Shown here: in pieces, positions 1 through 64,000 of the stretch | Layout of the letters: each line of letters begins with the position of its first letter | Numbering within the stretch: position 1 is the stretch's first letter | Made by a program: the position numbers and the translations under genes | Virus record (IMG/VR): IMGVR_UViG_3300034072_001149 | Location: 32,001-96,000 of that record | DNA length: 64,000 nucleotides | Origin: a virus | Reading direction: 5' to 3' (one strand) | The notes under the pieces: generated by a model | Seen by the model: the letters and a program-made list of their open reading frames with translations, nothing else | Databases searched by the model: none | What the model was told of the DNA's origin: nothing

Positions 1-98
1 GTATGATGGATCGTCAACAAGCACTGCGGGCTCGGATGACGCTAGATGTCGCGGCTGTTGTTGATCTACGTGAATTGAGAAACAAACTAGGAATTTAA
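1..98 (+). CDS. 3' end of a hypothetical protein (partial, window edge)
   Basis: Open frame from position 3 to TAA at 96-98 (MMDRQQALRARMTLDVAAVVDLRELRNKLGI). Confidence 0.5.
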   Translation, partial: MMDRQQALRARMTLDVAAVVDLRELRNKLGI

Positions 99-180
99 CC
101 TAACCTTTGCCTTTCTGGTTGACATCCTATCTCCTGAGTGTAGAACCAGGATATAGGCAGTAAGGCAAAGGAGATCGAAA

Positions 181-552
181 TTGGGCACTACCACACTCAA
201 GGATTATGGCCGCCATTCGGAACGCCATGGTGACATTCCTTTTTATTATGGCTTTCCCTATCGTTTTTGGTTTGGGGAGCACCAGCTGGCTCCGGAAGAC
301 GTCGAGACCTGGTGTCGTGAGAACTGCGTTGGCTTCTACAAGACGGTCAGCTATACCCACAAGTCGTCGGTCCGGGTCAAGGGCCAGCCCAACAAGTTCG
401 ATACCAAGGTGGTCTATATCGACAAGATCTACCTGGCCAGTGATGCTGATGCCATGCGCGTCAAGCTTCAGTTCGACGTTCGTGACGAGGTCGTGAAGCG
501 GCCGGAACGAATCAAGGCTCGGCGCAAGAAGCGCAGGGTAGTCAAGGCTTAA
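181..552 (+). CDS. Hypothetical phage protein, member of the DAxxFKL-like small-protein family
   Basis: AAGGAG Shine-Dalgarno before TTG; motif IYLASDADAMRVKLQF; basic tail. Confidence 0.7.
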   Translation: MGTTTLKDYGRHSERHGDIPFYYGFPYRFWFGEHQLAPEDVETWCRENCVGFYKTVSYTHKSSVRVKGQPNKFDTKVVYIDKIYLASDADAMRVKLQFDVRDEVVKRPERIKARRKKRRVVKA

Positions 553-568
553 CGCCTTGAAACGCAAG

Positions 569-605
569 AAAAAGGTCGGGGAACCAATCTCCGACCTTTT
601 TCTTT
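569..605. terminator. Intrinsic terminator, probably bidirectional
   Basis: AAAAAGGTCGGGGA...TCTCCGACCTTTTT stem-loop with A and T runs. Confidence 0.75.
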
Positions 606-680
606 ATTTTGAGTATTGATCTTTTGGATCATGCTCAGTATATAATGTTCTATCCATTGAACAACAAAAGGATATCGTTC

Positions 681-1181
681 ATGAAGACTATCGTTCTCGC
701 CGCCGTTGCGGCTCTGGCCGCAATGGCAACTCCTGCCGCAGCACAGGATTTCACCGGCGCTCGTGTTGGCGCAACTGTCGGCTACGACAACGTTCAGGGC
801 GTCGAAGACGTCGCTTACAATGCCGTGGTCGGATATGACCTGGCTGTTGCTCCCAAGGTGACGCTGGGCGCTGAAGCTACCCTGGGTGACTCGGAAATTT
901 CGACGGCCGGTGTGGCTGCTTCGCGCGACGTGGGCATCTCGCTCCGCGCTGGCTATATCGTGACTCCTCGTCTGCTGGCATTCGGCAAGGTCGGCTACGC
1001 AACGACCCGCGTCGAGACCCTGGTCGGCAACACCAACTTCGAAGGTGTTCGTTTCGGTGGCGGTCTGGAATATGCGGTGACGAAGAACGCCTATGTTTCG
1101 GCTGAATATGCTCGCACCGAGTATGAGGCCGGCATCGGTGGCCGCGACCAGGCACTGGTCGGCGTCGGCATCCGCTTCTAA
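681..1181 (+). CDS. Outer-membrane beta-barrel protein (Omp25/OmpA-membrane/porin-like), host-derived
   Basis: AAGGA SD before ATG 681; Ala-rich signal peptide MKTIVLAAVAALAAMATPAAA; alternating strands; LRAGY and GGGLEY motifs; terminal Phe (GIRF). Confidence 0.85.
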   Translation: MKTIVLAAVAALAAMATPAAAQDFTGARVGATVGYDNVQGVEDVAYNAVVGYDLAVAPKVTLGAEATLGDSEISTAGVAASRDVGISLRAGYIVTPRLLAFGKVGYATTRVETLVGNTNFEGVRFGGGLEYAVTKNAYVSAEYARTEYEAGIGGRDQALVGVGIRF

Positions 1182-1195
1182 TACAAGCGAAATTG

Positions 1196-1232
1196 AAATG
1201 GGCGGCTGGGCGCAAGCCTGGTCGCCCATTTC
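1196..1232 (+). terminator. Stem-loop after the OMP gene
   Basis: AAATGGGCGGCTGGGC-GCAA-GCCTGGTCGCCCATTT. Confidence 0.6.
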
Positions 1233-1275
1233 CATGAATATAGCATCTACCTACCTAATATGTTAACACCAGTTA

Positions 1276-1824
1276 ATGTTTACGTTATTCCTCCTAGCTT
1301 GTGCCCTTGCTGCTGACGGGTTCGCTGTTTCAATCTGTCGGGGAGCAGCAAGCAATCATAGCTGGAACAAGGCTATTGGAACCGGTATCATATTTGGGTT
1401 GATGCATGTTTTCATGATTGGTTTAGGCTGGTATGTTGGTGATATTATACACGACTGGAAAGACTTTGCTCCTTGGATTGCTTGTGCCATTCTCTGCCTT
1501 CTAGGCGGGAAAATGTTGATAGAAGGGCGAGAGGAGCCCGATAGCGTTGACGCAGGTCAGACTAATAGAGATATCAAGATCGCCCTCATAGGGCTTCTGA
1601 GCGCATCTGTGGCTACTAGCTTGGACGGTGCTGCTGCCGGTATTACTCTCCCTCTCATGGGGCTGAGCTTCTGGATTAACGCAATTGTAATAGGCGGAGT
1701 CACAACTGTGCTCTGTATTGCCGGATATAGAGCAGGCGCTCTTATAGGGGCTCGTTGGGGCAAATATGCGGAATCTGCGGGTGGTCTTGTGCTCATTGTG
1801 ATCGGTCTAAACCTTCTTCCTTGA
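1276..1824 (+). CDS. mntP: MntP-family manganese efflux pump
   Basis: Repeated ALAADGFAVSI / ATSLDGAAAGI motifs, about 6 TM helices, C-terminal AESAGGLVLIVIG. Confidence 0.85.
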   Translation: MFTLFLLACALAADGFAVSICRGAASNHSWNKAIGTGIIFGLMHVFMIGLGWYVGDIIHDWKDFAPWIACAILCLLGGKMLIEGREEPDSVDAGQTNRDIKIALIGLLSASVATSLDGAAAGITLPLMGLSFWINAIVIGGVTTVLCIAGYRAGALIGARWGKYAESAGGLVLIVIGLNLLP

Positions 1825-1872
1825 CAAACGGGCTCTAAATGTAGCAAATGCTGATAAAGCAAGGAGACGTTT

Positions 1873-2205
1873 ATGTTTGAGAAGACCCAAAAAGCTGTTA
1901 CTGAACTCAGTCAGGCAATTTCACAGGATTTGACATCCGCTGTCGCAATGGCCAAAGCTGTTGTGGTTCCAACGGTTACTGAGTATCTGAATAAGATCGC
2001 GGCGGCAGCTCAGAATACTTCACAGGGCGTTCAGGACGGTTCGCTGTTCAAGGCCACCGAGCAGGTAGTCAAGCCTGTAGCCGATCCGCTTCCCACTGAA
2101 GCACAGAACGATGCTATCAAGGTTCTACGGGCGCTCGGCAAAACTGACGAAGAGATCGCCAAGGCTGTTGGAGTCTCGGTCTTGACAGTGAAGATGGCAG
2201 TTTGA
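1873..2205 (+). CDS. Hypothetical protein with C-terminal helix-turn-helix
   Basis: AAGGAG SD; C-terminus LRALGKTDEEIAKAVGVSVLTVK is HTH-like. Confidence 0.65.
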   Translation: MFEKTQKAVTELSQAISQDLTSAVAMAKAVVVPTVTEYLNKIAAAAQNTSQGVQDGSLFKATEQVVKPVADPLPTEAQNDAIKVLRALGKTDEEIAKAVGVSVLTVKMAV

Positions 2206-2206
2206 C

Positions 2207-3040
2207 TTGATATCTGAATCACATCGTCGAGCCCTCAGTGAATCTTTGAAAAGAGGATTCGCTGAGGGTCGTTCTGCGAATAAAGGTAAGTTGGGGAAAA
2301 AGGATTCTCCTGAAACTCGGGAGAAGAAACGACTTGCTGCCTTGAATCGTAAGCCCCACAGCCAGGAAACCAAGGACAAGATAGGTAAAGCACATAAAGG
2401 TAAGATAATGCCTCGTGAAGCGGTAGAGAAGCAACAAGCTAGCTATCTTGAAGCCATAGAGAGAAATGGTGGCGGTTTTGCCACTGGTCCACGGTCACAA
2501 GAGATGCGTGATCGAATGAGTGAGATCGCGAAGAATCGTCCTGAATCTGAATGGCGGCCAAAGATGGAAGCCGCGTGGGAAGCTCGTCGAGGCGTTAAAC
2601 TCTCTCCTGAGCAATGTGAAAAACATCGCCAAGCTACTTTAAAATGGATGCAGGAAAATCCTACAAGGGTCTTCAACACCAAAGTTGAATTAGCCTTTAG
2701 ATCTGAGCTTGATTCTCGAGGAATAGCTTATGTCCAGCAGTTCAGAATAGAAAACCATCCCTACGACTTCTTTCTATCTGATTATAATACCATTGTTGAA
2801 ATAGATGGTCCACACCACTGGAAAGGTCCAATCTGGGGCGTTTCTGGCAAAACCCAAGAAGAGAAAGATCAGATCTTTGAACGCCAATTAAACAAAGATG
2901 CTCGAGAAAACATGATTGCTGGTCTTTATGGATATCGTATTGTTCGTTTGCCAGTAGGTTCTAAACTAGATAATGGACCATATGGTCCATTTTTGGAAGT
3001 TCTCAAATCTCAAGGTTTAGAACTCAAAGAAAAGGAGTGA
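2207..3040 (+). CDS. Free-standing homing endonuclease (NUMOD3 repeats plus DUF559/Vsr-like nuclease)
   Basis: NUMOD3 motifs (HSQETKDKIGKAHKGK, SPETREKKR); C-terminal YDFFL...VEIDGPHH. Confidence 0.8.
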   Translation: MISESHRRALSESLKRGFAEGRSANKGKLGKKDSPETREKKRLAALNRKPHSQETKDKIGKAHKGKIMPREAVEKQQASYLEAIERNGGGFATGPRSQEMRDRMSEIAKNRPESEWRPKMEAAWEARRGVKLSPEQCEKHRQATLKWMQENPTRVFNTKVELAFRSELDSRGIAYVQQFRIENHPYDFFLSDYNTIVEIDGPHHWKGPIWGVSGKTQEEKDQIFERQLNKDARENMIAGLYGYRIVRLPVGSKLDNGPYGPFLEVLKSQGLELKEKE

Positions 3041-3065
3041 CCCTTTCGGGTCACTCCCTTTTTTT
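3032..3065. terminator. Bidirectional terminator between the endonuclease and major capsid genes
   Basis: AAAGGAGTGACCC-TTTC-GGGTCACTCCCTTTTTTT; a second inverted repeat CGTGGTGTAAT..ATTACACCACG lies at about 3071-3095. Confidence 0.8.
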
Positions 3066-3106
3066 GAAGTCGTGGTGTAATAAAATTACACCACGTTGTA
3101 ATAAAA

Positions 3107-4330
3107 TTACAAAAACTTCAGGTTGTTGGTGTTGATACCAACCAGACCTAGGTAGTCTGCAGCGTTACCCAGCGACGATGCGCTGTTGGTGAGCTCCAGG
3201 TAACCATAACGGGTCATGAACGAAACCACTGGCTCGAAAGTCTGTGGATCGATAACAACGCCCGAAGAGGTCAGTGGGACGTATGGGCAGTAGTATGCCG
3301 CAGCGTCGATTTCACCCTGGCCTTTGTAACCAACGAGAACAGGAGTGTCGTCCTGTGCGTACTGGTCAACGTAGACGCGCAGCGAGTTGTTCAGCGTACC
3401 AACATACTTGGTGTTGGTTGGTGCTTCAAACACGCCTTCGGTGGTGCGAGCGAACGCCGAAGTAGTAGCAGACTGCAGGATGGTCAGAGCGGTTGGGCTC
3501 ACAACAATCCAGTTAGCTGCGCCACGACGGGTGCGCTGTGCGATCAGGTTAGCCTGACGGTTGATCAGAACCGAAAGAGCAGCATGTTCGTCACCGACGA
3601 ACGTTGCGGTGCCCGAAACCGAACCCTGGTCATAGATAGCAGTCGCAGCACCTGGAAGCATACGCAGCGAGTTCAGGATTTCCTGGTCGATTTCTGCGGT
3701 GATTTCCTGTGCCAGAGCAGCCATGATTTCAGCTTCAATGTCGATGCCCTGCTGAGCCTGTGCGTCCTGCTGAGCCTCAAAGGTCCAACGAGCGCTCAGA
3801 CGACGAGTCTTAGCTTCGACGGTTTCCTTCAGGATCTGGATCGACAGACGGTTGCCTGGGCGACCTTCAAGAGCTGCGGTCGAAGCAGCACGTGGGTTCT
3901 GAGCGTTGGTTTCACCGTTACCCGAATATGCCTTAGCAATATCGAATGGGCTTAGTGCTTCTGCGCCAGCGGTAACACCAGCAGCGTTGTCCGCATAGCG
4001 AACGCGCAGGGTGTGGATCTGAGCAACAGGACCAGTCATTGGCTGAACGCCGATGATTTCGTTAGCAATAACGGTTGGCATAACGCGACGCAGAACTGGA
4101 AGGATAACCTTGTTCATTGTTGCCACGTTACCAGCAGCGGTGCCACCAGCGGAAGCTGTTTCCATCAGAGGGTTACGACGCATCAGATCCTGGCGAGTGT
4201 TCTCTAGAACAGTCTCCATAACCTTCTGCTTGTTGGGGTTTGGCGAGCCATCCATGTTGACCTGCAGGTCGCGACCCTCGCAGAGAGCCTCCTTGGTAGC
4301 CTTCCAATTGCTTTCAAAAAGATTAGCCAT
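3107..4330 (-). CDS. Major capsid protein (T4 gp23-like)
   Basis: GVQPMTGP, VEAKTRRLSARWTFEAQQD, EITAEIDQEI, YCPYVPL and FMTRYG motifs. Confidence 0.97.
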   Translation of the reverse strand: MANLFESNWKATKEALCEGRDLQVNMDGSPNPNKQKVMETVLENTRQDLMRRNPLMETASAGGTAAGNVATMNKVILPVLRRVMPTVIANEIIGVQPMTGPVAQIHTLRVRYADNAAGVTAGAEALSPFDIAKAYSGNGETNAQNPRAASTAALEGRPGNRLSIQILKETVEAKTRRLSARWTFEAQQDAQAQQGIDIEAEIMAALAQEITAEIDQEILNSLRMLPGAATAIYDQGSVSGTATFVGDEHAALSVLINRQANLIAQRTRRGAANWIVVSPTALTILQSATTSAFARTTEGVFEAPTNTKYVGTLNNSLRVYVDQYAQDDTPVLVGYKGQGEIDAAAYYCPYVPLTSSGVVIDPQTFEPVVSFMTRYGYLELTNSASSLGNAADYLGLVGINTNNLKFL

Positions 4331-4344
4331 TGTAAAGATTCTCC

Positions 4345-5754
4345 TTATTCTTCAATTCCAGCCAGTCGGCGAAGCTCTGCAATCTCGGAAGTCGACTTTG
4401 CAGGGGCATCCTCCGCGCGGGCAGATTCAGCAAGTGGGTTGACGCGGTTGCCAGTTACGGCCACCGTCTTCTTAGGTTCGGCAGCAGTCTCAGACAGCGT
4501 GCGACGACCCTGGTTTGCGCTCCTCATGCCCTCGTTGAGGACAGTTGGAAGGTACTTTTGGAAGGCTTCTTTGAGCTTATCCGTTTTCACGGTTTCAAGA
4601 AGTTCTTCCATCACGTTCCTCTTCTCCTTACTTAGTGGGGAGAGAAGTTCGTTCTTGATCTGAATACGAGCAGCGCGCTCTTCAGCTAGCTTTGCCTTGC
4701 GGGCAGCTAGCGTGATTTGTTCGTTCTTCTCGTTCAGAATCTGGTTAGCAGCTTCTAGCTGGCTCTTGCTTTCGTTGAGCTGCGCCTGCAGCTTACGAAC
4801 TTCAGAACCTTCGCTTAGGTAGCTGGTCATGAACTCGGCTTGGAAAGCTTCAAACAGTCGGCGACCGAACATATTGTTGCGGGCTTCCTGGATGTCTTCC
4901 TTCAGCTGAGTCAATTCGCTGCGGATCTGAGCGTCGATGGTTGATTCAACTAGCTTGCTTGCGCGAGCAATGAATGCCTTCTTGGTCTCATCCAACTTTG
5001 CCTTGGACTCAGCAATCAAACGAACCTTGGCTTCAACAAGAGCATTCTTGTCTTCTTCCAGTTCCTTGATTTCCTTGTTCAGGTTTTCGAGAACAAAGTT
5101 CTCGAGCTTGTTAATACGGGCAGCGGTCTGCTCGTTCATCGAAATACGGTGCTCACGAAGCTTCTTCGCATCTGCGACGCGCTGCTCAGCAAGTGCCTTT
5201 TCCTGTGCCTTAACCGAACCAATCTCTTCAGATAGCTTGGTCATGACAAACTGTTCGATGCGAGAAGTGTGTTCAGCAAGCTTGGCATCATAAGAAGCCT
5301 TGGCTTCCGAGATTTCCTTTGCTAGCTTGACACGCTGTTCCTGCATTAGAGCGTGATCTTCTGAAATGCCCTTTAGCTCTTCAGCCAACTGGGTCATAAC
5401 AAACTGCTCAAGCATCTTGGTGTGCTCAGCAATCTTAGCCTTGTAAGAAGCACGAGCTTCCTTGATGGCCACTGTTAGATTAGCGCGCTCTTCATTTAGT
5501 GCCTTAGTCGCCGCAACCGACTCAATCGCATACTGCTTAACAGCATCGGTGAGCATGTTGTCCATTGCTTCAACAAGGTTACCCTTGTCAGCTTCAAAGC
5601 GAACCGAAAACTCTTCGCGAACCTGTTCTTCAACTTCCTCACGGATAGAAGAACGGACCTCGTCTAGCTTTGCGTTCCAGGCTTCCTCGAGTGCGGTTTT
5701 TGTGTCTTCGTTTAGAAGACCCGACTCCAGGAGTGAATTTAGTCCATTATCCAT
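4345..5754 (-). CDS. Prohead core/scaffold protein (T4 gp22-like)
   Basis: Long Glu/Lys/Ala coiled coil between protease and capsid genes. Confidence 0.85.
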   Translation of the reverse strand: MDNGLNSLLESGLLNEDTKTALEEAWNAKLDEVRSSIREEVEEQVREEFSVRFEADKGNLVEAMDNMLTDAVKQYAIESVAATKALNEERANLTVAIKEARASYKAKIAEHTKMLEQFVMTQLAEELKGISEDHALMQEQRVKLAKEISEAKASYDAKLAEHTSRIEQFVMTKLSEEIGSVKAQEKALAEQRVADAKKLREHRISMNEQTAARINKLENFVLENLNKEIKELEEDKNALVEAKVRLIAESKAKLDETKKAFIARASKLVESTIDAQIRSELTQLKEDIQEARNNMFGRRLFEAFQAEFMTSYLSEGSEVRKLQAQLNESKSQLEAANQILNEKNEQITLAARKAKLAEERAARIQIKNELLSPLSKEKRNVMEELLETVKTDKLKEAFQKYLPTVLNEGMRSANQGRRTLSETAAEPKKTVAVTGNRVNPLAESARAEDAPAKSTSEIAELRRLAGIEE

Positions 5755-5765
5755 GAAACTTCTCC

Positions 5766-6404
5766 TTAGGCTTTGAGGTTGTGGATCCAGTTCAAGAGCT
5801 CTTTAGCAAGATGCCCTTGTGCCTTTGGATCATGCTTCACGGCATGTGCCAGATCTTCAATGACCGCACCACGACGACGCATATTCAGCGCCTCGTAGAC
5901 TGCCTTGGGATAAGCCTCTGGTGCCGATGGACGCGCTACGATATCAACAGTAACGATTTCAAAATCTGAAACGTTACCATGTTCGTCTACGTTACCGGAA
6001 CCGCGAGAGCTAACACCAAGCTTCACACCATTCTCAAGAAGGGTGCGAACAATGTTGCCCATTGGGGTTGGGAGAATCTTCAGCTTGCCCATACCATTTG
6101 GACCATCCATATACATCTCGGTGATCATGTGTGAAACACGGTCGATGTTAATGTTCAGTTCCTCAGGGTGGTCGGCTTCGCCGAGAACACTCTCTCCCCT
6201 ACGTAGGGTGTCATTGATGCTATCAACAGCCATGCGAATTTCGCTAACTGGATAGACTCTCTGGTTATGGTTCTTGGTACCGCCCTGGACGAAAATACCG
6301 CGCATGAACAAGTCCTTGGGCTTGCCATCTACGCCACTTGCGCCCTCTTCAACGACGCACTTAGCTTCGTCAAAGTTCATTCTTTCGGTGAGAACCAATG
6401 CCAT
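5766..6404 (-). CDS. Prohead maturation protease (T4 gp21-like)
   Basis: NHNQRVYP, LGEADHP, GVSSRGSG and DIVARPSAPEAY motifs. Confidence 0.95.
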   Translation of the reverse strand: MALVLTERMNFDEAKCVVEEGASGVDGKPKDLFMRGIFVQGGTKNHNQRVYPVSEIRMAVDSINDTLRRGESVLGEADHPEELNINIDRVSHMITEMYMDGPNGMGKLKILPTPMGNIVRTLLENGVKLGVSSRGSGNVDEHGNVSDFEIVTVDIVARPSAPEAYPKAVYEALNMRRRGAVIEDLAHAVKHDPKAQGHLAKELLNWIHNLKA

Positions 6405-6409
6405 GTTGC

Positions 6410-7357
6410 TTACTTCCTCTTGAAGTCGGAACCACGTAGATCAGTTGCCTGACCGATTGGGCTCTTTGGCGAATCGGAACCAAAACCATCCTTGGAATTC
6501 AGCTTAGCCGACTTGTCGCCTTCCTTGCTGACCTTGGACTGGCCATCAGTTGCCTTCTTAACCTGGTTCTTCAGTAGAGGACGAGCCTTTACTTCTGGAG
6601 CAGCTTCGCGGTCATGACCTTCGTGATGATCGCTGTGGATTTCCACGGCCTTGCCACCAACGCGGTCATCGGCATCGTGCTCTGGAAGAGGGCTCTTGTC
6701 GTTAACAGCAACCTTCGCACCGTCAGCGCCAATTTCCTTACCACCGTTGAGGTTTGGATCCTTTACAGGCTCAAGAGTCCAGGATTCTTCGAGATCAGCA
6801 AAATCGTCTTCCGACTCAGTTACTTCTTCGTCTGCTTCTGCAGATTCAAAAGCCGGGGCTTCTTCAGTCTGTTCTTCATCACCTTCCATGTCAGCTGGCT
6901 CTTCAATGTCTGCGTCCAGTTCAGGACCCATTTCTTCGCCTGCTTCATCAGCACCGGTGATTTCAGCAAATTCCGCCTTGAGGCGAGCCATTACAGCTTC
7001 TAGATCCTCAATGGTATCTGCAATAGTTTCTTCGGCTGGAAGCTCTTCGCCACCAACCATGTCTGCGTCCATATCAGCAGGCAGCTCTTCACTGTCAGCT
7101 TCTAGGTCCGCATCAGTCTCTTCGCCTTCAGCTTCGTCTTCAGCATTGTCGCCTTCAGCTTCGCTGTAGAACTCTTCAGACTCGATTGCTTCCTGGTCAT
7201 CCTCGATGTCCTGGGAAAGCGTATTGTCCTCCGACATAAGCTCTTCGTGGATCTGCTTGCTGCGCTCCACGAACCACTCGTGCAGGAGACCAGCTGCCTC
7301 GTTCTGCTCCTCATTGATGAGCATTTCGAGCACCTTGTTCAGGTCAACTGTCTTCAT
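6410..7357 (-). CDS. Acidic prohead core/internal protein (paralog A)
   Basis: AAGGAG SD before ATG 7357; Asp/Glu-rich; late promoter upstream; shares N- and C-termini with 7522..8976. Confidence 0.7.
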   Translation of the reverse strand: MKTVDLNKVLEMLINEEQNEAAGLLHEWFVERSKQIHEELMSEDNTLSQDIEDDQEAIESEEFYSEAEGDNAEDEAEGEETDADLEADSEELPADMDADMVGGEELPAEETIADTIEDLEAVMARLKAEFAEITGADEAGEEMGPELDADIEEPADMEGDEEQTEEAPAFESAEADEEVTESEDDFADLEESWTLEPVKDPNLNGGKEIGADGAKVAVNDKSPLPEHDADDRVGGKAVEIHSDHHEGHDREAAPEVKARPLLKNQVKKATDGQSKVSKEGDKSAKLNSKDGFGSDSPKSPIGQATDLRGSDFKRK

Positions 7358-7485
7358 AGTTGCTCTCCTTGTTACATTGAACATCGCGTGGCTCTGTTCA
7401 CCAAGTATTTAACCAAAGTGCTTCACAGCTAAGTGAAAAGGGTCAAAAACTTAGATTTTTGAGTTTTTGATGTTCAGATTGTTAT

Positions 7486-7511
7486 GGTGGGGAGTTTTTC
7501 ACTCCCCACCA
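7486..7511. terminator. Stem-loop between the core-protein genes
   Basis: TGGTGGGGAGT-TTTTC-ACTCCCCACCA. Confidence 0.6.
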
Positions 7512-7521
7512 ACACTGTCTC

Positions 7522-8976
7522 TTACTTTTTGAGACCTTTCGAACCCTTGCCACTAATTGGCGACTGGGTATTCACCGAACCATCCATTTTATTCAGAAGA
7601 GCCGACTTTGGTGCCGTGACCTTCTTTGGATCGTCCTTGGAATTCTGGACATGATGCTTGACTGGAGCATCCTTGACCTTTGGAGCCTTTTCAAGAGCAT
7701 GACCTTTGTGGTCTTTGCTCTTGATCTCGACGGCTTCGCCACCTACTCGCTTGTCACCCTTCTTTGAAGGAAGAGTCGACTTGGTGTTTACTGGCACTTT
7801 GCCTTCTTCACCAACTTGTGCTCCTTCAACATTCTGAAGCTTATCTGAGACGGTTTCTAGACCAGCAAAGCTCTCCTGTAGCTCAGCGATAAGAGACTCA
7901 ACGGTATTTGCCTTTGTGTCATTTCTCCAGGCGCGCTCTTCAGCATTGCTGTTACGATCAAATTCTTTGGAGAATTCTTCGTCGTCAGCTGATTCATCAA
8001 CTTCATCTTCGTCGTCGAATTCTTCATCTTCATCGTCATATTCGTATTCAGCAGCAATGCTCTTTTCAACATGATCGCTGATTGCCTGAGCCAGTGGGAT
8101 TTTGATTTCATCTGGCATCTGGGACGATGGCAAGACATTCCCCGTGCTATCATCATCAGGAAGTTCGTCACTTGCTTCGATTTCCGCCATTACACCTTTA
8201 ACGCTGTAGTCAGAATACTGTTCAGTGAAAAGAAGATTGATGAAATATCCGTTTACTATTCCAATAAAGCCGACTTGTGGTCCCGACGTTGGGTTACCAT
8301 CCTGCTCTACTTCTAGATCAGGATATCCTTCCAAGGAATACAAATCAAAATCATCATCGTCAGATTCAGTCACTTCGCCTTCATACTGAAGAGCAGCTTT
8401 TTCTTTACGTGCTTTGTTGGCAACCATATCAAGACCAACAATACGACGACCAATCTTTTCATCATCAGCATTTGGTTGATCACGATACTTGCGGGCCTTC
8501 TTTGCGTATGCCATCTGGGTGTCGCGAGATAGTTCGTTAATCTGAGATTCGTCCATGTCTTCATCACCAGACAAGGTGGCTACAACATAGGCGATAGAAA
8601 CTTCACGCTCTTCATCTGGCCAAATACCACTGTCAAAGACTTCTTGATCGTCGACATTTCGCATCAGTTCAGCCATTACATCGTCATGCCCATCATAAAC
8701 GTCGGCTTCATAAGGCACTTGTATCCAAAAAATTTGAGCGAGGTCTTCACCTAGATCGAATTCTTCCATCCCCTCAGTCTGGCCACTTTGAATCATATCA
8801 CCAATCTGATCTAGAATGTCGTAAACATCGTCTTCAGTATTTTCCATTACCGGTTGGACGATTTGCTTGTGGACCTTTTTACCTTGCTCAACAAACCACT
8901 CATGTAGAGCAGCCTGGGCGTCTTCCACGTTATCGCTGTTAAGCGATTCCATGATATCCATTAGAGTGATTTTCAT
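7522..8976 (-). CDS. Acidic prohead core/internal protein (paralog B)
   Basis: LHEWFVE N-terminal motif and RVGGEAVEIKS..H.GH C-terminal motif shared with 6410..7357; late promoter upstream. Confidence 0.7.
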   Translation of the reverse strand: MKITLMDIMESLNSDNVEDAQAALHEWFVEQGKKVHKQIVQPVMENTEDDVYDILDQIGDMIQSGQTEGMEEFDLGEDLAQIFWIQVPYEADVYDGHDDVMAELMRNVDDQEVFDSGIWPDEEREVSIAYVVATLSGDEDMDESQINELSRDTQMAYAKKARKYRDQPNADDEKIGRRIVGLDMVANKARKEKAALQYEGEVTESDDDDFDLYSLEGYPDLEVEQDGNPTSGPQVGFIGIVNGYFINLLFTEQYSDYSVKGVMAEIEASDELPDDDSTGNVLPSSQMPDEIKIPLAQAISDHVEKSIAAEYEYDDEDEEFDDEDEVDESADDEEFSKEFDRNSNAEERAWRNDTKANTVESLIAELQESFAGLETVSDKLQNVEGAQVGEEGKVPVNTKSTLPSKKGDKRVGGEAVEIKSKDHKGHALEKAPKVKDAPVKHHVQNSKDDPKKVTAPKSALLNKMDGSVNTQSPISGKGSKGLKK

Positions 8977-9105
8977 TTTTTCTCCTTCGCGAAAGGAATC
9001 AGAGATAAAACTCTGATATTCGTTCGTATTTACCGTAAAGGCAAATCACCTTTGATGTTTGACAGGTGGTCTTTGTCTGCTAAGATGCGGTCAAAGGAGA
9101 AAAGC

Positions 9106-9552
9106 GTGCTTCAGATTAATCCACAGCTTATTGAAGGAGTTAACTCCTTCAAGGAAAAAGCAGATCGTTCATTCCTGAACCTGTTGCGCGAAATGGACCG
9201 CAACGATATACAGGGCCAAGCAACAATTCGATATCTCATCCAGCTCAAGCACTGGCCCTTTACCCCAGATAGTGAATTCGCAGGGCTTCTAGAGCATTTC
9301 TTTGGTTCTTATGAAGGCAGAAAGTCATTATCTCCTCAAGAATACCAGAACACGACCTTTGAGATGATAAAGAGTGCCTGGGATTATGAATGCGTATTAC
9401 CAGTAGTTGAACCAAAAGAGCCGGTTGTTGAAAAGACCAAATCAAGTCATAAAGCTTCCAAACCAAAAATGGTAAGTGAAGATAGTCTTGAAGAAGGTGA
9501 AAGCGGCTCAAAGACTTTCAAATCTATCAATCAAGCAGCCTCTGAAACTTGA
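9106..9552 (+). CDS. Hypothetical protein (early-type gene inserted in the head cluster)
   Basis: TTGACA...TGCTAAGAT promoter at about 9059-9085; AAGGAG SD before GTG 9106. Confidence 0.6.
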   Translation: MLQINPQLIEGVNSFKEKADRSFLNLLREMDRNDIQGQATIRYLIQLKHWPFTPDSEFAGLLEHFFGSYEGRKSLSPQEYQNTTFEMIKSAWDYECVLPVVEPKEPVVEKTKSSHKASKPKMVSEDSLEEGESGSKTFKSINQAASET

Positions 9553-9597
9553 TCTAGAAGACCAAAGATTCTAGAATAGGTGTAAGGAGTTTCTTGA

Positions 9598-9885
9598 ATG
9601 CAGAGCGAAAAGATCAAAACCATTGTGGCCCAAGTCAAAGCATTGTCTAGGGGCGAGGAAGAAGCTGAAAATGTAATGATGGCAATGGTAAAGGATATGG
9701 CCAGATCGCCAACTTTTGCTGTTGCTATTATTCACCGACTAAAGGATGAAGGGATAGACCTTCTCAGTCAAGACGGTGATACCGCGGAAGTTTTCAAATC
9801 CAAATTCAGACCACAGATGGAAAAACTGGGTGAGCGTGAACTCACCCAGATCAAGAAGATTTCAGGAAAGCTATTTCAGGAGTAG
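9598..9885 (+). CDS. Hypothetical protein
   Basis: AAGGAG SD; ends in TAG. Confidence 0.65.
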   Translation: MQSEKIKTIVAQVKALSRGEEEAENVMMAMVKDMARSPTFAVAIIHRLKDEGIDLLSQDGDTAEVFKSKFRPQMEKLGERELTQIKKISGKLFQE

Positions 9886-10152
9886 TTATTCTTCACTAGC
9901 ATTGACACCATTGAGGCCATACATAATACCCAGCAGCTCTTGCTTGCGGGTCATTTCTAGGTTTTTAGTGGACCTGATCTTTTTCAAACGATTGATCATC
10001 TTCAAAGTCAGCTTTGGCTTCCTAGTAGATTCAATATCTGGTCCACTAACCTCGTCCTCTTCAGGACTATAACGGGAATTAGCAGCTTGATCCCTAGAGG
10101 ATTCTACCCTCTGGGCATCTTCATTCAAATTTGAAAATTCACGATACCTCAT
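9886..10152 (-). CDS. Small conserved head-associated protein downstream of portal
   Basis: Coupled to the portal stop (ATGA overlap); TRKPKLTLKMINRLKK motif typical of this position in such phages. Confidence 0.65.
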   Translation of the reverse strand: MRYREFSNLNEDAQRVESSRDQAANSRYSPEEDEVSGPDIESTRKPKLTLKMINRLKKIRSTKNLEMTRKQELLGIMYGLNGVNASEE

Positions 10153-11888
10153 GCTGCTTCCTCCCCGTCATCAGCTGATGACTCGTCTCCACTTATTGGA
10201 CTTGCTGATCCGTCATCGGCGCCATCATCAATTGTTTCGTCACCCAAGTCGTCACCCATGTCTAAATCGTCATTGGGTCGAATACCAATGCTGTCTAGAC
10301 CAGCGGGAGTAGCACCTGCAAAGCTATCATCGGCTGCGGTTCCCTTGGTAGCGTCGCGATTTTCTTCTCGCCACATGCGCTCGTTCTCGTTGATTTCTTC
10401 TTCTGACATACCCAACTTGTTGAGCATCAACCAACGCTTGGAGAAATGTTTCATCTCAGCAAGAGGCTGATAAACACTGATCGCGACAGCGTCGCGCTCT
10501 AGCTTCGCATAAACACCAAAGTTCTCTGGTGGGTTAAAGTTCAGCTCATAGAGACTAGCATCAATATTGTAACCGCGACGACGAACAAAAAGCTTGAATT
10601 CATCATCAAAAACGGGAGCCAATAGATTCTGTAGGCGTTGACAGTATTGAGCAAAACGAAACTCTTGAATATAGGCAGTTCCTACTCGACCATCGTTGAA
10701 GCTCTGCATACCATCATCAGGACCAGTTGGTAGATAACTTGAAGGAACTCTGAGACCGCGAAGAAGCTTATTGGACCAGAACCTCAAGTCGTCAATCTGC
10801 CCTAGGTTTTCACCTGCTGGTAGAGTTTCAACCCTACTACCGCGTCCTTCAGCACTCTGCGCAAAGAAGAAATCTTCCATCATGCTCATGGGATTATAGG
10901 TAGCATCACCAATACTGGCTCCACCACCAGTTCGGTTAGGGTATCGTCGCTGATGGATCTCATTCTTGACCTTTTCAAGATATCCACCGACTTTGTGAAG
11001 AGGCATGCCTCCAACGTCCACATAGAAAACTCTACGCTCAGGAGCTCTCTGGATACGATAGATGATTACCGCTTCTTCTAGAAGACCTTTTTCACGCCAT
11101 ACCTTGTAGACACTCTCTAGAATTGAAGTACCAAAAGGCCAATTGGCATCAAGTCCTTCACTCAAGCTGAGATGAACAACATGGGTTGCTTCAATAGCAG
11201 TCTGAGTTGAGTCCCTGTCAAAACGGGTATTATTTGGATGACCACGACCCCAACGCTTCAAATCCTTGCTGGGCTGTTGGACGCTCATTTGACTTGAGCC
11301 GCCTGTCAAATTCTGCCCATAAGCATCAGGAGCAGTAGCCGTGAAACTGTTTAGATTAACATCAAGGTCACTGAAAACATAGGCTTCTGGTTGCTTACCC
11401 TCAGCTTCATTGACTAGAATTTTATCAACTTTTGTGGGATCAACCCAGAACCAACGAAGAGTTTCAGGGTCACGGATAAAGAACTGGTCACCATACTTTA
11501 GAGTAGAACGAAACATTCTCCAAGTTCTACGCTTGAAGTCGTTGATCTTACTCCACTGCATCAAACAGTTTTTTAAAATCTCCACTTCAGTATCGCTTGC
11601 TTCTTTGCGATAGTTGATTTCAAAGACTTCATCTGTTTTTGTGTCCTTTTGAACACAAAAATCTGCAATTGTATCCAAAGCAGCATTTACTTCTGAATCG
11701 TTATCCATGTCATCATATTGACCATATCGGTCAATACGCATTGGTGAACCTTCATAAACTTCTGGTAAGATGCTAGCATAGTTGGCGCTACTCCCACCGG
11801 TGGTTGGATCATAGTCGCGAGAACGAGCCAGCTGGTTTTTCAACCTCTGGTTCATTGGTACGACCTGCATATGCTTTTTATAGGACAT
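10149..11888 (-). CDS. Portal protein (T4 gp20-like)
   Basis: YDDMDNDSEV, IYRIQRAPERRVFYVDVG, EDFFF..EGRGSRVETLP and LRVPSSYL motifs. Confidence 0.96.
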   Translation of the reverse strand: MSYKKHMQVVPMNQRLKNQLARSRDYDPTTGGSSANYASILPEVYEGSPMRIDRYGQYDDMDNDSEVNAALDTIADFCVQKDTKTDEVFEINYRKEASDTEVEILKNCLMQWSKINDFKRRTWRMFRSTLKYGDQFFIRDPETLRWFWVDPTKVDKILVNEAEGKQPEAYVFSDLDVNLNSFTATAPDAYGQNLTGGSSQMSVQQPSKDLKRWGRGHPNNTRFDRDSTQTAIEATHVVHLSLSEGLDANWPFGTSILESVYKVWREKGLLEEAVIIYRIQRAPERRVFYVDVGGMPLHKVGGYLEKVKNEIHQRRYPNRTGGGASIGDATYNPMSMMEDFFFAQSAEGRGSRVETLPAGENLGQIDDLRFWSNKLLRGLRVPSSYLPTGPDDGMQSFNDGRVGTAYIQEFRFAQYCQRLQNLLAPVFDDEFKLFVRRRGYNIDASLYELNFNPPENFGVYAKLERDAVAISVYQPLAEMKHFSKRWLMLNKLGMSEEEINENERMWREENRDATKGTAADDSFAGATPAGLDSIGIRPNDDLDMGDDLGDETIDDGADDGSASPISGDESSADDGEEAA

Positions 11889-11924
11889 CTGGCGCCTTTG
11901 CGGGTAAAACTCCAGATATTTAGC

Positions 11925-14321
11925 TTAGAAGGAATGCTCGGCTATAGACTTTGTATTCTTGTTGCCTTCCTGTAGCAGACGATCCATTCTATCACTCATA
12001 TTGCGTATCACAGCGATTTCTTCACGAACCGCTTCTAGATGTCGATCGCTGTTGTCTTTGATCTGCTTTAGGATTCCTGTAGAGCGTTCTGTTGCTTCCA
12101 TTATTCTATTTGTCATTTGATCAACAGTCAGAGAAGTCCTAGAACGCTGCCCTGTAGCATCAGCTGGAGCGGCAACGTTGCGTGGTTTAGACTGCGGCAC
12201 GTTAGACCCTGCACGGGCACTCATAGGGCTTTGAGAAGCATCACTGCCCGTTAAGTTGTCCCAGTCGTTGTAGATTGCTCCTCCAAGACCAGTAAGACCA
12301 CCTAGGACAGCACCTGGAATCGCACCAACACCGGCAAAGGCTGAACCAGCTAACGCACCACTACCGGCTCCGCTTAAAATACTAGTTAGATAGCTAGTGC
12401 TTCGTGATCCAAAGAAGCCTTTTTCATTGGCCCCAGTTCCAGTAAAACTTTCACCTCGACGACTCTGGATTTGTTCACCGGATAGATACATGCCACCAAC
12501 ACCGGCAGCGACACCGCCTGCGATCCCAAGAGCAGGAGCAGCAACCCTAGCCAAACCAGCCAGTCGACCTGCGCCACCAGCAAGTCGCCCTGCGCCTCCA
12601 ACTGCGCCTCCAGCCCCTCGGGCACCAGAACCCAAAAACGAGCCGATGCCTCGAAAAACTTTCAAACCACCTGCTGCTGCCGTCAATGCTCCGGAGAAAA
12701 TAGCCAGACCACCAGCTACACCAATTGCTGCCACCCCAATAGAGCCCATTGTATTAGTCTGAAGGGAAGCGCTCATAGCAAGTTCTTGAAGCTTTACGTT
12801 GAAAGCATCCATATTAGGTAGAATGTCGTCCCTGAGCTTAGGACCCATCATATCAACCATAGGATTGAATACAGCAGTAACACCCGAATCAATAGTTACC
12901 ATTGCCTTGTTGAATGATTCAGCAAGCTGTAGGGCACCTACACCAGCGCGCTGTTCGTCATTCTGATTTTGATCAGAAGCACGGTTGAAATCATAATCTG
13001 TATTATTGCTCTGAGACACAAAGCGATTTTGAAGAACTGATTTCAAAGCACCGCTTAATGGATTATTGTCAAGACCTGCTTGTTGGGCAAATTGTAGCTG
13101 AAGATCTTTGTTCTTAGCTAGATTGGCCCCATTTTCCTTTAGAGCTCTAGCCACCTCTATCTGAACTTGGTCGGAGGATGCTCCGCGACTCAACATACTT
13201 TCAGCAAGAGACAATGCTTTCTGTAAATCAGGATTGACAGCAGCAAGTTCAGCAGCAGGTTTGTTGACTACCTGCCCATAAGTTAGCTGATCCGTAATGG
13301 CCTGAACACCAACATCGCCAAAGTTGTTTTTAAAGATATCTCGAACCGCATTGGCAGTTTGGGCATCAAATCCCTTGGAATCTGCCACAGCATTAAACTG
13401 ATAATCAGCGGCTGCTAGTTTCTGTGCTTCCAGGGCCTCTTCTCGGGTTTTACCTAGAATATGAGCTGTGGTTTCACTGGTCTTTACCAAGTTTAGGATA
13501 CCAGCAGCCATTTGCTCACTTGAACGATTCTGACCGGCACCCTGAAGTCTTAGAATCTCAGCATAAGTGGAAGTGACTTCAGTGATTTGATCAGGCAACA
13601 TTCCCATATAACCAGACGCACGAGTCATCTCTACTAGGGATTTTCTAACGTCGCCGAATTTGATAGCACCTAGCTGACGAGCACCCTGGGTTCCGTTGCT
13701 CATTGCTTCAACAAACTGCTTTACAGTCATACCAGCTGCTGATGCTTGGCGGCCCATATCCTGCATGGACATGACTGAGCCTTCACCAGTAGCCATGAGC
13801 TGTCTATAGAAGTCTATTCTTTCAGCACCAACTGAAAAGCTTTTTGCTACGAATGCAGATGCCGATGATGCCACTGCTCCAAAAGAGCTATTGGCCGCAG
13901 CCAGTCTTTCACCAAAGGTTTTGGTGTTTTTTCCCGCTGTATCAACAGCGTCGGAAAACTCATTGGCTTCAGAACCGGCTTTTCGCAGGATCTGATCCAA
14001 AATGGTATTACCATCGCGATCACCCTGACGACGAGTCTTTTCTTCAGTTATTATGGTATTGCGTTTGGTAGTTGGAGACTGAACCGGATTAGGTCCTGGA
14101 CGAGGGGCGCCCTTGCGCATCTCTTTGACCAATTCACTTATGATAGTTTTTCTATCTTGTGTGGATGAGTCACCCTTACCAATAGATCCACTCATTTTAT
14201 TGAGGATCATTCTAATGCGGTAAAGCTCGTCGCGAGACAGCTGGTCACCCTTGGTTCTCTCTAGGCGGTCACCAAGATTTTCAATGATCGTCTTGAGTTG
14301 TTCAAGGTCAAAATCAGCCAT
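11925..14321 (-). CDS. Putative tape-measure protein
   Basis: GGGAGA SD before ATG 14321; long helical Ala/Gln-rich protein with Gly/Ala hydrophobic C-terminal segments; divergent from the gp26-like gene. Confidence 0.65.
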   Translation of the reverse strand: MADFDLEQLKTIIENLGDRLERTKGDQLSRDELYRIRMILNKMSGSIGKGDSSTQDRKTIISELVKEMRKGAPRPGPNPVQSPTTKRNTIITEEKTRRQGDRDGNTILDQILRKAGSEANEFSDAVDTAGKNTKTFGERLAAANSSFGAVASSASAFVAKSFSVGAERIDFYRQLMATGEGSVMSMQDMGRQASAAGMTVKQFVEAMSNGTQGARQLGAIKFGDVRKSLVEMTRASGYMGMLPDQITEVTSTYAEILRLQGAGQNRSSEQMAAGILNLVKTSETTAHILGKTREEALEAQKLAAADYQFNAVADSKGFDAQTANAVRDIFKNNFGDVGVQAITDQLTYGQVVNKPAAELAAVNPDLQKALSLAESMLSRGASSDQVQIEVARALKENGANLAKNKDLQLQFAQQAGLDNNPLSGALKSVLQNRFVSQSNNTDYDFNRASDQNQNDEQRAGVGALQLAESFNKAMVTIDSGVTAVFNPMVDMMGPKLRDDILPNMDAFNVKLQELAMSASLQTNTMGSIGVAAIGVAGGLAIFSGALTAAAGGLKVFRGIGSFLGSGARGAGGAVGGAGRLAGGAGRLAGLARVAAPALGIAGGVAAGVGGMYLSGEQIQSRRGESFTGTGANEKGFFGSRSTSYLTSILSGAGSGALAGSAFAGVGAIPGAVLGGLTGLGGAIYNDWDNLTGSDASQSPMSARAGSNVPQSKPRNVAAPADATGQRSRTSLTVDQMTNRIMEATERSTGILKQIKDNSDRHLEAVREEIAVIRNMSDRMDRLLQEGNKNTKSIAEHSF

Positions 14322-14393
14322 AGGTCTCCCCGATCTTACATCATTATTTAGTGACCTATTAACCGCGCGGTTTATCAACCGATAAGTAGACGT

Positions 14394-15272
14394 ATGAAAG
14401 AGGAGACAAAGATGTCCAACAATCCATTAGCCGCTTATTTCCGTGGGGCAGACGTTCACCAAATGCTACCCACACAGGGTCAGTTTTTTGAAGAAGGTGA
14501 AATTGACCTAGCCATTAACGGGGAAGTCGCCATTCTACCAATGACCGCCGCTGATGAGATTATTTTGAAGAACCCAGACGCTTTGCTGAATGGCGATGCT
14601 CTGGAGCGTCTTTTCAAAAGTTGTGTTCCGGCAATCAAGTCTCCCCGTAAAATCAGCGTTCCTGACATGGACGTTTTGCTACTGGCTATAAAATTGGCCA
14701 GTTATGGAGACACGCTTGAAATCTCCACTACTTGCCCCAAGTGTAAGACAGAATCTTCTTTTGAAACAAGCATAAGGGGAATCCTGGCTAGTATCACTCT
14801 GGTCAAAGATGAAGATACGCTAGTTCGAATTGACGATGACATGGTAGTGTATCTGAAGCCTTATGATTTCGAAAGTAAAACCAAGTTGGATCTGGCAGCA
14901 TTTGAAGAGGCCAAGCTTCTTCAACACCTATTGAGCATGGATGCCGATGACGAGGAAAAGGCCAAACTTTTCAATGAATCGTTTGAAAAAATTGCAGAAC
15001 TCAATCTGGATTTGCTCAGTCATTGTATAAGACATATTCAGATTCCTGACCGGGCTTCTAATGGTGAAACCATAATGGTTTCAGACCAAACCCATATCAG
15101 AGAGTTTGTCCGCAACGCTGACAAGAATAAGATCAAGAAGATCAACGAAAAGCTTGCTCATCTAAGTCAGAGTGGTGTCAATCGTGATATTGATGTTCAG
15201 TGCGCAAATGAAGAATGTAAGCATGAATGGAAAACCCAAATGACTTTTGATGCTGCCCATTTTTTCGCCTAA
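14394..15272 (+). CDS. Baseplate hub/tail assembly chaperone (T4 gp26-like)
   Basis: NPLAAYFR, PMTAADE..LKNPDALLNG, ASYG..CPKC, C-terminal CxxxxC and FF-stop; true start may be ATG 14412. Confidence 0.8.
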   Translation: MKEETKMSNNPLAAYFRGADVHQMLPTQGQFFEEGEIDLAINGEVAILPMTAADEIILKNPDALLNGDALERLFKSCVPAIKSPRKISVPDMDVLLLAIKLASYGDTLEISTTCPKCKTESSFETSIRGILASITLVKDEDTLVRIDDDMVVYLKPYDFESKTKLDLAAFEEAKLLQHLLSMDADDEEKAKLFNESFEKIAELNLDLLSHCIRHIQIPDRASNGETIMVSDQTHIREFVRNADKNKIKKINEKLAHLSQSGVNRDIDVQCANEECKHEWKTQMTFDAAHFFA

Positions 15273-15277
15273 GGCTC

Positions 15278-15496
15278 TTGGGGACTCCACCTGAAGATGT
15301 GCCGCTGATTCTTCAGGAATATGTGGACGAAGCAAGAGCCCTTGAATCACAATTGATACAGATAGCTTTTTATATGCGAGGAGGTTGTCCACTGGATCAA
15401 GCTTACAAGCTAACAAATAACCAGAGGAAGAGCACCCTAAAGTTCATTGAAGAGAATATCGAGAGAACCAACAAAACTGGCATTATGATGCACTAA
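15278..15496 (+). CDS. Baseplate hub assembly protein (T4 gp51-like), probably expressed by -1 frameshift from 14394..15272
   Basis: FYMRGG...AYKLT motif; no good start codon; in the -1 frame after a T_TTT_TTC slippery site. Confidence 0.65.
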   Translation: MGTPPEDVPLILQEYVDEARALESQLIQIAFYMRGGCPLDQAYKLTNNQRKSTLKFIEENIERTNKTGIMMH

Positions 15497-15909
15497 AGGG
15501 AGCCAGTTTCCAGAAAAATACCTGCTAGATTGGAGTTGCGACTTACATGGCAAAACTCAAGATCAAGACCCTGAGAGACCTCCTTGAACTTCTTGAACAG
15601 GTCGATAAGCAATTGGTTATTGATCTTCCAAAGACCGGAAGCCTGATTGATAACCAGCTGACTGTCACCAAAAATGACAGCCTTTTGAACGCCATTGTCT
15701 TTGGCCCAAATAACAGCCCAGATCAACGCTGACCATTCCGCCACATTATTAGTTCCCTGCCCGAGATCTTTCATTGTGAGTGCTTGAGGTTTTTCATTAT
15801 CCCTGCAGATGACGATACATGAACTCATTCGTCCTGGGTTGGGTGAACAGCCGCCGTCGAAGTAGATCTTTATTTCAGGGCCATAACGGGCAAAATCAGA
15901 ATTATCCAT
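15493..15909 (-). CDS. rnhA: Ribonuclease HI-family protein
   Basis: IYFDGGCSPNPG, TNNVAEWSAL, GDSQLVINQ and HVSRNSN motifs; own TTGACG promoter at about 15937-15943. Confidence 0.9.
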   Translation of the reverse strand: MDNSDFARYGPEIKIYFDGGCSPNPGRMSSCIVICRDNEKPQALTMKDLGQGTNNVAEWSALIWAVIWAKDNGVQKAVIFGDSQLVINQASGLWKINNQLLIDLFKKFKEVSQGLDLEFCHVSRNSNLAGIFLETGSL

Positions 15910-15949
15910 TCCTAATACTAATCAATCAGTCATGGAATCGTCAATCTCT

Positions 15950-16790
15950 TCATGGGCTCTAGCCCATTGGCTTCACCTTCAGCTTGCTTTGCTGCGCTGA
16001 AGGACAAACGTGATTACACTCGCTGTTACTCGTGAATCACGTTTGTATTAGGTTTGAAGTAGAGTTCTGGATTGTTGAGTAAAAAGCAGAATTACGATCT
16101 ATATTCTCCTCGAACATTATCATTGGAATTGGTTACTCAGGACGAACTAATGATTAACAAAGCACTGAGCTTTCTGGCATTGCCAGAATAGCGAAGTAGG
16201 ACTTTGCGAGTGTGAGCTTGCGAGCGCGAGTAAAGGCCTCTTGACCTTTGGAACTTTGGCTGAACTCTGTATCCAATCGTTCAGTCACACTGACTTCCCC
16301 CGTTTCCGGGAGAAGTTCAAAAATGAATAGAATCTATAGATTTAAGGGATTCACACAATATGACTGGCGTGGACAGTTCAGAGGATCCTAGGTCTGCCAT
16401 TATATCCTGCACCTTTTCAGTGCTCACTGCCGCTTCTGTGTAATCGGTCTCCAGCTGGAGTACCTTTCCACACAGGACGGTCGGTAGTTCGTTACGCTAC
16501 CACTCAACATCTCCATTGCTCACGCCAGCGGCTCCGGAGACTTGCTCGTTTCTTTTCAAAACGAGTCTAGTCTTTGACTAGGGCGTCCCACTCTTTGGAG
16601 AGCGAGGGACCTGCCTAGATTTCCAGGACGTTGCCGAAGCCATCTCCAGATCCATTCGAGATCCGTTGAAGTTCCTCTGGGGTTTAGCACGTAGCCACTT
16701 TCCCAGCCCATGGTCGCCGCCCAATACAGCGCTCTCCGGGGGTTCGAGGGCATGATCTGCGCCTCCACTGCCTTATCTTTCTCATACTTC
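15950..16790 (-). ncRNA. Putative large structured non-coding RNA (family unassigned)
   Basis: No credible ORF; dense stems, several closed by GAAA loops on the minus strand; long-range pairing between 16364-16371 and 16521-16528. Confidence 0.55.
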
Positions 16791-16828
16791 AGTTTCCAAA
16801 CACTGATAAATAAGTATGTAAAGGACGG

Positions 16829-16887
16829 GTATATTATTGGGTGGTAGTATATTATTGGGTGTTTTTAGGCGTTTAAGTGTTTAGGTG
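16829..16887 (+). repeat. Short direct repeats: GTATATTATTGGGTG x2 and TTTA(G/A)G(C/T)G x3
   Basis: 15-mers at 16829-16843 and 16847-16861; octamers at 16864, 16872 and 16880. Confidence 0.85.
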
Positions 16888-16920
16888 ATCGCCTGGTGGC
16901 TCAAATCGTTCTTAGTGTAT

Positions 16921-16970
16921 GGGCCCCGGTTGGAACTTCCAGTTCCTCCGGGGCTCTTTGTTTTTGTTTT
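16921..16970 (+). terminator. Intrinsic terminator for a short plus-strand transcript
   Basis: GGGCCCCGG...CCGGGGCTC followed by TTTGTTTTTGTTTT. Confidence 0.7.
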
Positions 16971-17103
16971 GTGTCTAGGGGCTATAAAGTAGAATCTGTA
17001 ACAATCCTCTTGTGGGATATTTAGTACACAGATTAGACCAATTTAGTGGTCTCGATTCAGCTACATCTGATTATCGATCTGGGTGACAACCAAAATCACC
17101 CTT

Positions 17104-17913
17104 TTAGAAGTTTTCTTCTTTCATCGAAACAAGAATACACCCACTTCTGGGGCTCTTTACTCTTTGATCCTTTATCCAGTATGGTACCTTACTGTGCTTG
17201 ATGTCAACAAACCAGGTTTCTTTTTCTGTATTCTCCGTGCCAAAAACATAACGTAGAAAGATCAGATTCCAGCGATGATCTGATTCCAAATCATAACCCT
17301 TGATTACAATTGGATTCTTGGAGTATGAGGTATAAAGGTAAGTTAGATCGGATTCTTTTACATACTCCACCTTTGTCAAAGTCTTCCTAGGAATTTGAAG
17401 ACATTGTCTGTTGGTATCGTATTTGCTTAATAGTTTGATCGGTCCAGAGTAGACATCTTTCCTCAACGCTTTGGCTGCTTGAAGCTTATAAAAATCCAAA
17501 AGGACTCGGGCCATGCTCTTTTTTACCTGGGGGTCAATCCTAGCTGGTTTGGCTGGTAGATCCAACAGATACAAAAGCTTTTCACTTAGAAAGCGATTGC
17601 CCTGAGAATTTTTACCAAGGATCATCCTACGATGTGGTTGAAGATGATTTGGCAATACCGGTTCAGAGGAATCGTTAAAGTATGGCTTTAGTGACATCCC
17701 AGACTCTGCTAGCGTTTCCCAAAGACTAACCCAATCTTTATGAAGAGAAACCAAAAGTTCAGGACAAGACCGGACCCTAGAATTCAATCCTTCTACCAGA
17801 GAATTATAATAGCCTATCTCTTGCTTTATAAACCCTTTGTAAAGAGCAGCATCGGTAGAAGCTAGATCAATCATAATACTCAAATCACGAAATTTAGCTT
17901 TCACAATCAACAC
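17104..17913 (-). CDS. TnpB/Cas12-like WED-REC protein lacking RuvC (putative RNA-guided DNA-binding protein)
   Basis: TnpB-like spacing of N-terminal strand and helix ending YYN, helix RIDPQVKKSMARVLLDFYK, and WED strands ending WFVDI; no RuvC-I DxG motif. Confidence 0.5.
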   Translation of the reverse strand: MLIVKAKFRDLSIMIDLASTDAALYKGFIKQEIGYYNSLVEGLNSRVRSCPELLVSLHKDWVSLWETLAESGMSLKPYFNDSSEPVLPNHLQPHRRMILGKNSQGNRFLSEKLLYLLDLPAKPARIDPQVKKSMARVLLDFYKLQAAKALRKDVYSGPIKLLSKYDTNRQCLQIPRKTLTKVEYVKESDLTYLYTSYSKNPIVIKGYDLESDHRWNLIFLRYVFGTENTEKETWFVDIKHSKVPYWIKDQRVKSPRSGCILVSMKEENF

Positions 17914-17996
17914 CTTTCTTAGATCACATCATGCGATAGGAATGCCTCCTTTGTCTATATTCTGGTGGGAATAAATACCCATATAATTGGAAAAGG

Positions 17997-18542
17997 ATGT
18001 TTATGACTAGCCGACAAAAATCCAAAGGTAATGCCTGGGAAAACGAGATCTGTAAGTTTTTTGGAGAGACTCTAGGAGGCAACTTCCAGCGAGTCCCCAA
18101 TTCAGGCGCATATATCGGCGGGAAGAACGTCTTCAGAAAGGACCATCTATCTGAAGGGCAGGCTCGAGCAGCCAAGGGAGATATCATTCCTCCTGATGAT
18201 CTACCAAAGTTGAATATTGAAGCCAAGAACTATGGCGACATTGCCTTTCATCAGATCATTGATGGGAGTTGTAAGCAACTTGATACTTGGATTGATCAGA
18301 CAGAGGAACCAGCCGACCAAGGCGACTTTTCAATGACCATCTTCAAAATTACTCGCAGGGGAAGTTGGGTTGCGTTCAAGGCTGAAAATCTAGAGAAGTT
18401 TGATATGACTGGACTCTCATATGTTACCTATCGAAAAGGGTTCGGTTCTGAAAATGCTTGCGACTATATTGTAGTCAGTCATGTGCCGTTTTTCATCCAA
18501 AACAAATCGGCAGTAAGGAAACTAGGTGGCGCTGAAAATTGA
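17997..18542 (+). CDS. Holliday junction resolvase (Hjc-type PD-(D/E)xK)
   Basis: SKGNAWENEI, RVPNSGA, GDII..P and IEAK motifs; TAAATA late promoter at 17972. Confidence 0.8.
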   Translation: MFMTSRQKSKGNAWENEICKFFGETLGGNFQRVPNSGAYIGGKNVFRKDHLSEGQARAAKGDIIPPDDLPKLNIEAKNYGDIAFHQIIDGSCKQLDTWIDQTEEPADQGDFSMTIFKITRRGSWVAFKAENLEKFDMTGLSYVTYRKGFGSENACDYIVVSHVPFFIQNKSAVRKLGGAEN

Positions 18543-18566
18543 CCTTTTGGTGTCATCTATAGCATA

Positions 18567-18599
18567 AAGAAAGCCGGAGTTGTTTCCGGCTTTCTTTTT
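18567..18599. terminator. Intrinsic terminator
   Basis: AAAGAAAGCCGGAG-TTGT-TTCCGGCTTTCTTTTT. Confidence 0.75.
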
Positions 18600-18608
18600 G
18601 GAGTTCAT

Positions 18609-18959
18609 ATGGGTAAGCTAAGTTTAAGACAGGTTGAACGTAAGAACTACCCGTATGGAAAGTTCAAGTATATTGTCCTTCTCAACCGAGAATCTCGTAG
18701 GATCTGGCGTTGTCCCAGCAACGCGTCTATGGTTGAGCAGATCCGTGGCCTGCTCAAAACTACCATAAATGGATCTTATAAGCTTGTCCATGACTACAAC
18801 TATCGTAGTCGTAGGGTTTATACTCATCTGTATCTAACAGAACCAATGGACCTTGCTATGCTCAAATTGGTTCACGGTGACAAGCTTTTTAAGATTTACA
18901 AGGTAAAGCTAGTTCAGCCTCACGAATCACCTTCAAGTGATGATCAAACTGAATCCTAA
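18609..18959 (+). CDS. Hypothetical protein (DAxxFKL-like family)
   Basis: GGAG SD; LYLTEPMDLAMLKL motif. Confidence 0.65.
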   Translation: MGKLSLRQVERKNYPYGKFKYIVLLNRESRRIWRCPSNASMVEQIRGLLKTTINGSYKLVHDYNYRSRRVYTHLYLTEPMDLAMLKLVHGDKLFKIYKVKLVQPHESPSSDDQTES

Positions 18960-19134
18960 CAGCAAAGACATCCTGAAGTTCATTGGTGTAAAATGAATCA
19001 CCTATGATTTCATGATCGCCAACAAATCTACCGGCAAACCAGTCATCGACTTGCTTGGCTTTATCTTTATGGACGAATTGCGCTTGGTAACGCCACTTGT
19101 TGAAAAACTTATTCTTCGTCGTTTGAAATCTCAT
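18889..19134 (-). CDS. Hypothetical protein (DAxxFKL-like family)
   Basis: VDDWF...FYTNELQDVFAVRIQF. Confidence 0.5.
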   Translation of the reverse strand: MRFQTTKNKFFNKWRYQAQFVHKDKAKQVDDWFAGRFVGDHEIIGDSFYTNELQDVFAVRIQFDHHLKVIREAELALPCKS

Positions 19135-19462
19135 CAGGATCATCCGTATGCTGCTCTACCCGGTCGAACAGCGTCTTAAAAGCTTCATGATCCTGTAGTT
19201 TCCACATCAGCAGAATTCCAGAATTCTGCAGATAGAGTTCAACTTCATTGGTGGAAGGATGGTTCTGGAGTTTCCAGTCAACACCATCTTCCCCAACTTC
19301 CCGCCGGAGTCGCTTTTCAAGTCGGCTCTTTTGGGAAATGGCAGTGATCACATCATTCGTTTTGGCGAGAACAGCCCGGATTTTGAAACCAGTGAAAATC
19401 GTTGAAGGATCCCAATCCGCGTCGTAGCGATTGACCTTGCGAATTTCAAGTTTGCTGCTCAT
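19109..19462 (-). CDS. Hypothetical protein
   Basis: GGAG SD; LYLQNSGILLMWKL. Confidence 0.65.
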   Translation of the reverse strand: MSSKLEIRKVNRYDADWDPSTIFTGFKIRAVLAKTNDVITAISQKSRLEKRLRREVGEDGVDWKLQNHPSTNEVELYLQNSGILLMWKLQDHEAFKTLFDRVEQHTDDPDEISNDEE

Positions 19463-19522
19463 CGTTCACTCCATATTTAACCTTGTAGGCTTTCTAGCAC
19501 AGGAAGGCTAGACGTCAACCAA

Positions 19523-19831
19523 TTAGGCCCAAGATAGTTTGAATAGAATCGCATGGTCTGGATTCTTGAAGAATATCCGCATTTGTGTTTGACGGTTTGA
19601 ATGGGATGAAGAGACGCAAGGATCTATTGGTCCATAGGGACACCATGCCCAATTATTTCTGTCATGGGTCAAGGCGGTATGGACTTCATCTTCAGTCCAC
19701 CATAACATCCAATCACCTTTTCCAGCGATTCGTTCTAGAGTTTCAACTAACTTCTCACTGGCGTGCGCCCGAGACCGTACATTACCGTTTTTGGAAAGAC
19801 AGTCCAATGGTATGATAACGCTTGCGGTCAT
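19523..19831 (-). CDS. Hypothetical protein (DAxxFKL family)
   Basis: C-terminal FFKNPDHAILFKLSW. Confidence 0.7.
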   Translation of the reverse strand: MTASVIIPLDCLSKNGNVRSRAHASEKLVETLERIAGKGDWMLWWTEDEVHTALTHDRNNWAWCPYGPIDPCVSSSHSNRQTQMRIFFKNPDHAILFKLSWA

Positions 19832-20055
19832 AGCCAGGTCAGCTTGAATTTTAGGGCATCCGTTAGGTTGAAAAAGTAAATGGCTACTTCTCGCTCTTCA
19901 CGAAAATGATCCCAATACCAGTCTTCACCTTTGACATTCTGGTATAACCATGACAGGCAATCTGAAGATAGGAATACGTCACCCCAGATATCTGCTCTGA
20001 CTATTCCCTTTTTACGCCATTCTTCAATAGTGGCATCAAAGCTGATGGGGATCAT
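19828..20055 (-). CDS. Hypothetical protein (DAxxFKL family)
   Basis: C-terminal [15 protein letters not shown]. Confidence 0.7.
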
Positions 20056-20914
20056 TTATGAACATTCCACATGAGGCGGCAACATCAAAACCAACCCTTG
20101 GAACGATTCGACTGTTTTCGTTTCCAAAAGCCTCAGACAAGATATCAAAGTTTCTTTGTATGATATCTTCACTGGGTTCTTGTCCCTGTGCTGGGCTATA
20201 AGGGTTGTAACGAACCAGATTGAACTTTACATCAAGGCTACGAACCAAGATAGCCATAATGATTTCTTCCAAAACTTCAAGGCTATCGTTTTCATTTTCG
20301 ATAAAAGACCAATGGAGAGTTACCAGTTGCCCAGTGCGCTGCTGCCATTCCACTAGCTTCCAAAGAGCATCATGAGGATTCATGGATTTGGGAAGCCATC
20401 GTTTGCGAAAGTCATCTCGCATGGAATAAAGGGAATAATAGATTTGTGCTCCAGTGTCACCAAAGATGTCATAGAGGCTGCGATCTGAAACTTCTAAAGG
20501 CATGATTGTGCTAATGTTATACTTGGCAATCAGAGCATGTTGTTCTGCTAGGCTCTGTAAGGGCCTAGAGACGTCATCCCATTTTGTTAGCACTGTGGGA
20601 TTAGACAACGGCTCTCCACGCGCCATGAAGTTAAAATTGACCCTCTGGGCATCGTCAAATTGACGATAGTGGCGAAACACCTGCAAGGCTTGGTTTTCAT
20701 AGTCCCAAGCACTTGCAGGTGTCATCATGGTTTGACGTGTCTGCGTCAAATGGCAAAACCTACATGCTTTGTTACAACCAGTATGGCTGCTCAAATAGGT
20801 AATGAAATAATCCTCTTGGCGCCGAACATACCTTGCTTCAAATGCTCCTTTGTCATCCTGTGGTATAACAAAGTTTACACTGGCATCTTCGGCGCTGTAG
20901 AGGATTCTAGTCAT
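20036..20914 (-). CDS. RlmN/Cfr-like radical SAM enzyme
   Basis: [13 protein letters not shown] (CxxxCxxC), [15 protein letters not shown] and [10 protein letters not shown] motifs. Confidence 0.85.
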
Positions 20915-22691
20915 TTGCTTCAGTATCCGTTACAAAGGTGGTGAAGTTGTTTTCCTTCTGAACCAGCAATATCCGTGGCACACGACTGACCAAACTGTCA
21001 TTATGTGAAATTAGGAAAATGTTCTTGCCGCGGTCACGAGTCATTTTCTTGAGAATCTCAAGGGCCAAATCCATACCTGCTGGGTCCATGCCAGAATCCA
21101 CCAATTCGTCAATCATCAGTAGGTTCAAGGGCTTGTTCATAGTTTCCCAAACATCACGGAACGACCACGCCAAAGACAGAACCAGGCGGTTAGCTTCACC
21201 ATTTGAAAGCTGGGCAAAATCATATTCTTTACCAAGCAGCATGATTTCAACTGACAGATCACTCTGGAAGCTGACCTCATGTGGAAGCTGAACTTTGTCC
21301 AAATAGCTATTGAGGCGAACGTTCAAATAACTAAGATTCTGGTCAATGATCTTCTTGCGAATAAAGGAGTTCTTATCGGTCAGAAGCTTGACCAGAAAGT
21401 TCTGGTGTTCTTGTAAGCGAGTCAACTCATTGAGGTATTCATATGAAATATCCTGTAGACCAGACGTGCTCAAGGTGGCAATTTGATCCAGGTAGGGTGA
21501 TTCAACCGCTGCCTCTCTGGTGATATCGCTGATCAGCTTATCCAGAGTATGACGATGATTGAGAGCCTGCTCCATGTTGTCGTAGTTGACAACAGGTGCT
21601 TCCCCCAATTGACTCAATTCACCTATAGCTTTTTCAAGGTCAGACGCCGCGGCATAGAGTTCAGCTTCGGCGGCTTCTCGCTCAGCGACCAACTTTGCCT
21701 TGCGCTCCTGTAGATCAGCTAGGATCTCAGCATGTTTTTCACTGTGAACTTCCTGACCACAAGTGTGACATAGGTTTTCGTTAGCCATTTCAAGCTGGCT
21801 ATCAATTCGGGAAATACTCGACTCAACTGCGATATAGGACTTTTCTATCCTAGAAGCATCACGTTCAAAACGTGCGACTTCCTGGCTGAGTCGATTAAAC
21901 TCAACCAAAGTCCTCTGATTATTGATTTCGGTCTCAATATCAATTTCATTGAGGTTATCAATAGCCTTTTCCAACTTGAGCAGCTTGGCGGTATGCTCTT
22001 TGTCCCACATCTTGCTCTTGAAGTTGAGTTCATTGATAGTCTTTTGGATCTTTTCGTTAGAGTCCTTGACCGTCTTTATGCGAATTTCCTCGCTTTTGAT
22101 TTCATCTTTGATTTGCTTGACTAGTTCTTTTAGCTGATCGGCTTTGCTTGACAACTGAGTGATTCCAAGCAGTTCTTCAATGACATCTCTTTGGTCTTTG
22201 GCTGACATATCCAAGAATGGAACGGTCTTGCTGTGGAGGGCAACAATATGCTTGAATAGAAGATGCGAACATCCAATAGTCTTTTCGATTTCTGCCTGTG
22301 TTACCTTGCTTTCACCGTGGGCTTCGTCTGTGCCGTCCGCATTCACCAATCCATCATTGACATAAAAACGGAGGAAGTTTGGCTTGCGACCGCGCTCAAT
22401 TCGATAGTTCTTGTTGCCAATATCAAAATCCAGACTCACACTCATCTGCTTTTGATTGGTTTTGTTGACAAGGTTATCGCGCTTGATGGCTGTGAGCGGC
22501 AGTCCATAGATCGCATAGCAGATCGCTTGGATCAAAGTGGTCTTACCTACACCATTGCGACTGCCCCCTGAACCCAGGTCAACATTCTCACCCAATATCA
22601 AAGTCAGACCATGCTCGTCAAGATTAACTGCCTGAGTGGTGTTACCTACACTAAGAAAATTCTTCATAGTTACGGTTCGAATTTTTATCAT
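20907..22691 (-). CDS. Recombination ATPase subunit (T4 gp46/SbcC/Rad50-like)
   Basis: [15 protein letters not shown] Walker A, CHTCGQ zinc hook, LSNGE signature, LLMIDE Walker B. Confidence 0.95.
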
Positions 22692-23032
22692 TCTTTGTTC
22701 TTTCGACCCAAATGGTTGTTTACCTGAGCTAGTAGCGATGTCGCATTGCTAACCTGTCCTTCAAAATTGATACCGGTAGACAGTTTGACTAATACCGAAT
22801 TCAATTCCAAAGCCTTCTCGGTGAATACGATGAAACCGTTCATGAGCACCAAGATACCATACTCTACATTCTGGCCGTTCAGAATGTCAGTTATGGCATT
22901 GGTTGTGTTTTGAAACTCAACCAAGCTCATGATCTGGTTTTTCTTTACAAACTCGTAGACATATTCAAATTGCCTAGGACTTTCAGGCTTTCTAGTAGCA
23001 ATCAGATCAATTTGCCAGGGCTCTAATATCAT
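22688..23032 (-). CDS. Hypothetical protein between gp47 and gp46
   Basis: Translationally coupled at both ends. Confidence 0.65.
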   Translation of the reverse strand: MILEPWQIDLIATRKPESPRQFEYVYEFVKKNQIMSLVEFQNTTNAITDILNGQNVEYGILVLMNGFIVFTEKALELNSVLVKLSTGINFEGQVSNATSLLAQVNNHLGRKNKE

Positions 23033-24057
23033 GAAAGCCCTCGATAAATTTCAATCAGAAGATTCTTATCGACCGTCAGGCTATCAATACCTTTGAGGCC
23101 TTCAATCACAATCTGATCAACTGACTGGAAGATCACATCCTCACCAAACGATTGTTCCTCGTTTTCCTTGGTTCCCGGCATGATGTCAATCTTACGCGGG
23201 CTAAATTGAGCCGCGAACGTTTCTTTGATAAACTGAGCTTCATCGTGGTTAACCGGTATGTCACAGGTAATACGAGCATAGGTCTTTTCATCAATGAAAC
23301 TAGTGGGTGATTCAAGAATCTCGGTTAGCTTCAAAGTCCGGTATTTTGGAGCATCAGGCCAAGCAATGAACTCGGGTTCTTGACCCCATTCCAAAAACAT
23401 CATCCCACGTTCGTCATCCCACGCATCAGCGAAGTTATGAGGAAACGGGTTACCCAGATAACAAATTTTGTTCTTGGCCTGGCGCTTGTGGAAATGTCCT
23501 GAAAACGCCCAATACTTGACATCATCAAATGCGCTGGCATTGAGGCCACCATGATCTGGCATCTCGACCATGGCATTCATCATAAAATGGGGAAGTTCAA
23601 AATGACCAAACATATAATCTGACTTCTTTGCCAGTTTGCTGATCTTCTTGCTGTCATCCCCAACCAACCAAGGGCAGAACGTGACGCCACCCACAGTCAA
23701 GAAGTCGTTGATGATGGTGACGTTCTTGAGATTTCTACCAATTGCCACGCTGCTGATTTCACGTTTTTCTTTGTAATAAAGATCGTGATTACCAGGAATG
23801 AAATAAAAGTGATCAAACGCATCAGCTAGCCTTTCCATATTAGAAAGGCTGTAGTTCAGAGTTGAAACATGGATTGCGTGTCGGTTGTCATGCCAATCAC
23901 CAGAGAAGATGATGGTATCTACATCTCTGGCTTTGGCTTGCTCAATAAACCATTTTACGAAATTTTCGCAATCCTGATTGTGCTGTCGGTCATTGTTCTT
24001 TTTTCCAAAATGGATGTCTGTGAACACTGCCGCTCTCTTGAAGAGCTTTTCGCTCAT
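23029..24057 (-). CDS. Recombination nuclease subunit (T4 gp47/SbcD/Mre11-like)
   Basis: DIHFG, GDWHD, GNHD and SGHFH phosphoesterase motifs. Confidence 0.95.
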   Translation of the reverse strand: MSEKLFKRAAVFTDIHFGKKNNDRQHNQDCENFVKWFIEQAKARDVDTIIFSGDWHDNRHAIHVSTLNYSLSNMERLADAFDHFYFIPGNHDLYYKEKREISSVAIGRNLKNVTIINDFLTVGGVTFCPWLVGDDSKKISKLAKKSDYMFGHFELPHFMMNAMVEMPDHGGLNASAFDDVKYWAFSGHFHKRQAKNKICYLGNPFPHNFADAWDDERGMMFLEWGQEPEFIAWPDAPKYRTLKLTEILESPTSFIDEKTYARITCDIPVNHDEAQFIKETFAAQFSPRKIDIMPGTKENEEQSFGEDVIFQSVDQIVIEGLKGIDSLTVDKNLLIEIYRGLS

Positions 24058-24113
24058 GGAAACCTCGCTATCTTATTTGCTCCAGTTGTAAGGCCCTTGA
24101 CCCCTAAAAGTCA

Positions 24114-25082
24114 TTATTGGTCTGGTAACTGGTTCTTAGCTAGATAGGCAGCAACACGAGCTTTGCGGGCTTCTTCCTCTTCTGGAGTTAGCTCTACCTT
24201 CTCAATTTTCACATTACTGGGCGAAGTCTTGCGGACCAGCTTCTTGGCCTCTGGTGCTTCACCATTGGCAATGGCTCTCTGACTCAGAGAATTATCAACC
24301 TGTCGTGTCATTGAAGGAGTTACACCGTGCATGACCAGCATGTCATCCCTGATGTTTTGGTTGCGCTTCTCCAAATTCAGAACGCGAGTAAATGCGTTGC
24401 TGACGGTAACGGTGTAGTAGGCAAATGGATTATCTGAACGCGCTTCATTGAACTGAAGACCAACTAGGCTCAACTGTAGAAGGGCTTGGCTGCGCATTTC
24501 ATCAACATATGTGTAGCCTCTCCAGTTGCCACGCTGTGAATATCGTTCAACCAGTTTCATAAACATATTGGCAAGGCGATTGGTAATTTTGCCATGCGTC
24601 TGTGAAAACTCTCCGTTTTCAAGAGCATCTTTCCAATGGGACCTGCCTACTTCCTTGGCGCCTTCATCCTCGGTAATGATGTAATGTTTGAATGGTGGAA
24701 AGTTCAAACGAACATGGTTATCGGCAACACTCTTGGGATTCTTTACCCTACCATCTTCCAGAGGAATATGCTCGTGAGTCATGACACGCCATACGATGCT
24801 ATCCACTGGAATTGACAAAGGATCGATTTCTTCGATTTTGATCTGATGATTCTTAAGACCCTTTTCCTTTTGGATCAGCTTTTCAGCCTGCATCATCTTC
24901 TTTGCTTTGTTTTCACGAACAGATTGGATCAAAGCAGGATTGATTTCATCAAGTGATCCAACAATACAGTCATATGTTGAATACTTGGGATCTACATAAT
25001 AGGAAAAGGTATTCTTGGACTTGTGAATCTCACTCAGGAGTTCTTTGTTGGTTAGATAATTGACCTTAGGTGTAATAGCCAT
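24114..25082 (-). CDS. Late-transcription sigma factor (T4 gp55-like)
   Basis: NYLTNKELL, NWRGYTYVDEM and NPFAYYT...NAF...EK motifs; T4-like synteny with gp47/gp46. Confidence 0.9.
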   Translation of the reverse strand: MAITPKVNYLTNKELLSEIHKSKNTFSYYVDPKYSTYDCIVGSLDEINPALIQSVRENKAKKMMQAEKLIQKEKGLKNHQIKIEEIDPLSIPVDSIVWRVMTHEHIPLEDGRVKNPKSVADNHVRLNFPPFKHYIITEDEGAKEVGRSHWKDALENGEFSQTHGKITNRLANMFMKLVERYSQRGNWRGYTYVDEMRSQALLQLSLVGLQFNEARSDNPFAYYTVTVSNAFTRVLNLEKRNQNIRDDMLVMHGVTPSMTRQVDNSLSQRAIANGEAPEAKKLVRKTSPSNVKIEKVELTPEEEEARKARVAAYLAKNQLPDQ

Positions 25083-25320
25083 GTGTGGCGCCGCTCCTTA
25101 TGTTTTTGTTATTAGCGGTTGATGTAAAAAGCAGTCTCTGGGTCTTAGCCAGCGCATCGCTTCGTATTCTTTTTATAGACTAAAACGCACCAGAAATCTA
25201 TAACTTCGTTATCATCCATAGCCTTGACTGATTGAAAAATATAAGAATAATGACAGCAAATCTCTTTTGCTTTAGACAAAAGACTGGTTTATTAAAACTG
25301 AGGTTTATAGGTCGGTAAAT

Positions 25321-25893
25321 ATGAATAGAGGCAGTAACAAAGTGGTCTTTGGGGTTGGGCGTTTGAATCCTCCCACCCGAGGTCATAGTGTTCTGGTTCA
25401 ACAGGTAAAGGAAACGGCTGAACGTCTTGGCGCCCGCGCAATGCTCTATATTGTGGACGGTGAAAAATCGGGACAAGACAAAAGCAAAAATCCTCTAACT
25501 GGTGAACAGCGAGTTGAGATTGCCCGCCGGCTCTTTCCAGGAGTCACTATTGATGTCGTGGGCTCTGCCTATGAAGTCCTGGAAGTGTTAGAACTACAAT
25601 ACCTCGAACCGAGGGTGTGGGTTGCGGGATCTGACCGTGCTGCCAAATACCGCAAGCTTCTATCCAGTGAACTACTGGATTGTGAAGTTCTTGAGGTGGA
25701 CCGTAGCGCAGGTGAGGCCGATGGTGTAAGTGCCACTGCCGCACGCAAAGCAGCCATTGAAGGCAACATGGAAGAGTTTGCTCACCATATGCCTTCAAAC
25801 CTCGACTCAAAGGAACTTGCGGAAATAGCAGATATGATTCGCGAGGTATCCCAGTGTCAGAACCCAACAAGAGTAACACATCAACAGGACTAG
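25321..25893 (+). CDS. Cytidylyltransferase-like nucleotidyltransferase
   Basis: GRLNPPTRGH (HxGH-type), KNPL, GSDR and SATAAR motifs; true start may be GTG near 25343. Confidence 0.8.
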   Translation: MNRGSNKVVFGVGRLNPPTRGHSVLVQQVKETAERLGARAMLYIVDGEKSGQDKSKNPLTGEQRVEIARRLFPGVTIDVVGSAYEVLEVLELQYLEPRVWVAGSDRAAKYRKLLSSELLDCEVLEVDRSAGEADGVSATAARKAAIEGNMEEFAHHMPSNLDSKELAEIADMIREVSQCQNPTRVTHQQD

Positions 25894-26990
25894 TATCCAG
25901 CGGAAGTGGACAAAGTGTAAACGCCAAGGCAATCAGCGCGGGCGATTTCGCTTATGGTGCTTTGGGTAACGGAACGGCAGGTGGTCTTGGTAATGCGGCT
26001 CTTTTGAGCACCACTACTATCCTACCAAACACTCGCCGAACAAAAATCAGCAGAACTCAATTGGAAGCGGCGGACAAAGAATACACCCGCCAGATGAATA
26101 TCCTGAGCCAGTTTTGGTCTGTCAAGGATACCAGTAGCCCTGCGTATGCTGCTCAAAAGCAGAACGCAATGATGGCTCAATACCAGTGGGAACTTGCCCG
26201 CAACAATCTTGAAGAGGTAGTTTCCTCTGAGCTGTCTAGGCGCGAAGAACCAATTGAAGTTCTTCCTGGTGAAATTGTAACTTCTCCTACTATTATTGGT
26301 GATCTTGAAGGCATCGTTCCGCAAGTAGATGCCGCACCTGTAGAAGATGAGATCGTGGTAATCGGACGACCACGTGACAACAGAATTCGCATTTCTCCCA
26401 AAGAAGGCCAACGTGATGAGATTTTTGGAGATGAGAATTCTATTCTCTATATGTTGAGAGAAACTGATGGTGTATTCTTTCCCTATACACCAACTATAGA
26501 CTTTAGTCACCGTGCTGAATATTCATCTATGGCACCCACACATGCGAATACCAGCTACTATACCTACACACATACTCCAGCTATTCAGATTACCATACAG
26601 GGTCAATTCAGCGCACAGAACCTAGCAGAGGCCAAATACACTCTAGCATCCATGCACTTTTTCAGAACAGTAACCAAGATGCATTTTGGCTTCCAAGAAG
26701 CTGAAGAAGGTACAGCCGGATTACCACCTCCGGTTCTCAATCTAAACGGGTATGGCGAGTATATGTTTGATAATCTTTCGATCATCATTCAGGAATTCAA
26801 AATGGATATGCCCAACAATGTGGACTATATAGAAGTAGAGCATGTTGGCGGTCTTGCTTGGGTGCCCACACTCACAACCTTTACAATATCTTGCGTCGTT
26901 CAGAATACTCCAAAGCAGCAAAGAGATGAGTTCAATTTCAAGGAATTTGCTAGCGGAGAACTGATGCGAGATGGGAATGGATGGATCTAA
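25854..26990 (+). CDS. Tail tube initiator/baseplate cap-like protein
   Basis: GVFFPYTP, HFFRTVTKM, G.PPPVL.LNGYG and WVPT motifs; late operon. Confidence 0.7.
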   Translation: MSEPNKSNTSTGLVSSGSGQSVNAKAISAGDFAYGALGNGTAGGLGNAALLSTTTILPNTRRTKISRTQLEAADKEYTRQMNILSQFWSVKDTSSPAYAAQKQNAMMAQYQWELARNNLEEVVSSELSRREEPIEVLPGEIVTSPTIIGDLEGIVPQVDAAPVEDEIVVIGRPRDNRIRISPKEGQRDEIFGDENSILYMLRETDGVFFPYTPTIDFSHRAEYSSMAPTHANTSYYTYTHTPAIQITIQGQFSAQNLAEAKYTLASMHFFRTVTKMHFGFQEAEEGTAGLPPPVLNLNGYGEYMFDNLSIIIQEFKMDMPNNVDYIEVEHVGGLAWVPTLTTFTISCVVQNTPKQQRDEFNFKEFASGELMRDGNGWI

Positions 26991-27295
26991 TGAGTAAAGT
27001 TGAATACAAAAGATCAAGCCCATACGCTGACACTCCCCAAACCACTTGGTATCTAAGTAACTATGAACCACGAGTTATAAATCGTGACGGGACTGATATA
27101 CGCAAAATCCTAGAAACCAAGTATGAAAACAGACCAGATCTGCTTTCGTATGATCTTTATGGGACGCCGAACCTTTGGTGGATATTCATGGTGTTGAATC
27201 CTGATGCTATAAAGGATCCCATCTATGATTTCAAAGCAGGCCTTGTGATTTATGTTCCTACGGCCACTCGTATCTCAAATACATTGGGAATCTAA
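26990..27295 (+). CDS. Baseplate wedge protein (T4 gp53-like, LysM-related)
   Basis: RPDLLSYDLYGTPNLWWIFMVLNPD motif. Confidence 0.85.
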   Translation: MSKVEYKRSSPYADTPQTTWYLSNYEPRVINRDGTDIRKILETKYENRPDLLSYDLYGTPNLWWIFMVLNPDAIKDPIYDFKAGLVIYVPTATRISNTLGI

Positions 27296-30165
27296 TGACC
27301 AGAGCAAGACAACTTTTGAATTCTGAAACCAGAACCAATCAATCTCAGAACGCTTCTGGTGATCAAACAGGTTCTGGTAACACGACTCCGACGAACACAA
27401 ATTTCAACGGTCAGTCTCCTGATAGAGCTGATATTGAAAATGGAGGAACACCAGGAGGCTTTCTCAAGCATTTGAATTTTATTCCTGAGCCCAATCCAAT
27501 GGGGGATTTGTTCCAGCCAACCTATCACTTTTCCTTTTATCTGGATACTGATGTGGAGGCAGAGCAAGGAACTGGTAAGGAGTTCGTAATTGCTGAAACC
27601 GGTCTCACTGGTATGAACATCCAAAGTGTTGAAATTGACAGCTTTGTGGGACCTAATATTCGAACTCGTAATGCTACCGCGACTAGCATTACGATGAAGA
27701 TTTATGAACCATTTGGTGCTCAATTTCCTGATCTTCTATTCAATGCGGCTGTAAGGATGAACATCCGCAACTACCTAAAGGCTCCTTGGTTCCTAAGACT
27801 GAAGCTTCATGGTTATGATGAAGATGGAGTCAAGGTAGAAGTAGGCCAGGGTTGGAAATGGAAAATGGTTTTGATTGATGTTCAAAGTAACATCAGTGAA
27901 AACGGATCTCTTCACACTGTAACCGCAATGCCTATGGCAGAAGTTGCTCTTAACAACCAGTATTGTATGCTGCCATCCTTGGTTAATACAAGTGGAACAA
28001 CGGTTGGTGAGGTATTGAAAAATATCATTACCAGTATGAACGAAAATGTAAAAACCAAATATGGTGACACCAATCCACCAGTTTTGGAGTTTGCTATCGA
28101 GGATAGGGAATATCCCTATGATACTAAGATAGGCGTCAGCCGCCCATTTGATCACAGAATCGTTTCTGATTCTCCCCAAGATAGCAACACTAGAACTTCA
28201 GAGAACTTTGGTACACAGGATACGCATTTTAGTCCTGGAACTGATATTCCAGCAGTTGTTGATATGTTGATGGCTCGAACTGATACTGCGATTCAAGCAG
28301 CTCGTATCAGTCGTGAAAAGCCAAAAGTGGATGGTCCTGATCTAGAAACAGATGTGAGAGATCCTGCCTCACTCATGCACCGAATTGACACCAAGGTAGA
28401 ATACCTATCATATAATGCGGTGATTGGTGATTACTGTAAAAAGATCACCTTTATCGTGAAACCATATCAAAGCCTTCGCCTATTGACATCAATGGGAAGA
28501 GCAATGTCTTTTGACAAAGAAAAGATACTGAATCGTCTAAAAGCCAAACATGCTGTAGATCAGGTTTTGATGCGAAAGCAGTATGATTATGTTTTCACTG
28601 GTCTCAACACCGAGGTGGAGAAATTTGATATCAATGTGAATTTCAGGTGGGCAGTTAGTGTTCCAGTTATACAAGGTTGGAATACAAATACAGGAACCAC
28701 TGCTCGAGTTGATATCGCACAATCTGCTCAAGACCATTCGTTGAAGCTGAATGCCAATAGCCAGGAACTTGAAGCTACCCGCCTTGAGATTTTTAATCTT
28801 GATAGGGAAATCGAGGAGGCAGGAACATCAGTCAGCCCAGAGCAAACTCGTAGGCGTGAAGAACTTGAAGCTCGTCGTCGTAGATTGGACGAAGAAAATC
28901 GACAGTTGAGAACTATTACTGGTTTTGAAGTCGACGAACTAAACCGTATCGAAAATGAACGTTCAGAAAAGCGTCGTAGGGCCAATCCTATTACTGGTAG
29001 AACCATTGATGGTGAAGATGATATCTACTATAACGCACAGAGTGAAGCCGATGGTAGTGCCAGAGAAGGGTTCGGTGGTTCAGGATCTGATGATTTAAGC
29101 TATCTACCTATTACTATTGTCCAAGATGCTGATTCACCTAGTGCTAGTGTGTATACTGGAACTTCCACGGATAATAATTCCAACAAGGGAGTTTATGGTG
29201 CTCTCTTGAACCAGTTATATGGAAGTTTTGATGGTAACCTTCAAAGTCTAGAGTTGGATATTAGAGGTGACCCCTACTGGTTAGGCCCCGGCTCAACTGG
29301 TGAGGAATACTCTGAGCCTTCAACTGCTGAGGTGCCCAATTTCAGTAACGGTGAGCATATGTTTGTTTTCCGTTTTAAGCTACCACAAGGTTACGACCAG
29401 AATACTGGAACTGTCAGTGTGGCTGCTGATGATAGAAAGGGAGGTAGTAGAGGAGAAGGTGAAAACCAAAAGCCAGCAAGCGGTGGCAATAGTAATATCT
29501 TCACTGGATTCTATGCGGTTACTCAAGTTATCAATCGTTTCAACAATGGATACTTCTCGCAGACTTTGAATGCCCAGAGGATTCAGGGATGGACTTATGA
29601 GAATATCATCGAAGGCCGAGAAGTCACAGTTGATGATAACACCAATATCACAGATTCAGATGTGCCTCTTATCTCGAATCCAAGAGCCAATGAATCAACT
29701 GCTATTGCAAACGGTAATCGTGGGTCTGGTGCTAGATTGCCATCTAGAACAACTCTCAGTGAGCGAGAGTTGCTGGCTATCACTTTGGTTGGTGAAGCCG
29801 GTGGTGAAGGAGACCAGGGTATGTTGGCAGTTGGAAACGTGATTGTCAATCGTGCCAAAAAGAACTTCACAGGAAGAACTGTAAGCGACGTGATTATGAG
29901 CCCCAGGCAGTTTTCAGTCTGGAATAATCAACGACCTGAAACCCTCTATAATGCCCGTAAGGATACTGATGTATATCGTAGAGCAGACAGAATCGCCGGT
30001 GAATTGTTGTCCGGTCGAGCATCTGATGTGACTGGTGGTGCTGATCACTATCTCAATGAGGTCGTGACTAGACAAGGTAGATCCGATGGTAGTTTGCCGT
30101 CTTGGTATCGAAAAGGCAAGATTACCAGAAAAATCGGCAAACACACTTTCCTGAAAATCCTATAA
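27295..30165 (+). CDS. Baseplate hub protein with C-terminal SleB/CwlJ-type cell-wall hydrolase
   Basis: IRGDPYWL hub motif; C-terminal GEAGGEG..GMLAVGNVIVNR, QFSVWN, GADHY and IGKHTF. Confidence 0.8.
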   Translation: MTRARQLLNSETRTNQSQNASGDQTGSGNTTPTNTNFNGQSPDRADIENGGTPGGFLKHLNFIPEPNPMGDLFQPTYHFSFYLDTDVEAEQGTGKEFVIAETGLTGMNIQSVEIDSFVGPNIRTRNATATSITMKIYEPFGAQFPDLLFNAAVRMNIRNYLKAPWFLRLKLHGYDEDGVKVEVGQGWKWKMVLIDVQSNISENGSLHTVTAMPMAEVALNNQYCMLPSLVNTSGTTVGEVLKNIITSMNENVKTKYGDTNPPVLEFAIEDREYPYDTKIGVSRPFDHRIVSDSPQDSNTRTSENFGTQDTHFSPGTDIPAVVDMLMARTDTAIQAARISREKPKVDGPDLETDVRDPASLMHRIDTKVEYLSYNAVIGDYCKKITFIVKPYQSLRLLTSMGRAMSFDKEKILNRLKAKHAVDQVLMRKQYDYVFTGLNTEVEKFDINVNFRWAVSVPVIQGWNTNTGTTARVDIAQSAQDHSLKLNANSQELEATRLEIFNLDREIEEAGTSVSPEQTRRREELEARRRRLDEENRQLRTITGFEVDELNRIENERSEKRRRANPITGRTIDGEDDIYYNAQSEADGSAREGFGGSGSDDLSYLPITIVQDADSPSASVYTGTSTDNNSNKGVYGALLNQLYGSFDGNLQSLELDIRGDPYWLGPGSTGEEYSEPSTAEVPNFSNGEHMFVFRFKLPQGYDQNTGTVSVAADDRKGGSRGEGENQKPASGGNSNIFTGFYAVTQVINRFNNGYFSQTLNAQRIQGWTYENIIEGREVTVDDNTNITDSDVPLISNPRANESTAIANGNRGSGARLPSRTTLSERELLAITLVGEAGGEGDQGMLAVGNVIVNRAKKNFTGRTVSDVIMSPRQFSVWNNQRPETLYNARKDTDVYRRADRIAGELLSGRASDVTGGADHYLNEVVTRQGRSDGSLPSWYRKGKITRKIGKHTFLKIL

Positions 30166-30175
30166 GGAGTTCAAA

Positions 30176-32047
30176 ATGGCTAACCAAGGATTCCGTAGAT
30201 CATTCAGAACACCTCCGGGGTATTTGAATCAAGAAGCCAACGCTAGAGTGGGCTTATTCAACCAAGTATATCTTGGATTTGTGAAAAACAATGAGGATGC
30301 TTTTAAAAATGGTCGTCTTCAAGTTTGGATTCCTGAATTTTCTACATCACCTGACAATGAGAGTCAGTGGGTAACGGTTCAATATTGTTCTCCTATGGCC
30401 GGTGCGACTCCGGTCAAAGACAATGTCAAAGAAGGCCGAACGCTATCTGATACCCAACAGTCGTATGGTTGGTGGTCCGTGCCGCCTGATGTTGATAATG
30501 AAGTTATCGTAATGTTCATTAACGGTGATCCCAATAGGGGCATTTATATTGGCGGTCTCTATCAGCCGTTTATGAACCACATGGTTCCTGGAATACCTAG
30601 TGCCACCTCTTATCAAGAGGGAGTAGAAGGTCAAGACCCGCCAGTAGCAGAATACAATCGTTGGGATCCAGGTGTGACTGATTCTGACAATCACACTAGA
30701 GCTCGATTTGATCCCCTACACGAGGGTCTAAGAAACCAGGGTCTCTACACCGACCCACAACGCGGTCCAAGCGATGCAGGAGCTCGTAGAGCTCCTGTGA
30801 GCAAAGTATATGGCTTTAAGAGTCCCAAGGGCTCTCATATGGTTTTTGACGATGCTGATGAGAATTCATACATTCGTTTTAGGACCGCATCAGGAGCTCA
30901 AATCCTAATCAATGACTCAGCAGGTTACGTCTATATCATCAGCGCAAACGGTAATAGCTGGTTTGAAATCAGCGACGAAGGAATTGATGGTTATTCGGCT
31001 AATTCTATCAGCTTGCGATCTCAACAAGATATAAACCTTCATGCTGACGGATCCATTAACCAGTATGCCAAGAGACAATGGAATGCTTACGCGGGCGGTG
31101 GTCTCACTATGCAGGGTAAGAGCGTTGATATTTTGAGTGCGTCAACCGCCAATATCAGTGCCAATGGTGATTTGAATCTATTGAGCAATGCCAATGTGAA
31201 TTCAAGCGCAGGTGGTAATTGGAGTGCCCGAGCAGGCGGCACCGCCGCTTTAAATTCTGGTGGAGCCCTTGGCGTAAGTTCAGGGGGTACTCTATTCCTA
31301 CGAGGATCTCAGATCCAACAGAATAGTGGTAGTGGACCTCGAGCTACTGCTGCCAAAGAAGGGTCTGGACCCAGACCTGAGGAACTTGAAGACCGTGAAC
31401 TCAACGTGGAAACAAATTATGAAGAGATTTCTACTAAGACCATTGTCAGTAGAATGCCCACTCATGAACCGTGGTCAGGTCACCCCAATAGTGGATCAGG
31501 ATCTGTCCGTCGTAGGGTTGACTTGAGTGTGAGTACCCGCGTGCAGGTTGACGGTGACGGCAACGTAGCTAGTAATCCAGATGATATCCAGCCCGGTACC
31601 GAGGAAAGTGTTCCAGCAGACAATGCTGAATTTGTGGCTCCATGTTCAGGGGTCGCAGGAAGTCAGTTTGGTCCCAGAACTCCTCCCAAAGCCGGCGCAT
31701 CTTCAATTCACGCCGGATTGGATGTAAGATGTCCAATCGGAACTACTCTTGTAGCAATGCGCGATGGCACCGTTACATTTACAGGTAGAAGAGGCGGATA
31801 CGGTCTTTTCTTAGAAGTCAGACACGATAACGGATACACCACTAGATTTGGTCATTTGAGTTCTATTTCAGCTAAAGTTGGTCAAAAAGTCAAAGCAGGT
31901 CAAGTGGTTGGTAAAACTGGTAATACTGGCAACAGTACTGGTCCACATTTACACTTTGAGATTCGAAAGAATGGAAAACCTATAAATCCAGCAACTAAGT
32001 TGAGGAATACTAAGAGAGGACAACGATTAACCGCTGGTAGAAACTGA
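30176..32047 (+). CDS. Baseplate spike/hub (gp5/VgrG-like OB-fold plus beta-helix) with C-terminal M23 peptidase
   Basis: GRLQVWIP, SYGWW..PPDV; HAGLD, GYG and TGNSTGPHLHFEI motifs. Confidence 0.85.
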   Translation: MANQGFRRSFRTPPGYLNQEANARVGLFNQVYLGFVKNNEDAFKNGRLQVWIPEFSTSPDNESQWVTVQYCSPMAGATPVKDNVKEGRTLSDTQQSYGWWSVPPDVDNEVIVMFINGDPNRGIYIGGLYQPFMNHMVPGIPSATSYQEGVEGQDPPVAEYNRWDPGVTDSDNHTRARFDPLHEGLRNQGLYTDPQRGPSDAGARRAPVSKVYGFKSPKGSHMVFDDADENSYIRFRTASGAQILINDSAGYVYIISANGNSWFEISDEGIDGYSANSISLRSQQDINLHADGSINQYAKRQWNAYAGGGLTMQGKSVDILSASTANISANGDLNLLSNANVNSSAGGNWSARAGGTAALNSGGALGVSSGGTLFLRGSQIQQNSGSGPRATAAKEGSGPRPEELEDRELNVETNYEEISTKTIVSRMPTHEPWSGHPNSGSGSVRRRVDLSVSTRVQVDGDGNVASNPDDIQPGTEESVPADNAEFVAPCSGVAGSQFGPRTPPKAGASSIHAGLDVRCPIGTTLVAMRDGTVTFTGRRGGYGLFLEVRHDNGYTTRFGHLSSISAKVGQKVKAGQVVGKTGNTGNSTGPHLHFEIRKNGKPINPATKLRNTKRGQRLTAGRN

Positions 32048-32049
32048 TA

Positions 32050-32075
32050 AAAATGGGGGCGCAAGCCCCCATTTT
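32050..32075. terminator. Bidirectional terminator
   Basis: AAAATGGGGGC-GCAA-GCCCCCATTTT. Confidence 0.8.
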
Positions 32076-32680
32076 CACAACCGGTTTGGAATGCCCTTTA
32101 TTGGGCTTAGACCACGGGTTTCGCGCATCATGTTGATGAACATGGCGCCTTGCTCAATGGCATCGTCAATCGCCACATGGGTATGTGGAAGATCATCAAA
32201 CCAATGCTTTGGCATTGTTCGTTTGCTACAGCTTTGGAAGTGTCGACCCATCACTGCCCAAGCATAACTCTTGACATCCACCGCTCGGCTAAAGCTGAAC
32301 GGATTGTTACCAAGATACTTGACGCAATAATAATCAATCCATTTGAAATCATATACAGCAGGATATCCTACAAAGATAGGTTGACCTGGTAATGTTTTTA
32401 ACCAATCAGCATATGCCCTCATGGCTTGTGCGGGAGGCTGAGTATTAACTCTGGTTGCCGCATATGCTTTTTTGTTTGCTTCGCTTTCGTTCCAGAACTC
32501 AGTTGTTTCTGGGCTGGGAGAAGCACCTTCCATAAGATCCAAGTTGGCTTCAAATGTTCCAACTAGGTTCTTTTCTACATCAAACGCCGCAGTGGCAAAG
32601 CTGAGCATACTAGAGAGACCTGGGCATTTGCCGTCGGCCTCAATATCGGTCATACAGTAGATTTCTTGCTTGCCGCCCAT
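32075..32680 (-). CDS. DEDDh 3'-5' exonuclease (Rv2179c/RNase T-like)
   Basis: DIEADG, YD and HTHVAIDDAIEQ motifs; likely start MGGKQ at 32680. Confidence 0.8.
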   Translation of the reverse strand: MGGKQEIYCMTDIEADGKCPGLSSMLSFATAAFDVEKNLVGTFEANLDLMEGASPSPETTEFWNESEANKKAYAATRVNTQPPAQAMRAYADWLKTLPGQPIFVGYPAVYDFKWIDYYCVKYLGNNPFSFSRAVDVKSYAWAVMGRHFQSCSKRTMPKHWFDDLPHTHVAIDDAIEQGAMFINMMRETRGLSPIKGIPNRL

Positions 32681-32711
32681 GTGCTCGCTTCCTGATCGCT
32701 TTGCGCGATTC

Positions 32712-32957
32712 TTAGGCTTGAGTATCGGGATCGCTTTTGACCTTTTTGGCCGCTTTGCGTTCAGCAAAACGGTCTTCGGGAGTCATAACCCAATTGGGAT
32801 TTTTCTCCTCTGGACTTTTGAGTTCAGGAGTATTGATTTTGTTTCTGGTTTTGGGTCTCTGCGTGATTAACGGAGAGACTGAAACCTTTTCAACACTATT
32901 GAATTTTTCGCGATCCGCTATTGCTTTAGGATCGCCTGTTTTGGTAGGCTTTTCCAT
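32712..32957 (-). CDS. Hypothetical protein
   Basis: TTGACA...GCTATAAA promoter immediately upstream. Confidence 0.55.
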   Translation of the reverse strand: MEKPTKTGDPKAIADREKFNSVEKVSVSPLITQRPKTRNKINTPELKSPEEKNPNWVMTPEDRFAERKAAKKVKSDPDTQA

Positions 32958-33018
32958 ATTTCCTACTTTATAGCACCTATTGCCAGCATGTCAAGAATTG
33001 GTTCTCATAAAATGCGCA

Positions 33019-33037
33019 GTTTATACACCGATAAATA
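33019..33037 (+). promoter_or_regulatory. Late promoter GTTTAT-N7-TAAATA (representative copy)
   Basis: Same spacing at 14370, 25303, 47610 and (minus strand) 14363; core TAAATA also at 7406, 9027, 11917, 16807, 17018, 17972, 47007 and 55229. Confidence 0.7.
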
Positions 33038-33058
33038 TCAATATATTGGAGGGATCGC

Positions 33059-33442
33059 ATGACGCAACGCAGATTGTTTGTTGGCTTTAGCACTCAAGAA
33101 ATGGAAGGCAAACGTGGTTGGTCGGTAACTGATATTGAGCTCATCAAGCGCGACCTTCTAAATCATTTCTATACTCGTAGAGGTGAAAGGGTGATGCTGC
33201 CAACATATGGTACCATTATCTGGGATCTGCTTTTTGAACCATTCACTGACTCCGTTAAGGCCTCAGTTGAAGCTGATGTAAAAAGAGTGGTGAGGAGTGA
33301 CCCCCGAGTTGTTCTACAGAATGTCAATGCCTCTACTTCTGCGTATGGCATAACCATAGCCATTGAACTCAAGTATGTTCCATATGATTCAGTTGGAACA
33401 TTTGCTTTGGAGTTTGATCGTCGCTCCCTTGAGAGGAATTAA
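33059..33442 (+). CDS. Baseplate wedge subunit (T4 gp25-like)
   Basis: DLLNHFYTRRGERVMLPTYG..IWDLLFEP and DPRV motifs. Confidence 0.9.
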   Translation: MTQRRLFVGFSTQEMEGKRGWSVTDIELIKRDLLNHFYTRRGERVMLPTYGTIIWDLLFEPFTDSVKASVEADVKRVVRSDPRVVLQNVNASTSAYGITIAIELKYVPYDSVGTFALEFDRRSLERN

Positions 33443-33444
33443 GA

Positions 33445-36400
33445 ATGTCACAATCAAACCGCCAGAGTGAACTATTCGCTGGTAACGACTGGCTAGCTGC
33501 CTATAGAGCGTTTACTGAAGTCAACCTTAACGCTTTTGACTTCAACACCATTCGCAGTGCCATGGTGGAGTATATTCGCCGCAACTATCCAGAGGATTTC
33601 AACGACTGGATTGAGTCGAGCGAGTTTGTTGCTCTAATTGATCTCTTGGCATATCTTGGGCAGTCTCTGGCATTCAGAACTGACATCAATGCTCGCGAAA
33701 ACTTTCTTGATGCCGCTCGTCGTCGAGAATCTATTCTTCGTCTGGCCCGTTCTCTTTCCTATAACGCTAAGAGAAACTACCCAGCTAGAGGCTTGGTCAA
33801 ACTAACTGAGATTCGTTCTACATTTGACGTTTATGACTCAACAGGTAGAAACCTTAACAACATTGCGATTAGATGGGATGATCCTAATAACCCAGATTGG
33901 TTTGAACAATGGGTTATTGTGCTCAATGCTTCTTTGATAGAAACCAATCCCTTTGGTGTTCCTCTTAAAACTGAGAATATCGATGGTATTGAAACCCAAC
34001 TTTATCGAGTTGATAATGTTCCTACAACAGCAGGAAATTATCCGTTCAGTGCTACGGTAAACAACCAGTCATATAACTTTGATATCTGTAATGCTGACTT
34101 CAATACATCATATGGATTCGTGGAAAGAGAACCAGATCCAAACGGACCTTTCCATCTAATCTATCGTTCAGATGGTAACGGAAATAGCTCGCCCAATACT
34201 GGTTTCTTTCTGTATTTCAAGCAAGGAACACTTCAGAAAAGTGACTTCTCCATAAGTGAACCACAGGAAAACAGGTCCATCTTCATTGATACCGCCGGTA
34301 TCAATGAAACTGACGTATGGGTTCAATCGGTTGACGACTTTGGGTCTCTTATTCCTGACGGTTCATGGACAAGGGTTGGTCATGTCCCAAGTGACGATAT
34401 CGTAAAGGTTCTGCTGACAACTGAAAACATTACCTACAATTCTATTGATGTTGATATTCAAAACATCTTCCAAGTGGTAACACAGGAACAGGATCGTATT
34501 GCTTTGCGCTTTGGTGATGGCCGTTTTGGTCTGTCCCCTGTTGGAAATCTTAGAATTTGGTATCGAGTTTCTGCCAATCAGAATCTGAATATTCGCCCCG
34601 AAGACATGCAGGGCTTGGCAATCAATGTTCCGTTCTTTGCTCGCAACAATACTCAGAAGCGTCTGACTTTGACGTTTGCTCTACAAGAAGCCGTTAACAA
34701 CGGTGTCAATAGCGAGAGCAATGCTGATGTTAGACGTAGAGCTGCTCGTGTCTATGGCACCCAAGGTCGTATGGTTAGCGGTGCAGATTATAATGAACTA
34801 CCAGTTCAAACAAACCTAGCCGTTCGTTTGAAGGCAGTCAATCGAGTGTATTCAGGACAGAGCCGATTTATTGATCTGAATGATCCAACTGGTAACTATC
34901 AAAATACCAAGGTTTTCGCTGACGATGGTGCGTTCTATCTGCTGGAGAAAAACGAGTCCCTAGAAGTTTCACAAACAGTTGCCAGTGTTGATGAAATGAT
35001 CAACAACTATATTGCTGATGTGGCGGCAAGCATTCCTCTTCGAGATTTCTATAGCAATTGGCTTTATAAAAGCCTCCCCCAGGGAACTGATATCTATGTT
35101 CCATCGTTCAACCGTTTTTCAAATGACTATACGGCCAAATCAGAAGTGCGTCGCGAAGTCAGGGAAAATCTAGAACTGAATAGAACTTTTGCTCTTGGTT
35201 TCAACAATGAACCAGGTGAAGGTTGGTATGTATTGACTTCAAGTGAAGTCAATCCCGACTTGGACGACCCATATGAATTCATATCATCAGCATCACCTGG
35301 ACCAAATAGCTGGTTGATCCATGTTGAATTCAATAATAACTTTTGGAGGATCACTAGCCGTGGCCTCAACTATGTATTTGAATCAGAGAGGGATTGTAAA
35401 TTCTTTTTTGTAAGCGAATACAAGAGCATTGACCCTAATACTGGTAGATCAGGATCAGATACTGTCAGTCTTTTGAAATCTCCTAATAATTTCAAGGGTG
35501 TAGTCCTGACGAACAACGAGGGCGGGCAGAATCGACTTGCCTCGGATCTAGTGTTGAAGCTTGAAGCACCTTTTATCTACGATGATGGTTTCCATGAGCC
35601 ATCAAGAGTGAAGGTTCGTTTCAATGACCGTCAATCTGATGGTATTCCAGATGTGCCATTTACATACCAGGCTCTTAAGAATATCAGTACAGATGACCAG
35701 GGTCGCCTCAACCAATTGGTATTGGTTCATCTGAACTCTACTGATACTGACGGTTATCCAGTTCAGCGTCTCATCAAACGATTAGAACCAGAGATTACTC
35801 AACTGTTGCCTGGTGAATATGGGTATGTAGAAAGAATAGACAACGGCAATGTAGTGGATATCTATAAAGGAAATCCAGGATATTTGATTCCTAGATCTTC
35901 TGATATTGTTGGCAATTCACTGCGCTTGAATGATCAACCAACTGACTACCTGGTGGATGGACAATCCTTTACGGTAAGAGAAGGTGTGAATAATTTGGTT
36001 TACCAATGGAACCACTTTGCTCCTAGTAGTCACCGTATTGATCCGGCGATCTCTAATATCATTGATATATTTGTTCTTACCAGAGAGTATAATGATGCGA
36101 TGATAAGCTGGCGCAATGCAGGAGCAAATCCAGCTGACATGCCAAAGGCGCCGAGTGAACTGAATTTGAGAACTACCTTCAACCCTCTTGAAGAATTCAA
36201 GATGTTCTCTGATGAAATAGTCTGGCGCCCTGTCAAATTCAAGCTGCTATTCGGACAGAGTGCTGAACCACAGTTTAGAAGCAAGTTTAAGATTGTAAAA
36301 CTCGCAGGAACTTCAATGTCTGATGGTGAAATCAAATCCAGAGTGATCGAAGCCATACGAGATTTCTTCGAAGTAAATAACTGGGACTTTGGTGAGACAT

Positions 36401-36609
36401 TCTTCTTTTCTGAGCTAGGTGCCTATATTCATAGGCAGTTGGCTACAGCAATCTCAAGTGTGGAACTTGTCCCAGTCTTGAATGATAGTTATTTTGGTAA
36501 CTTGCGTGAAATTAGGTGCGCTCCTGACGAGCTTTTCTTTGCTACCGCACAAGTAAGCGATGTGGATATCATCACAGCAAATACCCCGACAAACCTTAGG
36601 ATTAGGTAA
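33445..36609 (+). CDS. Baseplate wedge protein (T4 gp6/baseplate J-like)
   Basis: FDFNTIR, DLLAY, ENFLDAARRRESI, FGDG.FG and QGRMVSGADY motifs. Confidence 0.9.
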   Translation: MSQSNRQSELFAGNDWLAAYRAFTEVNLNAFDFNTIRSAMVEYIRRNYPEDFNDWIESSEFVALIDLLAYLGQSLAFRTDINARENFLDAARRRESILRLARSLSYNAKRNYPARGLVKLTEIRSTFDVYDSTGRNLNNIAIRWDDPNNPDWFEQWVIVLNASLIETNPFGVPLKTENIDGIETQLYRVDNVPTTAGNYPFSATVNNQSYNFDICNADFNTSYGFVEREPDPNGPFHLIYRSDGNGNSSPNTGFFLYFKQGTLQKSDFSISEPQENRSIFIDTAGINETDVWVQSVDDFGSLIPDGSWTRVGHVPSDDIVKVLLTTENITYNSIDVDIQNIFQVVTQEQDRIALRFGDGRFGLSPVGNLRIWYRVSANQNLNIRPEDMQGLAINVPFFARNNTQKRLTLTFALQEAVNNGVNSESNADVRRRAARVYGTQGRMVSGADYNELPVQTNLAVRLKAVNRVYSGQSRFIDLNDPTGNYQNTKVFADDGAFYLLEKNESLEVSQTVASVDEMINNYIADVAASIPLRDFYSNWLYKSLPQGTDIYVPSFNRFSNDYTAKSEVRREVRENLELNRTFALGFNNEPGEGWYVLTSSEVNPDLDDPYEFISSASPGPNSWLIHVEFNNNFWRITSRGLNYVFESERDCKFFFVSEYKSIDPNTGRSGSDTVSLLKSPNNFKGVVLTNNEGGQNRLASDLVLKLEAPFIYDDGFHEPSRVKVRFNDRQSDGIPDVPFTYQALKNISTDDQGRLNQLVLVHLNSTDTDGYPVQRLIKRLEPEITQLLPGEYGYVERIDNGNVVDIYKGNPGYLIPRSSDIVGNSLRLNDQPTDYLVDGQSFTVREGVNNLVYQWNHFAPSSHRIDPAISNIIDIFVLTREYNDAMISWRNAGANPADMPKAPSELNLRTTFNPLEEFKMFSDEIVWRPVKFKLLFGQSAEPQFRSKFKIVKLAGTSMSDGEIKSRVIEAIRDFFEVNNWDFGETFFFSELGAYIHRQLATAISSVELVPVLNDSYFGNLREIRCAPDELFFATAQVSDVDIITANTPTNLRIR

Positions 36610-39600
36610 TGGCCAAAAATACTCGTAATAACCCGTTTGCTTTTACACCAATAGTCTTGGATCAGGACTCTCACGAAAAGCGTCGAGTTATCAGACAACT
36701 TCCTGCTGTCCATCAGACAGAGACACTACAAAAGTTTTTTGGTTCTTCTGTTGATCATCTTTTTGATCCAGGCAAAGGTAAGCCTATCAATGGATATGTG
36801 GGACAAAAGCCTCTCTGGTATGAACCAAATCAGGACTATTACCTTGAAGAATCAACTGACGATAGGAACTTCTACCAGCTTGAACCAAGCATGGTTAGCA
36901 AGAATTCCGAAGGTGAATTGACTGATCTGCTGCCTTATCCCGATTTGATCAACCAATTGCGATTCCAAGGCGCGCTGGTTAACAATCATAATCGTCTGTT
37001 CTCGCAGGACTTCTACACCTGGTGCCCTCCTATCGACTTGGATAAGATTGTCAATTTTAGACAGTATGTCTGGTTACCCTCGGATGCGTCTGAAATCAAT
37101 GACAACGCTATTATCCTAAAGGGTCCTACTGTCACGTACAATAGCACTGGTAGTGATACCGTCTATAGTTTGCCTGGTTTTGAAACTGGCGGCAATGTTG
37201 ATCTTCAGAACTATTATGATACGTCGGTTCTAACCTCGGATCTCATTATAGCCGAAGTTGATGGTGAACCAAAATCATTCACCTATACGACTGGTCAAAC
37301 CACTATTACGTTTGATCAGAGGCCACCTGCTGACGCAACCGTGTCGATTTCAGTTTATAGTGATCTAGAAAACAACGCTATTGGATTGTCTAGAGCTAAC
37401 CCTGATGCCTTCGGTGGCGTTTCATTGAGCTCTGGAATGCGCGTTATCATTCTCAAGGATAAGAACAGCGATTTCAATCCAGCTGATGTGTTCATAGTAG
37501 AGGGCGTTGGCCAGAGCATCTTCCTTTTGAATGAAAAGGATTATGTTGGTGGATCGCAGTCTGATTACATGGTCATGGCACGCGGTGCTACCAATAGAAA
37601 CGAATGGTCAACTGGAAATCGCTGGTTCCACGTATCCACGTTGCCAACCAATCTAGATCCTGATTTTGTTCTACGTCAGAGAGCAAAGCGTCCCATCATT
37701 GAATTCAACCGAGATTTGGAACTCCATAACTATGGTCTTCGTCGTCGCCTTGATGTTGATTTAGTGATTGAGGATATTGAAGATCTAAATGGATTTTTGA
37801 ACCAAAGCCCACAGTCTGCTACCTTTTCAGGTATTCAGGTATCATGTGTTGCCAACAATCAGATCAATGTTTCGGCAACCAATCCCGTTACGAATCTACC
37901 GTATGGCAATGTAGACAGCATCAGAGTGTTGGTTCGCAACACTGTCAATCCTCTACTCAACAACAATATCTTGGTTCTAGTAAACCAGGGTAACGTTCTC
38001 AAACTGATCCTAGAAACTGATGGTGAGAACCCTTCAGGTGAACCGGTGGTTGGCGAAGTCGTAAAGATTCTACTAGGATTCTATGCTGGTAAGAATCTTA
38101 ATTGGGATGGAGCCAATTGGGTTCTAAGCCAAAACAAGGGTGATGTAAATCAGTATCCTCTATTCGAACTCTATGATTTGAATGGAAATAATCTTGCTGA
38201 TCCTGTGCTTTATCCAAATTCGAATTTTGCAGGTTCAAGACTGTTTTCTTACAAGGAAGACCGATCTGGTCTACGTCCATCGGATCCAATCCTTGATATG
38301 CCTTTGGTGTATGACAACAAGGGGCAGATTCTGTTTGAAAACTATCTGAGCACTGAGAAGTATCAGTATGTGGTTGCAGGTCGATTCCTTGATATTGAAG
38401 GATTTTACTTCCACAAAGTTGGAAATATTGATCCTTCACAAGAAACTCTCAGCAACGACTGGCACAAAGCACCTCAGAAGACTCGTCAGTTCATGGTTGA
38501 TCGTTACGTAAGTGATGGTAGAACCAAGCTGTTCCAGATCAGCCAGGATGCTCTTGAAATTTCGGTTTCAAGAGGAAGAGTAAACTCTGACAATTCTTTT
38601 GAACAAACGGTTCTTGTTGAAGATAGTGATTTCATCCGAGTTGATAGACAGATATTCATCCTAAACATTCAGTTGGGAGATATCATTGAAATCAGGACAT
38701 TCAACCCAGCAAATCCTCCGGCTGATGCCAAGGGTTTTTATGAGGTTCCACTAAATCTACAGGCGAATCCTGACAACTCTGAAGTCTCTGATATGACCAA
38801 GGGTGATTTCTTTGATCACTTCTCTGAGATTATGAAACGACAGGAGGGTTTCGAGGGAGCAGAATACTCAACCAACAATTACCGTGATACTGCCAAACTT
38901 CCTAACCTTGGAACCAATATTATCCAACATTCTGCTGGCTTGCTGAAGACAATGCTGTTGGCTAGCCAGAGCCAATTGGATATCACCTCAGCAATTCGAT
39001 TTGTTGAATCAGAATACGCTCGCTTCAAAGATAAATTCCAGCAGAAGATTCTGTCATACTCTATCAACAACCGAATTGGTAATGCTGCGACATATGACAC
39101 TTGGATCAATACCGCTCTAACTGAACTGAACAAAGGCAAGACAAAAAGTTTTCCTTTTTACCTGAGCGGTATGGCAAAGAACGGAACTAATCAGCTTCCT
39201 ACCTTTATTCCCCCTACTCCAAGTTATCTAGGAGTATATCCCCTGTACACCCCTGAGATCATCTCTCAAGAGGTCGACGGCGCAGACGATGTATGGTTCG
39301 TTCGAGGTCACGACGGTTCTCTAACGCAGGGACAGAACGAAACAGTAGCTAGAGTAATGCTGGCACTGGAACAGAGAATCTTTGACAGTGTTCCTGCACC
39401 TATTCGCGAGCGCGAACGTCCAGTTTGTGACTTCCAGACGTCATATGGTGATCAATACCGCAGTAACGACTATTCTTACGAAGAATACCTCCAGATTCTT
39501 CGTCCTTCTTTTGAGCGTTGGGCAGTGTCCTTTAGATTGGATCCAAGGGAAAATGATCTCAGCCAAGATACCTTGGAAGCAAAGATTAACCTAAAGGCCA

Positions 39601-42600
39601 ACCCTTGGACATGGAACTGGTCTTCTGCTAGAACACAAACCGGTGAAAAGGTTCCAGGCAACTGGCGCGGTATATATGAGAAGTTCTTTGGAACTCAGCG
39701 CCCTGACCTGACCCCTTGGGAATCTCTTGGGTTTTCGATTAAGCCTGAATGGTGGGATGATCGTTATGGGCCTGCTCCTTACACTAGCGAGAATCTAGTT
39801 CTTTGGGAAGATCTAGAACGTGGATATATCCACGATGGAGACCGAAAAGGCATCAATCAGGAGTGGGCACGTCCTGGTCTTCGTGACTACATGCCAGTTG
39901 ATGCTAGAGGTCGTCTCCGCCATCCAGGTCCTAGAGATCTAATCGCTCTTAATGATGTTACCATAGATACTGATCTAGCCTATGCTAGCGATCCCCTAAT
40001 GTGGGAAGACACTAGAGACGACGGCGTTCTTGGTTGTGGCATCTGCACTACGGTTCCACTAGTTCAAGAACGAAAGGCTGATTGGGAATGGGGCGACATT
40101 GGTCCTGTAGAACAAACATGGAGAAGGACTAGTAACTTTGCGTTTGCGGTCGCGACCGCATCATACCTGATGAAGCCAGCTAGCTTTGTTGAAATGGGTT
40201 GGAACACCCAAGATATGAGCTTGTTCTTCAAGGGCACAATGAGTGAGCAGTATCTAAACCAAGATACCAAGGGACGTCCTGCTCATCGTGAACTTCAAGT
40301 CCATGGTGAAGTTCTGGAGGATTTCAGTCTTGTTACCAAGGTTGGTATCCAACAGTGGATAAGCGACTTCCTGACTAGCAGAAATACAGCAATCAATAGC
40401 AACCTGGCTGAAAGAGTCAGAGGCCTTGGTGCGCAGCTGAGTTATAAAATCGCCGGATTTACTGATTCAACAACACTTGGTGTTGTGAGCGATGCGTTTG
40501 GCAGAGTTCCTAGTGAAGACGTAACGGTGGCATTGTTTAGAAGCCCCAGCGTGCGAGAGGAAACTTATAGTGGCGTTGCCATTGAATACACTGGTCGCGG
40601 CTATGAAGTTTTTGGTTATGATGTTTTGAATCCATACTTTCCTACCCTACCTCCTGCAGTAAACGGTGGAAAGATCAGCGTTGGTGATGGATTGGGAAGC
40701 GTCTCTATTCCAACCTGGCGTCCGACTACCTATTTCAGTGTAGGAATTACAGTTCGTTTTCAGGATAACTTCTATCGAGCCGTAAGGACCCATACCTCAG
40801 CTACCTTCTTTGAAGATGAGTTCTGGACTCAAGTTTCTCGTCCTCAGTTCGCTGACGGAACTGCTTTGATCTGGTATACTGAGGGTGAAATTGAACCAGT
40901 AGTGGAAAAGATTGCCTATGGAACCGTCTTCAAAGATCCACAGGAAGTAGCTGATTTCTTGAATGGTTATGAACGTTATCTAGAATCCAAGGGCTGGATT
41001 TTTGAAAACGTGGGCGAAGATGAGTCAGAGGTGCGCGATTGGAAATCTGCTCTGAAAAGCTTCATTACATGGAGTAATGCAGAAGCTAGAGTAGCTGGTG
41101 ATTTCATTAGTTTGAGTCCAGCTAGCCGTTTGATTCAGTTTGCTACTGATCAAGGAACGATCCAGCCTATTGAACAGATTGTCAATGGACTTTATGCCAT
41201 TGTCGATCAAAATGGTCAGCCAATTGACAATCAGGTGACTAGGGTTGTCCGTAATGACGGTAATGTAAGCATTACCTGTGATAACTCTACATCTGGTATT
41301 TTTGGTCTCCGTCTCTACATTAGTGAAATGGAGCACGTCTTGGTATTCAATAATACCACGATCTTTGGCGATACCATTTATAGCCCATTGCTGAATATCA
41401 AGCAGCCAAGACTCCGTCTACAAGGATTCAAGACCGTTGCTTGGAAGGGTAGGATTGACGCACCTGGTTTCATTATCACTGGCGACACGTTGACGCCAAA
41501 CTTTGAAAGATCAGCTGACGATTTCCGTAGATTCTTTGATATTGAATCAATGGAAAATAAAAAGCTACAGGATCGCGCTCGCGCAAACTTTGGTTATGAG
41601 GAAAAAGAATACCTCAATAACCTATTGCTGACGCCTACTAATCAGTTTGAATTCTACCAGGGTATGATTCAACAAAAGGGCTCGCCAACCTCTATGCGTC
41701 GCCTACTTCGCTCGAACTTTATTCGCCACAACAAAGGGCTACAACTGTTCGAGGAATGGGCTTTCCGTGTGGGTGATTATGGCGGTCAGGAAGTTTCTCC
41801 ACAGCTTGATATTTTGATTCGTCAAAGTGAATTCAAGCATAACCCCCAGATGATTCAGTTCAGCAATGTTCAATCTCCAAATTCTTTTGGTATTATTGAT
41901 GTTGTTGACGAAAACGTTGGACAAGATAATCGCACGCTAGACGAACGTTGGCAGTGGCGCCCGGATATGCAGAATATCAACTGGCCTCTAGCTGATTTCG
42001 GCCAAGGTGACGCGCCACTACCAACGGCAGGCTATGTGAATTTGAGTGAAGTGCGATTCACAGTTGCTACAAATTCTGCTTTTGAAAACTTTTTTGGAGA
42101 GCAGGAGGCAACCGCCGATCCAATTCAGGATGGTGATCGCGTATGGGTTTATGGTATTGGTAGTGGAGATCCAAGTAGTGCTTGGATGACCTATAGATTC
42201 ACTGATACCAACTATGATATGGTCAACTCCTTTGTTCCTTCACATGCGGATCAAGGACTGGTCATTCAGGTTCAAAACGACCTACAGGGTATTGTTGATA
42301 TCAATACTGACCCAACACAAACGCCAGTTTTTGTTGCTCAAAACCTTGTTTCCAATGAGGTCGACGATAATGGATTGACGATTTCCGGTGAACGTTTGAT
42401 TCTCAGGGATATTGTCGGATCTGACATCAATCCACTGGCGACTTATATCCCCAAGGTTTTCAACCGAGCAAGTGTTACTCTTGACTCAACAACCGGGTCT
42501 GAGACTTTTGTCATGGGCCTATATCCCGAAGCCAAGCAGATCATTCGTAAGATTCGAGTAATAATTGATGAAGCTTTTGATGAAGGATCTACCCTACAGA

Positions 42601-45600
42601 TTGGTCACAGGGGAAATCCAGGCTTGTTTGTGGATATAAGAGAAGAAGCCGACCGTGGCATCTTCCCAACCAACTTTGATCAAGAGCAAGTTTTGGTACA
42701 AACTCCAGATCTATCCTATATGCCACCCAACGTCACTACTGCTGATGTAAATCTAGTGAGAGTGGGAAGGGTAGGAAACTTCTGTGCTCAGACGATAGTT
42801 GAGTGGGAATGGGTAAGAGCTAGTGATGGTCAGATCTTTACCGGCCAAGTCACTTATATGCGCCCAAGTGACTATGATTCTTCTAGAGATCAGACTGAAG
42901 CATATCTACAAACTATCAGAGTTCCAGTCTTGGACGAAGATGTAGTGGGTGGTAGTGAGGGAACGCTTACTATAAAAACCAACGGAGTTCAGACTGATAG
43001 CCAAACTCTGAGATTTGAACGATCCACTAGTGCCCGTTTGAATTTTGTGGATCTTACTCGCGTTGGAACTTATGAGTTTGATCGCGTGAATTTCTCAGTA
43101 TTCCCCTGGGATTCTGCGCTTGCTGGTGACAATCGTGACATGATAGCCACTCTATTCAATTCAGGCCTGAACGGTTCGGTTAGAATTGAGGTTGATTATC
43201 ACTACATGAAGGGCTTTGAGCTAACTGAAACCATCAATGGAAACGTGGTCCCAGTTATCGCTTCTTCTGATGGTGGAACAGCCAATATCTTCACATGGGT
43301 CAAGACTCGTTATCCACTTCTAAATGGTATTCCTGAGAATCTGTTTGAAGTTGGCGATCTGATTGAAGTAGATTCGGCTCATGATAACCCTGGATACTGG
43401 GCAGTCTATGCTCGAACCACAAATGGCTGGGAACAGACAAGACGTCAGAACCGCAAGGTAGACAGTAGTCTGATAACCAATGCTGCTATATTCAACAACA
43501 AGGAAAATCAGCTCAAGCTCGTCCTGCAACTCTATGACCCATACAAAGGCTTTATCCCTGGTGTTGCTGATCGTGAATTGACCTATAAGACTTTCAACGA
43601 TCCTGCCACATACAATGATGGTCGTTTGATCTGGGGCAAGGAGCAAGTAGGCCAGCTTTGGTGGGATCTAAGTGCGGTTCGCTACCTTGATTATGAAATC
43701 TATGACAAGTGGAACGGCACTGACCATGAAGGTGTAACCTATCGTTGGAAGAACTGGGGTAGAGTCGCTCCCAACTCTAGCGTTGATATCTACCAGTGGG
43801 TCAGAAGCCCAGTGGCCCCTAACGGATGGGCTGACTATGTTGAAAGTAAGGCAAACCTAAAAATTGATAATAAGCCTTCTGGCACTGTTTCTGAAGACAC
43901 CAGGTTTATAACAGACATGGAGTGGAATGACGAAATTCAGGCAGATGAAACTGTTTATTATTTCTGGGTTAAGAATCCTACGGTAGTGCCAACTCTGGCT
44001 TCTAGGAAACTTTCAGCACAGCAGGTAAGCAATATTCTTACCAACCCTACTTCTAATGATATTCCGTTCTTTGCGGTAATAGATACCAACAAATGTATTG
44101 TTGGTGGAATCAAGCAGTTTCTAAATGAAACAGATACTGTCTTGAAGATCAAATGGCTCAAAGAAGCTGATGTCCACAACAACCATCACAAACAGTGGAT
44201 GCTTCTTCGCGAACAAGATGAGCGTAACACCATAAACGATACTCTCTGGAATAAGATGAGAGATAGCATTGTGGGCTGGGACGCTACTCAGAAGTCGGTC
44301 CCAGATGAAAAGCTTCCAAGGAATCAGCAAATTGGTGCCCTAGTGCGCCCTCGTCAGAGCTGGTATCCGGCTGACCTTACTGATCTTGGACAGCGACCAA
44401 GCCGCGCGGCACGCGCTGCCTTTGTTGATGCTTTTAATGACATCATGAGCAAACAGCCATTTATTGACCAGTGGTTTGGTTGGGAAGAAGTGTTTGATAA
44501 CGGTGAGGAACTTCCTTCAGCCGATCGTTATGTCACCACTGCTCTCGATCTTATTGATTTGAGAAACCTATTACCGGCAACTCGAAATATGGTCCAAGTC
44601 GGCGAATGTGTTTTGATTGAAAACACAATGGAAGTTGCCGGCTTCTGGACCCTCTGGAGATTGGCTGAGATAAACGGTCAGCGAACGTTTGTCATTGAAG
44701 ATTTCCAAAAGTGGAGAATGCAGGAGGGTGAGCTTTGGAATCTTGCTAACTGGTATGCTGAGGGCTGGAGCGCAAGCAACTTCCCCAACTATCGTTTTGC
44801 TACCTATGCTGATCGTGACGCTGCTGGTAACCTAGATGTTACCTTGCTCAAAGGAACACTGGTCCAAGTTGATGTCCAAAGTCCAACCGATGATCGCTGG
44901 TCGTGGGATGTTTATACCTCTACTTCAAAGTATCAGGTAGCCAAGGCACGATCCACGATGCGATTAACTGATGCGTTCTACGAAAAGTCCAGGGTTGAAT
45001 TTGGACCAGTTCAGGTTAATAGCTTGCTCACTGCTAGTGATGATAATCGTATCACACCAGACCGCATTCAGGAACTTGCTGATCTTGTCAACTTCCGAGA
45101 TGGTTCAAGAGAAATCGAGTTTATCCTGAATACTATGAGAACCAAGTTGTTCGATTCTCTTCAGAAGAATAGCTTGTTCTTTGCTATGGTAAAAAGCGCA
45201 TTCAAGCAGAGCATCAATATCGACTGGGCTTTTAAGACTTCGTTCTTGTATCTCGGTGGTTACTCAGAGAATCTAAGACAAAGTCCGGTGGCTTTCAAAG
45301 ATCAGATTGATAATGTGATTGCTTATCTGGAAGAAGTCAAACCCTACCATGTTAAGATTCGTGAATACGTTCGCCGTTTGAGCTATGGTCCAGACCTAGC
45401 TGACCTGGCTATGACAGATTTTGACAAGCCAGTATATCCTTCGGGAGTTTCAAATCGCGTTCTTGATGTAAACAATACGGTGGATCGCTCGATCATGGAA
45501 GTTAATCGTCCATGGCGAGACTGGTTTGAGAATTATCTCAATGAAAACAGAGATCTAAGTAATTGGGACGCCAATTGGAATGGTGTTCGAAGAATGAAGG

Positions 45601-47009
45601 TCAAAGTTAAATTTGATCGTATCTCTTGTGGAACTATAAGAGGTTGGGATACCTCTCCTTGGGATCCTGCTCTACTGGTTTATAGTCAGCTTGGTAGTGA
45701 AACGCAGAGCTTGAGTCAGCTCAGCGCTCTGTATAGAACTGGATCTACATCTGGATACAATTTCTATCGAGACCAAACGGTAGAAACAATAGAAGAACGA
45801 AACCTATTGGTGCGCCGAAATATCGTGACGTCTAACCGTCCAGGTACCATTGTTACCGTTCTACAGACCAGGGAAAACTTTATGTGGTCTGGTAGCGAAT
45901 GGATCAAGTTTGAATCTCTTGGATGGGATCAAGATCCAGATATGGGAACGGCTTCTAGAATTGAAGCGTCTTATAGACCTGAACCTGGAATGAAGAGGCG
46001 CGATGATCCTGGTTTGATCGCTGGCTGTGAATTTGACGGAACAGTGATTACCGATAGCTTCCAGGCAGACGAGTGGGATATCTTTGAATGGGACTCGACT
46101 GGTTATAGTCAGGGTCTACGTGAAAGATCTGGTGTAGACCAGGAAAGTCTAGATGGTAATACAACACCAGCAGACGAAGCAGATCCTGCATACATTGGCA
46201 CAACTGGTAATGAATTTAGTCAACCGGCGGTGAATGGTAATCGTCCTCATGAATTGGTTCAAATCAGAGGTGTTGAGAGTATTGTGGTCAATGTTTCTAG
46301 AAACAATGGACCCTATCAGAAGTCGTTTATGAACCATAAGGGAGATTGGCAGGATATGTTGGTATCTGGTCCGGTGTTGACCTTTGTTTCTTGGGACCAA
46401 CCAAGCCATAAACTTACTGTTAGTGTGCCATCTTGGACCGAAGACGCACAGGGCTTTACTCCTCTTCATGACCCTCAGAACCCGTCTACGGGCTTTGTAA
46501 GGGATGTTATGGCTAGCAAGGCATATCGTTCGACTAGCAACGTTGATATGACGACTGCTGGAACAAAAACCTTCAAGCTGAGAAACTTGAATGAAGTGGA
46601 TGGTATTCCAGCTGGTCTACGCGGTGACAACATCAAGGTTGCGGTTGTCAATTCCAAGAACCCATCAGTTAGAGCCATTGGAACTCTTTCAAACTCCAAG
46701 GGAGATGAAAAGAACTGGGATGGTAACCTAGTAGTGACCTTTGACACTGATGGATTTGTTGATCTAGGGACAGGCAAGAGCTGGAACATAATCCCTGTTG
46801 ATATATTCAACACCCCTGGGATTATTTGGGTTGGCGATGCTAGATTCACCTATAACAGTCTAACAGTCAATGGTACCACTGTTGAACTAAACGAGGTCTT
46901 CCTATCAGGAAATACATTGGCTCCGCTGGATATCAGCGAAACTGGTGTAACACTGGCTAAGACAAGTCCTGTTTTTGATGGTTCAAAACAGCGTCAAATG
47001 GCTGGATAA
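36609..47009 (+). CDS. Giant baseplate/virion structural protein (gp7-position wedge protein), 3466 aa
   Basis: Uninterrupted 10.4-kb ORF coupled to the gp6-like gene; YLEEVKPYHVKIRE motif. Confidence 0.8.
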   Translation: MAKNTRNNPFAFTPIVLDQDSHEKRRVIRQLPAVHQTETLQKFFGSSVDHLFDPGKGKPINGYVGQKPLWYEPNQDYYLEESTDDRNFYQLEPSMVSKNSEGELTDLLPYPDLINQLRFQGALVNNHNRLFSQDFYTWCPPIDLDKIVNFRQYVWLPSDASEINDNAIILKGPTVTYNSTGSDTVYSLPGFETGGNVDLQNYYDTSVLTSDLIIAEVDGEPKSFTYTTGQTTITFDQRPPADATVSISVYSDLENNAIGLSRANPDAFGGVSLSSGMRVIILKDKNSDFNPADVFIVEGVGQSIFLLNEKDYVGGSQSDYMVMARGATNRNEWSTGNRWFHVSTLPTNLDPDFVLRQRAKRPIIEFNRDLELHNYGLRRRLDVDLVIEDIEDLNGFLNQSPQSATFSGIQVSCVANNQINVSATNPVTNLPYGNVDSIRVLVRNTVNPLLNNNILVLVNQGNVLKLILETDGENPSGEPVVGEVVKILLGFYAGKNLNWDGANWVLSQNKGDVNQYPLFELYDLNGNNLADPVLYPNSNFAGSRLFSYKEDRSGLRPSDPILDMPLVYDNKGQILFENYLSTEKYQYVVAGRFLDIEGFYFHKVGNIDPSQETLSNDWHKAPQKTRQFMVDRYVSDGRTKLFQISQDALEISVSRGRVNSDNSFEQTVLVEDSDFIRVDRQIFILNIQLGDIIEIRTFNPANPPADAKGFYEVPLNLQANPDNSEVSDMTKGDFFDHFSEIMKRQEGFEGAEYSTNNYRDTAKLPNLGTNIIQHSAGLLKTMLLASQSQLDITSAIRFVESEYARFKDKFQQKILSYSINNRIGNAATYDTWINTALTELNKGKTKSFPFYLSGMAKNGTNQLPTFIPPTPSYLGVYPLYTPEIISQEVDGADDVWFVRGHDGSLTQGQNETVARVMLALEQRIFDSVPAPIRERERPVCDFQTSYGDQYRSNDYSYEEYLQILRPSFERWAVSFRLDPRENDLSQDTLEAKINLKANPWTWNWSSARTQTGEKVPGNWRGIYEKFFGTQRPDLTPWESLGFSIKPEWWDDRYGPAPYTSENLVLWEDLERGYIHDGDRKGINQEWARPGLRDYMPVDARGRLRHPGPRDLIALNDVTIDTDLAYASDPLMWEDTRDDGVLGCGICTTVPLVQERKADWEWGDIGPVEQTWRRTSNFAFAVATASYLMKPASFVEMGWNTQDMSLFFKGTMSEQYLNQDTKGRPAHRELQVHGEVLEDFSLVTKVGIQQWISDFLTSRNTAINSNLAERVRGLGAQLSYKIAGFTDSTTLGVVSDAFGRVPSEDVTVALFRSPSVREETYSGVAIEYTGRGYEVFGYDVLNPYFPTLPPAVNGGKISVGDGLGSVSIPTWRPTTYFSVGITVRFQDNFYRAVRTHTSATFFEDEFWTQVSRPQFADGTALIWYTEGEIEPVVEKIAYGTVFKDPQEVADFLNGYERYLESKGWIFENVGEDESEVRDWKSALKSFITWSNAEARVAGDFISLSPASRLIQFATDQGTIQPIEQIVNGLYAIVDQNGQPIDNQVTRVVRNDGNVSITCDNSTSGIFGLRLYISEMEHVLVFNNTTIFGDTIYSPLLNIKQPRLRLQGFKTVAWKGRIDAPGFIITGDTLTPNFERSADDFRRFFDIESMENKKLQDRARANFGYEEKEYLNNLLLTPTNQFEFYQGMIQQKGSPTSMRRLLRSNFIRHNKGLQLFEEWAFRVGDYGGQEVSPQLDILIRQSEFKHNPQMIQFSNVQSPNSFGIIDVVDENVGQDNRTLDERWQWRPDMQNINWPLADFGQGDAPLPTAGYVNLSEVRFTVATNSAFENFFGEQEATADPIQDGDRVWVYGIGSGDPSSAWMTYRFTDTNYDMVNSFVPSHADQGLVIQVQNDLQGIVDINTDPTQTPVFVAQNLVSNEVDDNGLTISGERLILRDIVGSDINPLATYIPKVFNRASVTLDSTTGSETFVMGLYPEAKQIIRKIRVIIDEAFDEGSTLQIGHRGNPGLFVDIREEADRGIFPTNFDQEQVLVQTPDLSYMPPNVTTADVNLVRVGRVGNFCAQTIVEWEWVRASDGQIFTGQVTYMRPSDYDSSRDQTEAYLQTIRVPVLDEDVVGGSEGTLTIKTNGVQTDSQTLRFERSTSARLNFVDLTRVGTYEFDRVNFSVFPWDSALAGDNRDMIATLFNSGLNGSVRIEVDYHYMKGFELTETINGNVVPVIASSDGGTANIFTWVKTRYPLLNGIPENLFEVGDLIEVDSAHDNPGYWAVYARTTNGWEQTRRQNRKVDSSLITNAAIFNNKENQLKLVLQLYDPYKGFIPGVADRELTYKTFNDPATYNDGRLIWGKEQVGQLWWDLSAVRYLDYEIYDKWNGTDHEGVTYRWKNWGRVAPNSSVDIYQWVRSPVAPNGWADYVESKANLKIDNKPSGTVSEDTRFITDMEWNDEIQADETVYYFWVKNPTVVPTLASRKLSAQQVSNILTNPTSNDIPFFAVIDTNKCIVGGIKQFLNETDTVLKIKWLKEADVHNNHHKQWMLLREQDERNTINDTLWNKMRDSIVGWDATQKSVPDEKLPRNQQIGALVRPRQSWYPADLTDLGQRPSRAARAAFVDAFNDIMSKQPFIDQWFGWEEVFDNGEELPSADRYVTTALDLIDLRNLLPATRNMVQVGECVLIENTMEVAGFWTLWRLAEINGQRTFVIEDFQKWRMQEGELWNLANWYAEGWSASNFPNYRFATYADRDAAGNLDVTLLKGTLVQVDVQSPTDDRWSWDVYTSTSKYQVAKARSTMRLTDAFYEKSRVEFGPVQVNSLLTASDDNRITPDRIQELADLVNFRDGSREIEFILNTMRTKLFDSLQKNSLFFAMVKSAFKQSINIDWAFKTSFLYLGGYSENLRQSPVAFKDQIDNVIAYLEEVKPYHVKIREYVRRLSYGPDLADLAMTDFDKPVYPSGVSNRVLDVNNTVDRSIMEVNRPWRDWFENYLNENRDLSNWDANWNGVRRMKVKVKFDRISCGTIRGWDTSPWDPALLVYSQLGSETQSLSQLSALYRTGSTSGYNFYRDQTVETIEERNLLVRRNIVTSNRPGTIVTVLQTRENFMWSGSEWIKFESLGWDQDPDMGTASRIEASYRPEPGMKRRDDPGLIAGCEFDGTVITDSFQADEWDIFEWDSTGYSQGLRERSGVDQESLDGNTTPADEADPAYIGTTGNEFSQPAVNGNRPHELVQIRGVESIVVNVSRNNGPYQKSFMNHKGDWQDMLVSGPVLTFVSWDQPSHKLTVSVPSWTEDAQGFTPLHDPQNPSTGFVRDVMASKAYRSTSNVDMTTAGTKTFKLRNLNEVDGIPAGLRGDNIKVAVVNSKNPSVRAIGTLSNSKGDEKNWDGNLVVTFDTDGFVDLGTGKSWNIIPVDIFNTPGIIWVGDARFTYNSLTVNGTTVELNEVFLSGNTLAPLDISETGVTLAKTSPVFDGSKQRQMAG

Positions 47010-47037
47010 ATACATATATAATAGGAGTGAATAAGCC

Positions 47038-47601
47038 ATGAGTGAAGATTTCCAGGATAGTGCGGTTCCCAAGATTACAGGTCACGTCCTTATTCGTGAT
47101 CCTGAGAATGGGCAGGTTCTTTTGGATAAGCGAAACGCTATTCACTACGAGAATATGAGTCTTGCGATTGGTTATGCTCTGGCTAACCGAGGCGAAGGCA
47201 TCATCTATTCTATGGCATTTGGCAATGGTGGCTCGGCTGTTAGTGGAACTGGTGCTATTACCTATTTCCCAACTAACACAGTGGATCCCAAAGCAGACCT
47301 CTATGATCCAACATACAATAAGCTAATAGACGGAAGCTCTGCTAATTTCCTGGATGTCAAACATATCCTGAGCACGCCTTATACAGATATCGTTGTCACA
47401 TGTACGCTTGATTATAATGAACCAAGTGGTCAGGAAGCTTTCGATGATGCTACCAACCAAGACGGCACCTTTGTCTTTGATGAGCTAGGACTCAAGACCA
47501 GTGAAGGGTTACTTCTTACTCATGTGATTTTTAACCCAATTCAAAAGGCACTGAATCGTCTTATTGAAGTGGTTTATACCCTACGAATCCAGATGTCCTA
47601 A
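47038..47601 (+). CDS. Baseplate/virion structural protein
   Basis: NAIHYENMS, FVFDELGL and HVIFNPIQK motifs; late promoter upstream. Confidence 0.75.
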   Translation: MSEDFQDSAVPKITGHVLIRDPENGQVLLDKRNAIHYENMSLAIGYALANRGEGIIYSMAFGNGGSAVSGTGAITYFPTNTVDPKADLYDPTYNKLIDGSSANFLDVKHILSTPYTDIVVTCTLDYNEPSGQEAFDDATNQDGTFVFDELGLKTSEGLLLTHVIFNPIQKALNRLIEVVYTLRIQMS

Positions 47602-47650
47602 TATTGGTAGTTTATAGGGCACTAAATATTCGAGATTCCAAGGAGAAGTC

Positions 47651-48778
47651 ATGAGCTATAGAGTAACCAAAGCAGATGGTAGAAGTGTCATAGTCCAAGA
47701 TTTGGCCAAAGAAATCGTCGGCGGCCTCACTCTGCTGGGTTATGGCTTCACCAACTATGGTGATGAAATCGCTCAGAACTTCGTGAAGAACCTAGAAAAC
47801 AATGCTGGTCTGGCAGAGCCACAGAATCCAGTTATTGGTCAATTTTGGTTTCAGCTACCTCTTGATTTAGCAACACAGAATAAAAACCTCAGGGTTTGTG
47901 TTTCAACTGATGCTACCACACTTGATGGTCGTTGGCGTATTTTATTCGGAATCCGTCCTGATGGAACTATTGATCTAGACGCATGGACGCTAAGAGGTAA
48001 AGCACCAGCGTCTATAGACGGTAGCTCAAACCAGTCTGGCATGCCAGTAGTTCTGAACAACAATGGCAAAATCCCTACTCAGTATATTGATTTCCCATCA
48101 GTTGGGTCAGTTGATGTTGCGACTAGACTAAGAGACACTAGGGTTTTTGGATCAAGGAATGGTGGTTTACCATTCAATGGAACCCAAGATGTTCCTCTTA
48201 CAACGTCCCATATTTCTGAAGGTGATCAACCTTACTTTACCCCACAACGCGCCCGTGAATCGTTTGTAGGTGGTAGGTATATTGCCATTGATAGCGATGG
48301 CACAATTCGTTTTACCGGTCCTGACCCCACCAGTGGAAGCACTGGAGGAACTGGTCCTCAAGGCCCTGCAGGTCCACAAGGGCCAACAGGACCGGCTGGG
48401 CCGGCTGGGCCAGCTGGACCACAAGGGCCAACAGGACCGGCGGGACAATGGGACGGAACCGTTGGCTTCGACAAGAGTTTTGAAGAAAATGGATATCAAA
48501 GATTACCAAGCGGGCTTTGGATCCAGTGGGGTATTTTTACTTGGTTCAGCAACATCAGAGGCGGTCCGGTCTATTACAATTATCCCATTGCGTTCCCCAA
48601 CGGAGCATGGCATGTTTATCTTTCTATCCGAGATAATCCAAACGGCTCAGGTGACCGCAATGAAGAGGATGATGAGCAGATCTGGGCTATTCCTCATTCC
48701 GCTACACAATTCGTAGTTTACGACACCGGTGATGACCATCAGACTTATCCGTGTTCGTGGCTTGCTATAGGATACTAA
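47651..48778 (+). CDS. Tail fibre protein with collagen-like repeats
   Basis: L.LLG..NYG..AQNF N-terminus; Gly-X-Y run; C-terminal [15 protein letters not shown]...WLAIGY. Confidence 0.85.
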
Positions 48779-48779
48779 T

Positions 48780-49172
48780 ATGACTTACTTCTACAGTCCA
48801 GAAACCAAAGGTTTCTATAATTCCAATATCCATAGTTCTATGCCTTCTGATGTTTTTGAAATTTCAGATGAACAATATAGAACTTTGCTTGAAGGTCAAA
48901 GTCTGGGTAAGACGATCGTCTACAAGTCCAGAAAGCTTCAGTTGGTTGATTTCGTTGCTCCTCCTCTGACGTGGGATCAGATTCGACAGACTAGAGACTC
49001 AAAACTTGCTGCCTGTGATTGGACCCAGATGCCAGACAATCAGCTTTCAGAAGAAAGCAAAGAGGATTGGAGACTTTATAGACAGTCTCTTCGCGATGTT
49101 ACTCAGAATTTTTCTGAACCCGATGACGTTGTTTGGCCAATGGCTCCCAATGCTACGCCTATTGAGGAGTAA
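48780..49172 (+). CDS. Tail fibre assembly chaperone
   Basis: YFYSPETKGFY, RDSKLAACDWTQ and YRQSLRD...WP motifs. Confidence 0.85.
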   Translation: MTYFYSPETKGFYNSNIHSSMPSDVFEISDEQYRTLLEGQSLGKTIVYKSRKLQLVDFVAPPLTWDQIRQTRDSKLAACDWTQMPDNQLSEESKEDWRLYRQSLRDVTQNFSEPDDVVWPMAPNATPIEE

Positions 49173-49174
49173 GC

Positions 49175-50500
49175 ATGAGCTATACTGTAAACAAAAGCAA
49201 TGGCGATATTGCCTCAGTTGTAAATGATTTCAGAAAAGAGATCATAGGCGGTCTCAATATCTTGGGATATGGCTATGTGAACTTTGGTGAAGATATTGCT
49301 GAAAACTTTGTCAAGATATCTGAAAATTTCCGCAGTGATTCGCCACCATACGGGTATGTTGCTGGTCAAATCTGGCTGGATACTAATATTGGTCGAAGCC
49401 CTTTTCCAGTTCTACGAATGGCGTCTAGAGATGCCGCAAATCTGGATCCGATCAATTTTACACAATCATTCGTCCCAGATGACTGGATTGGATTGTTCGC
49501 TGTAGATGTTCAAAACGGAAGAGCCGGTTTGTTCCATGAAGGTTCGCCCACTTTCCCTGATCTAGACCCAACTCCAGGAAGTCTAGTAGTAAGAGGCACC
49601 GATGGAAAAATTCCATTATCAAGTCTACCCGATGGTCTTGGTAGTGATGCTGAAAATGCGATATCGGCACAGACGGCCGGGCGTCTGAATCCAGGAGCCA
49701 ATATCAATGGGAACCTGTTCACTGGTCAAAATGACATAACCATTACTACGGCTCAGATTCCAGAATCAAATAACCTCTATTACACGGATAGCAGAGTTAG
49801 AATGGCCCTGAGTGGCGGCCGATATATTTCGGTTAATACCGCAACTGGTGAAATCGCATTTACTGGTCCTGAACCATCAAGCGGCGGCACTGGAGGTGAT
49901 GGCGCCGCCGGTCCACCAGGACCTCAAGGCCCAGTGGGTCCACAAGGCCCTGCTGGTCCCAAAGGTGATACTGGTAACACTGGTCCTGCTGGCCCAGCTG
50001 GCCCTGCAGGAACAGCCGCTGATGTTATCGTTGGCTCTGTCTATCAACAAGGCGCAGGTTACGTCATTTACAACGGCGGATTCACTGTCCAATGGGGAAG
50101 TAATAGAGAATCTTTTACAGGCGAAAGAATTTCATCAGTAACGTTCCCAATTGCTTTTTCTACAGCATTCCAGGTAGTAGCCACACCATATTTGGCTTTC
50201 TTTAACCGAAATGCAGACTTATGGCTTCAGATTTTAGGCGATCCATCTCCTACTGGTTTTTCAATCCAAACTCAGCAAGATGGTAACAGTGATAACTTCA
50301 TGGCCGGGTACAACTGGATAGCTTATGGTATGATCACACAGACTGCCCCAGCATCAGGCTCCGGTTCGGGGTCGGGTGGTAGCACTCCACCAACGGATAC
50401 TACCCCACCGACTGATACTACGCCTCCACCTGACACTAATCCGCCTCCCGGAGGAGGCGGTGGTGGCAACTTTGGCGATCCACCTACCCAATTTGTATAA
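49175..50500 (+). CDS. Second tail fibre protein with collagen repeats and Pro/Thr-rich tail
   Basis: Paralog of 47651..48778; GFTVQWG...WIAYG; TPPTD repeats. Confidence 0.85.
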   Translation: MSYTVNKSNGDIASVVNDFRKEIIGGLNILGYGYVNFGEDIAENFVKISENFRSDSPPYGYVAGQIWLDTNIGRSPFPVLRMASRDAANLDPINFTQSFVPDDWIGLFAVDVQNGRAGLFHEGSPTFPDLDPTPGSLVVRGTDGKIPLSSLPDGLGSDAENAISAQTAGRLNPGANINGNLFTGQNDITITTAQIPESNNLYYTDSRVRMALSGGRYISVNTATGEIAFTGPEPSSGGTGGDGAAGPPGPQGPVGPQGPAGPKGDTGNTGPAGPAGPAGTAADVIVGSVYQQGAGYVIYNGGFTVQWGSNRESFTGERISSVTFPIAFSTAFQVVATPYLAFFNRNADLWLQILGDPSPTGFSIQTQQDGNSDNFMAGYNWIAYGMITQTAPASGSGSGSGGSTPPTDTTPPTDTTPPPDTNPPPGGGGGGNFGDPPTQFV

Positions 50501-50503
50501 AAG

Positions 50504-50530
50504 AAAAAGCCCCAGGAGACTGGGGCTTTT
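50504..50530. terminator. Bidirectional terminator
   Basis: AAAAGCCCCAG-GAGA-CTGGGGCTTTT. Confidence 0.8.
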
Positions 50531-50552
50531 CCTTCTGTAGATTTCTACAGGC

Positions 50553-51488
50553 TTAAAGCTTGAACGTATTCTTGAATTCAATCAATTCACGCTTGCTCAT
50601 ACGGAAATGGTCTAGGAACTCAGCTTCCGTGTCAAACTGTGACGTGATGTGATCGTATGCTTCCTTGAAGCTAAGATCGAATTCGTTACTGCGATGGATT
50701 AGGGCCTGCATTAGTTCTACTTCCATACCACTCAGAGACTTGGAATCTCTAATATAGTCTTCATAGGCCTCACAAGCCGCAGGGAAAAGAGGCTTGATCA
50801 GAGCGTAGATCGCACGAGCAAATTCCTGAATTTCCCACTGCGCATGACTGTCCTCACGAAGCTTTAGCATGTGGAACAGATTGTGGAGATTCTGCTTCCA
50901 GTAGAGTTCGGTGTAACCAGCTACTGGCATGACAATACGAGCTAGTTCTCGAGCAACACCCTCCTCGGGAAAATCAGCTGAGAAACCCATAGAGTTGCCA
51001 TCTGCCTCATTGAGCAAAGCCTTGTAGACTTCATGAGAGTGAGATGTAGCATTCTGAATGATAAGCTGAGCGTTTTTCGCATCAGATTCGCTAAGAGTGC
51101 CGTCGCGCCCCTGTTTATTCATCTTGCTCTGTGGGAGGATATTGGCAACGTTTGGAACGTACATCTCATCAGTTAGAACTGAATAACGGCCCGAATATTC
51201 ATTCAAACTTGACGTGCGATGACGAACAAGCTGGCGCATAACAAAAATAGGAAGCTTTAGATGTAGCTTGACTTCACACATCTCAAGGGGACTGGTGTGC
51301 TTGTGTCGCACCAAATAGCGGATGAGTCCTCGGTCTTCACGAACACTCTTGGTGCCGTTACCATATGAAACTCGTGCCGCACTGACAATAGCCGCGTCAT
51401 CCCCCATATGGTCAACCAGACCTACAAAGCCATGGTCTAAAACTGGAAGATAACGATCATTGCCCTGAACGTCGGATTGAAGGGTCAT
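50553..51488 (-). CDS. thyX: Flavin-dependent thymidylate synthase
   Basis: AARVSY, HTSPLE, RHRTSSLNEYSGRY and HAQWEI motifs. Confidence 0.95.
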   Translation of the reverse strand: MTLQSDVQGNDRYLPVLDHGFVGLVDHMGDDAAIVSAARVSYGNGTKSVREDRGLIRYLVRHKHTSPLEMCEVKLHLKLPIFVMRQLVRHRTSSLNEYSGRYSVLTDEMYVPNVANILPQSKMNKQGRDGTLSESDAKNAQLIIQNATSHSHEVYKALLNEADGNSMGFSADFPEEGVARELARIVMPVAGYTELYWKQNLHNLFHMLKLREDSHAQWEIQEFARAIYALIKPLFPAACEAYEDYIRDSKSLSGMEVELMQALIHRSNEFDLSFKEAYDHITSQFDTEAEFLDHFRMSKRELIEFKNTFKL

Positions 51489-51548
51489 TATACACTCCTG
51501 GTAAAATCTGGGTTGAGCCTTTGCTCACTCTCAACCCAGATTATACTA

Positions 51549-51824
51549 TCAGAGTGCTATATCTTTCAATATGATTTCAGAGAAATGTCTAATGGTTTCT
51601 TTAACCTCAGAAAGGTTTAGAATCAAACCAATTTCTGCAATTCCTTGATCTTCAAAGCTATCATCGTCGAGCATAATCTCTTCGAGTTCTTCGCGAGAGA
51701 TGATGTGGACTTCATCATCAAAATCAGTAACACATGCCGCCGATACAAATTCAGCAGGAACATGGTATGGTTCAATTTCGCTTAGGATCTTATCTAGAAG
51801 ATCCTCAAACTCCTGTGTCGCCAT
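51549..51824 (-). CDS. Hypothetical acidic protein
   Basis: AGGAG SD before ATG 51824. Confidence 0.65.
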   Translation of the reverse strand: MATQEFEDLLDKILSEIEPYHVPAEFVSAACVTDFDDEVHIISREELEEIMLDDDSFEDQGIAEIGLILNLSEVKETIRHFSEIILKDIAL

Positions 51825-52356
51825 TGTCGTCACTCCTAACGAGTTTGACCGCTACCTGATAGCGTTCATATACTTTGCGAACTACCTCGTTCTCTCGAAC
51901 AATCCGTTGCTCACTAATGTATTTAATCAAATCTTCGCGAGAGATAGACTCAATAGAACCGTCATCCATGACAACATCTACCTTCTTCTCATACCTGTCA
52001 AGTCTAGGAGCATATTGGAAGGTATCATAGTCCCAGCTTTGCGAGTAAGTCTTGCCAGTTGAGCGCGGCATGTAGACATTCATGAGCTGTTTGAGCTGAG
52101 TAATATCAATCTTGTTGTATGACGGACTCGTCTTGCTAGTATCAACCTGAGTGGCATATTTCTGAGGAGTAATAGACAACTCAGAGCTCGTATTGGTTAT
52201 GAACATCTTCTGAGTGAATATGTCGTCCTGAATCATCCTTTGATAATCATACAACAAATCATCATAGGTATTCTTGGGAGCGTTGTAGACGTCCTTCCAA
52301 ATCTTATGAGTGGTATCAGCAGAGTCAGAGTTTTCAGACAATGGGATCTTTTTCAT
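51805..52356 (-). CDS. Hypothetical protein (tandem paralog family)
   Basis: C-terminal ENEVVRKVYERYQVAVKL. Confidence 0.65.
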   Translation of the reverse strand: MKKIPLSENSDSADTTHKIWKDVYNAPKNTYDDLLYDYQRMIQDDIFTQKMFITNTSSELSITPQKYATQVDTSKTSPSYNKIDITQLKQLMNVYMPRSTGKTYSQSWDYDTFQYAPRLDRYEKKVDVVMDDGSIESISREDLIKYISEQRIVRENEVVRKVYERYQVAVKLVRSDDNGDTGV

Positions 52357-52775
52357 GATTCAATCAATTTAAAGGTCATGATAAGTCTGTCCCAACAATC
52401 CTTTAGAACCGCGTGTTCTTCAATACCCTTGAGCAAGATTTCGAAATCTCGTCCCATTCTAACCATCTGGCTTAGGGCTGCTTGGAACTCCTCATGATCA
52501 GCGGGGATTGCCAATCTAGCGTCACTATAGATATTGGAAAAGTTAGCATGTAGGACTCCAATTTCCGTATCATGGTGCTTTAGATAGTGGCTCTGAACTG
52601 TGGCTAGCAAAGTTGACCATTCGGTTCGCAGTTCTCTGACCTTCTTGATTTCCCGATCAAGTCGATCGTTTTTATCTTTTAGTCGGTGAGCAGCATCCCG
52701 CATACCGCTTCGGTAGGCTTCCTGTTTGATCTGCTCTATTTCATTATAAACCGCACTTATTTCATTAGCTTCCAT
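52353..52775 (-). CDS. Hypothetical protein (tandem paralog family)
   Basis: C-terminal EHAVLKDCWDRLIMTFKL. Confidence 0.65.
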   Translation of the reverse strand: MEANEISAVYNEIEQIKQEAYRSGMRDAAHRLKDKNDRLDREIKKVRELRTEWSTLLATVQSHYLKHHDTEIGVLHANFSNIYSDARLAIPADHEEFQAALSQMVRMGRDFEILLKGIEEHAVLKDCWDRLIMTFKLIES

Positions 52776-53013
52776 CGTAACCTGCCAATCTTAATGCCAT
52801 CATGAATTTGTTCCAGGCCTCTTTGACGACTTGATTTTCCTTTACCGCTTTCATCATTATATCAAAATGCGCAGCTTTGGTTTCAGTCGCAAGAATCCTC
52901 TTTTCCATTGATTCAATTTGAGTTTCATAGTGTCTCTGATTTTCATTCAGCTGGCTAATGAGCTTTCTAGCTCTCTCAATCTCAGCTTCTAAGAACTCAG
53001 GCGTCTTAGCCAT
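52765..53013 (-). CDS. Hypothetical coiled-coil protein (tandem paralog family)
   Basis: C-terminal ENQVVKEAWNKFMMALRL. Confidence 0.65.
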   Translation of the reverse strand: MAKTPEFLEAEIERARKLISQLNENQRHYETQIESMEKRILATETKAAHFDIMMKAVKENQVVKEAWNKFMMALRLAGYDGS

Positions 53014-53450
53014 CAGACGTTCTCACTACCGCCTAGTCTTCTCATCAACTGTATATCTTTGAACATCTTATCCAGCTGAGCATTTGATTCCAGGTCTACC
53101 ATTAGATAATGCCATTTCAAGGCATAAAGAGCCATCTTTCGATATGCTCTCTCAAACTTCCGAATCTGGAGTAGATGACGCTGCTCCATTTCTCGAACTG
53201 ATTCAAAGTCGAATTCAGTCTGATACCAACATTCCTCGTCTAGGTCTTCAGAGCCATTGTAAGATGAAAAGGCATCCACTAGATCTTCAGTGGCTTCATA
53301 ATCATCATAAACAGTTACACCAAAAATATCGCAAGCCATCTGCGGTCCAAATGGGTCGGACCGCGTGTGATTGGATGAAGGATAACTGCCAGCTCTTACT
53401 GGCTTAGGAATGTTAGGAATGTTACGAAGTCTATGCGGGTGTCTAGCCAT
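53013..53450 (-). CDS. Hypothetical protein (tandem paralog family)
   Basis: C-terminal SNAQLDKMFKDIQLMRRL. Confidence 0.6.
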   Translation of the reverse strand: MARHPHRLRNIPNIPKPVRAGSYPSSNHTRSDPFGPQMACDIFGVTVYDDYEATEDLVDAFSSYNGSEDLDEECWYQTEFDFESVREMEQRHLLQIRKFERAYRKMALYALKWHYLMVDLESNAQLDKMFKDIQLMRRLGGSENV

Positions 53451-53511
53451 AGAAAAATCCTGGAAAGAGGTTAACTTTCCAGGATTTTACACGATTGCTA
53501 ACCAAAGTTCA

Positions 53512-53772
53512 TTATTGAAGTTCGCCGCGGTCTTTCATAGCATCAATTGATTCAAGTGCTGCCGCTATAACGGCTGCCGCTTTGATGAGGTTGTCTTCAA
53601 ACTCATCAACTTCTGGAACAATCCCATTACGTCTGACTTCAGATGACACATAGTGGGTAACAATAGCTACCCAATCACCTGGAGTATTCTTGACGTCCCA
53701 TTCTGATCCGGGGAGATCAGAATTCCTCTGACGCTCCGCACGGACCTTTTCTAGAAAAACCTCTAACTTCAC
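53512..53772 (-). CDS. Possible MazG-like all-alpha protein
   Basis: VRAERQR...W and LIKAAAVIAAALE pattern. Confidence 0.45.
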   Translation of the reverse strand: MKLEVFLEKVRAERQRNSDLPGSEWDVKNTPGDWVAIVTHYVSSEVRRNGIVPEVDEFEDNLIKAAAVIAAALESIDAMKDRGELQ

Positions 53773-54803
53773 TTTTTAGCCTTTGGTGGACGTCCACGCT
53801 TCTTAGGAGCAGGTGGAGTTGCTACTAGCTCGCCTGGCTTTGTTCCTGCTGGTAGTCCATCTTTGCGAGGACGACCAACCGGCTTCTTAGGCTGCATCGC
53901 AGCCCATTTTTCCTTATCGGCCTTGTCTTCTCGAAGAGCAGCACGATCAAGAAATTCCTGAAGCGCGGCATCACTGGTGTCTACTTGATTGCCTTCAATT
54001 TCCACTTCTTCAACGCTGCTCATACGCTGTAGTTCTTCGGTAGCAGCTTGGAGCGCCATCCTTACGTCCTCAGGTAGATCCAGCATGTTGGGATCTTCGA
54101 TAACAGGACTTTCCAGCGTCATAGAGGGTTCTACAACAGTCACATGCTCTTCAGCTGTAGCGTGAACGACGTCAACGGGTTCAACCGTCTCAGAGACACT
54201 CTCAGGGGCAGTAACCGCTGCCTCGATTACTTCTGGACTAGCCGTCACCTGTGTGTTTGCTGCTTCTGGGCGAAGACTTGGAACTAGGCGATATGCTTGC
54301 TCTCTTTTGCGAGCTGCTTCTTCTTCTAGGTCCATTGCCTGGCGGATGATATTCTTAGCGATATCATACTGAGCCTGGGCACTATCCGTTCTCTGATTTT
54401 CCAGAACTCGGTTTTCCAGCTGCTGATCAACAACTGGAGGGGCATCCTCACCATTCATGTAGTCCACAATGGTTCTCAAAGGGCAAGGAGCGTTTGGGGC
54501 TGGATACATGACAATGTTGTCAATTTCTACAACACGAAGCAGACCGTAGGTGTGTAGGGCATTCATCATATCTAGACCTAGATCAGGAAGGATTCTTCTC
54601 TGAAGCAAGGTATGTAGATGAGGCGTCTGTTGACCTTCTGTTGAATCAATGATATCCATCAGAGCATCGTGGAAACGATCAGGAAGTGCGTCAGTATCCA
54701 CGACTAGTGCGTTATTTTCATTTCCAGGAATCTGCATGAAAACCACGACGCAGCGGCGATCAGTATTTCTGATTCTGCCCACGTGCTTTTTAAAAGTGCT
54801 CAT
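53769..54803 (-). CDS. Conserved jumbo-phage protein with AT-hook-like C-terminus
   Basis: AGGAG SD; KHVGR N-terminus; GRPRK and KRGRPPK motifs. Confidence 0.7.
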   Translation of the reverse strand: MSTFKKHVGRIRNTDRRCVVVFMQIPGNENNALVVDTDALPDRFHDALMDIIDSTEGQQTPHLHTLLQRRILPDLGLDMMNALHTYGLLRVVEIDNIVMYPAPNAPCPLRTIVDYMNGEDAPPVVDQQLENRVLENQRTDSAQAQYDIAKNIIRQAMDLEEEAARKREQAYRLVPSLRPEAANTQVTASPEVIEAAVTAPESVSETVEPVDVVHATAEEHVTVVEPSMTLESPVIEDPNMLDLPEDVRMALQAATEELQRMSSVEEVEIEGNQVDTSDAALQEFLDRAALREDKADKEKWAAMQPKKPVGRPRKDGLPAGTKPGELVATPPAPKKRGRPPKAKK

Positions 54804-54926
54804 TTTTGAGTTCTCCTTTTTGGATGTTGTGGAAATAACTTTCCATACATCAAATTCGTCCTCTCCAAAGGCACCGCTTGTTGGTTCTTGGAGAATATTT
54901 GGTGCTGTAGGCGCACCATACGGTTA

Positions 54927-55142
54927 TCAGGTTACGGGCTCGCCTTCGCCTTCCTTTGCTTCCTCTTCCTTGGGAAGATTTGCTTCTAGAAAAGCAGCCA
55001 GCTTGTCACGAACTGATCCAACGCTGGTCAGCTCACCGCCTTTGAACGCACCTCGTTCAGCAGCAACGTCAATGATACGAAGGGTATTCTGTAGATCAAC
55101 TAGAGTGATCTGTGGGCTTTCAGCCTGAGTTTCTTCAGCCAT
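54927..55142 (-). CDS. Small conserved phage protein
   Basis: AGGAG SD; IIDVAAERGAFKGGEL motif; late promoter at 55229. Confidence 0.75.
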   Translation of the reverse strand: MAEETQAESPQITLVDLQNTLRIIDVAAERGAFKGGELTSVGSVRDKLAAFLEANLPKEEEAKEGEGEPVT

Positions 55143-55256
55143 AGTAATCTCCTATTTTCGGCTTATCCGATCTACAGAGAATACTAGATATTGGGTACAA
55201 AACTCAATATTCTAACGGCACTCAACCGTATTTAGTTAAGTGCCGTTAGAACTTTT

Positions 55257-55832
55257 TCAAAGCGTTGTTGGACGCTTTCGCCGCCTGGGCTTGATGGTCA
55301 CAAGGTCGGTATCCCAACCAGTGAACTGAGCCCAAGCCTCATGAGGAACGTCGATGGGAAGCTTTTGGGCCTTGGCTACTAGCTGGTAATAGTCAGGACG
55401 CTTGGGCTTACCACAAAGAGGTGTAGCCATGAAGTGGGCCTTCTGATGGTTACACTCGCTACACGCAGCTACAACGTTCTCCCAGCGAGTCTTACCGCCA
55501 TGGAACCTTGGGATCACGTGGTCAAGAGTCAGGGGGCCCTTTACCTCGCTCTCATGCTTACCACAATACTGACAACGATGGTCATCGCGCAGCATGATGT
55601 TGTTTCGGCTGAACTTGACCCCGCGAGATACCTTGACATACTCTCGCAGCAGAAGAACGGCAGGCACCTTGATGGTGGTGGAAGGGCTGTGGACCTCCCA
55701 GTCCTCATAGTGGGCCAGAACTTCAGCGTTCTCTAGAAATTGTAGCTTGATAGCAGCTTGCCAGCTAAGAGTGCTCAGAGGCACTACGCTTAGTGGCAGA
55801 CCATCGGCGTTTAGAATCAAAGTGTCAGACAT
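55257..55832 (-). CDS. HNH endonuclease (McrA-like)
   Basis: RDDHRCQYCG, TLDHVIP and NVVAACSECN motifs. Confidence 0.9.
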   Translation of the reverse strand: MSDTLILNADGLPLSVVPLSTLSWQAAIKLQFLENAEVLAHYEDWEVHSPSTTIKVPAVLLLREYVKVSRGVKFSRNNIMLRDDHRCQYCGKHESEVKGPLTLDHVIPRFHGGKTRWENVVAACSECNHQKAHFMATPLCGKPKRPDYYQLVAKAQKLPIDVPHEAWAQFTGWDTDLVTIKPRRRKRPTTL

Positions 55833-55945
55833 GGGTCACCATCGTTCTTCTGCGAAGTTGTGTACCCCTACACACTTCTACTTATACAGGCAAATAGGGC
55901 TTAATCAATCTAAAAAAGTGATCGGATTATAAAATATCTACTAAG

Positions 55946-57214
55946 TCAATGATACTTAAAGTTTTTTATATCCAAACTGTCATTCTGGAAAAGTATATCA
56001 GCTGAAGTTAGCCTTCCTCCTTTGCCGCAGCCAGTATCCATGAAGATTGCCTCTCCTCCCTTGGATCCCTTGACCTTAAGTGGCTGAGTAGTGGATCTGA
56101 TGTCGTGTCCTACCATGACTCTTTTTCCAGAAGGAATTCTGTTAACCCATTCATATATGCGAGTTGGGTAACCATCAGCTCTTGGCTCCGAGGTATTGTC
56201 AACTTCTCCAAACAGTGCCATAGTTTCAAATTTGCCTATAAGCCTAGGGGAATCGATATCAAACATTTCCGGTTCAGCGGCGCCATGTGTAAAAAGAGTA
56301 TTGCCAATGACCCAATGATGTCTGGATAGACCAAGAAGGGCTTTGTATCGAATCTCAAATTTCCTTCTTGCTTCTGATCCCAATTCTTCAATAGCCCTGG
56401 TAGTGACTTTGTTTCCATCACTCAATCGAACTTTGACATCATTATGTTTGATCTGCTCTAACCATCTTTCAATCTTGCGTTCGTGATTGCCAATCAAACA
56501 AAGCCCGCGCCCGCGTGACACTACATTGTAGACCTGATCAACACATTCTATGGGATTGGGTCCATAGTCAATTATGTCACCTAGAAAGATACAAAAAAGG
56601 TTTCTCTTAGCTGCCCATTCTATTGCTGCCTTGAGAGGTTCTAGCATGGCATGGACGTCACCAATTACCATAAGACCCCTGAAACCCAGTTTTTCAATGT
56701 TCTCTTTGAGAAGATCATTTGACAGTTTGGGAACTACTTCAAAGTTCTCCTTGCGTGTATCAATTACATTGGCGACACCATCCCCGCGCAATATATCTCG
56801 TTCGTTGTTTCTGAAGATATGTTCCTGCTTGGTAATGGCAGATATTGCTCCTGGTCGCCAACTGTTTCTAGCATCAATCAGCTTGGATTCCAGACTTCGA
56901 TTACAGACGATATAGAAGATGGGAACCCCCACCTTTAAGGCTATATCAGCCAGGCTAATCCTGTCTTTTTTCCTCAAATTAGTGGCATCAACTACTACTC
57001 GCTCGCCCAATTCTAGCTTGAGTTGAGCTCTACGATACACCTCTCTGAATACAATGTCATTGATATTTGTTTTCTGGACATCACCACAAAGCTCATAGCG
57101 AATAGCTTCACTACTCATGATTTCGTGATCAGCAAACATTTTAGACAGAGTTGTCTTGCCGCTGTTGGCCGGACCCACAAAGATCACCAAACTATGAAGT
57201 GGTATTCTTTTCAT
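55946..57214 (-). CDS. Polynucleotide kinase-phosphatase (Pnkp-like, no ligase domain)
   Basis: GPANSGKT and VVDATN kinase motifs; GDVH, GDIIDYGP, GNHE, GH and DTG metallophosphatase motifs. Confidence 0.85.
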   Translation of the reverse strand: MKRIPLHSLVIFVGPANSGKTTLSKMFADHEIMSSEAIRYELCGDVQKTNINDIVFREVYRRAQLKLELGERVVVDATNLRKKDRISLADIALKVGVPIFYIVCNRSLESKLIDARNSWRPGAISAITKQEHIFRNNERDILRGDGVANVIDTRKENFEVVPKLSNDLLKENIEKLGFRGLMVIGDVHAMLEPLKAAIEWAAKRNLFCIFLGDIIDYGPNPIECVDQVYNVVSRGRGLCLIGNHERKIERWLEQIKHNDVKVRLSDGNKVTTRAIEELGSEARRKFEIRYKALLGLSRHHWVIGNTLFTHGAAEPEMFDIDSPRLIGKFETMALFGEVDNTSEPRADGYPTRIYEWVNRIPSGKRVMVGHDIRSTTQPLKVKGSKGGEAIFMDTGCGKGGRLTSADILFQNDSLDIKNFKYH

Positions 57215-57220
57215 ATCACC

Positions 57221-57262
57221 AGTATAAATGAAATTGACACTGACGTCAATTTTGTAACATAA
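57221..57262. promoter_or_regulatory. Overlapping divergent sigma70-type promoters on a palindrome
   Basis: AAATTGACACTGACGTCAATTT; minus strand TTGACG-17-TATACT; plus strand TTGACA...CATAAT. Confidence 0.6.
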
Positions 57263-57287
57263 TAGAGCATACAGGTGAGGATTCTAT

Positions 57288-57734
57288 ATGCGCCGCTCTT
57301 ATCTAATTGCCAGCCTTGCTGGTGCTATTGCTCTATTTACAACCGGATCACTTGTGGTGGTTTCCAACCGGGCATCTAAGATTGAGTCATTCAAAACCAA
57401 GCTTTCAGAGCTTACATTTTGTAAAACGGCTTATGAGATTGCCAGTTCTCACCCCAGCTATATCTCACGATTCGTTGAAGACGAACGGACCAAAGAAGAA
57501 CTTCTCAAGGAGTCAGAACTCCTGAACTCCAAAAAGGAGAAGATTGATCTTCTTATTGATCAGCATATCAAGGAAGCGGCCGAATTACCGCTGGATGACA
57601 TCTCGGTGCGAACCCTTATTGATAAAACCACCTGGGACGCAGAACTTGAAGCGGTTCAAGCGGCAGGTTGGGTCGAGGAACACGAAGCATTCCTCGACCA
57701 AATTGACGAAATCTGCAAACCATACTTCAAGTAA
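57288..57734 (+). CDS. Hypothetical membrane-anchored/exported protein
   Basis: GAGG SD; N-terminal hydrophobic segment. Confidence 0.65.
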   Translation: MRRSYLIASLAGAIALFTTGSLVVVSNRASKIESFKTKLSELTFCKTAYEIASSHPSYISRFVEDERTKEELLKESELLNSKKEKIDLLIDQHIKEAAELPLDDISVRTLIDKTTWDAELEAVQAAGWVEEHEAFLDQIDEICKPYFK

Positions 57735-58299
57735 TGGTCGCATGACCTTCTGATGAAATACGGAGAGTCCCGCGCTTGACTCGAAGGGAACCCTTAGTGC
57801 TAGGATGCTCAGGGTTCTCTCGAGTAGTAAACCCAGTCTGACATTCCATGTGATGAACATAGAACGTTTTACCGCGAGCTTTGACTACCCACATGGGAAT
57901 GAAATCAAACTCCATGGACTTCTTGTTGAAGTGGAAGTCGATGTTTTTGCTTTCAAACTCCAGAGGGAACTCCTTGAACTGCTCCGCAATCCCTCTCTTC
58001 ATGGACTTGATCTGATTCCAACGAATCTTAGCCGTTTCCAAAGCAGTCATGAGCTTGCGGGCAATTGCCCTTTTGTGACCATGTTCGATTCGCAGTTTAC
58101 TGATACGATCCCGAACAGGATCCAACATAGGATCCAGATGGTTCTCATATTCACTAAACTTTCGTTCTAGTGCCTTGATCTGGAACTTGCTTTCTCGGAC
58201 CTCCGAAGAGGCGTGAGCATAAAGCTCACGCCAATCGGAACGCCACTCAATGTAACCCTGATAATCGGTGAAGTTGGGCTGAATACCGTGGACGCTCAT
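57727..58299 (-). CDS. Hypothetical protein
   Basis: AGGAG SD; YIEWRSDWRELY shared with 58311..58565. Confidence 0.7.
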   Translation of the reverse strand: MSVHGIQPNFTDYQGYIEWRSDWRELYAHASSEVRESKFQIKALERKFSEYENHLDPMLDPVRDRISKLRIEHGHKRAIARKLMTALETAKIRWNQIKSMKRGIAEQFKEFPLEFESKNIDFHFNKKSMEFDFIPMWVVKARGKTFYVHHMECQTGFTTRENPEHPSTKGSLRVKRGTLRISSEGHATIT

Positions 58300-58310
58300 T
58301 TTGATTCTCC

Positions 58311-58565
58311 TTAAGCAGCGGTTGCGACAGATGCCGCTGCCAGCTGATTATTCTTGAACTCCGTTGCTGCGGTGCGTTCCAGCATCAGCTGATTAGCACG
58401 GACACGCAGGCGGTGTAGCTGGCTCTGTAGACCAGAGTTATCGTTGCCCTTGTTTTCCCGCTGTTCTCGCTTGTTGGCGCGAATCTCGAGAGTGAGCTCC
58501 TTGTATTGAGCTCGCCAATCAGCACGATAAGCCAGGTATTCTTCACGAGTAGTAAAAGTAAACAT
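58311..58565 (-). CDS. Hypothetical protein
   Basis: YLAYRADWRAQY; paralogous to the N-terminus of 57727..58299. Confidence 0.7.
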   Translation of the reverse strand: MFTFTTREEYLAYRADWRAQYKELTLEIRANKREQRENKGNDNSGLQSQLHRLRVRANQLMLERTAATEFKNNQLAAASVATAA

Positions 58566-58876
58566 TAGATTTCTCCTCCAAAAGTCAGTTTAAAAAGCAG
58601 TGCGGTGTCACGGTTCTCGAAATACCACTTATCGGCACCACCGTTGTGCCAAAAGCTACCCTGTTGTTCCTTACACCAGGTCATCATTTCCGACAACGGA
58701 CCACCTTTTTGAATATTAACGGTGGTACATTCCGGCCAAGCTTCCCGGAGTCGCTTACTCCAGTGTTTGTCTCGAGTGCTCTGTCCAACTGGTGGACAGA
58801 ACTTGAGGCCACATTCCCTCCAAGCTTTGATATAAGCTTGGGTGGCAATTGACTGGGCTGTGTTGAAGTCCATCAT
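58565..58876 (-). CDS. Hypothetical protein (DAxxFKL family)
   Basis: MMTWC...WYFENRDTALLFKLTF. Confidence 0.7.
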   Translation of the reverse strand: MMDFNTAQSIATQAYIKAWRECGLKFCPPVGQSTRDKHWSKRLREAWPECTTVNIQKGGPLSEMMTWCKEQQGSFWHNGGADKWYFENRDTALLFKLTFGGEI

Positions 58877-59334
58877 CAGCTGACCGCCGAGAATCGCTTC
58901 GTGATTGCGTGGGCTTGTTCTTTGGTGCAGGGACCAATGCCAAGCGCAGTCACAATGGGCTGACCATCAAATGCCGTTCCCGGCACTACATGGTTCTTGT
59001 CAATGATGAGGGAAGTAATCAGACCAGCTTCCTGAGCCGCCTCATACGCTCGCAGGATCGCTGCTTCGTTCTTGGCTTTGAGGATGATCTGAGTGCCGAT
59101 AAAGTCCGGGCCCTGGTAAACGCGCAGGAGCTCAGGATCTCGACGGCTAGCAAGAAGCACACAATTCTTGGCAGCGTGACAAGCCTGGCTTGCCAACTTG
59201 CCTGGCTTCATATCCAGGTCGCCTCGAATGATGCTGTAGATGCGAAGCTTTTCAGACGCAGCTTCGAAGGCGTCATAGTCGTTGTCGTTGTCGTAACGAG
59301 CAGCGGCTTCCTACAAGAAAGAATTCGTGATCAT
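58876..59334 (-). CDS. Peptidyl-tRNA hydrolase Pth2 with in-frame TAG at codon 8
   Basis: Promoter plus AAGGA SD plus ATG 59334; MITNSFL*EAAARY...KLRIYSIIRGDLDMKPGKLASQACHA...TALGIGP; TAG at 59311-59313. Confidence 0.85.
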
Positions 59335-59375
59335 TGTCGTTCCTTTTGGTTACTGTCCAACATCGGACAAGCTTC

Positions 59376-59403
59376 AACATAAGAGGGTTTCAGGATATGT
59401 CAA
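59376..59403 (-). promoter_or_regulatory. Sigma70-type early promoter of the Pth2 gene
   Basis: TTGACA (59403-59398), 16 nt, TATGTT (59381-59376). Confidence 0.6.
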
Positions 59404-59416
59404 CCGTCTTTTTGAA

Positions 59417-59776
59417 TTATTCTCTCCAACGCAATTTGAACATCATTGCGTCTTTGCCATTTTCAAAGATAACTCCCACACTGGACGAGCAACCGCTGGT
59501 CCATCCTGCTTTTTTGAAGTCACCAAACTTTACATTGCTTTCAAGCCATGGTAACATTTCTGAAAAGGTGGAGGCTATGAATCCAGTGATTCTAACCAAA
59601 TACCATCCTGGATATTTGGAATTCACGGTATCAACAAAATCAAGATCGGGGAAATCGTCTTCCTCAAACATACTGTTGAGTTTGGCTTCTCCCAAGACAC
59701 CATCGGTCTCAGGTTCCGCTACATCGTCGAACCATTCTTCGACGTGATCTGTATTTTCATTACGATAGTAGGGCAT
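59417..59776 (-). CDS. Hypothetical protein (DAxxFKL family)
   Basis: MLPWLE...VIFENGKDAMMFKLRW. Confidence 0.7.
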   Translation of the reverse strand: MPYYRNENTDHVEEWFDDVAEPETDGVLGEAKLNSMFEEDDFPDLDFVDTVNSKYPGWYLVRITGFIASTFSEMLPWLESNVKFGDFKKAGWTSGCSSSVGVIFENGKDAMMFKLRWRE

Positions 59777-59792
59777 TTTCTCAACTCACTCT

Positions 59793-59867
59793 TTAAATCA
59801 AACCATAGACGGATTGATAGTGAGGAGGAGCCCGAGGAGCCTAGTGTTGGGTAAGAATCTTTTTCAT
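59793..59867 (-). CDS. Candidate mini-ORF/leader peptide MKKILTQH*APRAPPHYQSVYGLI with in-frame TAG and RAPP motif
   Basis: ATG 3 nt after the upstream TAA; TAG at 59841-59843; CGG GCT CCT CCT; TAA at 59793-59795. Confidence 0.5.
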
Positions 59868-59870
59868 GCC

Positions 59871-60257
59871 TTACTTATACTGATCTAACATATAAGAGTC
59901 AATATTCAAGGACAGTTTGGCAATGAGAGCATCATTGGCTGTTTGGGTTCTGACTACTAGGCGCATCTGATATTCAGAACCACTTGAAAAGTCATCATCA
60001 ATTTCCATAAAACTAAAGAAATGACCTTTTATACAATCCAAGATCTGACGGAAGATTTCGGGATTGGGCCAATAGAAAAATGAAGGATAAACACAAACAA
60101 ATGGCTTACCATAAAATACGAAGTCAAGTGGGGTATCAGACGTCCAGTCTATGGTAGCGACTGGTTCAGTAAATCTCCGATTAAGAGAACCGTAGATACA
60201 GTCTTTACTAGTCCTGTAGACTGTTTTGACTAGCGGTCGACTAGTTGAGGAGATCAC
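59871..60257 (-). CDS. Hypothetical protein
   Basis: Fills the gap in a co-directional cluster; NDALIAKL tail; start uncertain. Confidence 0.55.
   Translation of the reverse strand: MISSTSRPLVKTVYRTSKDCIYGSLNRRFTEPVATIDWTSDTPLDFVFYGKPFVCVYPSFFYWPNPEIFRQILDCIKGHFFSFMEIDDDFSSGSEYQMRLVVRTQTANDALIAKLSLNIDSYMLDQYK

Positions 60258-64000: not shown

Follow-up and report, generated by a model that had tools for sequence, protein, structure and literature searches.

The gene at positions 17104..17913 (minus strand) of the window, a stretch of 64,000 nucleotides corresponding to positions 32,001 to 96,000 of the IMG/VR record IMGVR_UViG_3300034072_001149, is best explained as a whole as coding for an immobile, nuclease-free recognition lobe of the TnpB/Cas12 type, which may have an EGFOA-like RNA as its partner. 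We assign this explanation a probability of roughly 60%. The assignment as a stand-alone protein consisting of WED and REC (WED+REC, the recognition lobe) is based on the ORF, the protein family, an AlphaFold2 model and fold searches. A first-pass annotation, made by eye from the sequence, had proposed a domesticated, nuclease-less, RNA-guided binder. The nuclease-less and immobile character found support in our analysis; RNA guidance did not, as neither a guide nor a target was found.

The gene and its protein family

The ORF at 17104-17913 (-) is real and complete. It comprises 269 aa and ends with a TAA stop codon. The true start is likely the GTG at 17904, which is located behind an AAAGG; the product given by the gene caller has 266 aa. 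In the upstream region, at window positions 17923-17951 (-), a strong Shine-Dalgarno sequence (AAGGAGG) is followed by a two-codon mini-ORF (ATG ATG TGA). This mini-ORF stops 7-16 nt ahead of the candidate starts of the WED+REC gene; it may act as a leader or serve translational coupling.

Because a suppressor tRNA with a CUA anticodon is present in the window, recoding of the WED+REC ORF was tested. The ORF ends with TAA, and reading neither TAG as Q nor TGA as W lengthens it or opens the 1.2 kb downstream, so recoding was rejected. The tRNA itself is encoded at 61556-61632 (-); it was classified as tRNA-Pyl by ARAGORN and matches the Rfam tRNA model with 73 bits. It is of the amber-suppressor type, though the phage genes here read normally under table 11.

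An exhaustive phmmer/HMMER search, which covered 1.84 billion representatives, returned 126 relatives at E<=1e-3. All of them have a length of 96-345 aa and none has the length of TnpB; fused or longer forms (>345 aa) did not appear. At 50% identity the family comprises 126 clusters. The 98 full-length members that were aligned (alignment A2) have 236-345 aa. Thus the C-terminal end of the window protein is normal for the family and not the result of a truncation. In A2, E32, N37, K169, H171, Q173 and W234 are near-invariant and Y245 is invariant, and the near-invariant KRH motif of the family reads RQC in the window protein. The family is basic, with a median pI of 9.36 and 99% of its members above pI 8. 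The window protein has no match in Pfam or PHROGs, and no relatives from cultured phages were found, either by tblastn of three family members against INPHARED or by megablast of the locus.

Predicted fold and descent

The AlphaFold2 model built on alignment A2 (pLDDT 91.4, pTM 0.87) consists of a strand at residues 11-15, helices at 19-150, six strands within 171-239 and a disordered tail at 252-269. The helical part (17464..17859 (-)) aligns to REC of Cas12f/TnpB and is a REC-like domain inserted after the first WED strand (11-15). Residues 171-239 (17197..17403 (-)) are, according to the model and the fold alignments, the C-terminal part of the WED barrel, which has seven strands when strand 11-15 is included. 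The tail (17107..17160 (-); AlphaFold2 and A2), with Y245 just ahead of it, is located where TnpB would enter RuvC. The segments singled out in the first-pass annotation coincide with these elements: LSIMI is strand 11-15 and the YYN helix segment the start of helix 19-49; RIDPQVKKSMARVLLDFYK lies within helix 128-150; and LYTSY, IVIK, WNLIFLRY and WFVDI are the strands 190-194, 202-205, 217-224 and 232-239.

The likeness to WED and REC of TnpB/Cas12 that had been read from these segments was borne out by three comparisons of the model with known structures. In Foldseek against the PDB it matched almost only Cas12f, TnpB, Cas12n, Cas12k, Cas12m and Fanzor, with a best match at E 9.6e-4 and probability 1.0; the whole-chain TM is low (~0.35) because the model matches only half of each target. 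VIA-align against TnpB and Cas12f gave Z scores of 10.5-9.0 and an rmsd of 3.5-4.5 Å over 160-171 residues, with residues 5-241 of the model aligned to 1-174 of ISDra2 TnpB and to 1-~210 of Cas12f. In a search of 48,161 representative PDB chains that was independent of Foldseek, ranks 1-28 were all occupied by Cas12, TnpB or Fanzor chains, with Z falling from 10.1 to 5.2. Next came an unrelated chain, with a Z of 5.0 over half the length; it matched the helical part only.

BFVD yielded the family member A0A345MN37 (TM 0.79) and then giant-virus TnpB/Fanzor 'transposases'. Among the BFVD matches to the model were also uncharacterised proteins of two cultured jumbo phages, A0A1S6L3E0 of Erwinia phage Yoloswag (325 aa, probability 0.97) and A0A386K639 of Dickeya phage JA11 (362 aa, 0.66). 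Both are candidates for additional short proteins of the TnpB-lobe type.

In ISDra2 TnpB, WED is a seven-stranded barrel made up of residues 1-12 and 117-176, REC (13-116) is inserted between WED strands 1 and 2, and RuvC starts at residue 185 (PMC10097598). The model agrees with this in domain order and number of strands, and ends at the WED/RuvC border. At the fold level the likeness to TnpB/Cas12 clearly exceeds chance; at the level of sequence profiles it does not. We consider it very probable that the protein has the WED+REC fold of TnpB/Cas12 and has lost the nuclease half.

At the sequence level the situation is different. None of the 98 family members matches the Pfam models of TnpB (HTH_OrfB_IS605 and OrfB_IS605), and the family profile found no TnpB or Cas12 chain among the PDB sequences. 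Compared by hhalign with an alignment of TnpBs from 21 Bacillota genes, the family scored 14.1; a reversed control reached 11.5, so the score is not significant. In the best local alignment, residues 12-52 fall on the N-terminal strand-helix of TnpB and YYN on a conserved N, as proposed in the first-pass annotation. As a sequence-level TnpB signal is missing, we infer descent from TnpB/Cas12 not from sequence but from the distinctive two-domain topology of the model, and on these grounds descent appears probable. Alternatively, the fold match could reflect convergence or a very ancient shared module, in which case the OB barrel with its helical insert would have an origin other than TnpB/Cas12. 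The missing profile signal is consistent with this, and a Z of ~10 is rated as middling by the alignment tool, at an identity of 6-13%. However, the model and TnpB/Cas12 have an identical two-domain topology (seven strands, insert following strand 1); in the unbiased PDB search no other superfamily appears within ranks 1-28; the match stops exactly at the WED/RuvC border; and the best local alignment of hhalign sits on the corresponding N-terminal strand-helix. Convergence is therefore an improbable explanation.

Absence of the nuclease half and immobility

That the protein stops before RuvC had been noted in the first-pass annotation and was confirmed: it ends 31 residues after WFVDI, which lies in the last WED strand, and has no RuvC or zinc-ribbon match. 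Pfam OrfB_Zn_ribbon has no match in the 98 members, and there are no residues left to hold a TNB. The RuvC core (PF01385) is absent from the protein as well as from the phage's own 159-kb record. A split TnpB with its nuclease half encoded elsewhere was rejected, since no PF01385 was found in three relatives of 462, 435 and 417 kb that are 90-100% complete. A pseudogenised RuvC in the 1.2-kb gap after the gene was rejected as well: a six-frame PF01385 search in which stops were read through found nothing, and the gap is conserved evenly, in an RNA-like manner.

No Y1 transposase (Y1_Tnp) is present in the 159-kb record or in the related records searched, and the 159-kb record has no OrfB_IS605 core either, in agreement with the earlier statement that the gene has no transposase or IS context. 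In each of five related phage records the gene occurs in one copy and at a fixed syntenic position. Within 4 kb of the gene there is no CRISPR or other repeat array, and the only repeat in 13000-21000 is an 18-nt tandem duplication. This duplication (16829-16864) is located in a variable spacer between two conserved RNA blocks and is missing from the 435-kb relative. The lack of a nuclease half, of a transposase, of further copies and of an array argues against both a decayed IS copy and a split gene. The protein does not simply have an inactive nuclease lobe but has none at all, RuvC and the TNB zinc finger both being missing, and the gene is immobile, single-copy and vertically inherited in a lineage of uncultured T4-like jumbo phages.

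Gene neighbourhood and evolutionary rates

The window belongs to a T4-like jumbo phage of which the 159-kb record is a fragment, with an estimated completeness of 34%. The gene order shared with its relatives is a divergent resolvase-type nuclease, the WED+REC gene, a gap of 0.5-1.3 kb and the gp26 baseplate gene, and it is kept in relatives whose WED+REC protein is 21-57% identical. The gp46/47 recombination genes are located on the other side of the locus. The gene had been described as embedded among core phage genes, and its conserved single-copy synteny with T4-like genes in related jumbo phages is in line with this.

The divergent neighbour in the window is a PDDEXK_15 nuclease (17997..18542 (+)), whose position is conserved in the relatives. 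Most of them have PDDEXK_15 here as well, whereas L038 has an Endonuclease VII (T4 gp49-type; 194-724 (-)). This exchange suggests that PDDEXK_15 is the Holliday-junction resolvase of the phage lineage. On the other side, downstream of the RNA described below, an RNase HI-like gene (15493..15909 (-)) is a syntenic neighbour in close relatives only. A radical-SAM protein (20036-20914 (-)) is encoded beside the gp46-like and gp47-like genes; it is 94% identical in the 435-kb relative, and its Pfam match, at 27.2 bits, falls short of the curated cut-off of 29.5 bits.

Evolutionary rates were compared between the window and the 435-kb relative L001. The WED+REC protein is 57% identical between the two, while the flanking proteins are 90-98% identical. 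With a dN of 0.39, compared to 0.03-0.07 for its neighbours, it is the fastest-evolving large gene nearby; its dN/dS is still ~0.1. Synonymous sites are saturated everywhere (dS 1.0-3.5). Despite this saturation, the noncoding stretch 16270-16845 is ~99-100% identical, a sign that purifying selection acts on it much more strongly than on any of the genes around it. A second hypervariable spot was seen at 19523-20055, where the small ORFs 19523-19831 (-) and 19828-20055 (-) share only 50% and 35% identity, respectively, with the corresponding ORFs of the 435-kb relative; the other neighbouring proteins are 90-98% identical.

A conserved RNA downstream of the gene

Comparison with the 435-kb relative revealed an ORF-free, highly conserved, transcript-like region (16270..17080 (-)) that starts right after the stop codon of the WED+REC gene. 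A stop-to-stop listing contains no frame of more than 102 codons between 15922 and 17103. Within this region lies a structured RNA core (16353..16545 (-)), which scores 219.7 bits with R1, the covariance model of the 194-nt core. It includes, at 16370-16512, a match to the Rfam family EGFOA (RF02955) of 35.9 bits, which does not reach the gathering threshold of 37.7 bits. EGFOA matches of 33.5-35.9 bits, all sub-threshold, occur at six loci (the window and five relatives). They are full-length at five of the six; in L002 the match covers positions 49-106 of the model only.

R1 detected the RNA at eight loci from five lineages (the window, L001, L002, L003, L012, L006, L007 and L034). At all eight it shares the strand of the gene and lies 410-560 nt after the stop codon, and it was found nowhere else in the 329 kb searched. 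The pairing of RNA and protein is kept down to 24% protein identity. In the remotest branch (L038/L039) the protein occurs in the same synteny and the RNA was not detected. In the R1 alignment, which is fitted to the model, 23 of 46 pairs exhibit compensatory changes, and the paired cells of this fitted alignment amount to 93%, compared to 35-44% in slid controls. Two pattern searches gave candidates that were rejected. With a loose DNA pattern for the RNA in IMG/VR, 24 of 29 matches were chance matches that lacked both an R1 match and the protein; with the canonical EGFOA pattern in representative prokaryote genomes, both of the two matches were due to chance.

Canonical EGFOA loci from metagenomes (n=23, 38.8-75.9 bits) have no member of the WED+REC family nearby (E<=10). 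Their neighbours are heterogeneous, some being lysis-gene-like.

No segments of the RNA of at least 15 nt match elsewhere in the complete 435-kb relative; some TldR guides have a length of 9-12 nt. A self-target search in the phage's own partial 159-kb record gave only chance-level matches of <=16 nt. A scan for sigma-70 promoters and terminators did not exceed shuffled sequences. Directly after the stop codon, at 17050-17103 (-), there is a GC-rich hairpin that is also present in L002 and L003 and whose pairing survives sequence changes. The block that follows contains, at ~17015-17025, words resembling TATAAATA, the T4 late-promoter consensus.

Proposed function

In TnpB, WED and RuvC hold the RNA scaffold, WED and REC hold the TAM duplex, and the REC lobe cradles the RNA-DNA heteroduplex (PMC10097598). 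We propose that the WED+REC protein keeps the role of this lobe, i.e. that it would grip a structured RNA via WED and accommodate a nucleic-acid duplex in the cleft between WED and REC. It would be unable to cut, and a non-cutting action on nucleic acid is what we infer for it. The most likely ligand would be the extremely conserved, pseudoknot-rich EGFOA-like RNA that lies 0.4-0.55 kb downstream on the same strand. Protein and RNA together could then form a non-cutting RNA-protein particle that acts on DNA or RNA and is encoded in a replication/recombination gene block.

For the partnership with the EGFOA-like RNA, RNA binding included, we see about even chances. Against it speaks that much of the RNA scaffold of TnpB is held by RuvC (PMC10097598), which is absent here, and that the other neighbours are conserved too, so that plain synteny could explain the adjacency of the RNA. 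By analogy with TnpB, a lone lobe could keep the duplex contacts and part of the RNA contacts, with the much larger RNA making up the rest. True RNA-guided target recognition by the protein is unlikely. Still more doubtful is a further-reaching interpretation, in which the 269-aa lobe and the large frozen RNA would be a minimal RNA-guided or RNA-scaffolded DNA-binding particle whose RNA structurally replaces the nuclease lobe. This would be the mirror image of IscB, where RNA replaces REC. If it were true, no TnpB/Cas12-type targeting system would have a smaller natural protein component, and the orphan EGFOA-like RNAs would have a first protein partner.

A different interpretation is that the lobe works without the RNA, as a plain DNA- or RNA-binding accessory of the replication/recombination module, and that the RNA shares the locus by vertical inheritance. 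This would fit the synteny of the whole neighbourhood, with the resolvase-type nuclease upstream and gp26 downstream, and the remote branch L038/L039, where the protein occurs and the RNA was not detected. It would also fit the existence of canonical EGFOA RNAs at loci lacking the protein; EGFOA RNAs moreover assemble into RNA-only oligomers, namely trimers and dimers (preprint). Furthermore, the two evolve at opposite rates, the protein fast and the RNA frozen. Yet the RNA keeps the same strand and a nearly fixed distance over five lineages, down to 24% protein identity, and the parent fold is that of an RNA-scaffold binder. We regard a lobe acting without the RNA as rather unlikely.

The evolutionary rates could also be read as the sign of an arms race, as would be expected if the lobe were an anti-defence decoy that soaks up guide RNAs of host TnpB/Cas12 or occupies PAM/TAM sites: the protein is the fastest-evolving large one nearby, and the nuclease has been lost while the binding lobe was kept. 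However, the dN/dS of ~0.1 and the deeply conserved syntenic position, which is that of a core gene rather than of an accessory island, make a decoy highly improbable. Another possibility is that the locus is an RNA-primed or R-loop replication origin, similar to ColE1 RNA II or T4 ori(uvsY). Here the structured transcript would hybridise to its template, or to a different site of the origin; the WED+REC protein would stabilise this RNA-DNA hybrid, and RNase HI would trim it to yield a primer. The heteroduplex-cradling REC lobe of TnpB, the RNase HI-like gene directly downstream and the adjacent gp46/47-like and resolvase-type nuclease genes are compatible with this, and in T4 an R-loop origin adjoins the gp25/26 baseplate block. 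On the other hand, the RNase H neighbour is restricted to close relatives and absent in L007, L034 and L038, and the cumulative GC-skew minimum is ~6 kb away. An origin thus seems very unlikely, and the nuclease-free lobe with its candidate RNA partner remains our preferred interpretation.

Comparison with known systems

ISDra2 TnpB (8H1J, 8EXA, 8EX9, 8BF8; PMC10097598) shares with the model the seven-stranded WED and the position of REC between strands 1 and 2 (Z 9.0-9.3 over TnpB 1-174). In both cases the protein is basic and a co-oriented noncoding RNA is found 3' of the gene. In contrast to TnpB, the WED+REC protein has no RuvC, TNB or C-terminal domain and no Pfam OrfB_IS605/HTH_OrfB_IS605 signal, and its gene is single-copy and immobile, without a transposase or IS ends. 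The phage RNA differs from omega-RNA in that its conservation starts after the stop codon, with the core ~0.5 kb downstream, and in being much larger and EGFOA-like.

The best structural matches are Cas12f structures (AsCas12f 8DZJ/7WJU/8J12, CnCas12f 8HR5 and dCas12f 9N9C/9N9M), with Z 9.8-10.5 and an rmsd of 3.5-4.5 Å over 163-171 residues of the N-terminal WED+REC. Unlike Cas12f, the phage protein has neither the zinc-finger insert nor RuvC, and there is no CRISPR array within 4 kb. As the scores for Cas12f and TnpB are tied within 1 Z unit, either could be the donor lineage.

TldR/Flagellin-TnpB proteins (bioRxiv 10.1101/2023.11.30.569447; PMC10691335) are likewise domesticated, immobile and phage-encoded TnpB derivatives with a long 3' noncoding region and non-IS gene neighbours, and they are non-cutting, as is predicted here. 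They have lost only RuvC-III and the zinc finger with the overall fold kept; in the published forms the RNA-binding interface and the larger part of the RuvC fold are still present. The phage protein, which lacks the entire nuclease lobe, is indeed more reduced than TldR, as had been suspected in the first-pass annotation. Whereas TldRs combine a dead RuvC with a promoter-complementary guide, complementarity of at least 15 nt is missing here in the complete relative. The hosts of TldR are temperate phages; the WED+REC protein occurs in lytic-type T4-like jumbo phages.

The forms covered by surveys of TnpB exaptation are inactivated or trimmed at the C-terminus, and in all known exaptations (Cas12 types, Cas12k, Cas12m, TldR and sigma-associated TnpB) the RuvC lobe is retained, if only as a scaffold. 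In the literature searched, no TnpB relative lacking RuvC was described that consists of WED+REC only, nor was a half-TnpB gene just upstream of a conserved folded RNA. The widespread WED+REC-only family would show that the recognition lobe can live on alone. Its pairing in most lineages with an RNA that is more conserved than any neighbouring gene is a candidate for a new type of phage RNA-protein particle. If such a particle targets nucleic acids, it would be of interest for compact programmable binders.

The locus also provides a first functional handle on EGFOA-like RNAs. With EGFOA (RF02955) and EGFOA-assoc-1 (RF02970) the phage RNA has in common that its centre matches the EGFOA model and that it lies in an unusually large ORF-free gap. 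It differs in being sub-threshold (<37.7 bits) and far larger, and in that no relative of the WED+REC protein is near the canonical loci. Canonical EGFOA RNAs are present at L124 (4757-5129 (+)), L129 (8745-9116 (-)), L101 and L120, in two cases with EGFOA-assoc-1 directly upstream. They are located before an ORF of ~955 aa and after amidase-like and membrane ORFs, an arrangement with the look of a phage lysis region.

What the first reader, a model, noticed from the sequence alone, without database searches (positions are those of the whole stretch)
59212..59345. Pth2 gene requires readthrough of an in-frame TAG at codon 8
Seen: promoter TTGACA-16-TATGTT, SD AAGGA 6 nt before ATG 59334, then ATG ATC ACG AAT TCT TTC TTG TAG GAA GCC..., continuing in frame into KLRIYSIIRGDLDMKPGKLASQACHA. 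There is no in-frame ATG/GTG/TTG between the TAG and M(59211). Established: the first beta-strand and R.DL.M..GK.AAQ..HA motif is core to Pth2, so the 111-aa ORF from 59211 would be truncated. Inference: the full 152-aa enzyme is made only when UAG is suppressed. Otherwise a 7-aa minigene product results.
Basis: partly seen in the sequence, partly recalled or inferred. Interest (0 to 1): 0.9.

Follow-up and report, generated by a model that had tools for sequence, protein, structure and literature searches.

The report
Suppressor-tRNA-gated phage Pth2 gene
A giant phage that otherwise uses the normal genetic code keeps a UAG stop as the eighth codon of a tRNA-recycling-enzyme gene and carries its own UAG-reading tRNA 2.2 kb upstream, so the enzyme is probably made only when that tRNA overrides the stop, which would give these puzzling phage tRNAs a concrete conserved target.

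Summary
On the minus strand a sigma-70-like promoter and an AAGGA Shine-Dalgarno precede ATG 59334. Six sense codons follow, then an in-frame TAG at 59313-59311. After it come 33 open codons without a start codon, running into a PF01981 (PTH2) domain that begins 10 residues before the only later ATG (59211).

The TAG is neither decay nor error. Every relative of at least 51% identity keeps the layout: SD, ATG, 2-8 sense codons, an in-frame stop, then an open frame into the domain. That is more than 20 loci, about a dozen distinct leader types, including two cultured phages. Both flanks evolve like coding sequence. One relative has no Met at position 42. Distant Pth2 genes (37% identity or less) start normally.

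The stop matches the phage's own suppressor tRNA. Eleven genomes or contigs with TAG, plus other fragments, carry a tRNA-CUA. Atu_ph07 has TGA and a tRNA-UCA. The genome is not recoded, and pth2 is the only long ORF built this way in three genomes.

I conclude that full-length Pth2 is made by suppressor-tRNA readthrough (about 0.8). Why the gene is gated, and which residue is inserted, remain unknown. No experiment exists, and I found no published description. Earlier agents of this scan reported the same design on other genomes.

The parts
59376..59403 (-). sigma-70-like promoter, TTGACA-16-TATGTT
   Evidence: 10 of 12 consensus matches. A TTGACA-type -35 stands at the same place in Phosso, L051 and Atu_ph07. 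Consensus match only; not shown to be active.
59354..59369 (-). 5' UTR hairpin, TGTCC-GATGTT-GGACA, between the -10 and the SD
   Evidence: a 6-pair consensus stem in 10 relatives, 2 pairs with compensatory changes. Similar hairpins are visible by eye in Phosso, L049 and L050. Role unknown.
59341..59345 (-). Shine-Dalgarno AAGGA, 6 nt before the leader ATG
   Evidence: An AAGGA or GGAG motif precedes the leader ATG in nearly all relatives, and never precedes a codon downstream of the stop.
59314..59334 (-). 7-codon leader (M-I-T-N-S-F-L)
   Evidence: In group A the NSFL codons vary only synonymously: AAT/AAC, TCT/TCG, TTG/CTG.
59311..59313 (-). in-frame TAG, codon 8: the gate
   Evidence: Invariant in 8 of 8 group-A loci. 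TAG is kept in all other TAG lineages, and Atu_ph07 has TGA.
59212..59310 (-). codons 9-41: open, no start codon; two predicted helices plus strand beta1 of the PTH2 fold
   Evidence: no ATG/GTG/TTG. (variable sites by codon position 7/6/22). (H5-17, H20-28, E31-37). (domain alignment begins at residue 32).
58876..59334 (-). whole readthrough CDS, 152 aa plus terminal TGA (protein P0001)
58876..59211 (-). 111-aa ORF from Met42. Public annotations of Phosso and Atu_ph07 call this ORF; it lacks beta1.
61556..61632 (-). tRNA with anticodon CUA (amber suppressor), encoded CCA, anticodon loop CUCUAAA
   Evidence: ARAGORN. (Rfam, 73 bits); 11 homologues, loop invariant, 16 of 21 pairs with compensatory changes.
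60715..61503 (-). 262-aa class IIa aaRS catalytic core, closest to alpha2 GlyRS, with no anticodon-binding domain. Candidate charging enzyme for the suppressor (inferred).
   Evidence: Lies downstream of the tRNA-CUA in the window, in 7 group-A loci and in Phosso.
59793..59867 (-). second amber-containing mini-ORF in the same cluster: MKKILTQH-TAG-APRAPP..., upstream of the 119-aa ORF
   Evidence: The TAG-APRAPP element is conserved in L044, L048 and L053.
57727..58876 (-). three downstream ORFs (103, 84 and 190 aa). The first two overlap their predecessor by 1 nt, so they may be translationally coupled to pth2.
   Evidence: 4-nt overlaps are annotated at the same junctions in Phosso and Atu_ph07. 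Coupling is inferred.

Best explanation
The pth2 gene is a single 152-codon reading frame with a deliberate UAG at codon 8.

Proposed mechanism:
- Ribosomes load at the SD and ATG of the leader and reach UAG after seven residues.
- If release factor 1 wins, only a heptapeptide is made.
- If the phage's own tRNA(CUA), encoded 2.2 kb upstream on the same strand, decodes the UAG, translation continues. It passes through a two-helix N-terminal extension into the complete Pth2 fold.
- Translation probably continues into the overlapping downstream ORFs.

Pth2 output is therefore set by the activity of the phage suppressor tRNA. This is a natural feed-forward gate.

Shown: the anatomy, its conservation, coding constraint on both sides of the stop, and agreement between stop type and suppressor anticodon.

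Inferred:
- that the tRNA is expressed and charged, possibly by the adjacent GlyRS-like core;
- that readthrough actually occurs;
- the purpose of the gate. The simplest proposal is that a tRNA-recycling enzyme is tied to the level of stop-codon suppression. The early position of the stop would keep the aborted product harmless.
For: 1. Anatomy.

2. Need for the upstream part.
- The PTH2 HMM and PDB alignments start at residue 32.
- AF2 places beta1 at residues 31-37.
- L156 has no Met42, and its next canonical start lies inside the active-site helix.

3. Conservation.
- All loci of at least 51% identity show SD, ATG, 2-8 codons, a stop, then an open frame.
- Pth2 genes of 37% identity or less have ordinary starts: phiM12, Xoo-sp13, RsoM2USA, Baka, L165, L166.

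4. Coding constraint.
- Variable sites by codon position are 2/1/4 in the leader, 7/6/22 in codons 9-41 and 18/16/84 in the domain. The TAG is invariant.

5. Matching suppressor.
- A tRNA-CUA lies 2.6-4.8 kb upstream on the same strand in 7 IMG/VR relatives and in further metagenome loci.
- It is also present in Phosso, G007 and G011.
- G001 and G003 have only CUA suppressors.
- Atu_ph07 has TGA in the leader and a single suppressor, tRNA-UCA (PMC6102473). That tRNA is not a homologue of the CUA family, and Atu_ph07 lacks the GlyRS-like gene. The stop therefore switched when the suppressor was replaced.

6. The tRNA family is under structural selection and its CUCUAAA loop is invariant.

7. 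The frame is always preserved across leaders of different length, so neither a frameshift nor a bypass is needed.

8. The base after the stop is a purine in all lineages but one. From my own knowledge of the work of Bossi and of Miller and Albertini, this context favours amber suppression.
Against: - There is no experimental evidence of any kind. Transcription, charging of the tRNA, readthrough and enzyme activity are all untested.
- TAG also ends 8-12% of the ordinary genes of these phages, and presumably many host genes. A strong suppressor should therefore be costly, which argues for partial or timed suppression.
- The stop-anticodon covariation rests on one independent switch (Atu_ph07). 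The TAG lineages share ancestry.
- Three TAG contigs showed no CUA tRNA, but they are fragments, 5-58% complete.
- The canonical Pth2 D-x-G-x-T motif reads D-K-N-H-V or D-S-G-H-V here. The NCBIfam equivalog cutoffs are not reached. The enzymatic activity may therefore differ from textbook Pth2.
Confidence: 0.8

Rival explanations
1. The leader is a separate regulatory mini-ORF (a uORF or 'minigene'). Pth2 is made by reinitiation or by a non-canonical start downstream of the stop, independently of any suppressor tRNA.
For: - Leaders of 2-8 codons fall in the size range of classical minigenes, where peptidyl-tRNA drop-off is highest and Pth counteracts it (PMC2490762, PMC10192219).
- L162 has an ATG right at beta1.
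- Atu_ph07 has ATT directly after its TGA.
Against: - No ATG, GTG or TTG occurs between the stop and Met42 in nearly all lineages (L162 excepted), and no SD-like motif precedes any near-cognate codon.
- The codon after the stop differs between lineages: GAA, GTT, CAA, ATT, GAC, AAC.
- The residues directly after the stop are conserved as protein and align from the first residue after it.
- The leader and the body are always in the same frame despite differing leader lengths. Reinitiation does not require this.
- This model does not explain why the stop type follows the suppressor anticodon.
Confidence: 0.08
2. The stop is read through, but by host means: near-cognate host tRNAs, weak RF1 termination on very short nascent chains, or phage inhibition of release factors. 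The phage tRNA(CUA) serves other targets.
For: - Very early stops may terminate poorly (minigene literature, PMC2490762).
- The phages carry up to three different CUA tRNAs. That is more than one gate needs, so other uses are likely.
Against: - The TAG-to-TGA switch in Atu_ph07 accompanies a switch of suppressor from CUA to UCA.
- One CUA tRNA family is linked to pth2 within 5 kb on the same strand in more than 10 genomes.
- Spontaneous readthrough of UAG in bacteria is usually very low (own knowledge).
Confidence: 0.08
3. The gene is a pseudogene, or the TAG is an assembly or sequencing error.
For: Gene callers and the public annotations of Phosso and Atu_ph07 treat only the 111-aa ORF as the gene.
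Against: - The same stop occurs in more than 20 independent assemblies, including two cultured phages.
- pth2 is the most conserved gene of its neighbourhood, at 87-94% identity against 45-87% for its neighbours.
- There are no further stops or frameshifts.
- Substitutions on both sides of the stop are biased to the third codon position.
Confidence: 0.01

Closest known systems
Stop-codon-recoded phages with their own suppressor tRNAs (TAG or TGA reassigned; crAss-like, Lak and others; PMC7886860, PMC10879173, PMC11210395)
   Same: A phage-encoded suppressor tRNA decodes in-frame stop codons in phage genes, while the host uses the standard code. A regulatory or timing role has been proposed.
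   Different: In those phages, dozens to hundreds of in-frame stops are spread through late genes. Here the genome is standard-code: TAG shows no excess among stops flanked by long open frames, and TAG ends 8-12% of genes. Only one long ORF carries the stop, always within the first 3-9 codons, plus a mini-ORF in some relatives.
prfB (RF2) autoregulation through an early in-frame UGA
   Same: An early in-frame stop in a gene for a translation factor makes its synthesis depend on competition at that stop.
   Different: prfB needs a +1 frameshift and senses its own product. Here the body is in the zero frame in every lineage, and the sensed quantity would be suppressor tRNA against RF1. Feedback by Pth2 itself is only a speculation.
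Synthetic suppressor-tRNA feed-forward gate (PMC7969014)
   Same: Amber codons near the start of a gene, combined with a co-regulated suppressor tRNA, make expression conditional and reduce leak. The design logic is the same.
   Different: That system is engineered in E. coli. This one is natural, conserved across a phage clade, and sits on a tRNA-recycling enzyme.
Phage lambda bar and other minigenes (PMC2490762)
   Same: SD plus ATG plus 2-8 codons plus a stop. The product of abortive translation would be a short peptidyl-tRNA, which is the substrate class of Pth.
   Different: Minigenes are free-standing and toxic in Pth-deficient cells. This leader is fused in frame to a conserved protein body.
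Pth2 / Bit1 family (PF01981; PDB 1q7s, 1rlk, 2zv3, 1wn2, 1rzw)
   Same: Same fold and the same R-x-DL-x-M-x-x-GK-x-A-x-Q-x-x-HA and GIGP motifs.
   Different: - A 30-residue helical N-terminal extension.
- The D-x-G-x-T motif replaced by D-K-N-H-V or D-S-G-H-V.
- A 7-residue insertion before the last strand.
- Scores below the NCBIfam equivalog cutoffs.

Membership tests
PTH2 (Pfam PF01981) | HMM score above the gathering threshold over the whole domain | tested here: met
   73.4 bits against 23; residues 32-149 match profile positions 3-113 of 115. This holds only when the TAG is read through.
PTH2 (Pfam PF01981) | NCBIfam equivalog level (Pth2 PRK04322 / arch_pth2 TIGR00283) | tested here: not met
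   61.7 bits against a cutoff of 126, and 54.5 against 82. It is a family member, but not certified as an equivalog.
PTH2 (Pfam PF01981) | Conserved Lys of the GK motif and Asp of the D-x-G-x-T motif. Their catalytic role is recalled from the S. solfataricus work, which is not in the held library. | tested here: inconclusive
   K46 is nearly invariant and D112 is invariant, and both align with the canonical residues. The Thr four residues after the Asp is Val or Ile in this clade.
PTH2 (Pfam PF01981) | Peptidyl-tRNA hydrolase activity | not testable with these tools
   Needs an enzyme assay or complementation of E. coli pth(Ts).
Genome-wide stop-codon reassignment (code 15-like phage) | Many in-frame TAGs inside conserved genes; TAG rarely used as a terminator | tested here: not met
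   no TAG excess among stops flanked by long open frames in G000, G001 or G003. TAG ends 8-12% of genes; pth2 is the only clear hit for the leader pattern.
Programmed readthrough by a cognate suppressor tRNA | A tRNA in the same genome whose anticodon pairs with the in-frame stop | tested here: met
Programmed readthrough by a cognate suppressor tRNA | Readthrough product detected; tRNA expressed and aminoacylated | not testable with these tools
No proteomics data are available.
Pyrrolysine system (ARAGORN labels the tRNA 'Pyl') | A PylRS/pylBCD set and the atypical tRNA-Pyl architecture | tested here: not met
   The label follows from the anticodon alone. The tRNA is a canonical cloverleaf (73 bits to RF00005). 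The adjacent class II enzyme is GlyRS-like, not PylRS. pylBCD was not searched for specifically.
prfB-type frameshift autoregulation | The body of the gene lies in the +1 frame relative to the leader | tested here: not met
   Leader and body are in the same frame in every locus.

The most novel reading that the evidence does not exclude
The tRNA(CUA), the anticodon-blind GlyRS-like mini-synthetase and the amber-gated genes (pth2, its overlapping downstream ORFs, and the TAG-APRAPP leader) form a self-contained orthogonal suppression circuit. The phage would bring its own charging enzyme for a stop-reading tRNA and use early UAG codons as sensors of that tRNA's activity. Pth2 would be produced in proportion to suppression, or would feed back on it, as a homeostat for a translation system that the phage has deliberately perturbed. 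That would be a natural analogue of engineered orthogonal aaRS/tRNA gates and of prfB autoregulation combined.
Probability: 0.25. Interest if true: 0.9.

Novelty: new variant of a known kind. Interest (0 to 1): 0.77.

Why it matters
Many large phages with a standard genetic code carry suppressor tRNAs, and no target for these tRNAs has been identified. The Atu_ph07 paper could only point to the abundance of UGA stops (PMC6102473). The AP-J-162 paper called the tRNA 'Pyl' (PMC11242549).

A conserved, gene-specific, early in-frame stop that follows the suppressor's anticodon gives these tRNAs a defined natural substrate. The hypothesis is easy to test in cultured phage-host pairs.

The finding also corrects public annotation: the pth2 genes of Phosso and Atu_ph07 are annotated from the internal Met. 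It warns that gene callers miss such genes. In this window the longest-ORF rule even prefers an antisense shadow ORF.

Finally, it points to a possibly orthogonal minimal synthetase/tRNA pair, which would interest genetic-code engineers.

Tried and rejected
- **Genome-wide recoding.** ORF-length gains and counts of stops flanked by long open frames show nothing special for TAG. Rejected.
- **BLASTP scan for other conserved in-frame TAGs** against G001 and G003, with the stop written as X. The genomes are 71-81% identical at the nucleotide level, so wrong-frame alignments swamped the scan. Abandoned as uninformative. It does not exclude mid-gene TAGs.
- **Three TAGs in one + strand frame at window 3149-4205**, aligned to Q/Q/K in G003. 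This is the antisense shadow of the 407-aa capsid-like gene at 3107-4330. False lead.
- **Long open frames after TAG-ended ORFs.** Long ORFs ending in TAG seemed to be followed by unusually long open frames (p = 6e-8). The effect vanished once shadow ORFs were removed by greedy gene calling (p = 0.18). There is therefore no evidence for systematic TAG extensions or for back-up stops.
- **Frameshift or bypass models.** Unnecessary, because leader and body share a frame everywhere.
- **Pyrrolysine.** The label comes from the anticodon only.
- **Reading the residue at the TAG position from homologues.** Uninterrupted Pth2 genes (phiM12, Baka and others) have unrelated N-terminal extensions, so this was not possible.
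- **Tool limits.** PMC2253226 is not held, so the catalytic-residue statement rests on memory.

Full report
**Setting**

The window is bases 32001-96000 of a single 159.2-kb phage contig. By nucleotide similarity it is a fragment of a roughly 440-kb jumbo phage. It is 81% identical over 148 kb to the complete IMG/VR genome G001, and 71% over 96 kb to G003. The cultured relatives are Sinorhizobium phage Phosso and Agrobacterium phage Atu_ph07.

**Observation**

All elements lie on the minus strand.
- Promoter: TTGACA-16-TATGTT at 59403-59376.
- 5' UTR: a small conserved hairpin at 59369-59354.
- Shine-Dalgarno: AAGGA at 59345-59341, followed by ATG 59334.
- Leader: six further sense codons, giving M-I-T-N-S-F-L.
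- Gate: TAG at 59313-59311.
- After the gate: 33 in-frame codons with no ATG, GTG or TTG, then ATG 59211 (Met42).
- Terminal stop: TGA at 58878-58876.

Read through, the product is 152 aa. Pfam PTH2 matches residues 32-149, profile positions 3-113 of 115, at 73.4 bits. Alignments to solved Pth2 and Bit1 structures also begin at residues 32-34. An AF2 model (pLDDT 76) gives helices at 5-17 and 20-28, then strand beta1 at 31-37. The 111-aa ORF from Met42 would therefore lack one of the four core strands and half of the R-x-DL-x-M motif.

**Is the stop real and selected?**

The two closest cultured phages have the same layout. Their records annotate only the internal-Met ORF.
- Phosso: ATG AAG TAT TAG, in frame.
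- Atu_ph07: ATG ATT GGC GAA CAC TTT TGA, in frame.

Scans of IMG/VR and of JGI metagenomes gave more than 20 further loci of 51-93% identity. Every one has an SD, an ATG, 2-8 sense codons, an in-frame stop, and an open frame without a start codon into the domain. The leaders are MLTNSFL-type, MKTEFL, MKY, MTYN, MSY, MTM, MTAFT, MDFT, MSEFT, MNVHLPFR and ML, all followed by TAG, and MIGEHF followed by TGA.

Among eight close relatives the TAG is invariant. The N, S and L codons in front of it change only synonymously. Variable sites by codon position are:

| Region | Position 1 | Position 2 | Position 3 |
|---|---|---|---|
| Leader | 2 | 1 | 4 |
| Codons 9-41 | 7 | 6 | 22 |
| Domain | 18 | 16 | 84 |

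Both flanks are therefore translated in this frame.

In L156 position 42 is Leu. Its first canonical in-frame start after the TAG is a TTG inside the GK-L-A-S-Q motif. A downstream start cannot give a functional protein there.

pth2 is the best-conserved gene of its neighbourhood.

Pth2 genes of more distant phages and contigs (37% identity or less) have ordinary starts a few residues before beta1, or uninterrupted extensions. These are phiM12, Xoo-sp13, RsoM2USA, Baka, L165 and L166. The interrupted leader is therefore a trait of this subfamily, not of Pth2 in general.

**The matching tRNA**

The contig has two tRNAs. One has anticodon CUA, at 61632-61556 on the same strand, 2.2 kb upstream.
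- Homologous CUA tRNAs lie 2.6-4.8 kb upstream of pth2 in the seven close IMG/VR relatives and in several metagenome loci.
- Phosso has one 4.6 kb upstream and a second elsewhere.
- G007 and G011 have one elsewhere.
- The complete genomes G001 and G003 have two and three CUA tRNAs, and no UCA or UUA tRNA.
- The family keeps the loop CUCUAAA invariant, while 16 of 21 stem pairs show compensatory changes.

Atu_ph07 is the one phage with TGA in the leader. Its single suppressor is a tRNA-UCA (PMC6102473). That tRNA is not a homologue of the CUA family, and Atu_ph07 has lost the neighbouring synthetase-like gene. The suppressor was therefore replaced, and the leader stop changed with it.

This is one independent switch, so the covariation is suggestive rather than statistical. 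Three TAG contigs without a detected CUA tRNA are fragments, 5-58% complete.

**Is the genome recoded?**

No.
- Treating TAG as sense gives no special gain in long ORFs.
- TAG is not enriched among stops flanked by two long open stretches in G000, G001 or G003.
- TAG ends 8-12% of greedy-called genes.
- I scanned for the pattern 'SD, ATG, up to 9 codons, a stop, then at least 90 open codons without an early start'. pth2 was the only TAG hit in G000 and G001, and one of two in G003. The other G003 hit looks non-coding.

A second amber element does exist in the cluster. It is a mini-ORF, MKKILTQH-TAG-APRAPP..., at 59867-59793, upstream of the 119-aa ORF. The TAG-APRAPP part is conserved in three relatives. 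Another first-stage note raised it. I checked only its conservation.

**Surroundings**

The order on the minus strand is:
1. CysRS
2. a membrane protein
3. a K+-channel-like protein
4. tRNA-CUA
5. a 262-aa class IIa synthetase core
6. a DSP-like phosphatase
7. a 128-aa ORF
8. the amber mini-ORF
9. a 119-aa ORF
10. pth2
11. ORFs of 103, 84 and 190 aa
12. a P-loop kinase plus metallophosphatase (Pnkp-like)
13. HNH

. This is a neighbourhood of translation and tRNA-repair genes.

The synthetase core is closest to the catalytic domain of alpha2 GlyRS, both by sequence and by fold. It has no anticodon-binding domain. It follows the tRNA in the window, in seven relatives and in Phosso. An anticodon-blind enzyme next to a suppressor tRNA is an obvious candidate to charge it, but this is inference.

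The pth2 stop overlaps the ATG of the next ORF (TGATG). The same junctions overlap by 4 nt in Phosso and Atu_ph07. The gate may therefore extend to the coupled downstream ORFs.

**Mechanism**

The best-supported reading is competition at codon 8 between RF1 and the phage suppressor tRNA. The full protein is made only on suppression.

Three features fit this.
- The frame is preserved across leaders of all lengths.
- The base after the stop is a purine in all lineages but one. This context favours suppression (own knowledge).
- The stop is always very early, so the aborted product is a harmless 2-8-residue peptide. The engineered amber feed-forward gate follows the same logic (PMC7969014).

Leaders of this length are also the window where peptidyl-tRNA drop-off is greatest and where Pth matters (PMC2490762, PMC10192219). 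This may explain why this particular gene carries the gate, but I cannot derive a convincing feedback loop from it.

The purpose remains open. Candidates are coupling a tRNA-recycling enzyme to the level of stop suppression, timing of expression, and feedback on the suppressor.

**Caveats**

- Nothing is experimental.
- TAG is still a normal terminator for many phage genes, so suppression is presumably partial.
- The clade replaces the canonical D-x-G-x-T motif by D-K-N-H-V or D-S-G-H-V, and it scores below the NCBIfam equivalog cutoffs. 'Pth2-family protein' is safer than 'peptidyl-tRNA hydrolase'.

**Literature and earlier notes**

Searches for Pth2 or peptidyl-tRNA hydrolase combined with suppressor tRNA and phage found no description of this arrangement. 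The Atu_ph07 and AP-J-162 papers list the suppressor and the pth genes without linking them.

Earlier agents of this scan described the same design on other genomes. They include a reported UAA case with an ochre suppressor, which I did not test. My conclusions rest on the calls cited here.

**Verdict**

It is a new variant of a known kind: phage suppressor-tRNA readthrough used as a gene-specific gate rather than as a change of code.

Noticed in passing
window 59793-59867 (-): A mini-ORF, MKKILTQH-TAG-APRAPPHYQSVYGLI, lies upstream of the 119-aa ORF. The TAG followed by APRAPP is conserved in L044, L048 and L053. RAPP resembles known ribosome-arrest motifs. It is a second amber-dependent element in the same cluster.
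   Followed up: partly
window 60715-61503 (-): A 262-aa class IIa aaRS catalytic core, closest to alpha2 GlyRS, without an anticodon-binding domain. It starts 52 nt after the CCA of the tRNA-CUA. The linkage to the tRNA is conserved in 8 relatives and absent from Atu_ph07.
   Followed up: partly
L001 3058-3390; L002 3058-3390; L145 385-663: Public annotations of pth2 in Phosso and Atu_ph07 start at the internal Met and miss the leader, the stop and beta1. Xoo-sp13 pth2 is also annotated from the internal Met, although an ordinary ATG lies 5 residues before beta1.
   Followed up: yes
window 58909-59382 (+): A 157-aa antisense shadow ORF is longer than the 111-aa pth2 ORF. A longest-ORF gene caller picks it instead.
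   Followed up: yes
window 59354-59369 (-): A 5' UTR hairpin, TGTCC-GATGTT-GGACA, lies between the -10 and the SD. It is kept in relatives with compensatory changes. Function unknown.
   Followed up: partly
window 61644-62105 (-): A 153-aa protein with a potassium-channel pore (T-V-G-Y-G; PF07885, 7.5e-12) lies directly upstream of the suppressor tRNA.
   Followed up: no
window 55946-57214 (-) and 62767-63999 (-): A P-loop kinase plus metallophosphatase (Pnkp-like; PHROG 246, NinI-like phosphatase) and a CysRS-like gene flank the cluster. Atu_ph07 has an RnlA RNA ligase nearby. This suggests a tRNA-repair and translation module.
   Followed up: no
G001 99130-99204 and 293258-293333; G003 153582-153658, 185829-185902 and 394833-394908; Phosso L019 and L025: Complete relatives carry two or three different tRNA-CUA genes. 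Their bodies are only 65-79% identical to any canonical isoacceptor in the same genomes (nearest by anticodon label: Leu, Lys, Gln). That is more suppressors than one gate needs, so other targets are likely.
   Followed up: no
L132 and L139 (G012 77-80 kb); L115 and L117 (G012 156-158 kb): The contig that holds the 51%-identity relative L114 has dense tandem arrays of about 13 tRNA-Leu genes and many tRNA-Ala/Arg genes. Some have odd anticodon loops that ARAGORN calls '???'.
   Followed up: no
window 60241-60243 (-): The DSP-like phosphatase gene ends in TAG. Ten further sense codons follow before TAG TAA, and the overlapping 128-aa ORF has an uncertain GTG start.
   Followed up: no

Follow-up and report, generated by a model that had tools for sequence, protein, structure and literature searches.

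A conserved amber-gated Arg-x-Pro-Pro leader in giant phages: a predicted arrest peptide that probably senses stop-codon suppression

Known arrest leaders and the phage mini-ORF

Regulatory arrest peptides of the RAPP/RGPP type are represented by ApdA, ApdP, ApcA, SecM (in which the motif is RAGP), CruR and Streptomyces uORFs (PMC7897499, PMC10951233, PMC10987492, PMC12992588). Fujiwara et al. have mutated every position of the RAP core in ApcA, ApdA and ApdP: the Arg is irreplaceable and both prolines are needed, while at the second position the change of Ala to Gly is tolerated in full or even enhancing, and Ser, Asp and Pro are partly permissive (PMC12992588). At arrest the P site is occupied by the third codon of the core and the A site by the fourth; the versatile cores are RAPP and RGPP, which are not rescued by the elongation factor EF-P, and RGPP, RAPP, RDPP and RSPP are among the tetrapeptides most avoided in bacterial proteomes (PMC12992588). 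According to Morici et al., the 5-7 residues that precede RAPP modulate the arrest, and can weaken or abolish it (PMC10951233).

The use of an in-frame amber codon as a regulatory gate is known from an engineered switch, in which a TAG was placed in the tna leader (Liu, Qi, Yanofsky and Arkin 2011, as outlined in the review PMC6412442). Suppressor tRNAs are also carried by stop-codon-recoded phages, namely the crAss-like, Lak and related phages (for example PMC10607447 and PMC12386605). In the attenuation systems of ermC/ermB and secM-secA the downstream Shine-Dalgarno sequence (SD) is hidden in a hairpin, which is refolded by a ribosome that has stalled in the leader, the trigger being an antibiotic or the status of secretion. 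Finally, prfB, the gene for release factor 2, is autoregulated by an in-frame UGA associated with a +1 frameshift.

The window analyzed here is a stretch of 64,000 nucleotides, bases 32001-96000 of a 159.2-kb viral contig from IMG/VR; since the estimated completeness of this contig is only 34%, it is a piece of the genome of a giant phage. The features of the locus of interest, in window coordinates, are as follows.

59902..59874, minus strand: promoter-like element, TTGACT (59902..59897), a 17-nt spacer and TATAAG (59879..59874), with an ATG 6 nt further on
59867..59793, minus strand: leader mini-ORF, MKKILTQH, TAG, Ala-Pro, Arg-Ala-Pro-Pro, a variable tail of 9 codons, TAA
59843..59841, minus strand: gate codon TAG of the leader, codon 9 (after Met and 7 sense codons)
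59834..59823, minus strand: Arg-Ala-Pro-Pro core, CGG GCT CCT CCT, conserved as a peptide
59828..59826 and 59825..59823, minus strand: P-site and A-site codons, respectively, of the predicted arrest state (assignment after PMC12992588)
59795..59793, minus strand: final stop TAA of the leader
59776..59417, minus strand: putatively regulated gene of 119 aa, with a product ending in DAMMFKLRW

Translation of 59793-59867 on the minus strand gives MKKILTQH, stop, APRAPPHYQSVYGLI, stop. The leader ATG (59867) lies 3 nt past the TAA of an upstream 128-aa ORF, and 16 nt separate the leader stop from the ATG of the next ORF (59776). A first-pass annotation of this DNA had described the mini-ORF exactly, in both sequence and spacing, leaving its strand unnamed; the alternative reading of the same coordinates on the plus strand was dropped, as its translation holds nothing relevant and no such peptide. 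The leader sits within a run of translation-related genes (55946..63960, minus strand), whose members are a CysRS-like gene (N-terminal sequence only), a K+ channel-like protein, a tRNA-CUA, a class II aaRS core, a phosphatase-like protein, Pth2 and a polynucleotide kinase/phosphatase-like protein.

Like the RAPP/RGPP leaders, this mini-ORF is a small co-oriented upstream ORF with Arg-(Ala/Gly)-Pro-Pro near its functional end, its core appears to be placed where an arrested ribosome would unmask the ribosome binding site of the next gene, and its residue tolerance matches the published mutagenesis, with Arg never varying and position 2 taking Ala, Gly, Ser or Asp. Unlike the monitoring substrates of that type, it has no signal peptide or membrane segment, with just 5-8 residues ahead of the gate codon, and at the predicted arrest point its nascent chain of 14-18 residues is wholly inside the exit tunnel, too short for a pulling force to release the arrest: what is regulated would be entry to the arrest site, by way of the in-frame UAG, and not release. 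It differs further in being encoded by a phage, in being putatively leaderless, and in preceding a gene that is not a sec/yidC or metal-homeostasis gene. Judged by sequence and placement, the leader is a predicted arrest peptide of the RAPP/RGPP type, whose input would differ.

The closest logic is that of the engineered amber-gated tna leader: there, downstream expression depends on an orthogonal tRNA(CUA) that takes the ribosome over the leader UAG and on to its site of action, and the same need would exist in the phage. The tna switch is synthetic, works by Rho-dependent transcription termination and employs an unnatural amino acid, whereas the phage leader is natural and would act on translation initiation via an SD hairpin, using the tRNA of the phage. 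A phage-encoded UAG-reading tRNA and in-frame UAGs in phage genes are shared with the recoded phages; unlike the TAG-recoded ones, this genome uses the standard code, with long ORFs free of internal TAGs and TAG still serving as a terminator. The resemblance to prfB lies in an in-frame stop within a short leading segment that reports on the decoding of that very stop, but prfB senses the level of a release factor and frameshifts within one gene, while the phage leader would combine tRNA read-through with arrest in the control of a separate gene. With ermC/ermB and secM-secA it would share the remodeling of a hairpin by a leader-stalled ribosome, stop-codon suppression taking the place of the antibiotic or of secretion as the trigger. 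In our literature search no natural stop-gated arrest leader turned up. The phage leader would be the first natural arrest peptide found to have stop-codon decoding, and not secretion, metals or drugs, as its input, the first phage-encoded regulatory arrest peptide found, and a natural counterpart to the engineered amber-gated leader switch.

Conservation of the design and selection on the Arg-x-Pro-Pro peptide

Taken as a lone occurrence the motif is not significant, and could be due to chance. There are 5 occurrences of RAPP or RAGP in the six-frame translation of the 159-kb contig, and the 4 outside the leader were discarded as chance matches, being in non-coding frames behind TGA stops. 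If the definition is widened to RxPP with x = A, G, S, D or P the occurrences are 13, and only the one in the leader is preceded by a Met-short peptide-TAG prefix. The downstream protein, DNA patterns and Pth2 served as queries in the search for relatives, which were found on contigs of 32-480 kb. The same leader design is present in 11 related giant-phage genomes, window included (the other loci are L123, L129, L120, L119, L121, L122, L124, L126, L127 and Phosso). The L119 copy sits in a complete genome of 435,856 bp; L126 and L127, the latter on a 25-kb fragment, are more distant copies. Phosso is a cultured Sinorhizobium phage (PV764938.1), whose leader lies in a gap of the annotation and stops at the start assigned to CDS XYS97422.1.

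In all 11 copies an ATG, situated 5-7 nt past a promoter-like element, is followed by 4-8 sense codons, a TAG, 2-6 codons, and Arg-x-Pro-Pro. The tail that follows Pro-Pro is variable in both sequence and length, and the final stop falls anywhere from 28 nt before to 8 nt after the downstream ATG. When a specific DNA pattern of the core was run against 2.9 million viral contigs, only members of this family were retrieved. A loose version of the pattern returned 91 stretches, nearly all of them chance matches in GC-rich DNA without the conserved context, and a metagenome scan gave the same contigs again plus chance matches (for example L012 and L013). The first-pass annotation had allowed for chance occurrence, and had proposed to look for a TAG-x-x-RAPP pattern in related phages: the TAG is invariant and RxPP is kept in 11 of 11 copies, with 2-6 codons between them. 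Because the design is conserved in 11 genomes, with a synonymous variation that by sequence comparison is far beyond chance, we consider a fortuitous origin of the motif excluded.

The pattern of substitutions bears on what is being conserved. In pairwise comparisons of the RxPP codons of 8 copies there are 60 synonymous and 15 non-synonymous differences, all 15 of the latter being Ala/Gly exchanges, and the most variable sites are the third codon positions. Arg is encoded by CGG, AGG, CGA, CGC and AGA, and by CGT in L126, L127 and Phosso, such that all six Arg codons are used. Over the 11 copies the core is RAPP five times, RGPP three times, RSPP twice and RDPP once: Arg and Pro-Pro never vary, and the only residues seen at x are Ala, Gly, Ser and Asp, all of which fall within the set that is permissive for RAPP-type arrest in the published mutagenesis (PMC12992588). 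This match was not built into the searches, as the distant copies were reached via Pth2 and not via the motif. The gate is TAG in 11/11 copies, and never a sense codon, TAA or TGA, although the codons that flank it do change (His to Val, Ala to Val, Pro to Gln). An antisense ORF was considered as the cause of the third-position variation and rejected, since that frame contains a stop as well as Arg/Leu changes; none of the antisense frames of the core is open or better conserved in the 8 copies. The balance of synonymous and non-synonymous changes indicates that selection acts on the RxPP peptide, beyond the nucleotides alone.

A second caveat raised at the outset, that the nascent chain is short, is largely answered. 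The 5-7 residues that modulate arrest on RAPP (PMC10951233) are present ahead of the core, and in the leader they include the amino acid inserted at the UAG; at the same time the chain would comprise only 14-18 residues at the arrest point, and the preceding residues may weaken or abolish the arrest. Over the 11 copies, residues of His are clustered beside the gate codon, as in His-His-TAG, His-His-Leu-TAG-Leu-His and His-Tyr-TAG-His-His, which could influence the context of read-through or the strength of arrest.

Leader start, hairpin over the downstream SD, and the downstream gene

The ATG of the leader is preceded in 11/11 copies by TTGAC (TTGAT once), 17-18 nt, an AT-rich hexamer (TATAAG, TAAATA or TATAAA), and a further 5-7 nt. 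This layout persists in the genomes that lack the upstream 128-aa gene (L123, L120, L122 and L124), and it leaves no room for an SD between the -10-like hexamer and the ATG. The mRNA of the leader would then start at or beside the AUG, and be leaderless or nearly so, a reading drawn from the consensus spacing with a -10 that is non-canonical; the weakness of the SD, listed at the outset as a caveat, would be explained by this conserved placement of the mRNA start. A sigma-70 scan of the locus did not list the leader element, whose second hexamer lacks the canonical T at position 6. A T4-type late promoter was also considered for the AT-rich box and set aside in favor of the -35/-10 reading, its spacing to the ATG being inconsistent. 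A similar arrangement occurs elsewhere in the source contig (30110-30150, plus strand, 1.9 kb before the window), where TTGACA, 17 nt, TATAAC and 6 nt precede the ATG of a long, ordinary ORF (MKKPKTNPW...); it suggests that there are other leaderless starts in this phage.

The 128-aa protein encoded upstream of the leader yielded no relatives when used as a search query. In L119 (3330-3385) the upstream gene of this type ends with a TAG that shares the frame of the leader and precedes its ATG by one codon, so that suppression could let ribosomes from the upstream gene run on into the leader; the counterpart of this stop in the window is TAA, and the in-frame TAG arrangement is not conserved.

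The transcript can form a hairpin, with its 5' arm at or just past the Pro-Pro codons, that sequesters the SD of the next gene, as derived from minimum free energy (MFE) folds, helix tables, covariation and modelled accessibility.

59827..59780, minus strand: SD-sequestering hairpin
59827..59819 and 59818..59814, minus strand: 5' arm, CUC + CUCACU and AUCAA, respectively
59801..59797, 59790..59785 and 59782..59780, minus strand: 3' arm, UUGAU, AGUGAG and GAG, respectively

AGUGAG is an SD-like element 8 nt before the downstream ATG. In the MFE folds of 11/11 copies the 5' arm begins no more than a few nt from the predicted P-site codon of the arrest, and the 3' arm is the SD region, ending 5-9 nt before the downstream ATG. 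The pairing is kept between inner stem sequences that are unrelated among the copies, and the anti-SD and SD elements, listed below, differ from clade to clade.

anti-SD CUCACU with SD AGUGAG
anti-SD UCCUCCA with SD UGGAGGA
anti-SD CUCCUU with SD AAGGAG
anti-SD CUCC(G) with SD (U)GGAG

Since a MAFFT alignment of the inner stem was not structural, we built a covariance model from one copy, which recovered 10 of the 11 copies in a structural alignment (A9). In this alignment 89.5% of the cells are paired, as compared to 67% in shuffles and 33-40% when the partners are slid, with the proviso that the alignment is fitted to the structure of the model and the pair counts are somewhat inflated. Changes on both sides are seen in 17 of the 20 pairs, and none of 500 shuffles reaches the observed scores. 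The z-scores of single-sequence folds are modest, from -1.3 to -3.3 in the other copies and -0.6 in the window, whose leader fold is not unusually stable. Overall, the hairpin covaries, and it joins the arrest site to the SD of the next gene.

The effect of a ribosome on this hairpin was modelled by assuming that the mRNA is unwound to about 13 nt past the P-site codon. With the UAG in the A site the modelled reach of the ribosome ends upstream of the anti-SD arm, whereas with the first Pro codon in the P site it takes in that arm. Under constrained folding the mean unpaired probability of the SD is 0.24 in the free mRNA, 0.24 with a ribosome at the UAG and 0.55 with an arrested ribosome; the modelled accessibility rises upon arrest in 11/11 copies, the opening being only moderate (0.27-0.47) in those of the AGUGAG type. 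No intrinsic terminator or U-run was found at the leader, which places the putative control at translation.

An orthologue of the 119-aa gene follows the leader in 11/11 genomes, with products of 105-122 aa that end in DAM(M/L)F(K/R)LRW. The 119-aa protein has no match in Pfam or PHROG, and its AlphaFold2 model (mean pLDDT 59.7) matches no fold in the PDB at E ≤ 0.001.

Suppressor tRNA, proposed mechanism and alternative readings

A tRNA that could read the gate codon and a second gene with an early TAG are found on either side of the leader.

61556..61632, minus strand: tRNA with anticodon CUA (ARAGORN), 1.7 kb upstream of the leader on the same strand
59403..59376, minus strand: promoter-like element of Pth2, TTGACA, 16 nt, TATGTT; conserved
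about 59370..59354, minus strand: small conserved hairpin before Pth2, UGUCC ... GGACA, followed by the TAG-gated Pth2 start
59334..58876, minus strand: Pth2 gene, with a TAG at codon 8, 460 nt downstream of the leader

The tRNA-CUA matches the Rfam family RF00005 with 73 bits against a gathering score of 29. Such a tRNA is present in 10/10 assessable leader-bearing genomes (L127, a 25-kb fragment, is outside this count), usually 1.7-2.7 kb upstream of the leader and on the same strand. In related genomes (L132, L134 and L135) the sense tRNAs nearest to the suppressor are tRNA-Lys (CUU/UUU), and by this similarity the suppressor may descend from a tRNA-Lys and insert Lys.

The genome itself uses the standard code, with TAG not reassigned: this code leaves long ORFs open and free of internal TAGs, one of them 3466 aa in length, reading TAG as sense extends almost no real gene, and TAG terminates 14 of the 179 ORFs in the contig, for which reason an efficient suppressor would bring side effects. 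Near the tRNA only two short, early and conserved UAGs were seen, that of the leader and that of Pth2. The latter, which had been pointed out as the counterpart at codon 8 of the codon 9 gate, is confirmed in the sequence, and in the Pth2 genes of relatives a TAG is retained at codon 4-8. The layout of promoter, hairpin and gated Pth2 is common to L120, L119 and L124. With a conserved promoter-like element of its own Pth2 need not belong to the operon of the leader, and it is probably a parallel target of the tRNA. The Agrobacterium phage Atu_ph07 (L128) has an opal suppressor tRNA-UCA (PMC6102473), and its Pth2 is gated by TGA at codon 7 instead of TAG: across these genomes the gate codon appears to follow the suppressor, TGA going with UCA and TAG with CUA.

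On these grounds we favor, as a likely explanation, that the leader is a translational attenuator by which the downstream gene is turned on only with UAG read-through, when arrest on RxPP opens the SD hairpin. The leader probably senses stop-codon suppression, and the most likely agent of read-through is the phage's own UAG-reading tRNA. The promoter-like element would start the mRNA at or by the leader AUG. In the absence of suppression, release factor 1 (RF1) would terminate the leader at the UAG after 8 codons; a ribosome at the UAG would be too far upstream to disturb the hairpin, and the next gene would be off. In the presence of the charged phage tRNA(CUA) some ribosomes would pass the UAG and, five codons beyond it, would be held on Arg-Ala-Pro-Pro in the manner of ApdA and ApdP, the P site being occupied by Pro and the A site by Pro-tRNA. 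The arrested ribosome would cover and unwind the 5' arm, freeing the SD for initiation on the gene of the DAMMFKLRW family, and a single event of read-through would in this way be held and amplified. It is possible that the arrest ends by drop-off of the short peptidyl-tRNA, followed by hydrolysis by Pth or Pth2. The main proposals of the first-pass annotation fare well: the gating of a predicted RAPP arrest site by a TAG is backed by the invariance of the TAG and the conservation of RxPP at the peptide level, the putative sensing of a suppressor by the tRNA-CUA of every assessable leader genome, and the suggested regulation of the downstream gene by the covarying hairpin that runs from the arrest site to the next SD.

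Other readings of the same features have to be weighed. In one of them read-through matters and durable arrest does not: ribosomes in transit, perhaps with an EF-P-dependent pause at Pro-Pro, would activate the next gene by melting the hairpin transiently or by coupling termination to reinitiation. The leader of L124, in which the final TGA overlaps the next ATG (ATGA), those of L121 and L122, which end 8 nt inside the next gene, and that of L127, which is in frame with it, would all suit such a coupling, and it is established that Ala-Pro-Pro and Gly-Pro-Pro are also pause motifs of the polyproline type. However, the final stop of the leader is not conserved, and in four copies it lies 14-28 nt before the next ATG; moreover, Arg is invariant through six codons and x is arrest-permissive, neither of which is required by a plain polyproline pause, and RAPP arrest is refractory to EF-P (PMC12992588). 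We regard this reading as unlikely, though it is the best of the alternatives.

A somewhat less probable reading is that the leader reports the activity of RF1, or the leakiness of UAG, with near-cognate host tRNAs reading through when RF1 is limiting. As a matter of established knowledge read-through of a UAG always pits RF1 against a tRNA, and the use of TAG as a normal stop in 14/179 ORFs would be compatible with such a sensor; against it are the cognate tRNA-CUA that accompanies the leader in 10/10 assessable genomes, and the TGA that takes the place of TAG as the Pth2 gate of Atu_ph07 along with a UCA suppressor.

It is very improbable that the ORF simply ends at the TAG (as an 8-codon leader, or as none at all), and that the stretch downstream is only RNA or DNA, serving as an anti-SD, an operator, or a promoter segment. 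It is true that the anti-SD arm includes the Pro codons and the bases that follow them, but the Arg and Ala/Gly codons are outside the main helix and yet constrained at the amino acid level, their third positions being free and the first position of the Arg codon switching between C and A, and in the 11 copies the TAG is never replaced by TAA or TGA. RNAalifold proposed a small helix in the interval from TAG to Pro-Pro, which was rejected as it is broken in several copies, and a search of the leader in Rfam gave no match. We likewise give very little credence to the opposite polarity, in which the downstream gene is repressed by an arrest that follows read-through, or the mRNA is targeted for cleavage by collision-sensing nucleases (cleavage of bacterial mRNA can follow ribosome stalling, for example by SmrB; PMC10897456), because the arrested ribosome, with leader nt 40-42 in the P site, would end about 20 nt before the SD without blocking it sterically, and the conserved geometry matches hairpins that are opened by an arrest, like that of secM-secA.

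The attenuator reading can be set in a wider frame, to which we assign about even chances: in these giant phages of standard code the suppressor tRNA would be a trans-acting regulatory key rather than a device for recoding, and would mainly open a few stop-gated locks, those of the leader and of Pth2, with gate and anticodon co-evolving. If so, the leader would be a natural sensor of the state of the genetic code, in which rare read-through is converted into sustained activation via nascent-peptide arrest. Many phages of standard code carry suppressor tRNAs of unclear purpose, and the leader would supply a concrete and conserved target for them. The presence of the unannotated design in a cultured phage, Phosso (host S. 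meliloti), makes the question directly testable, and the compact 100-nt module could double as a reporter of suppression efficiency.

The TGA-gated Pth2 start of Atu_ph07 and its counterpart of the leader fall in the regions L128:2970-3060 and L128:3960-4000. At the position of the leader Atu_ph07 has a short ORF, which reads Met-Lys-TGA-Ile-Val-Phe-Lys-Pro-Pro-TAG and is accompanied by a hairpin, CCUCCAUA/UAUGGAG, over the SD of the next gene; it may be an opal-gated variant that stalls at Pro-Pro-stop, a resemblance that we consider suggestive only.
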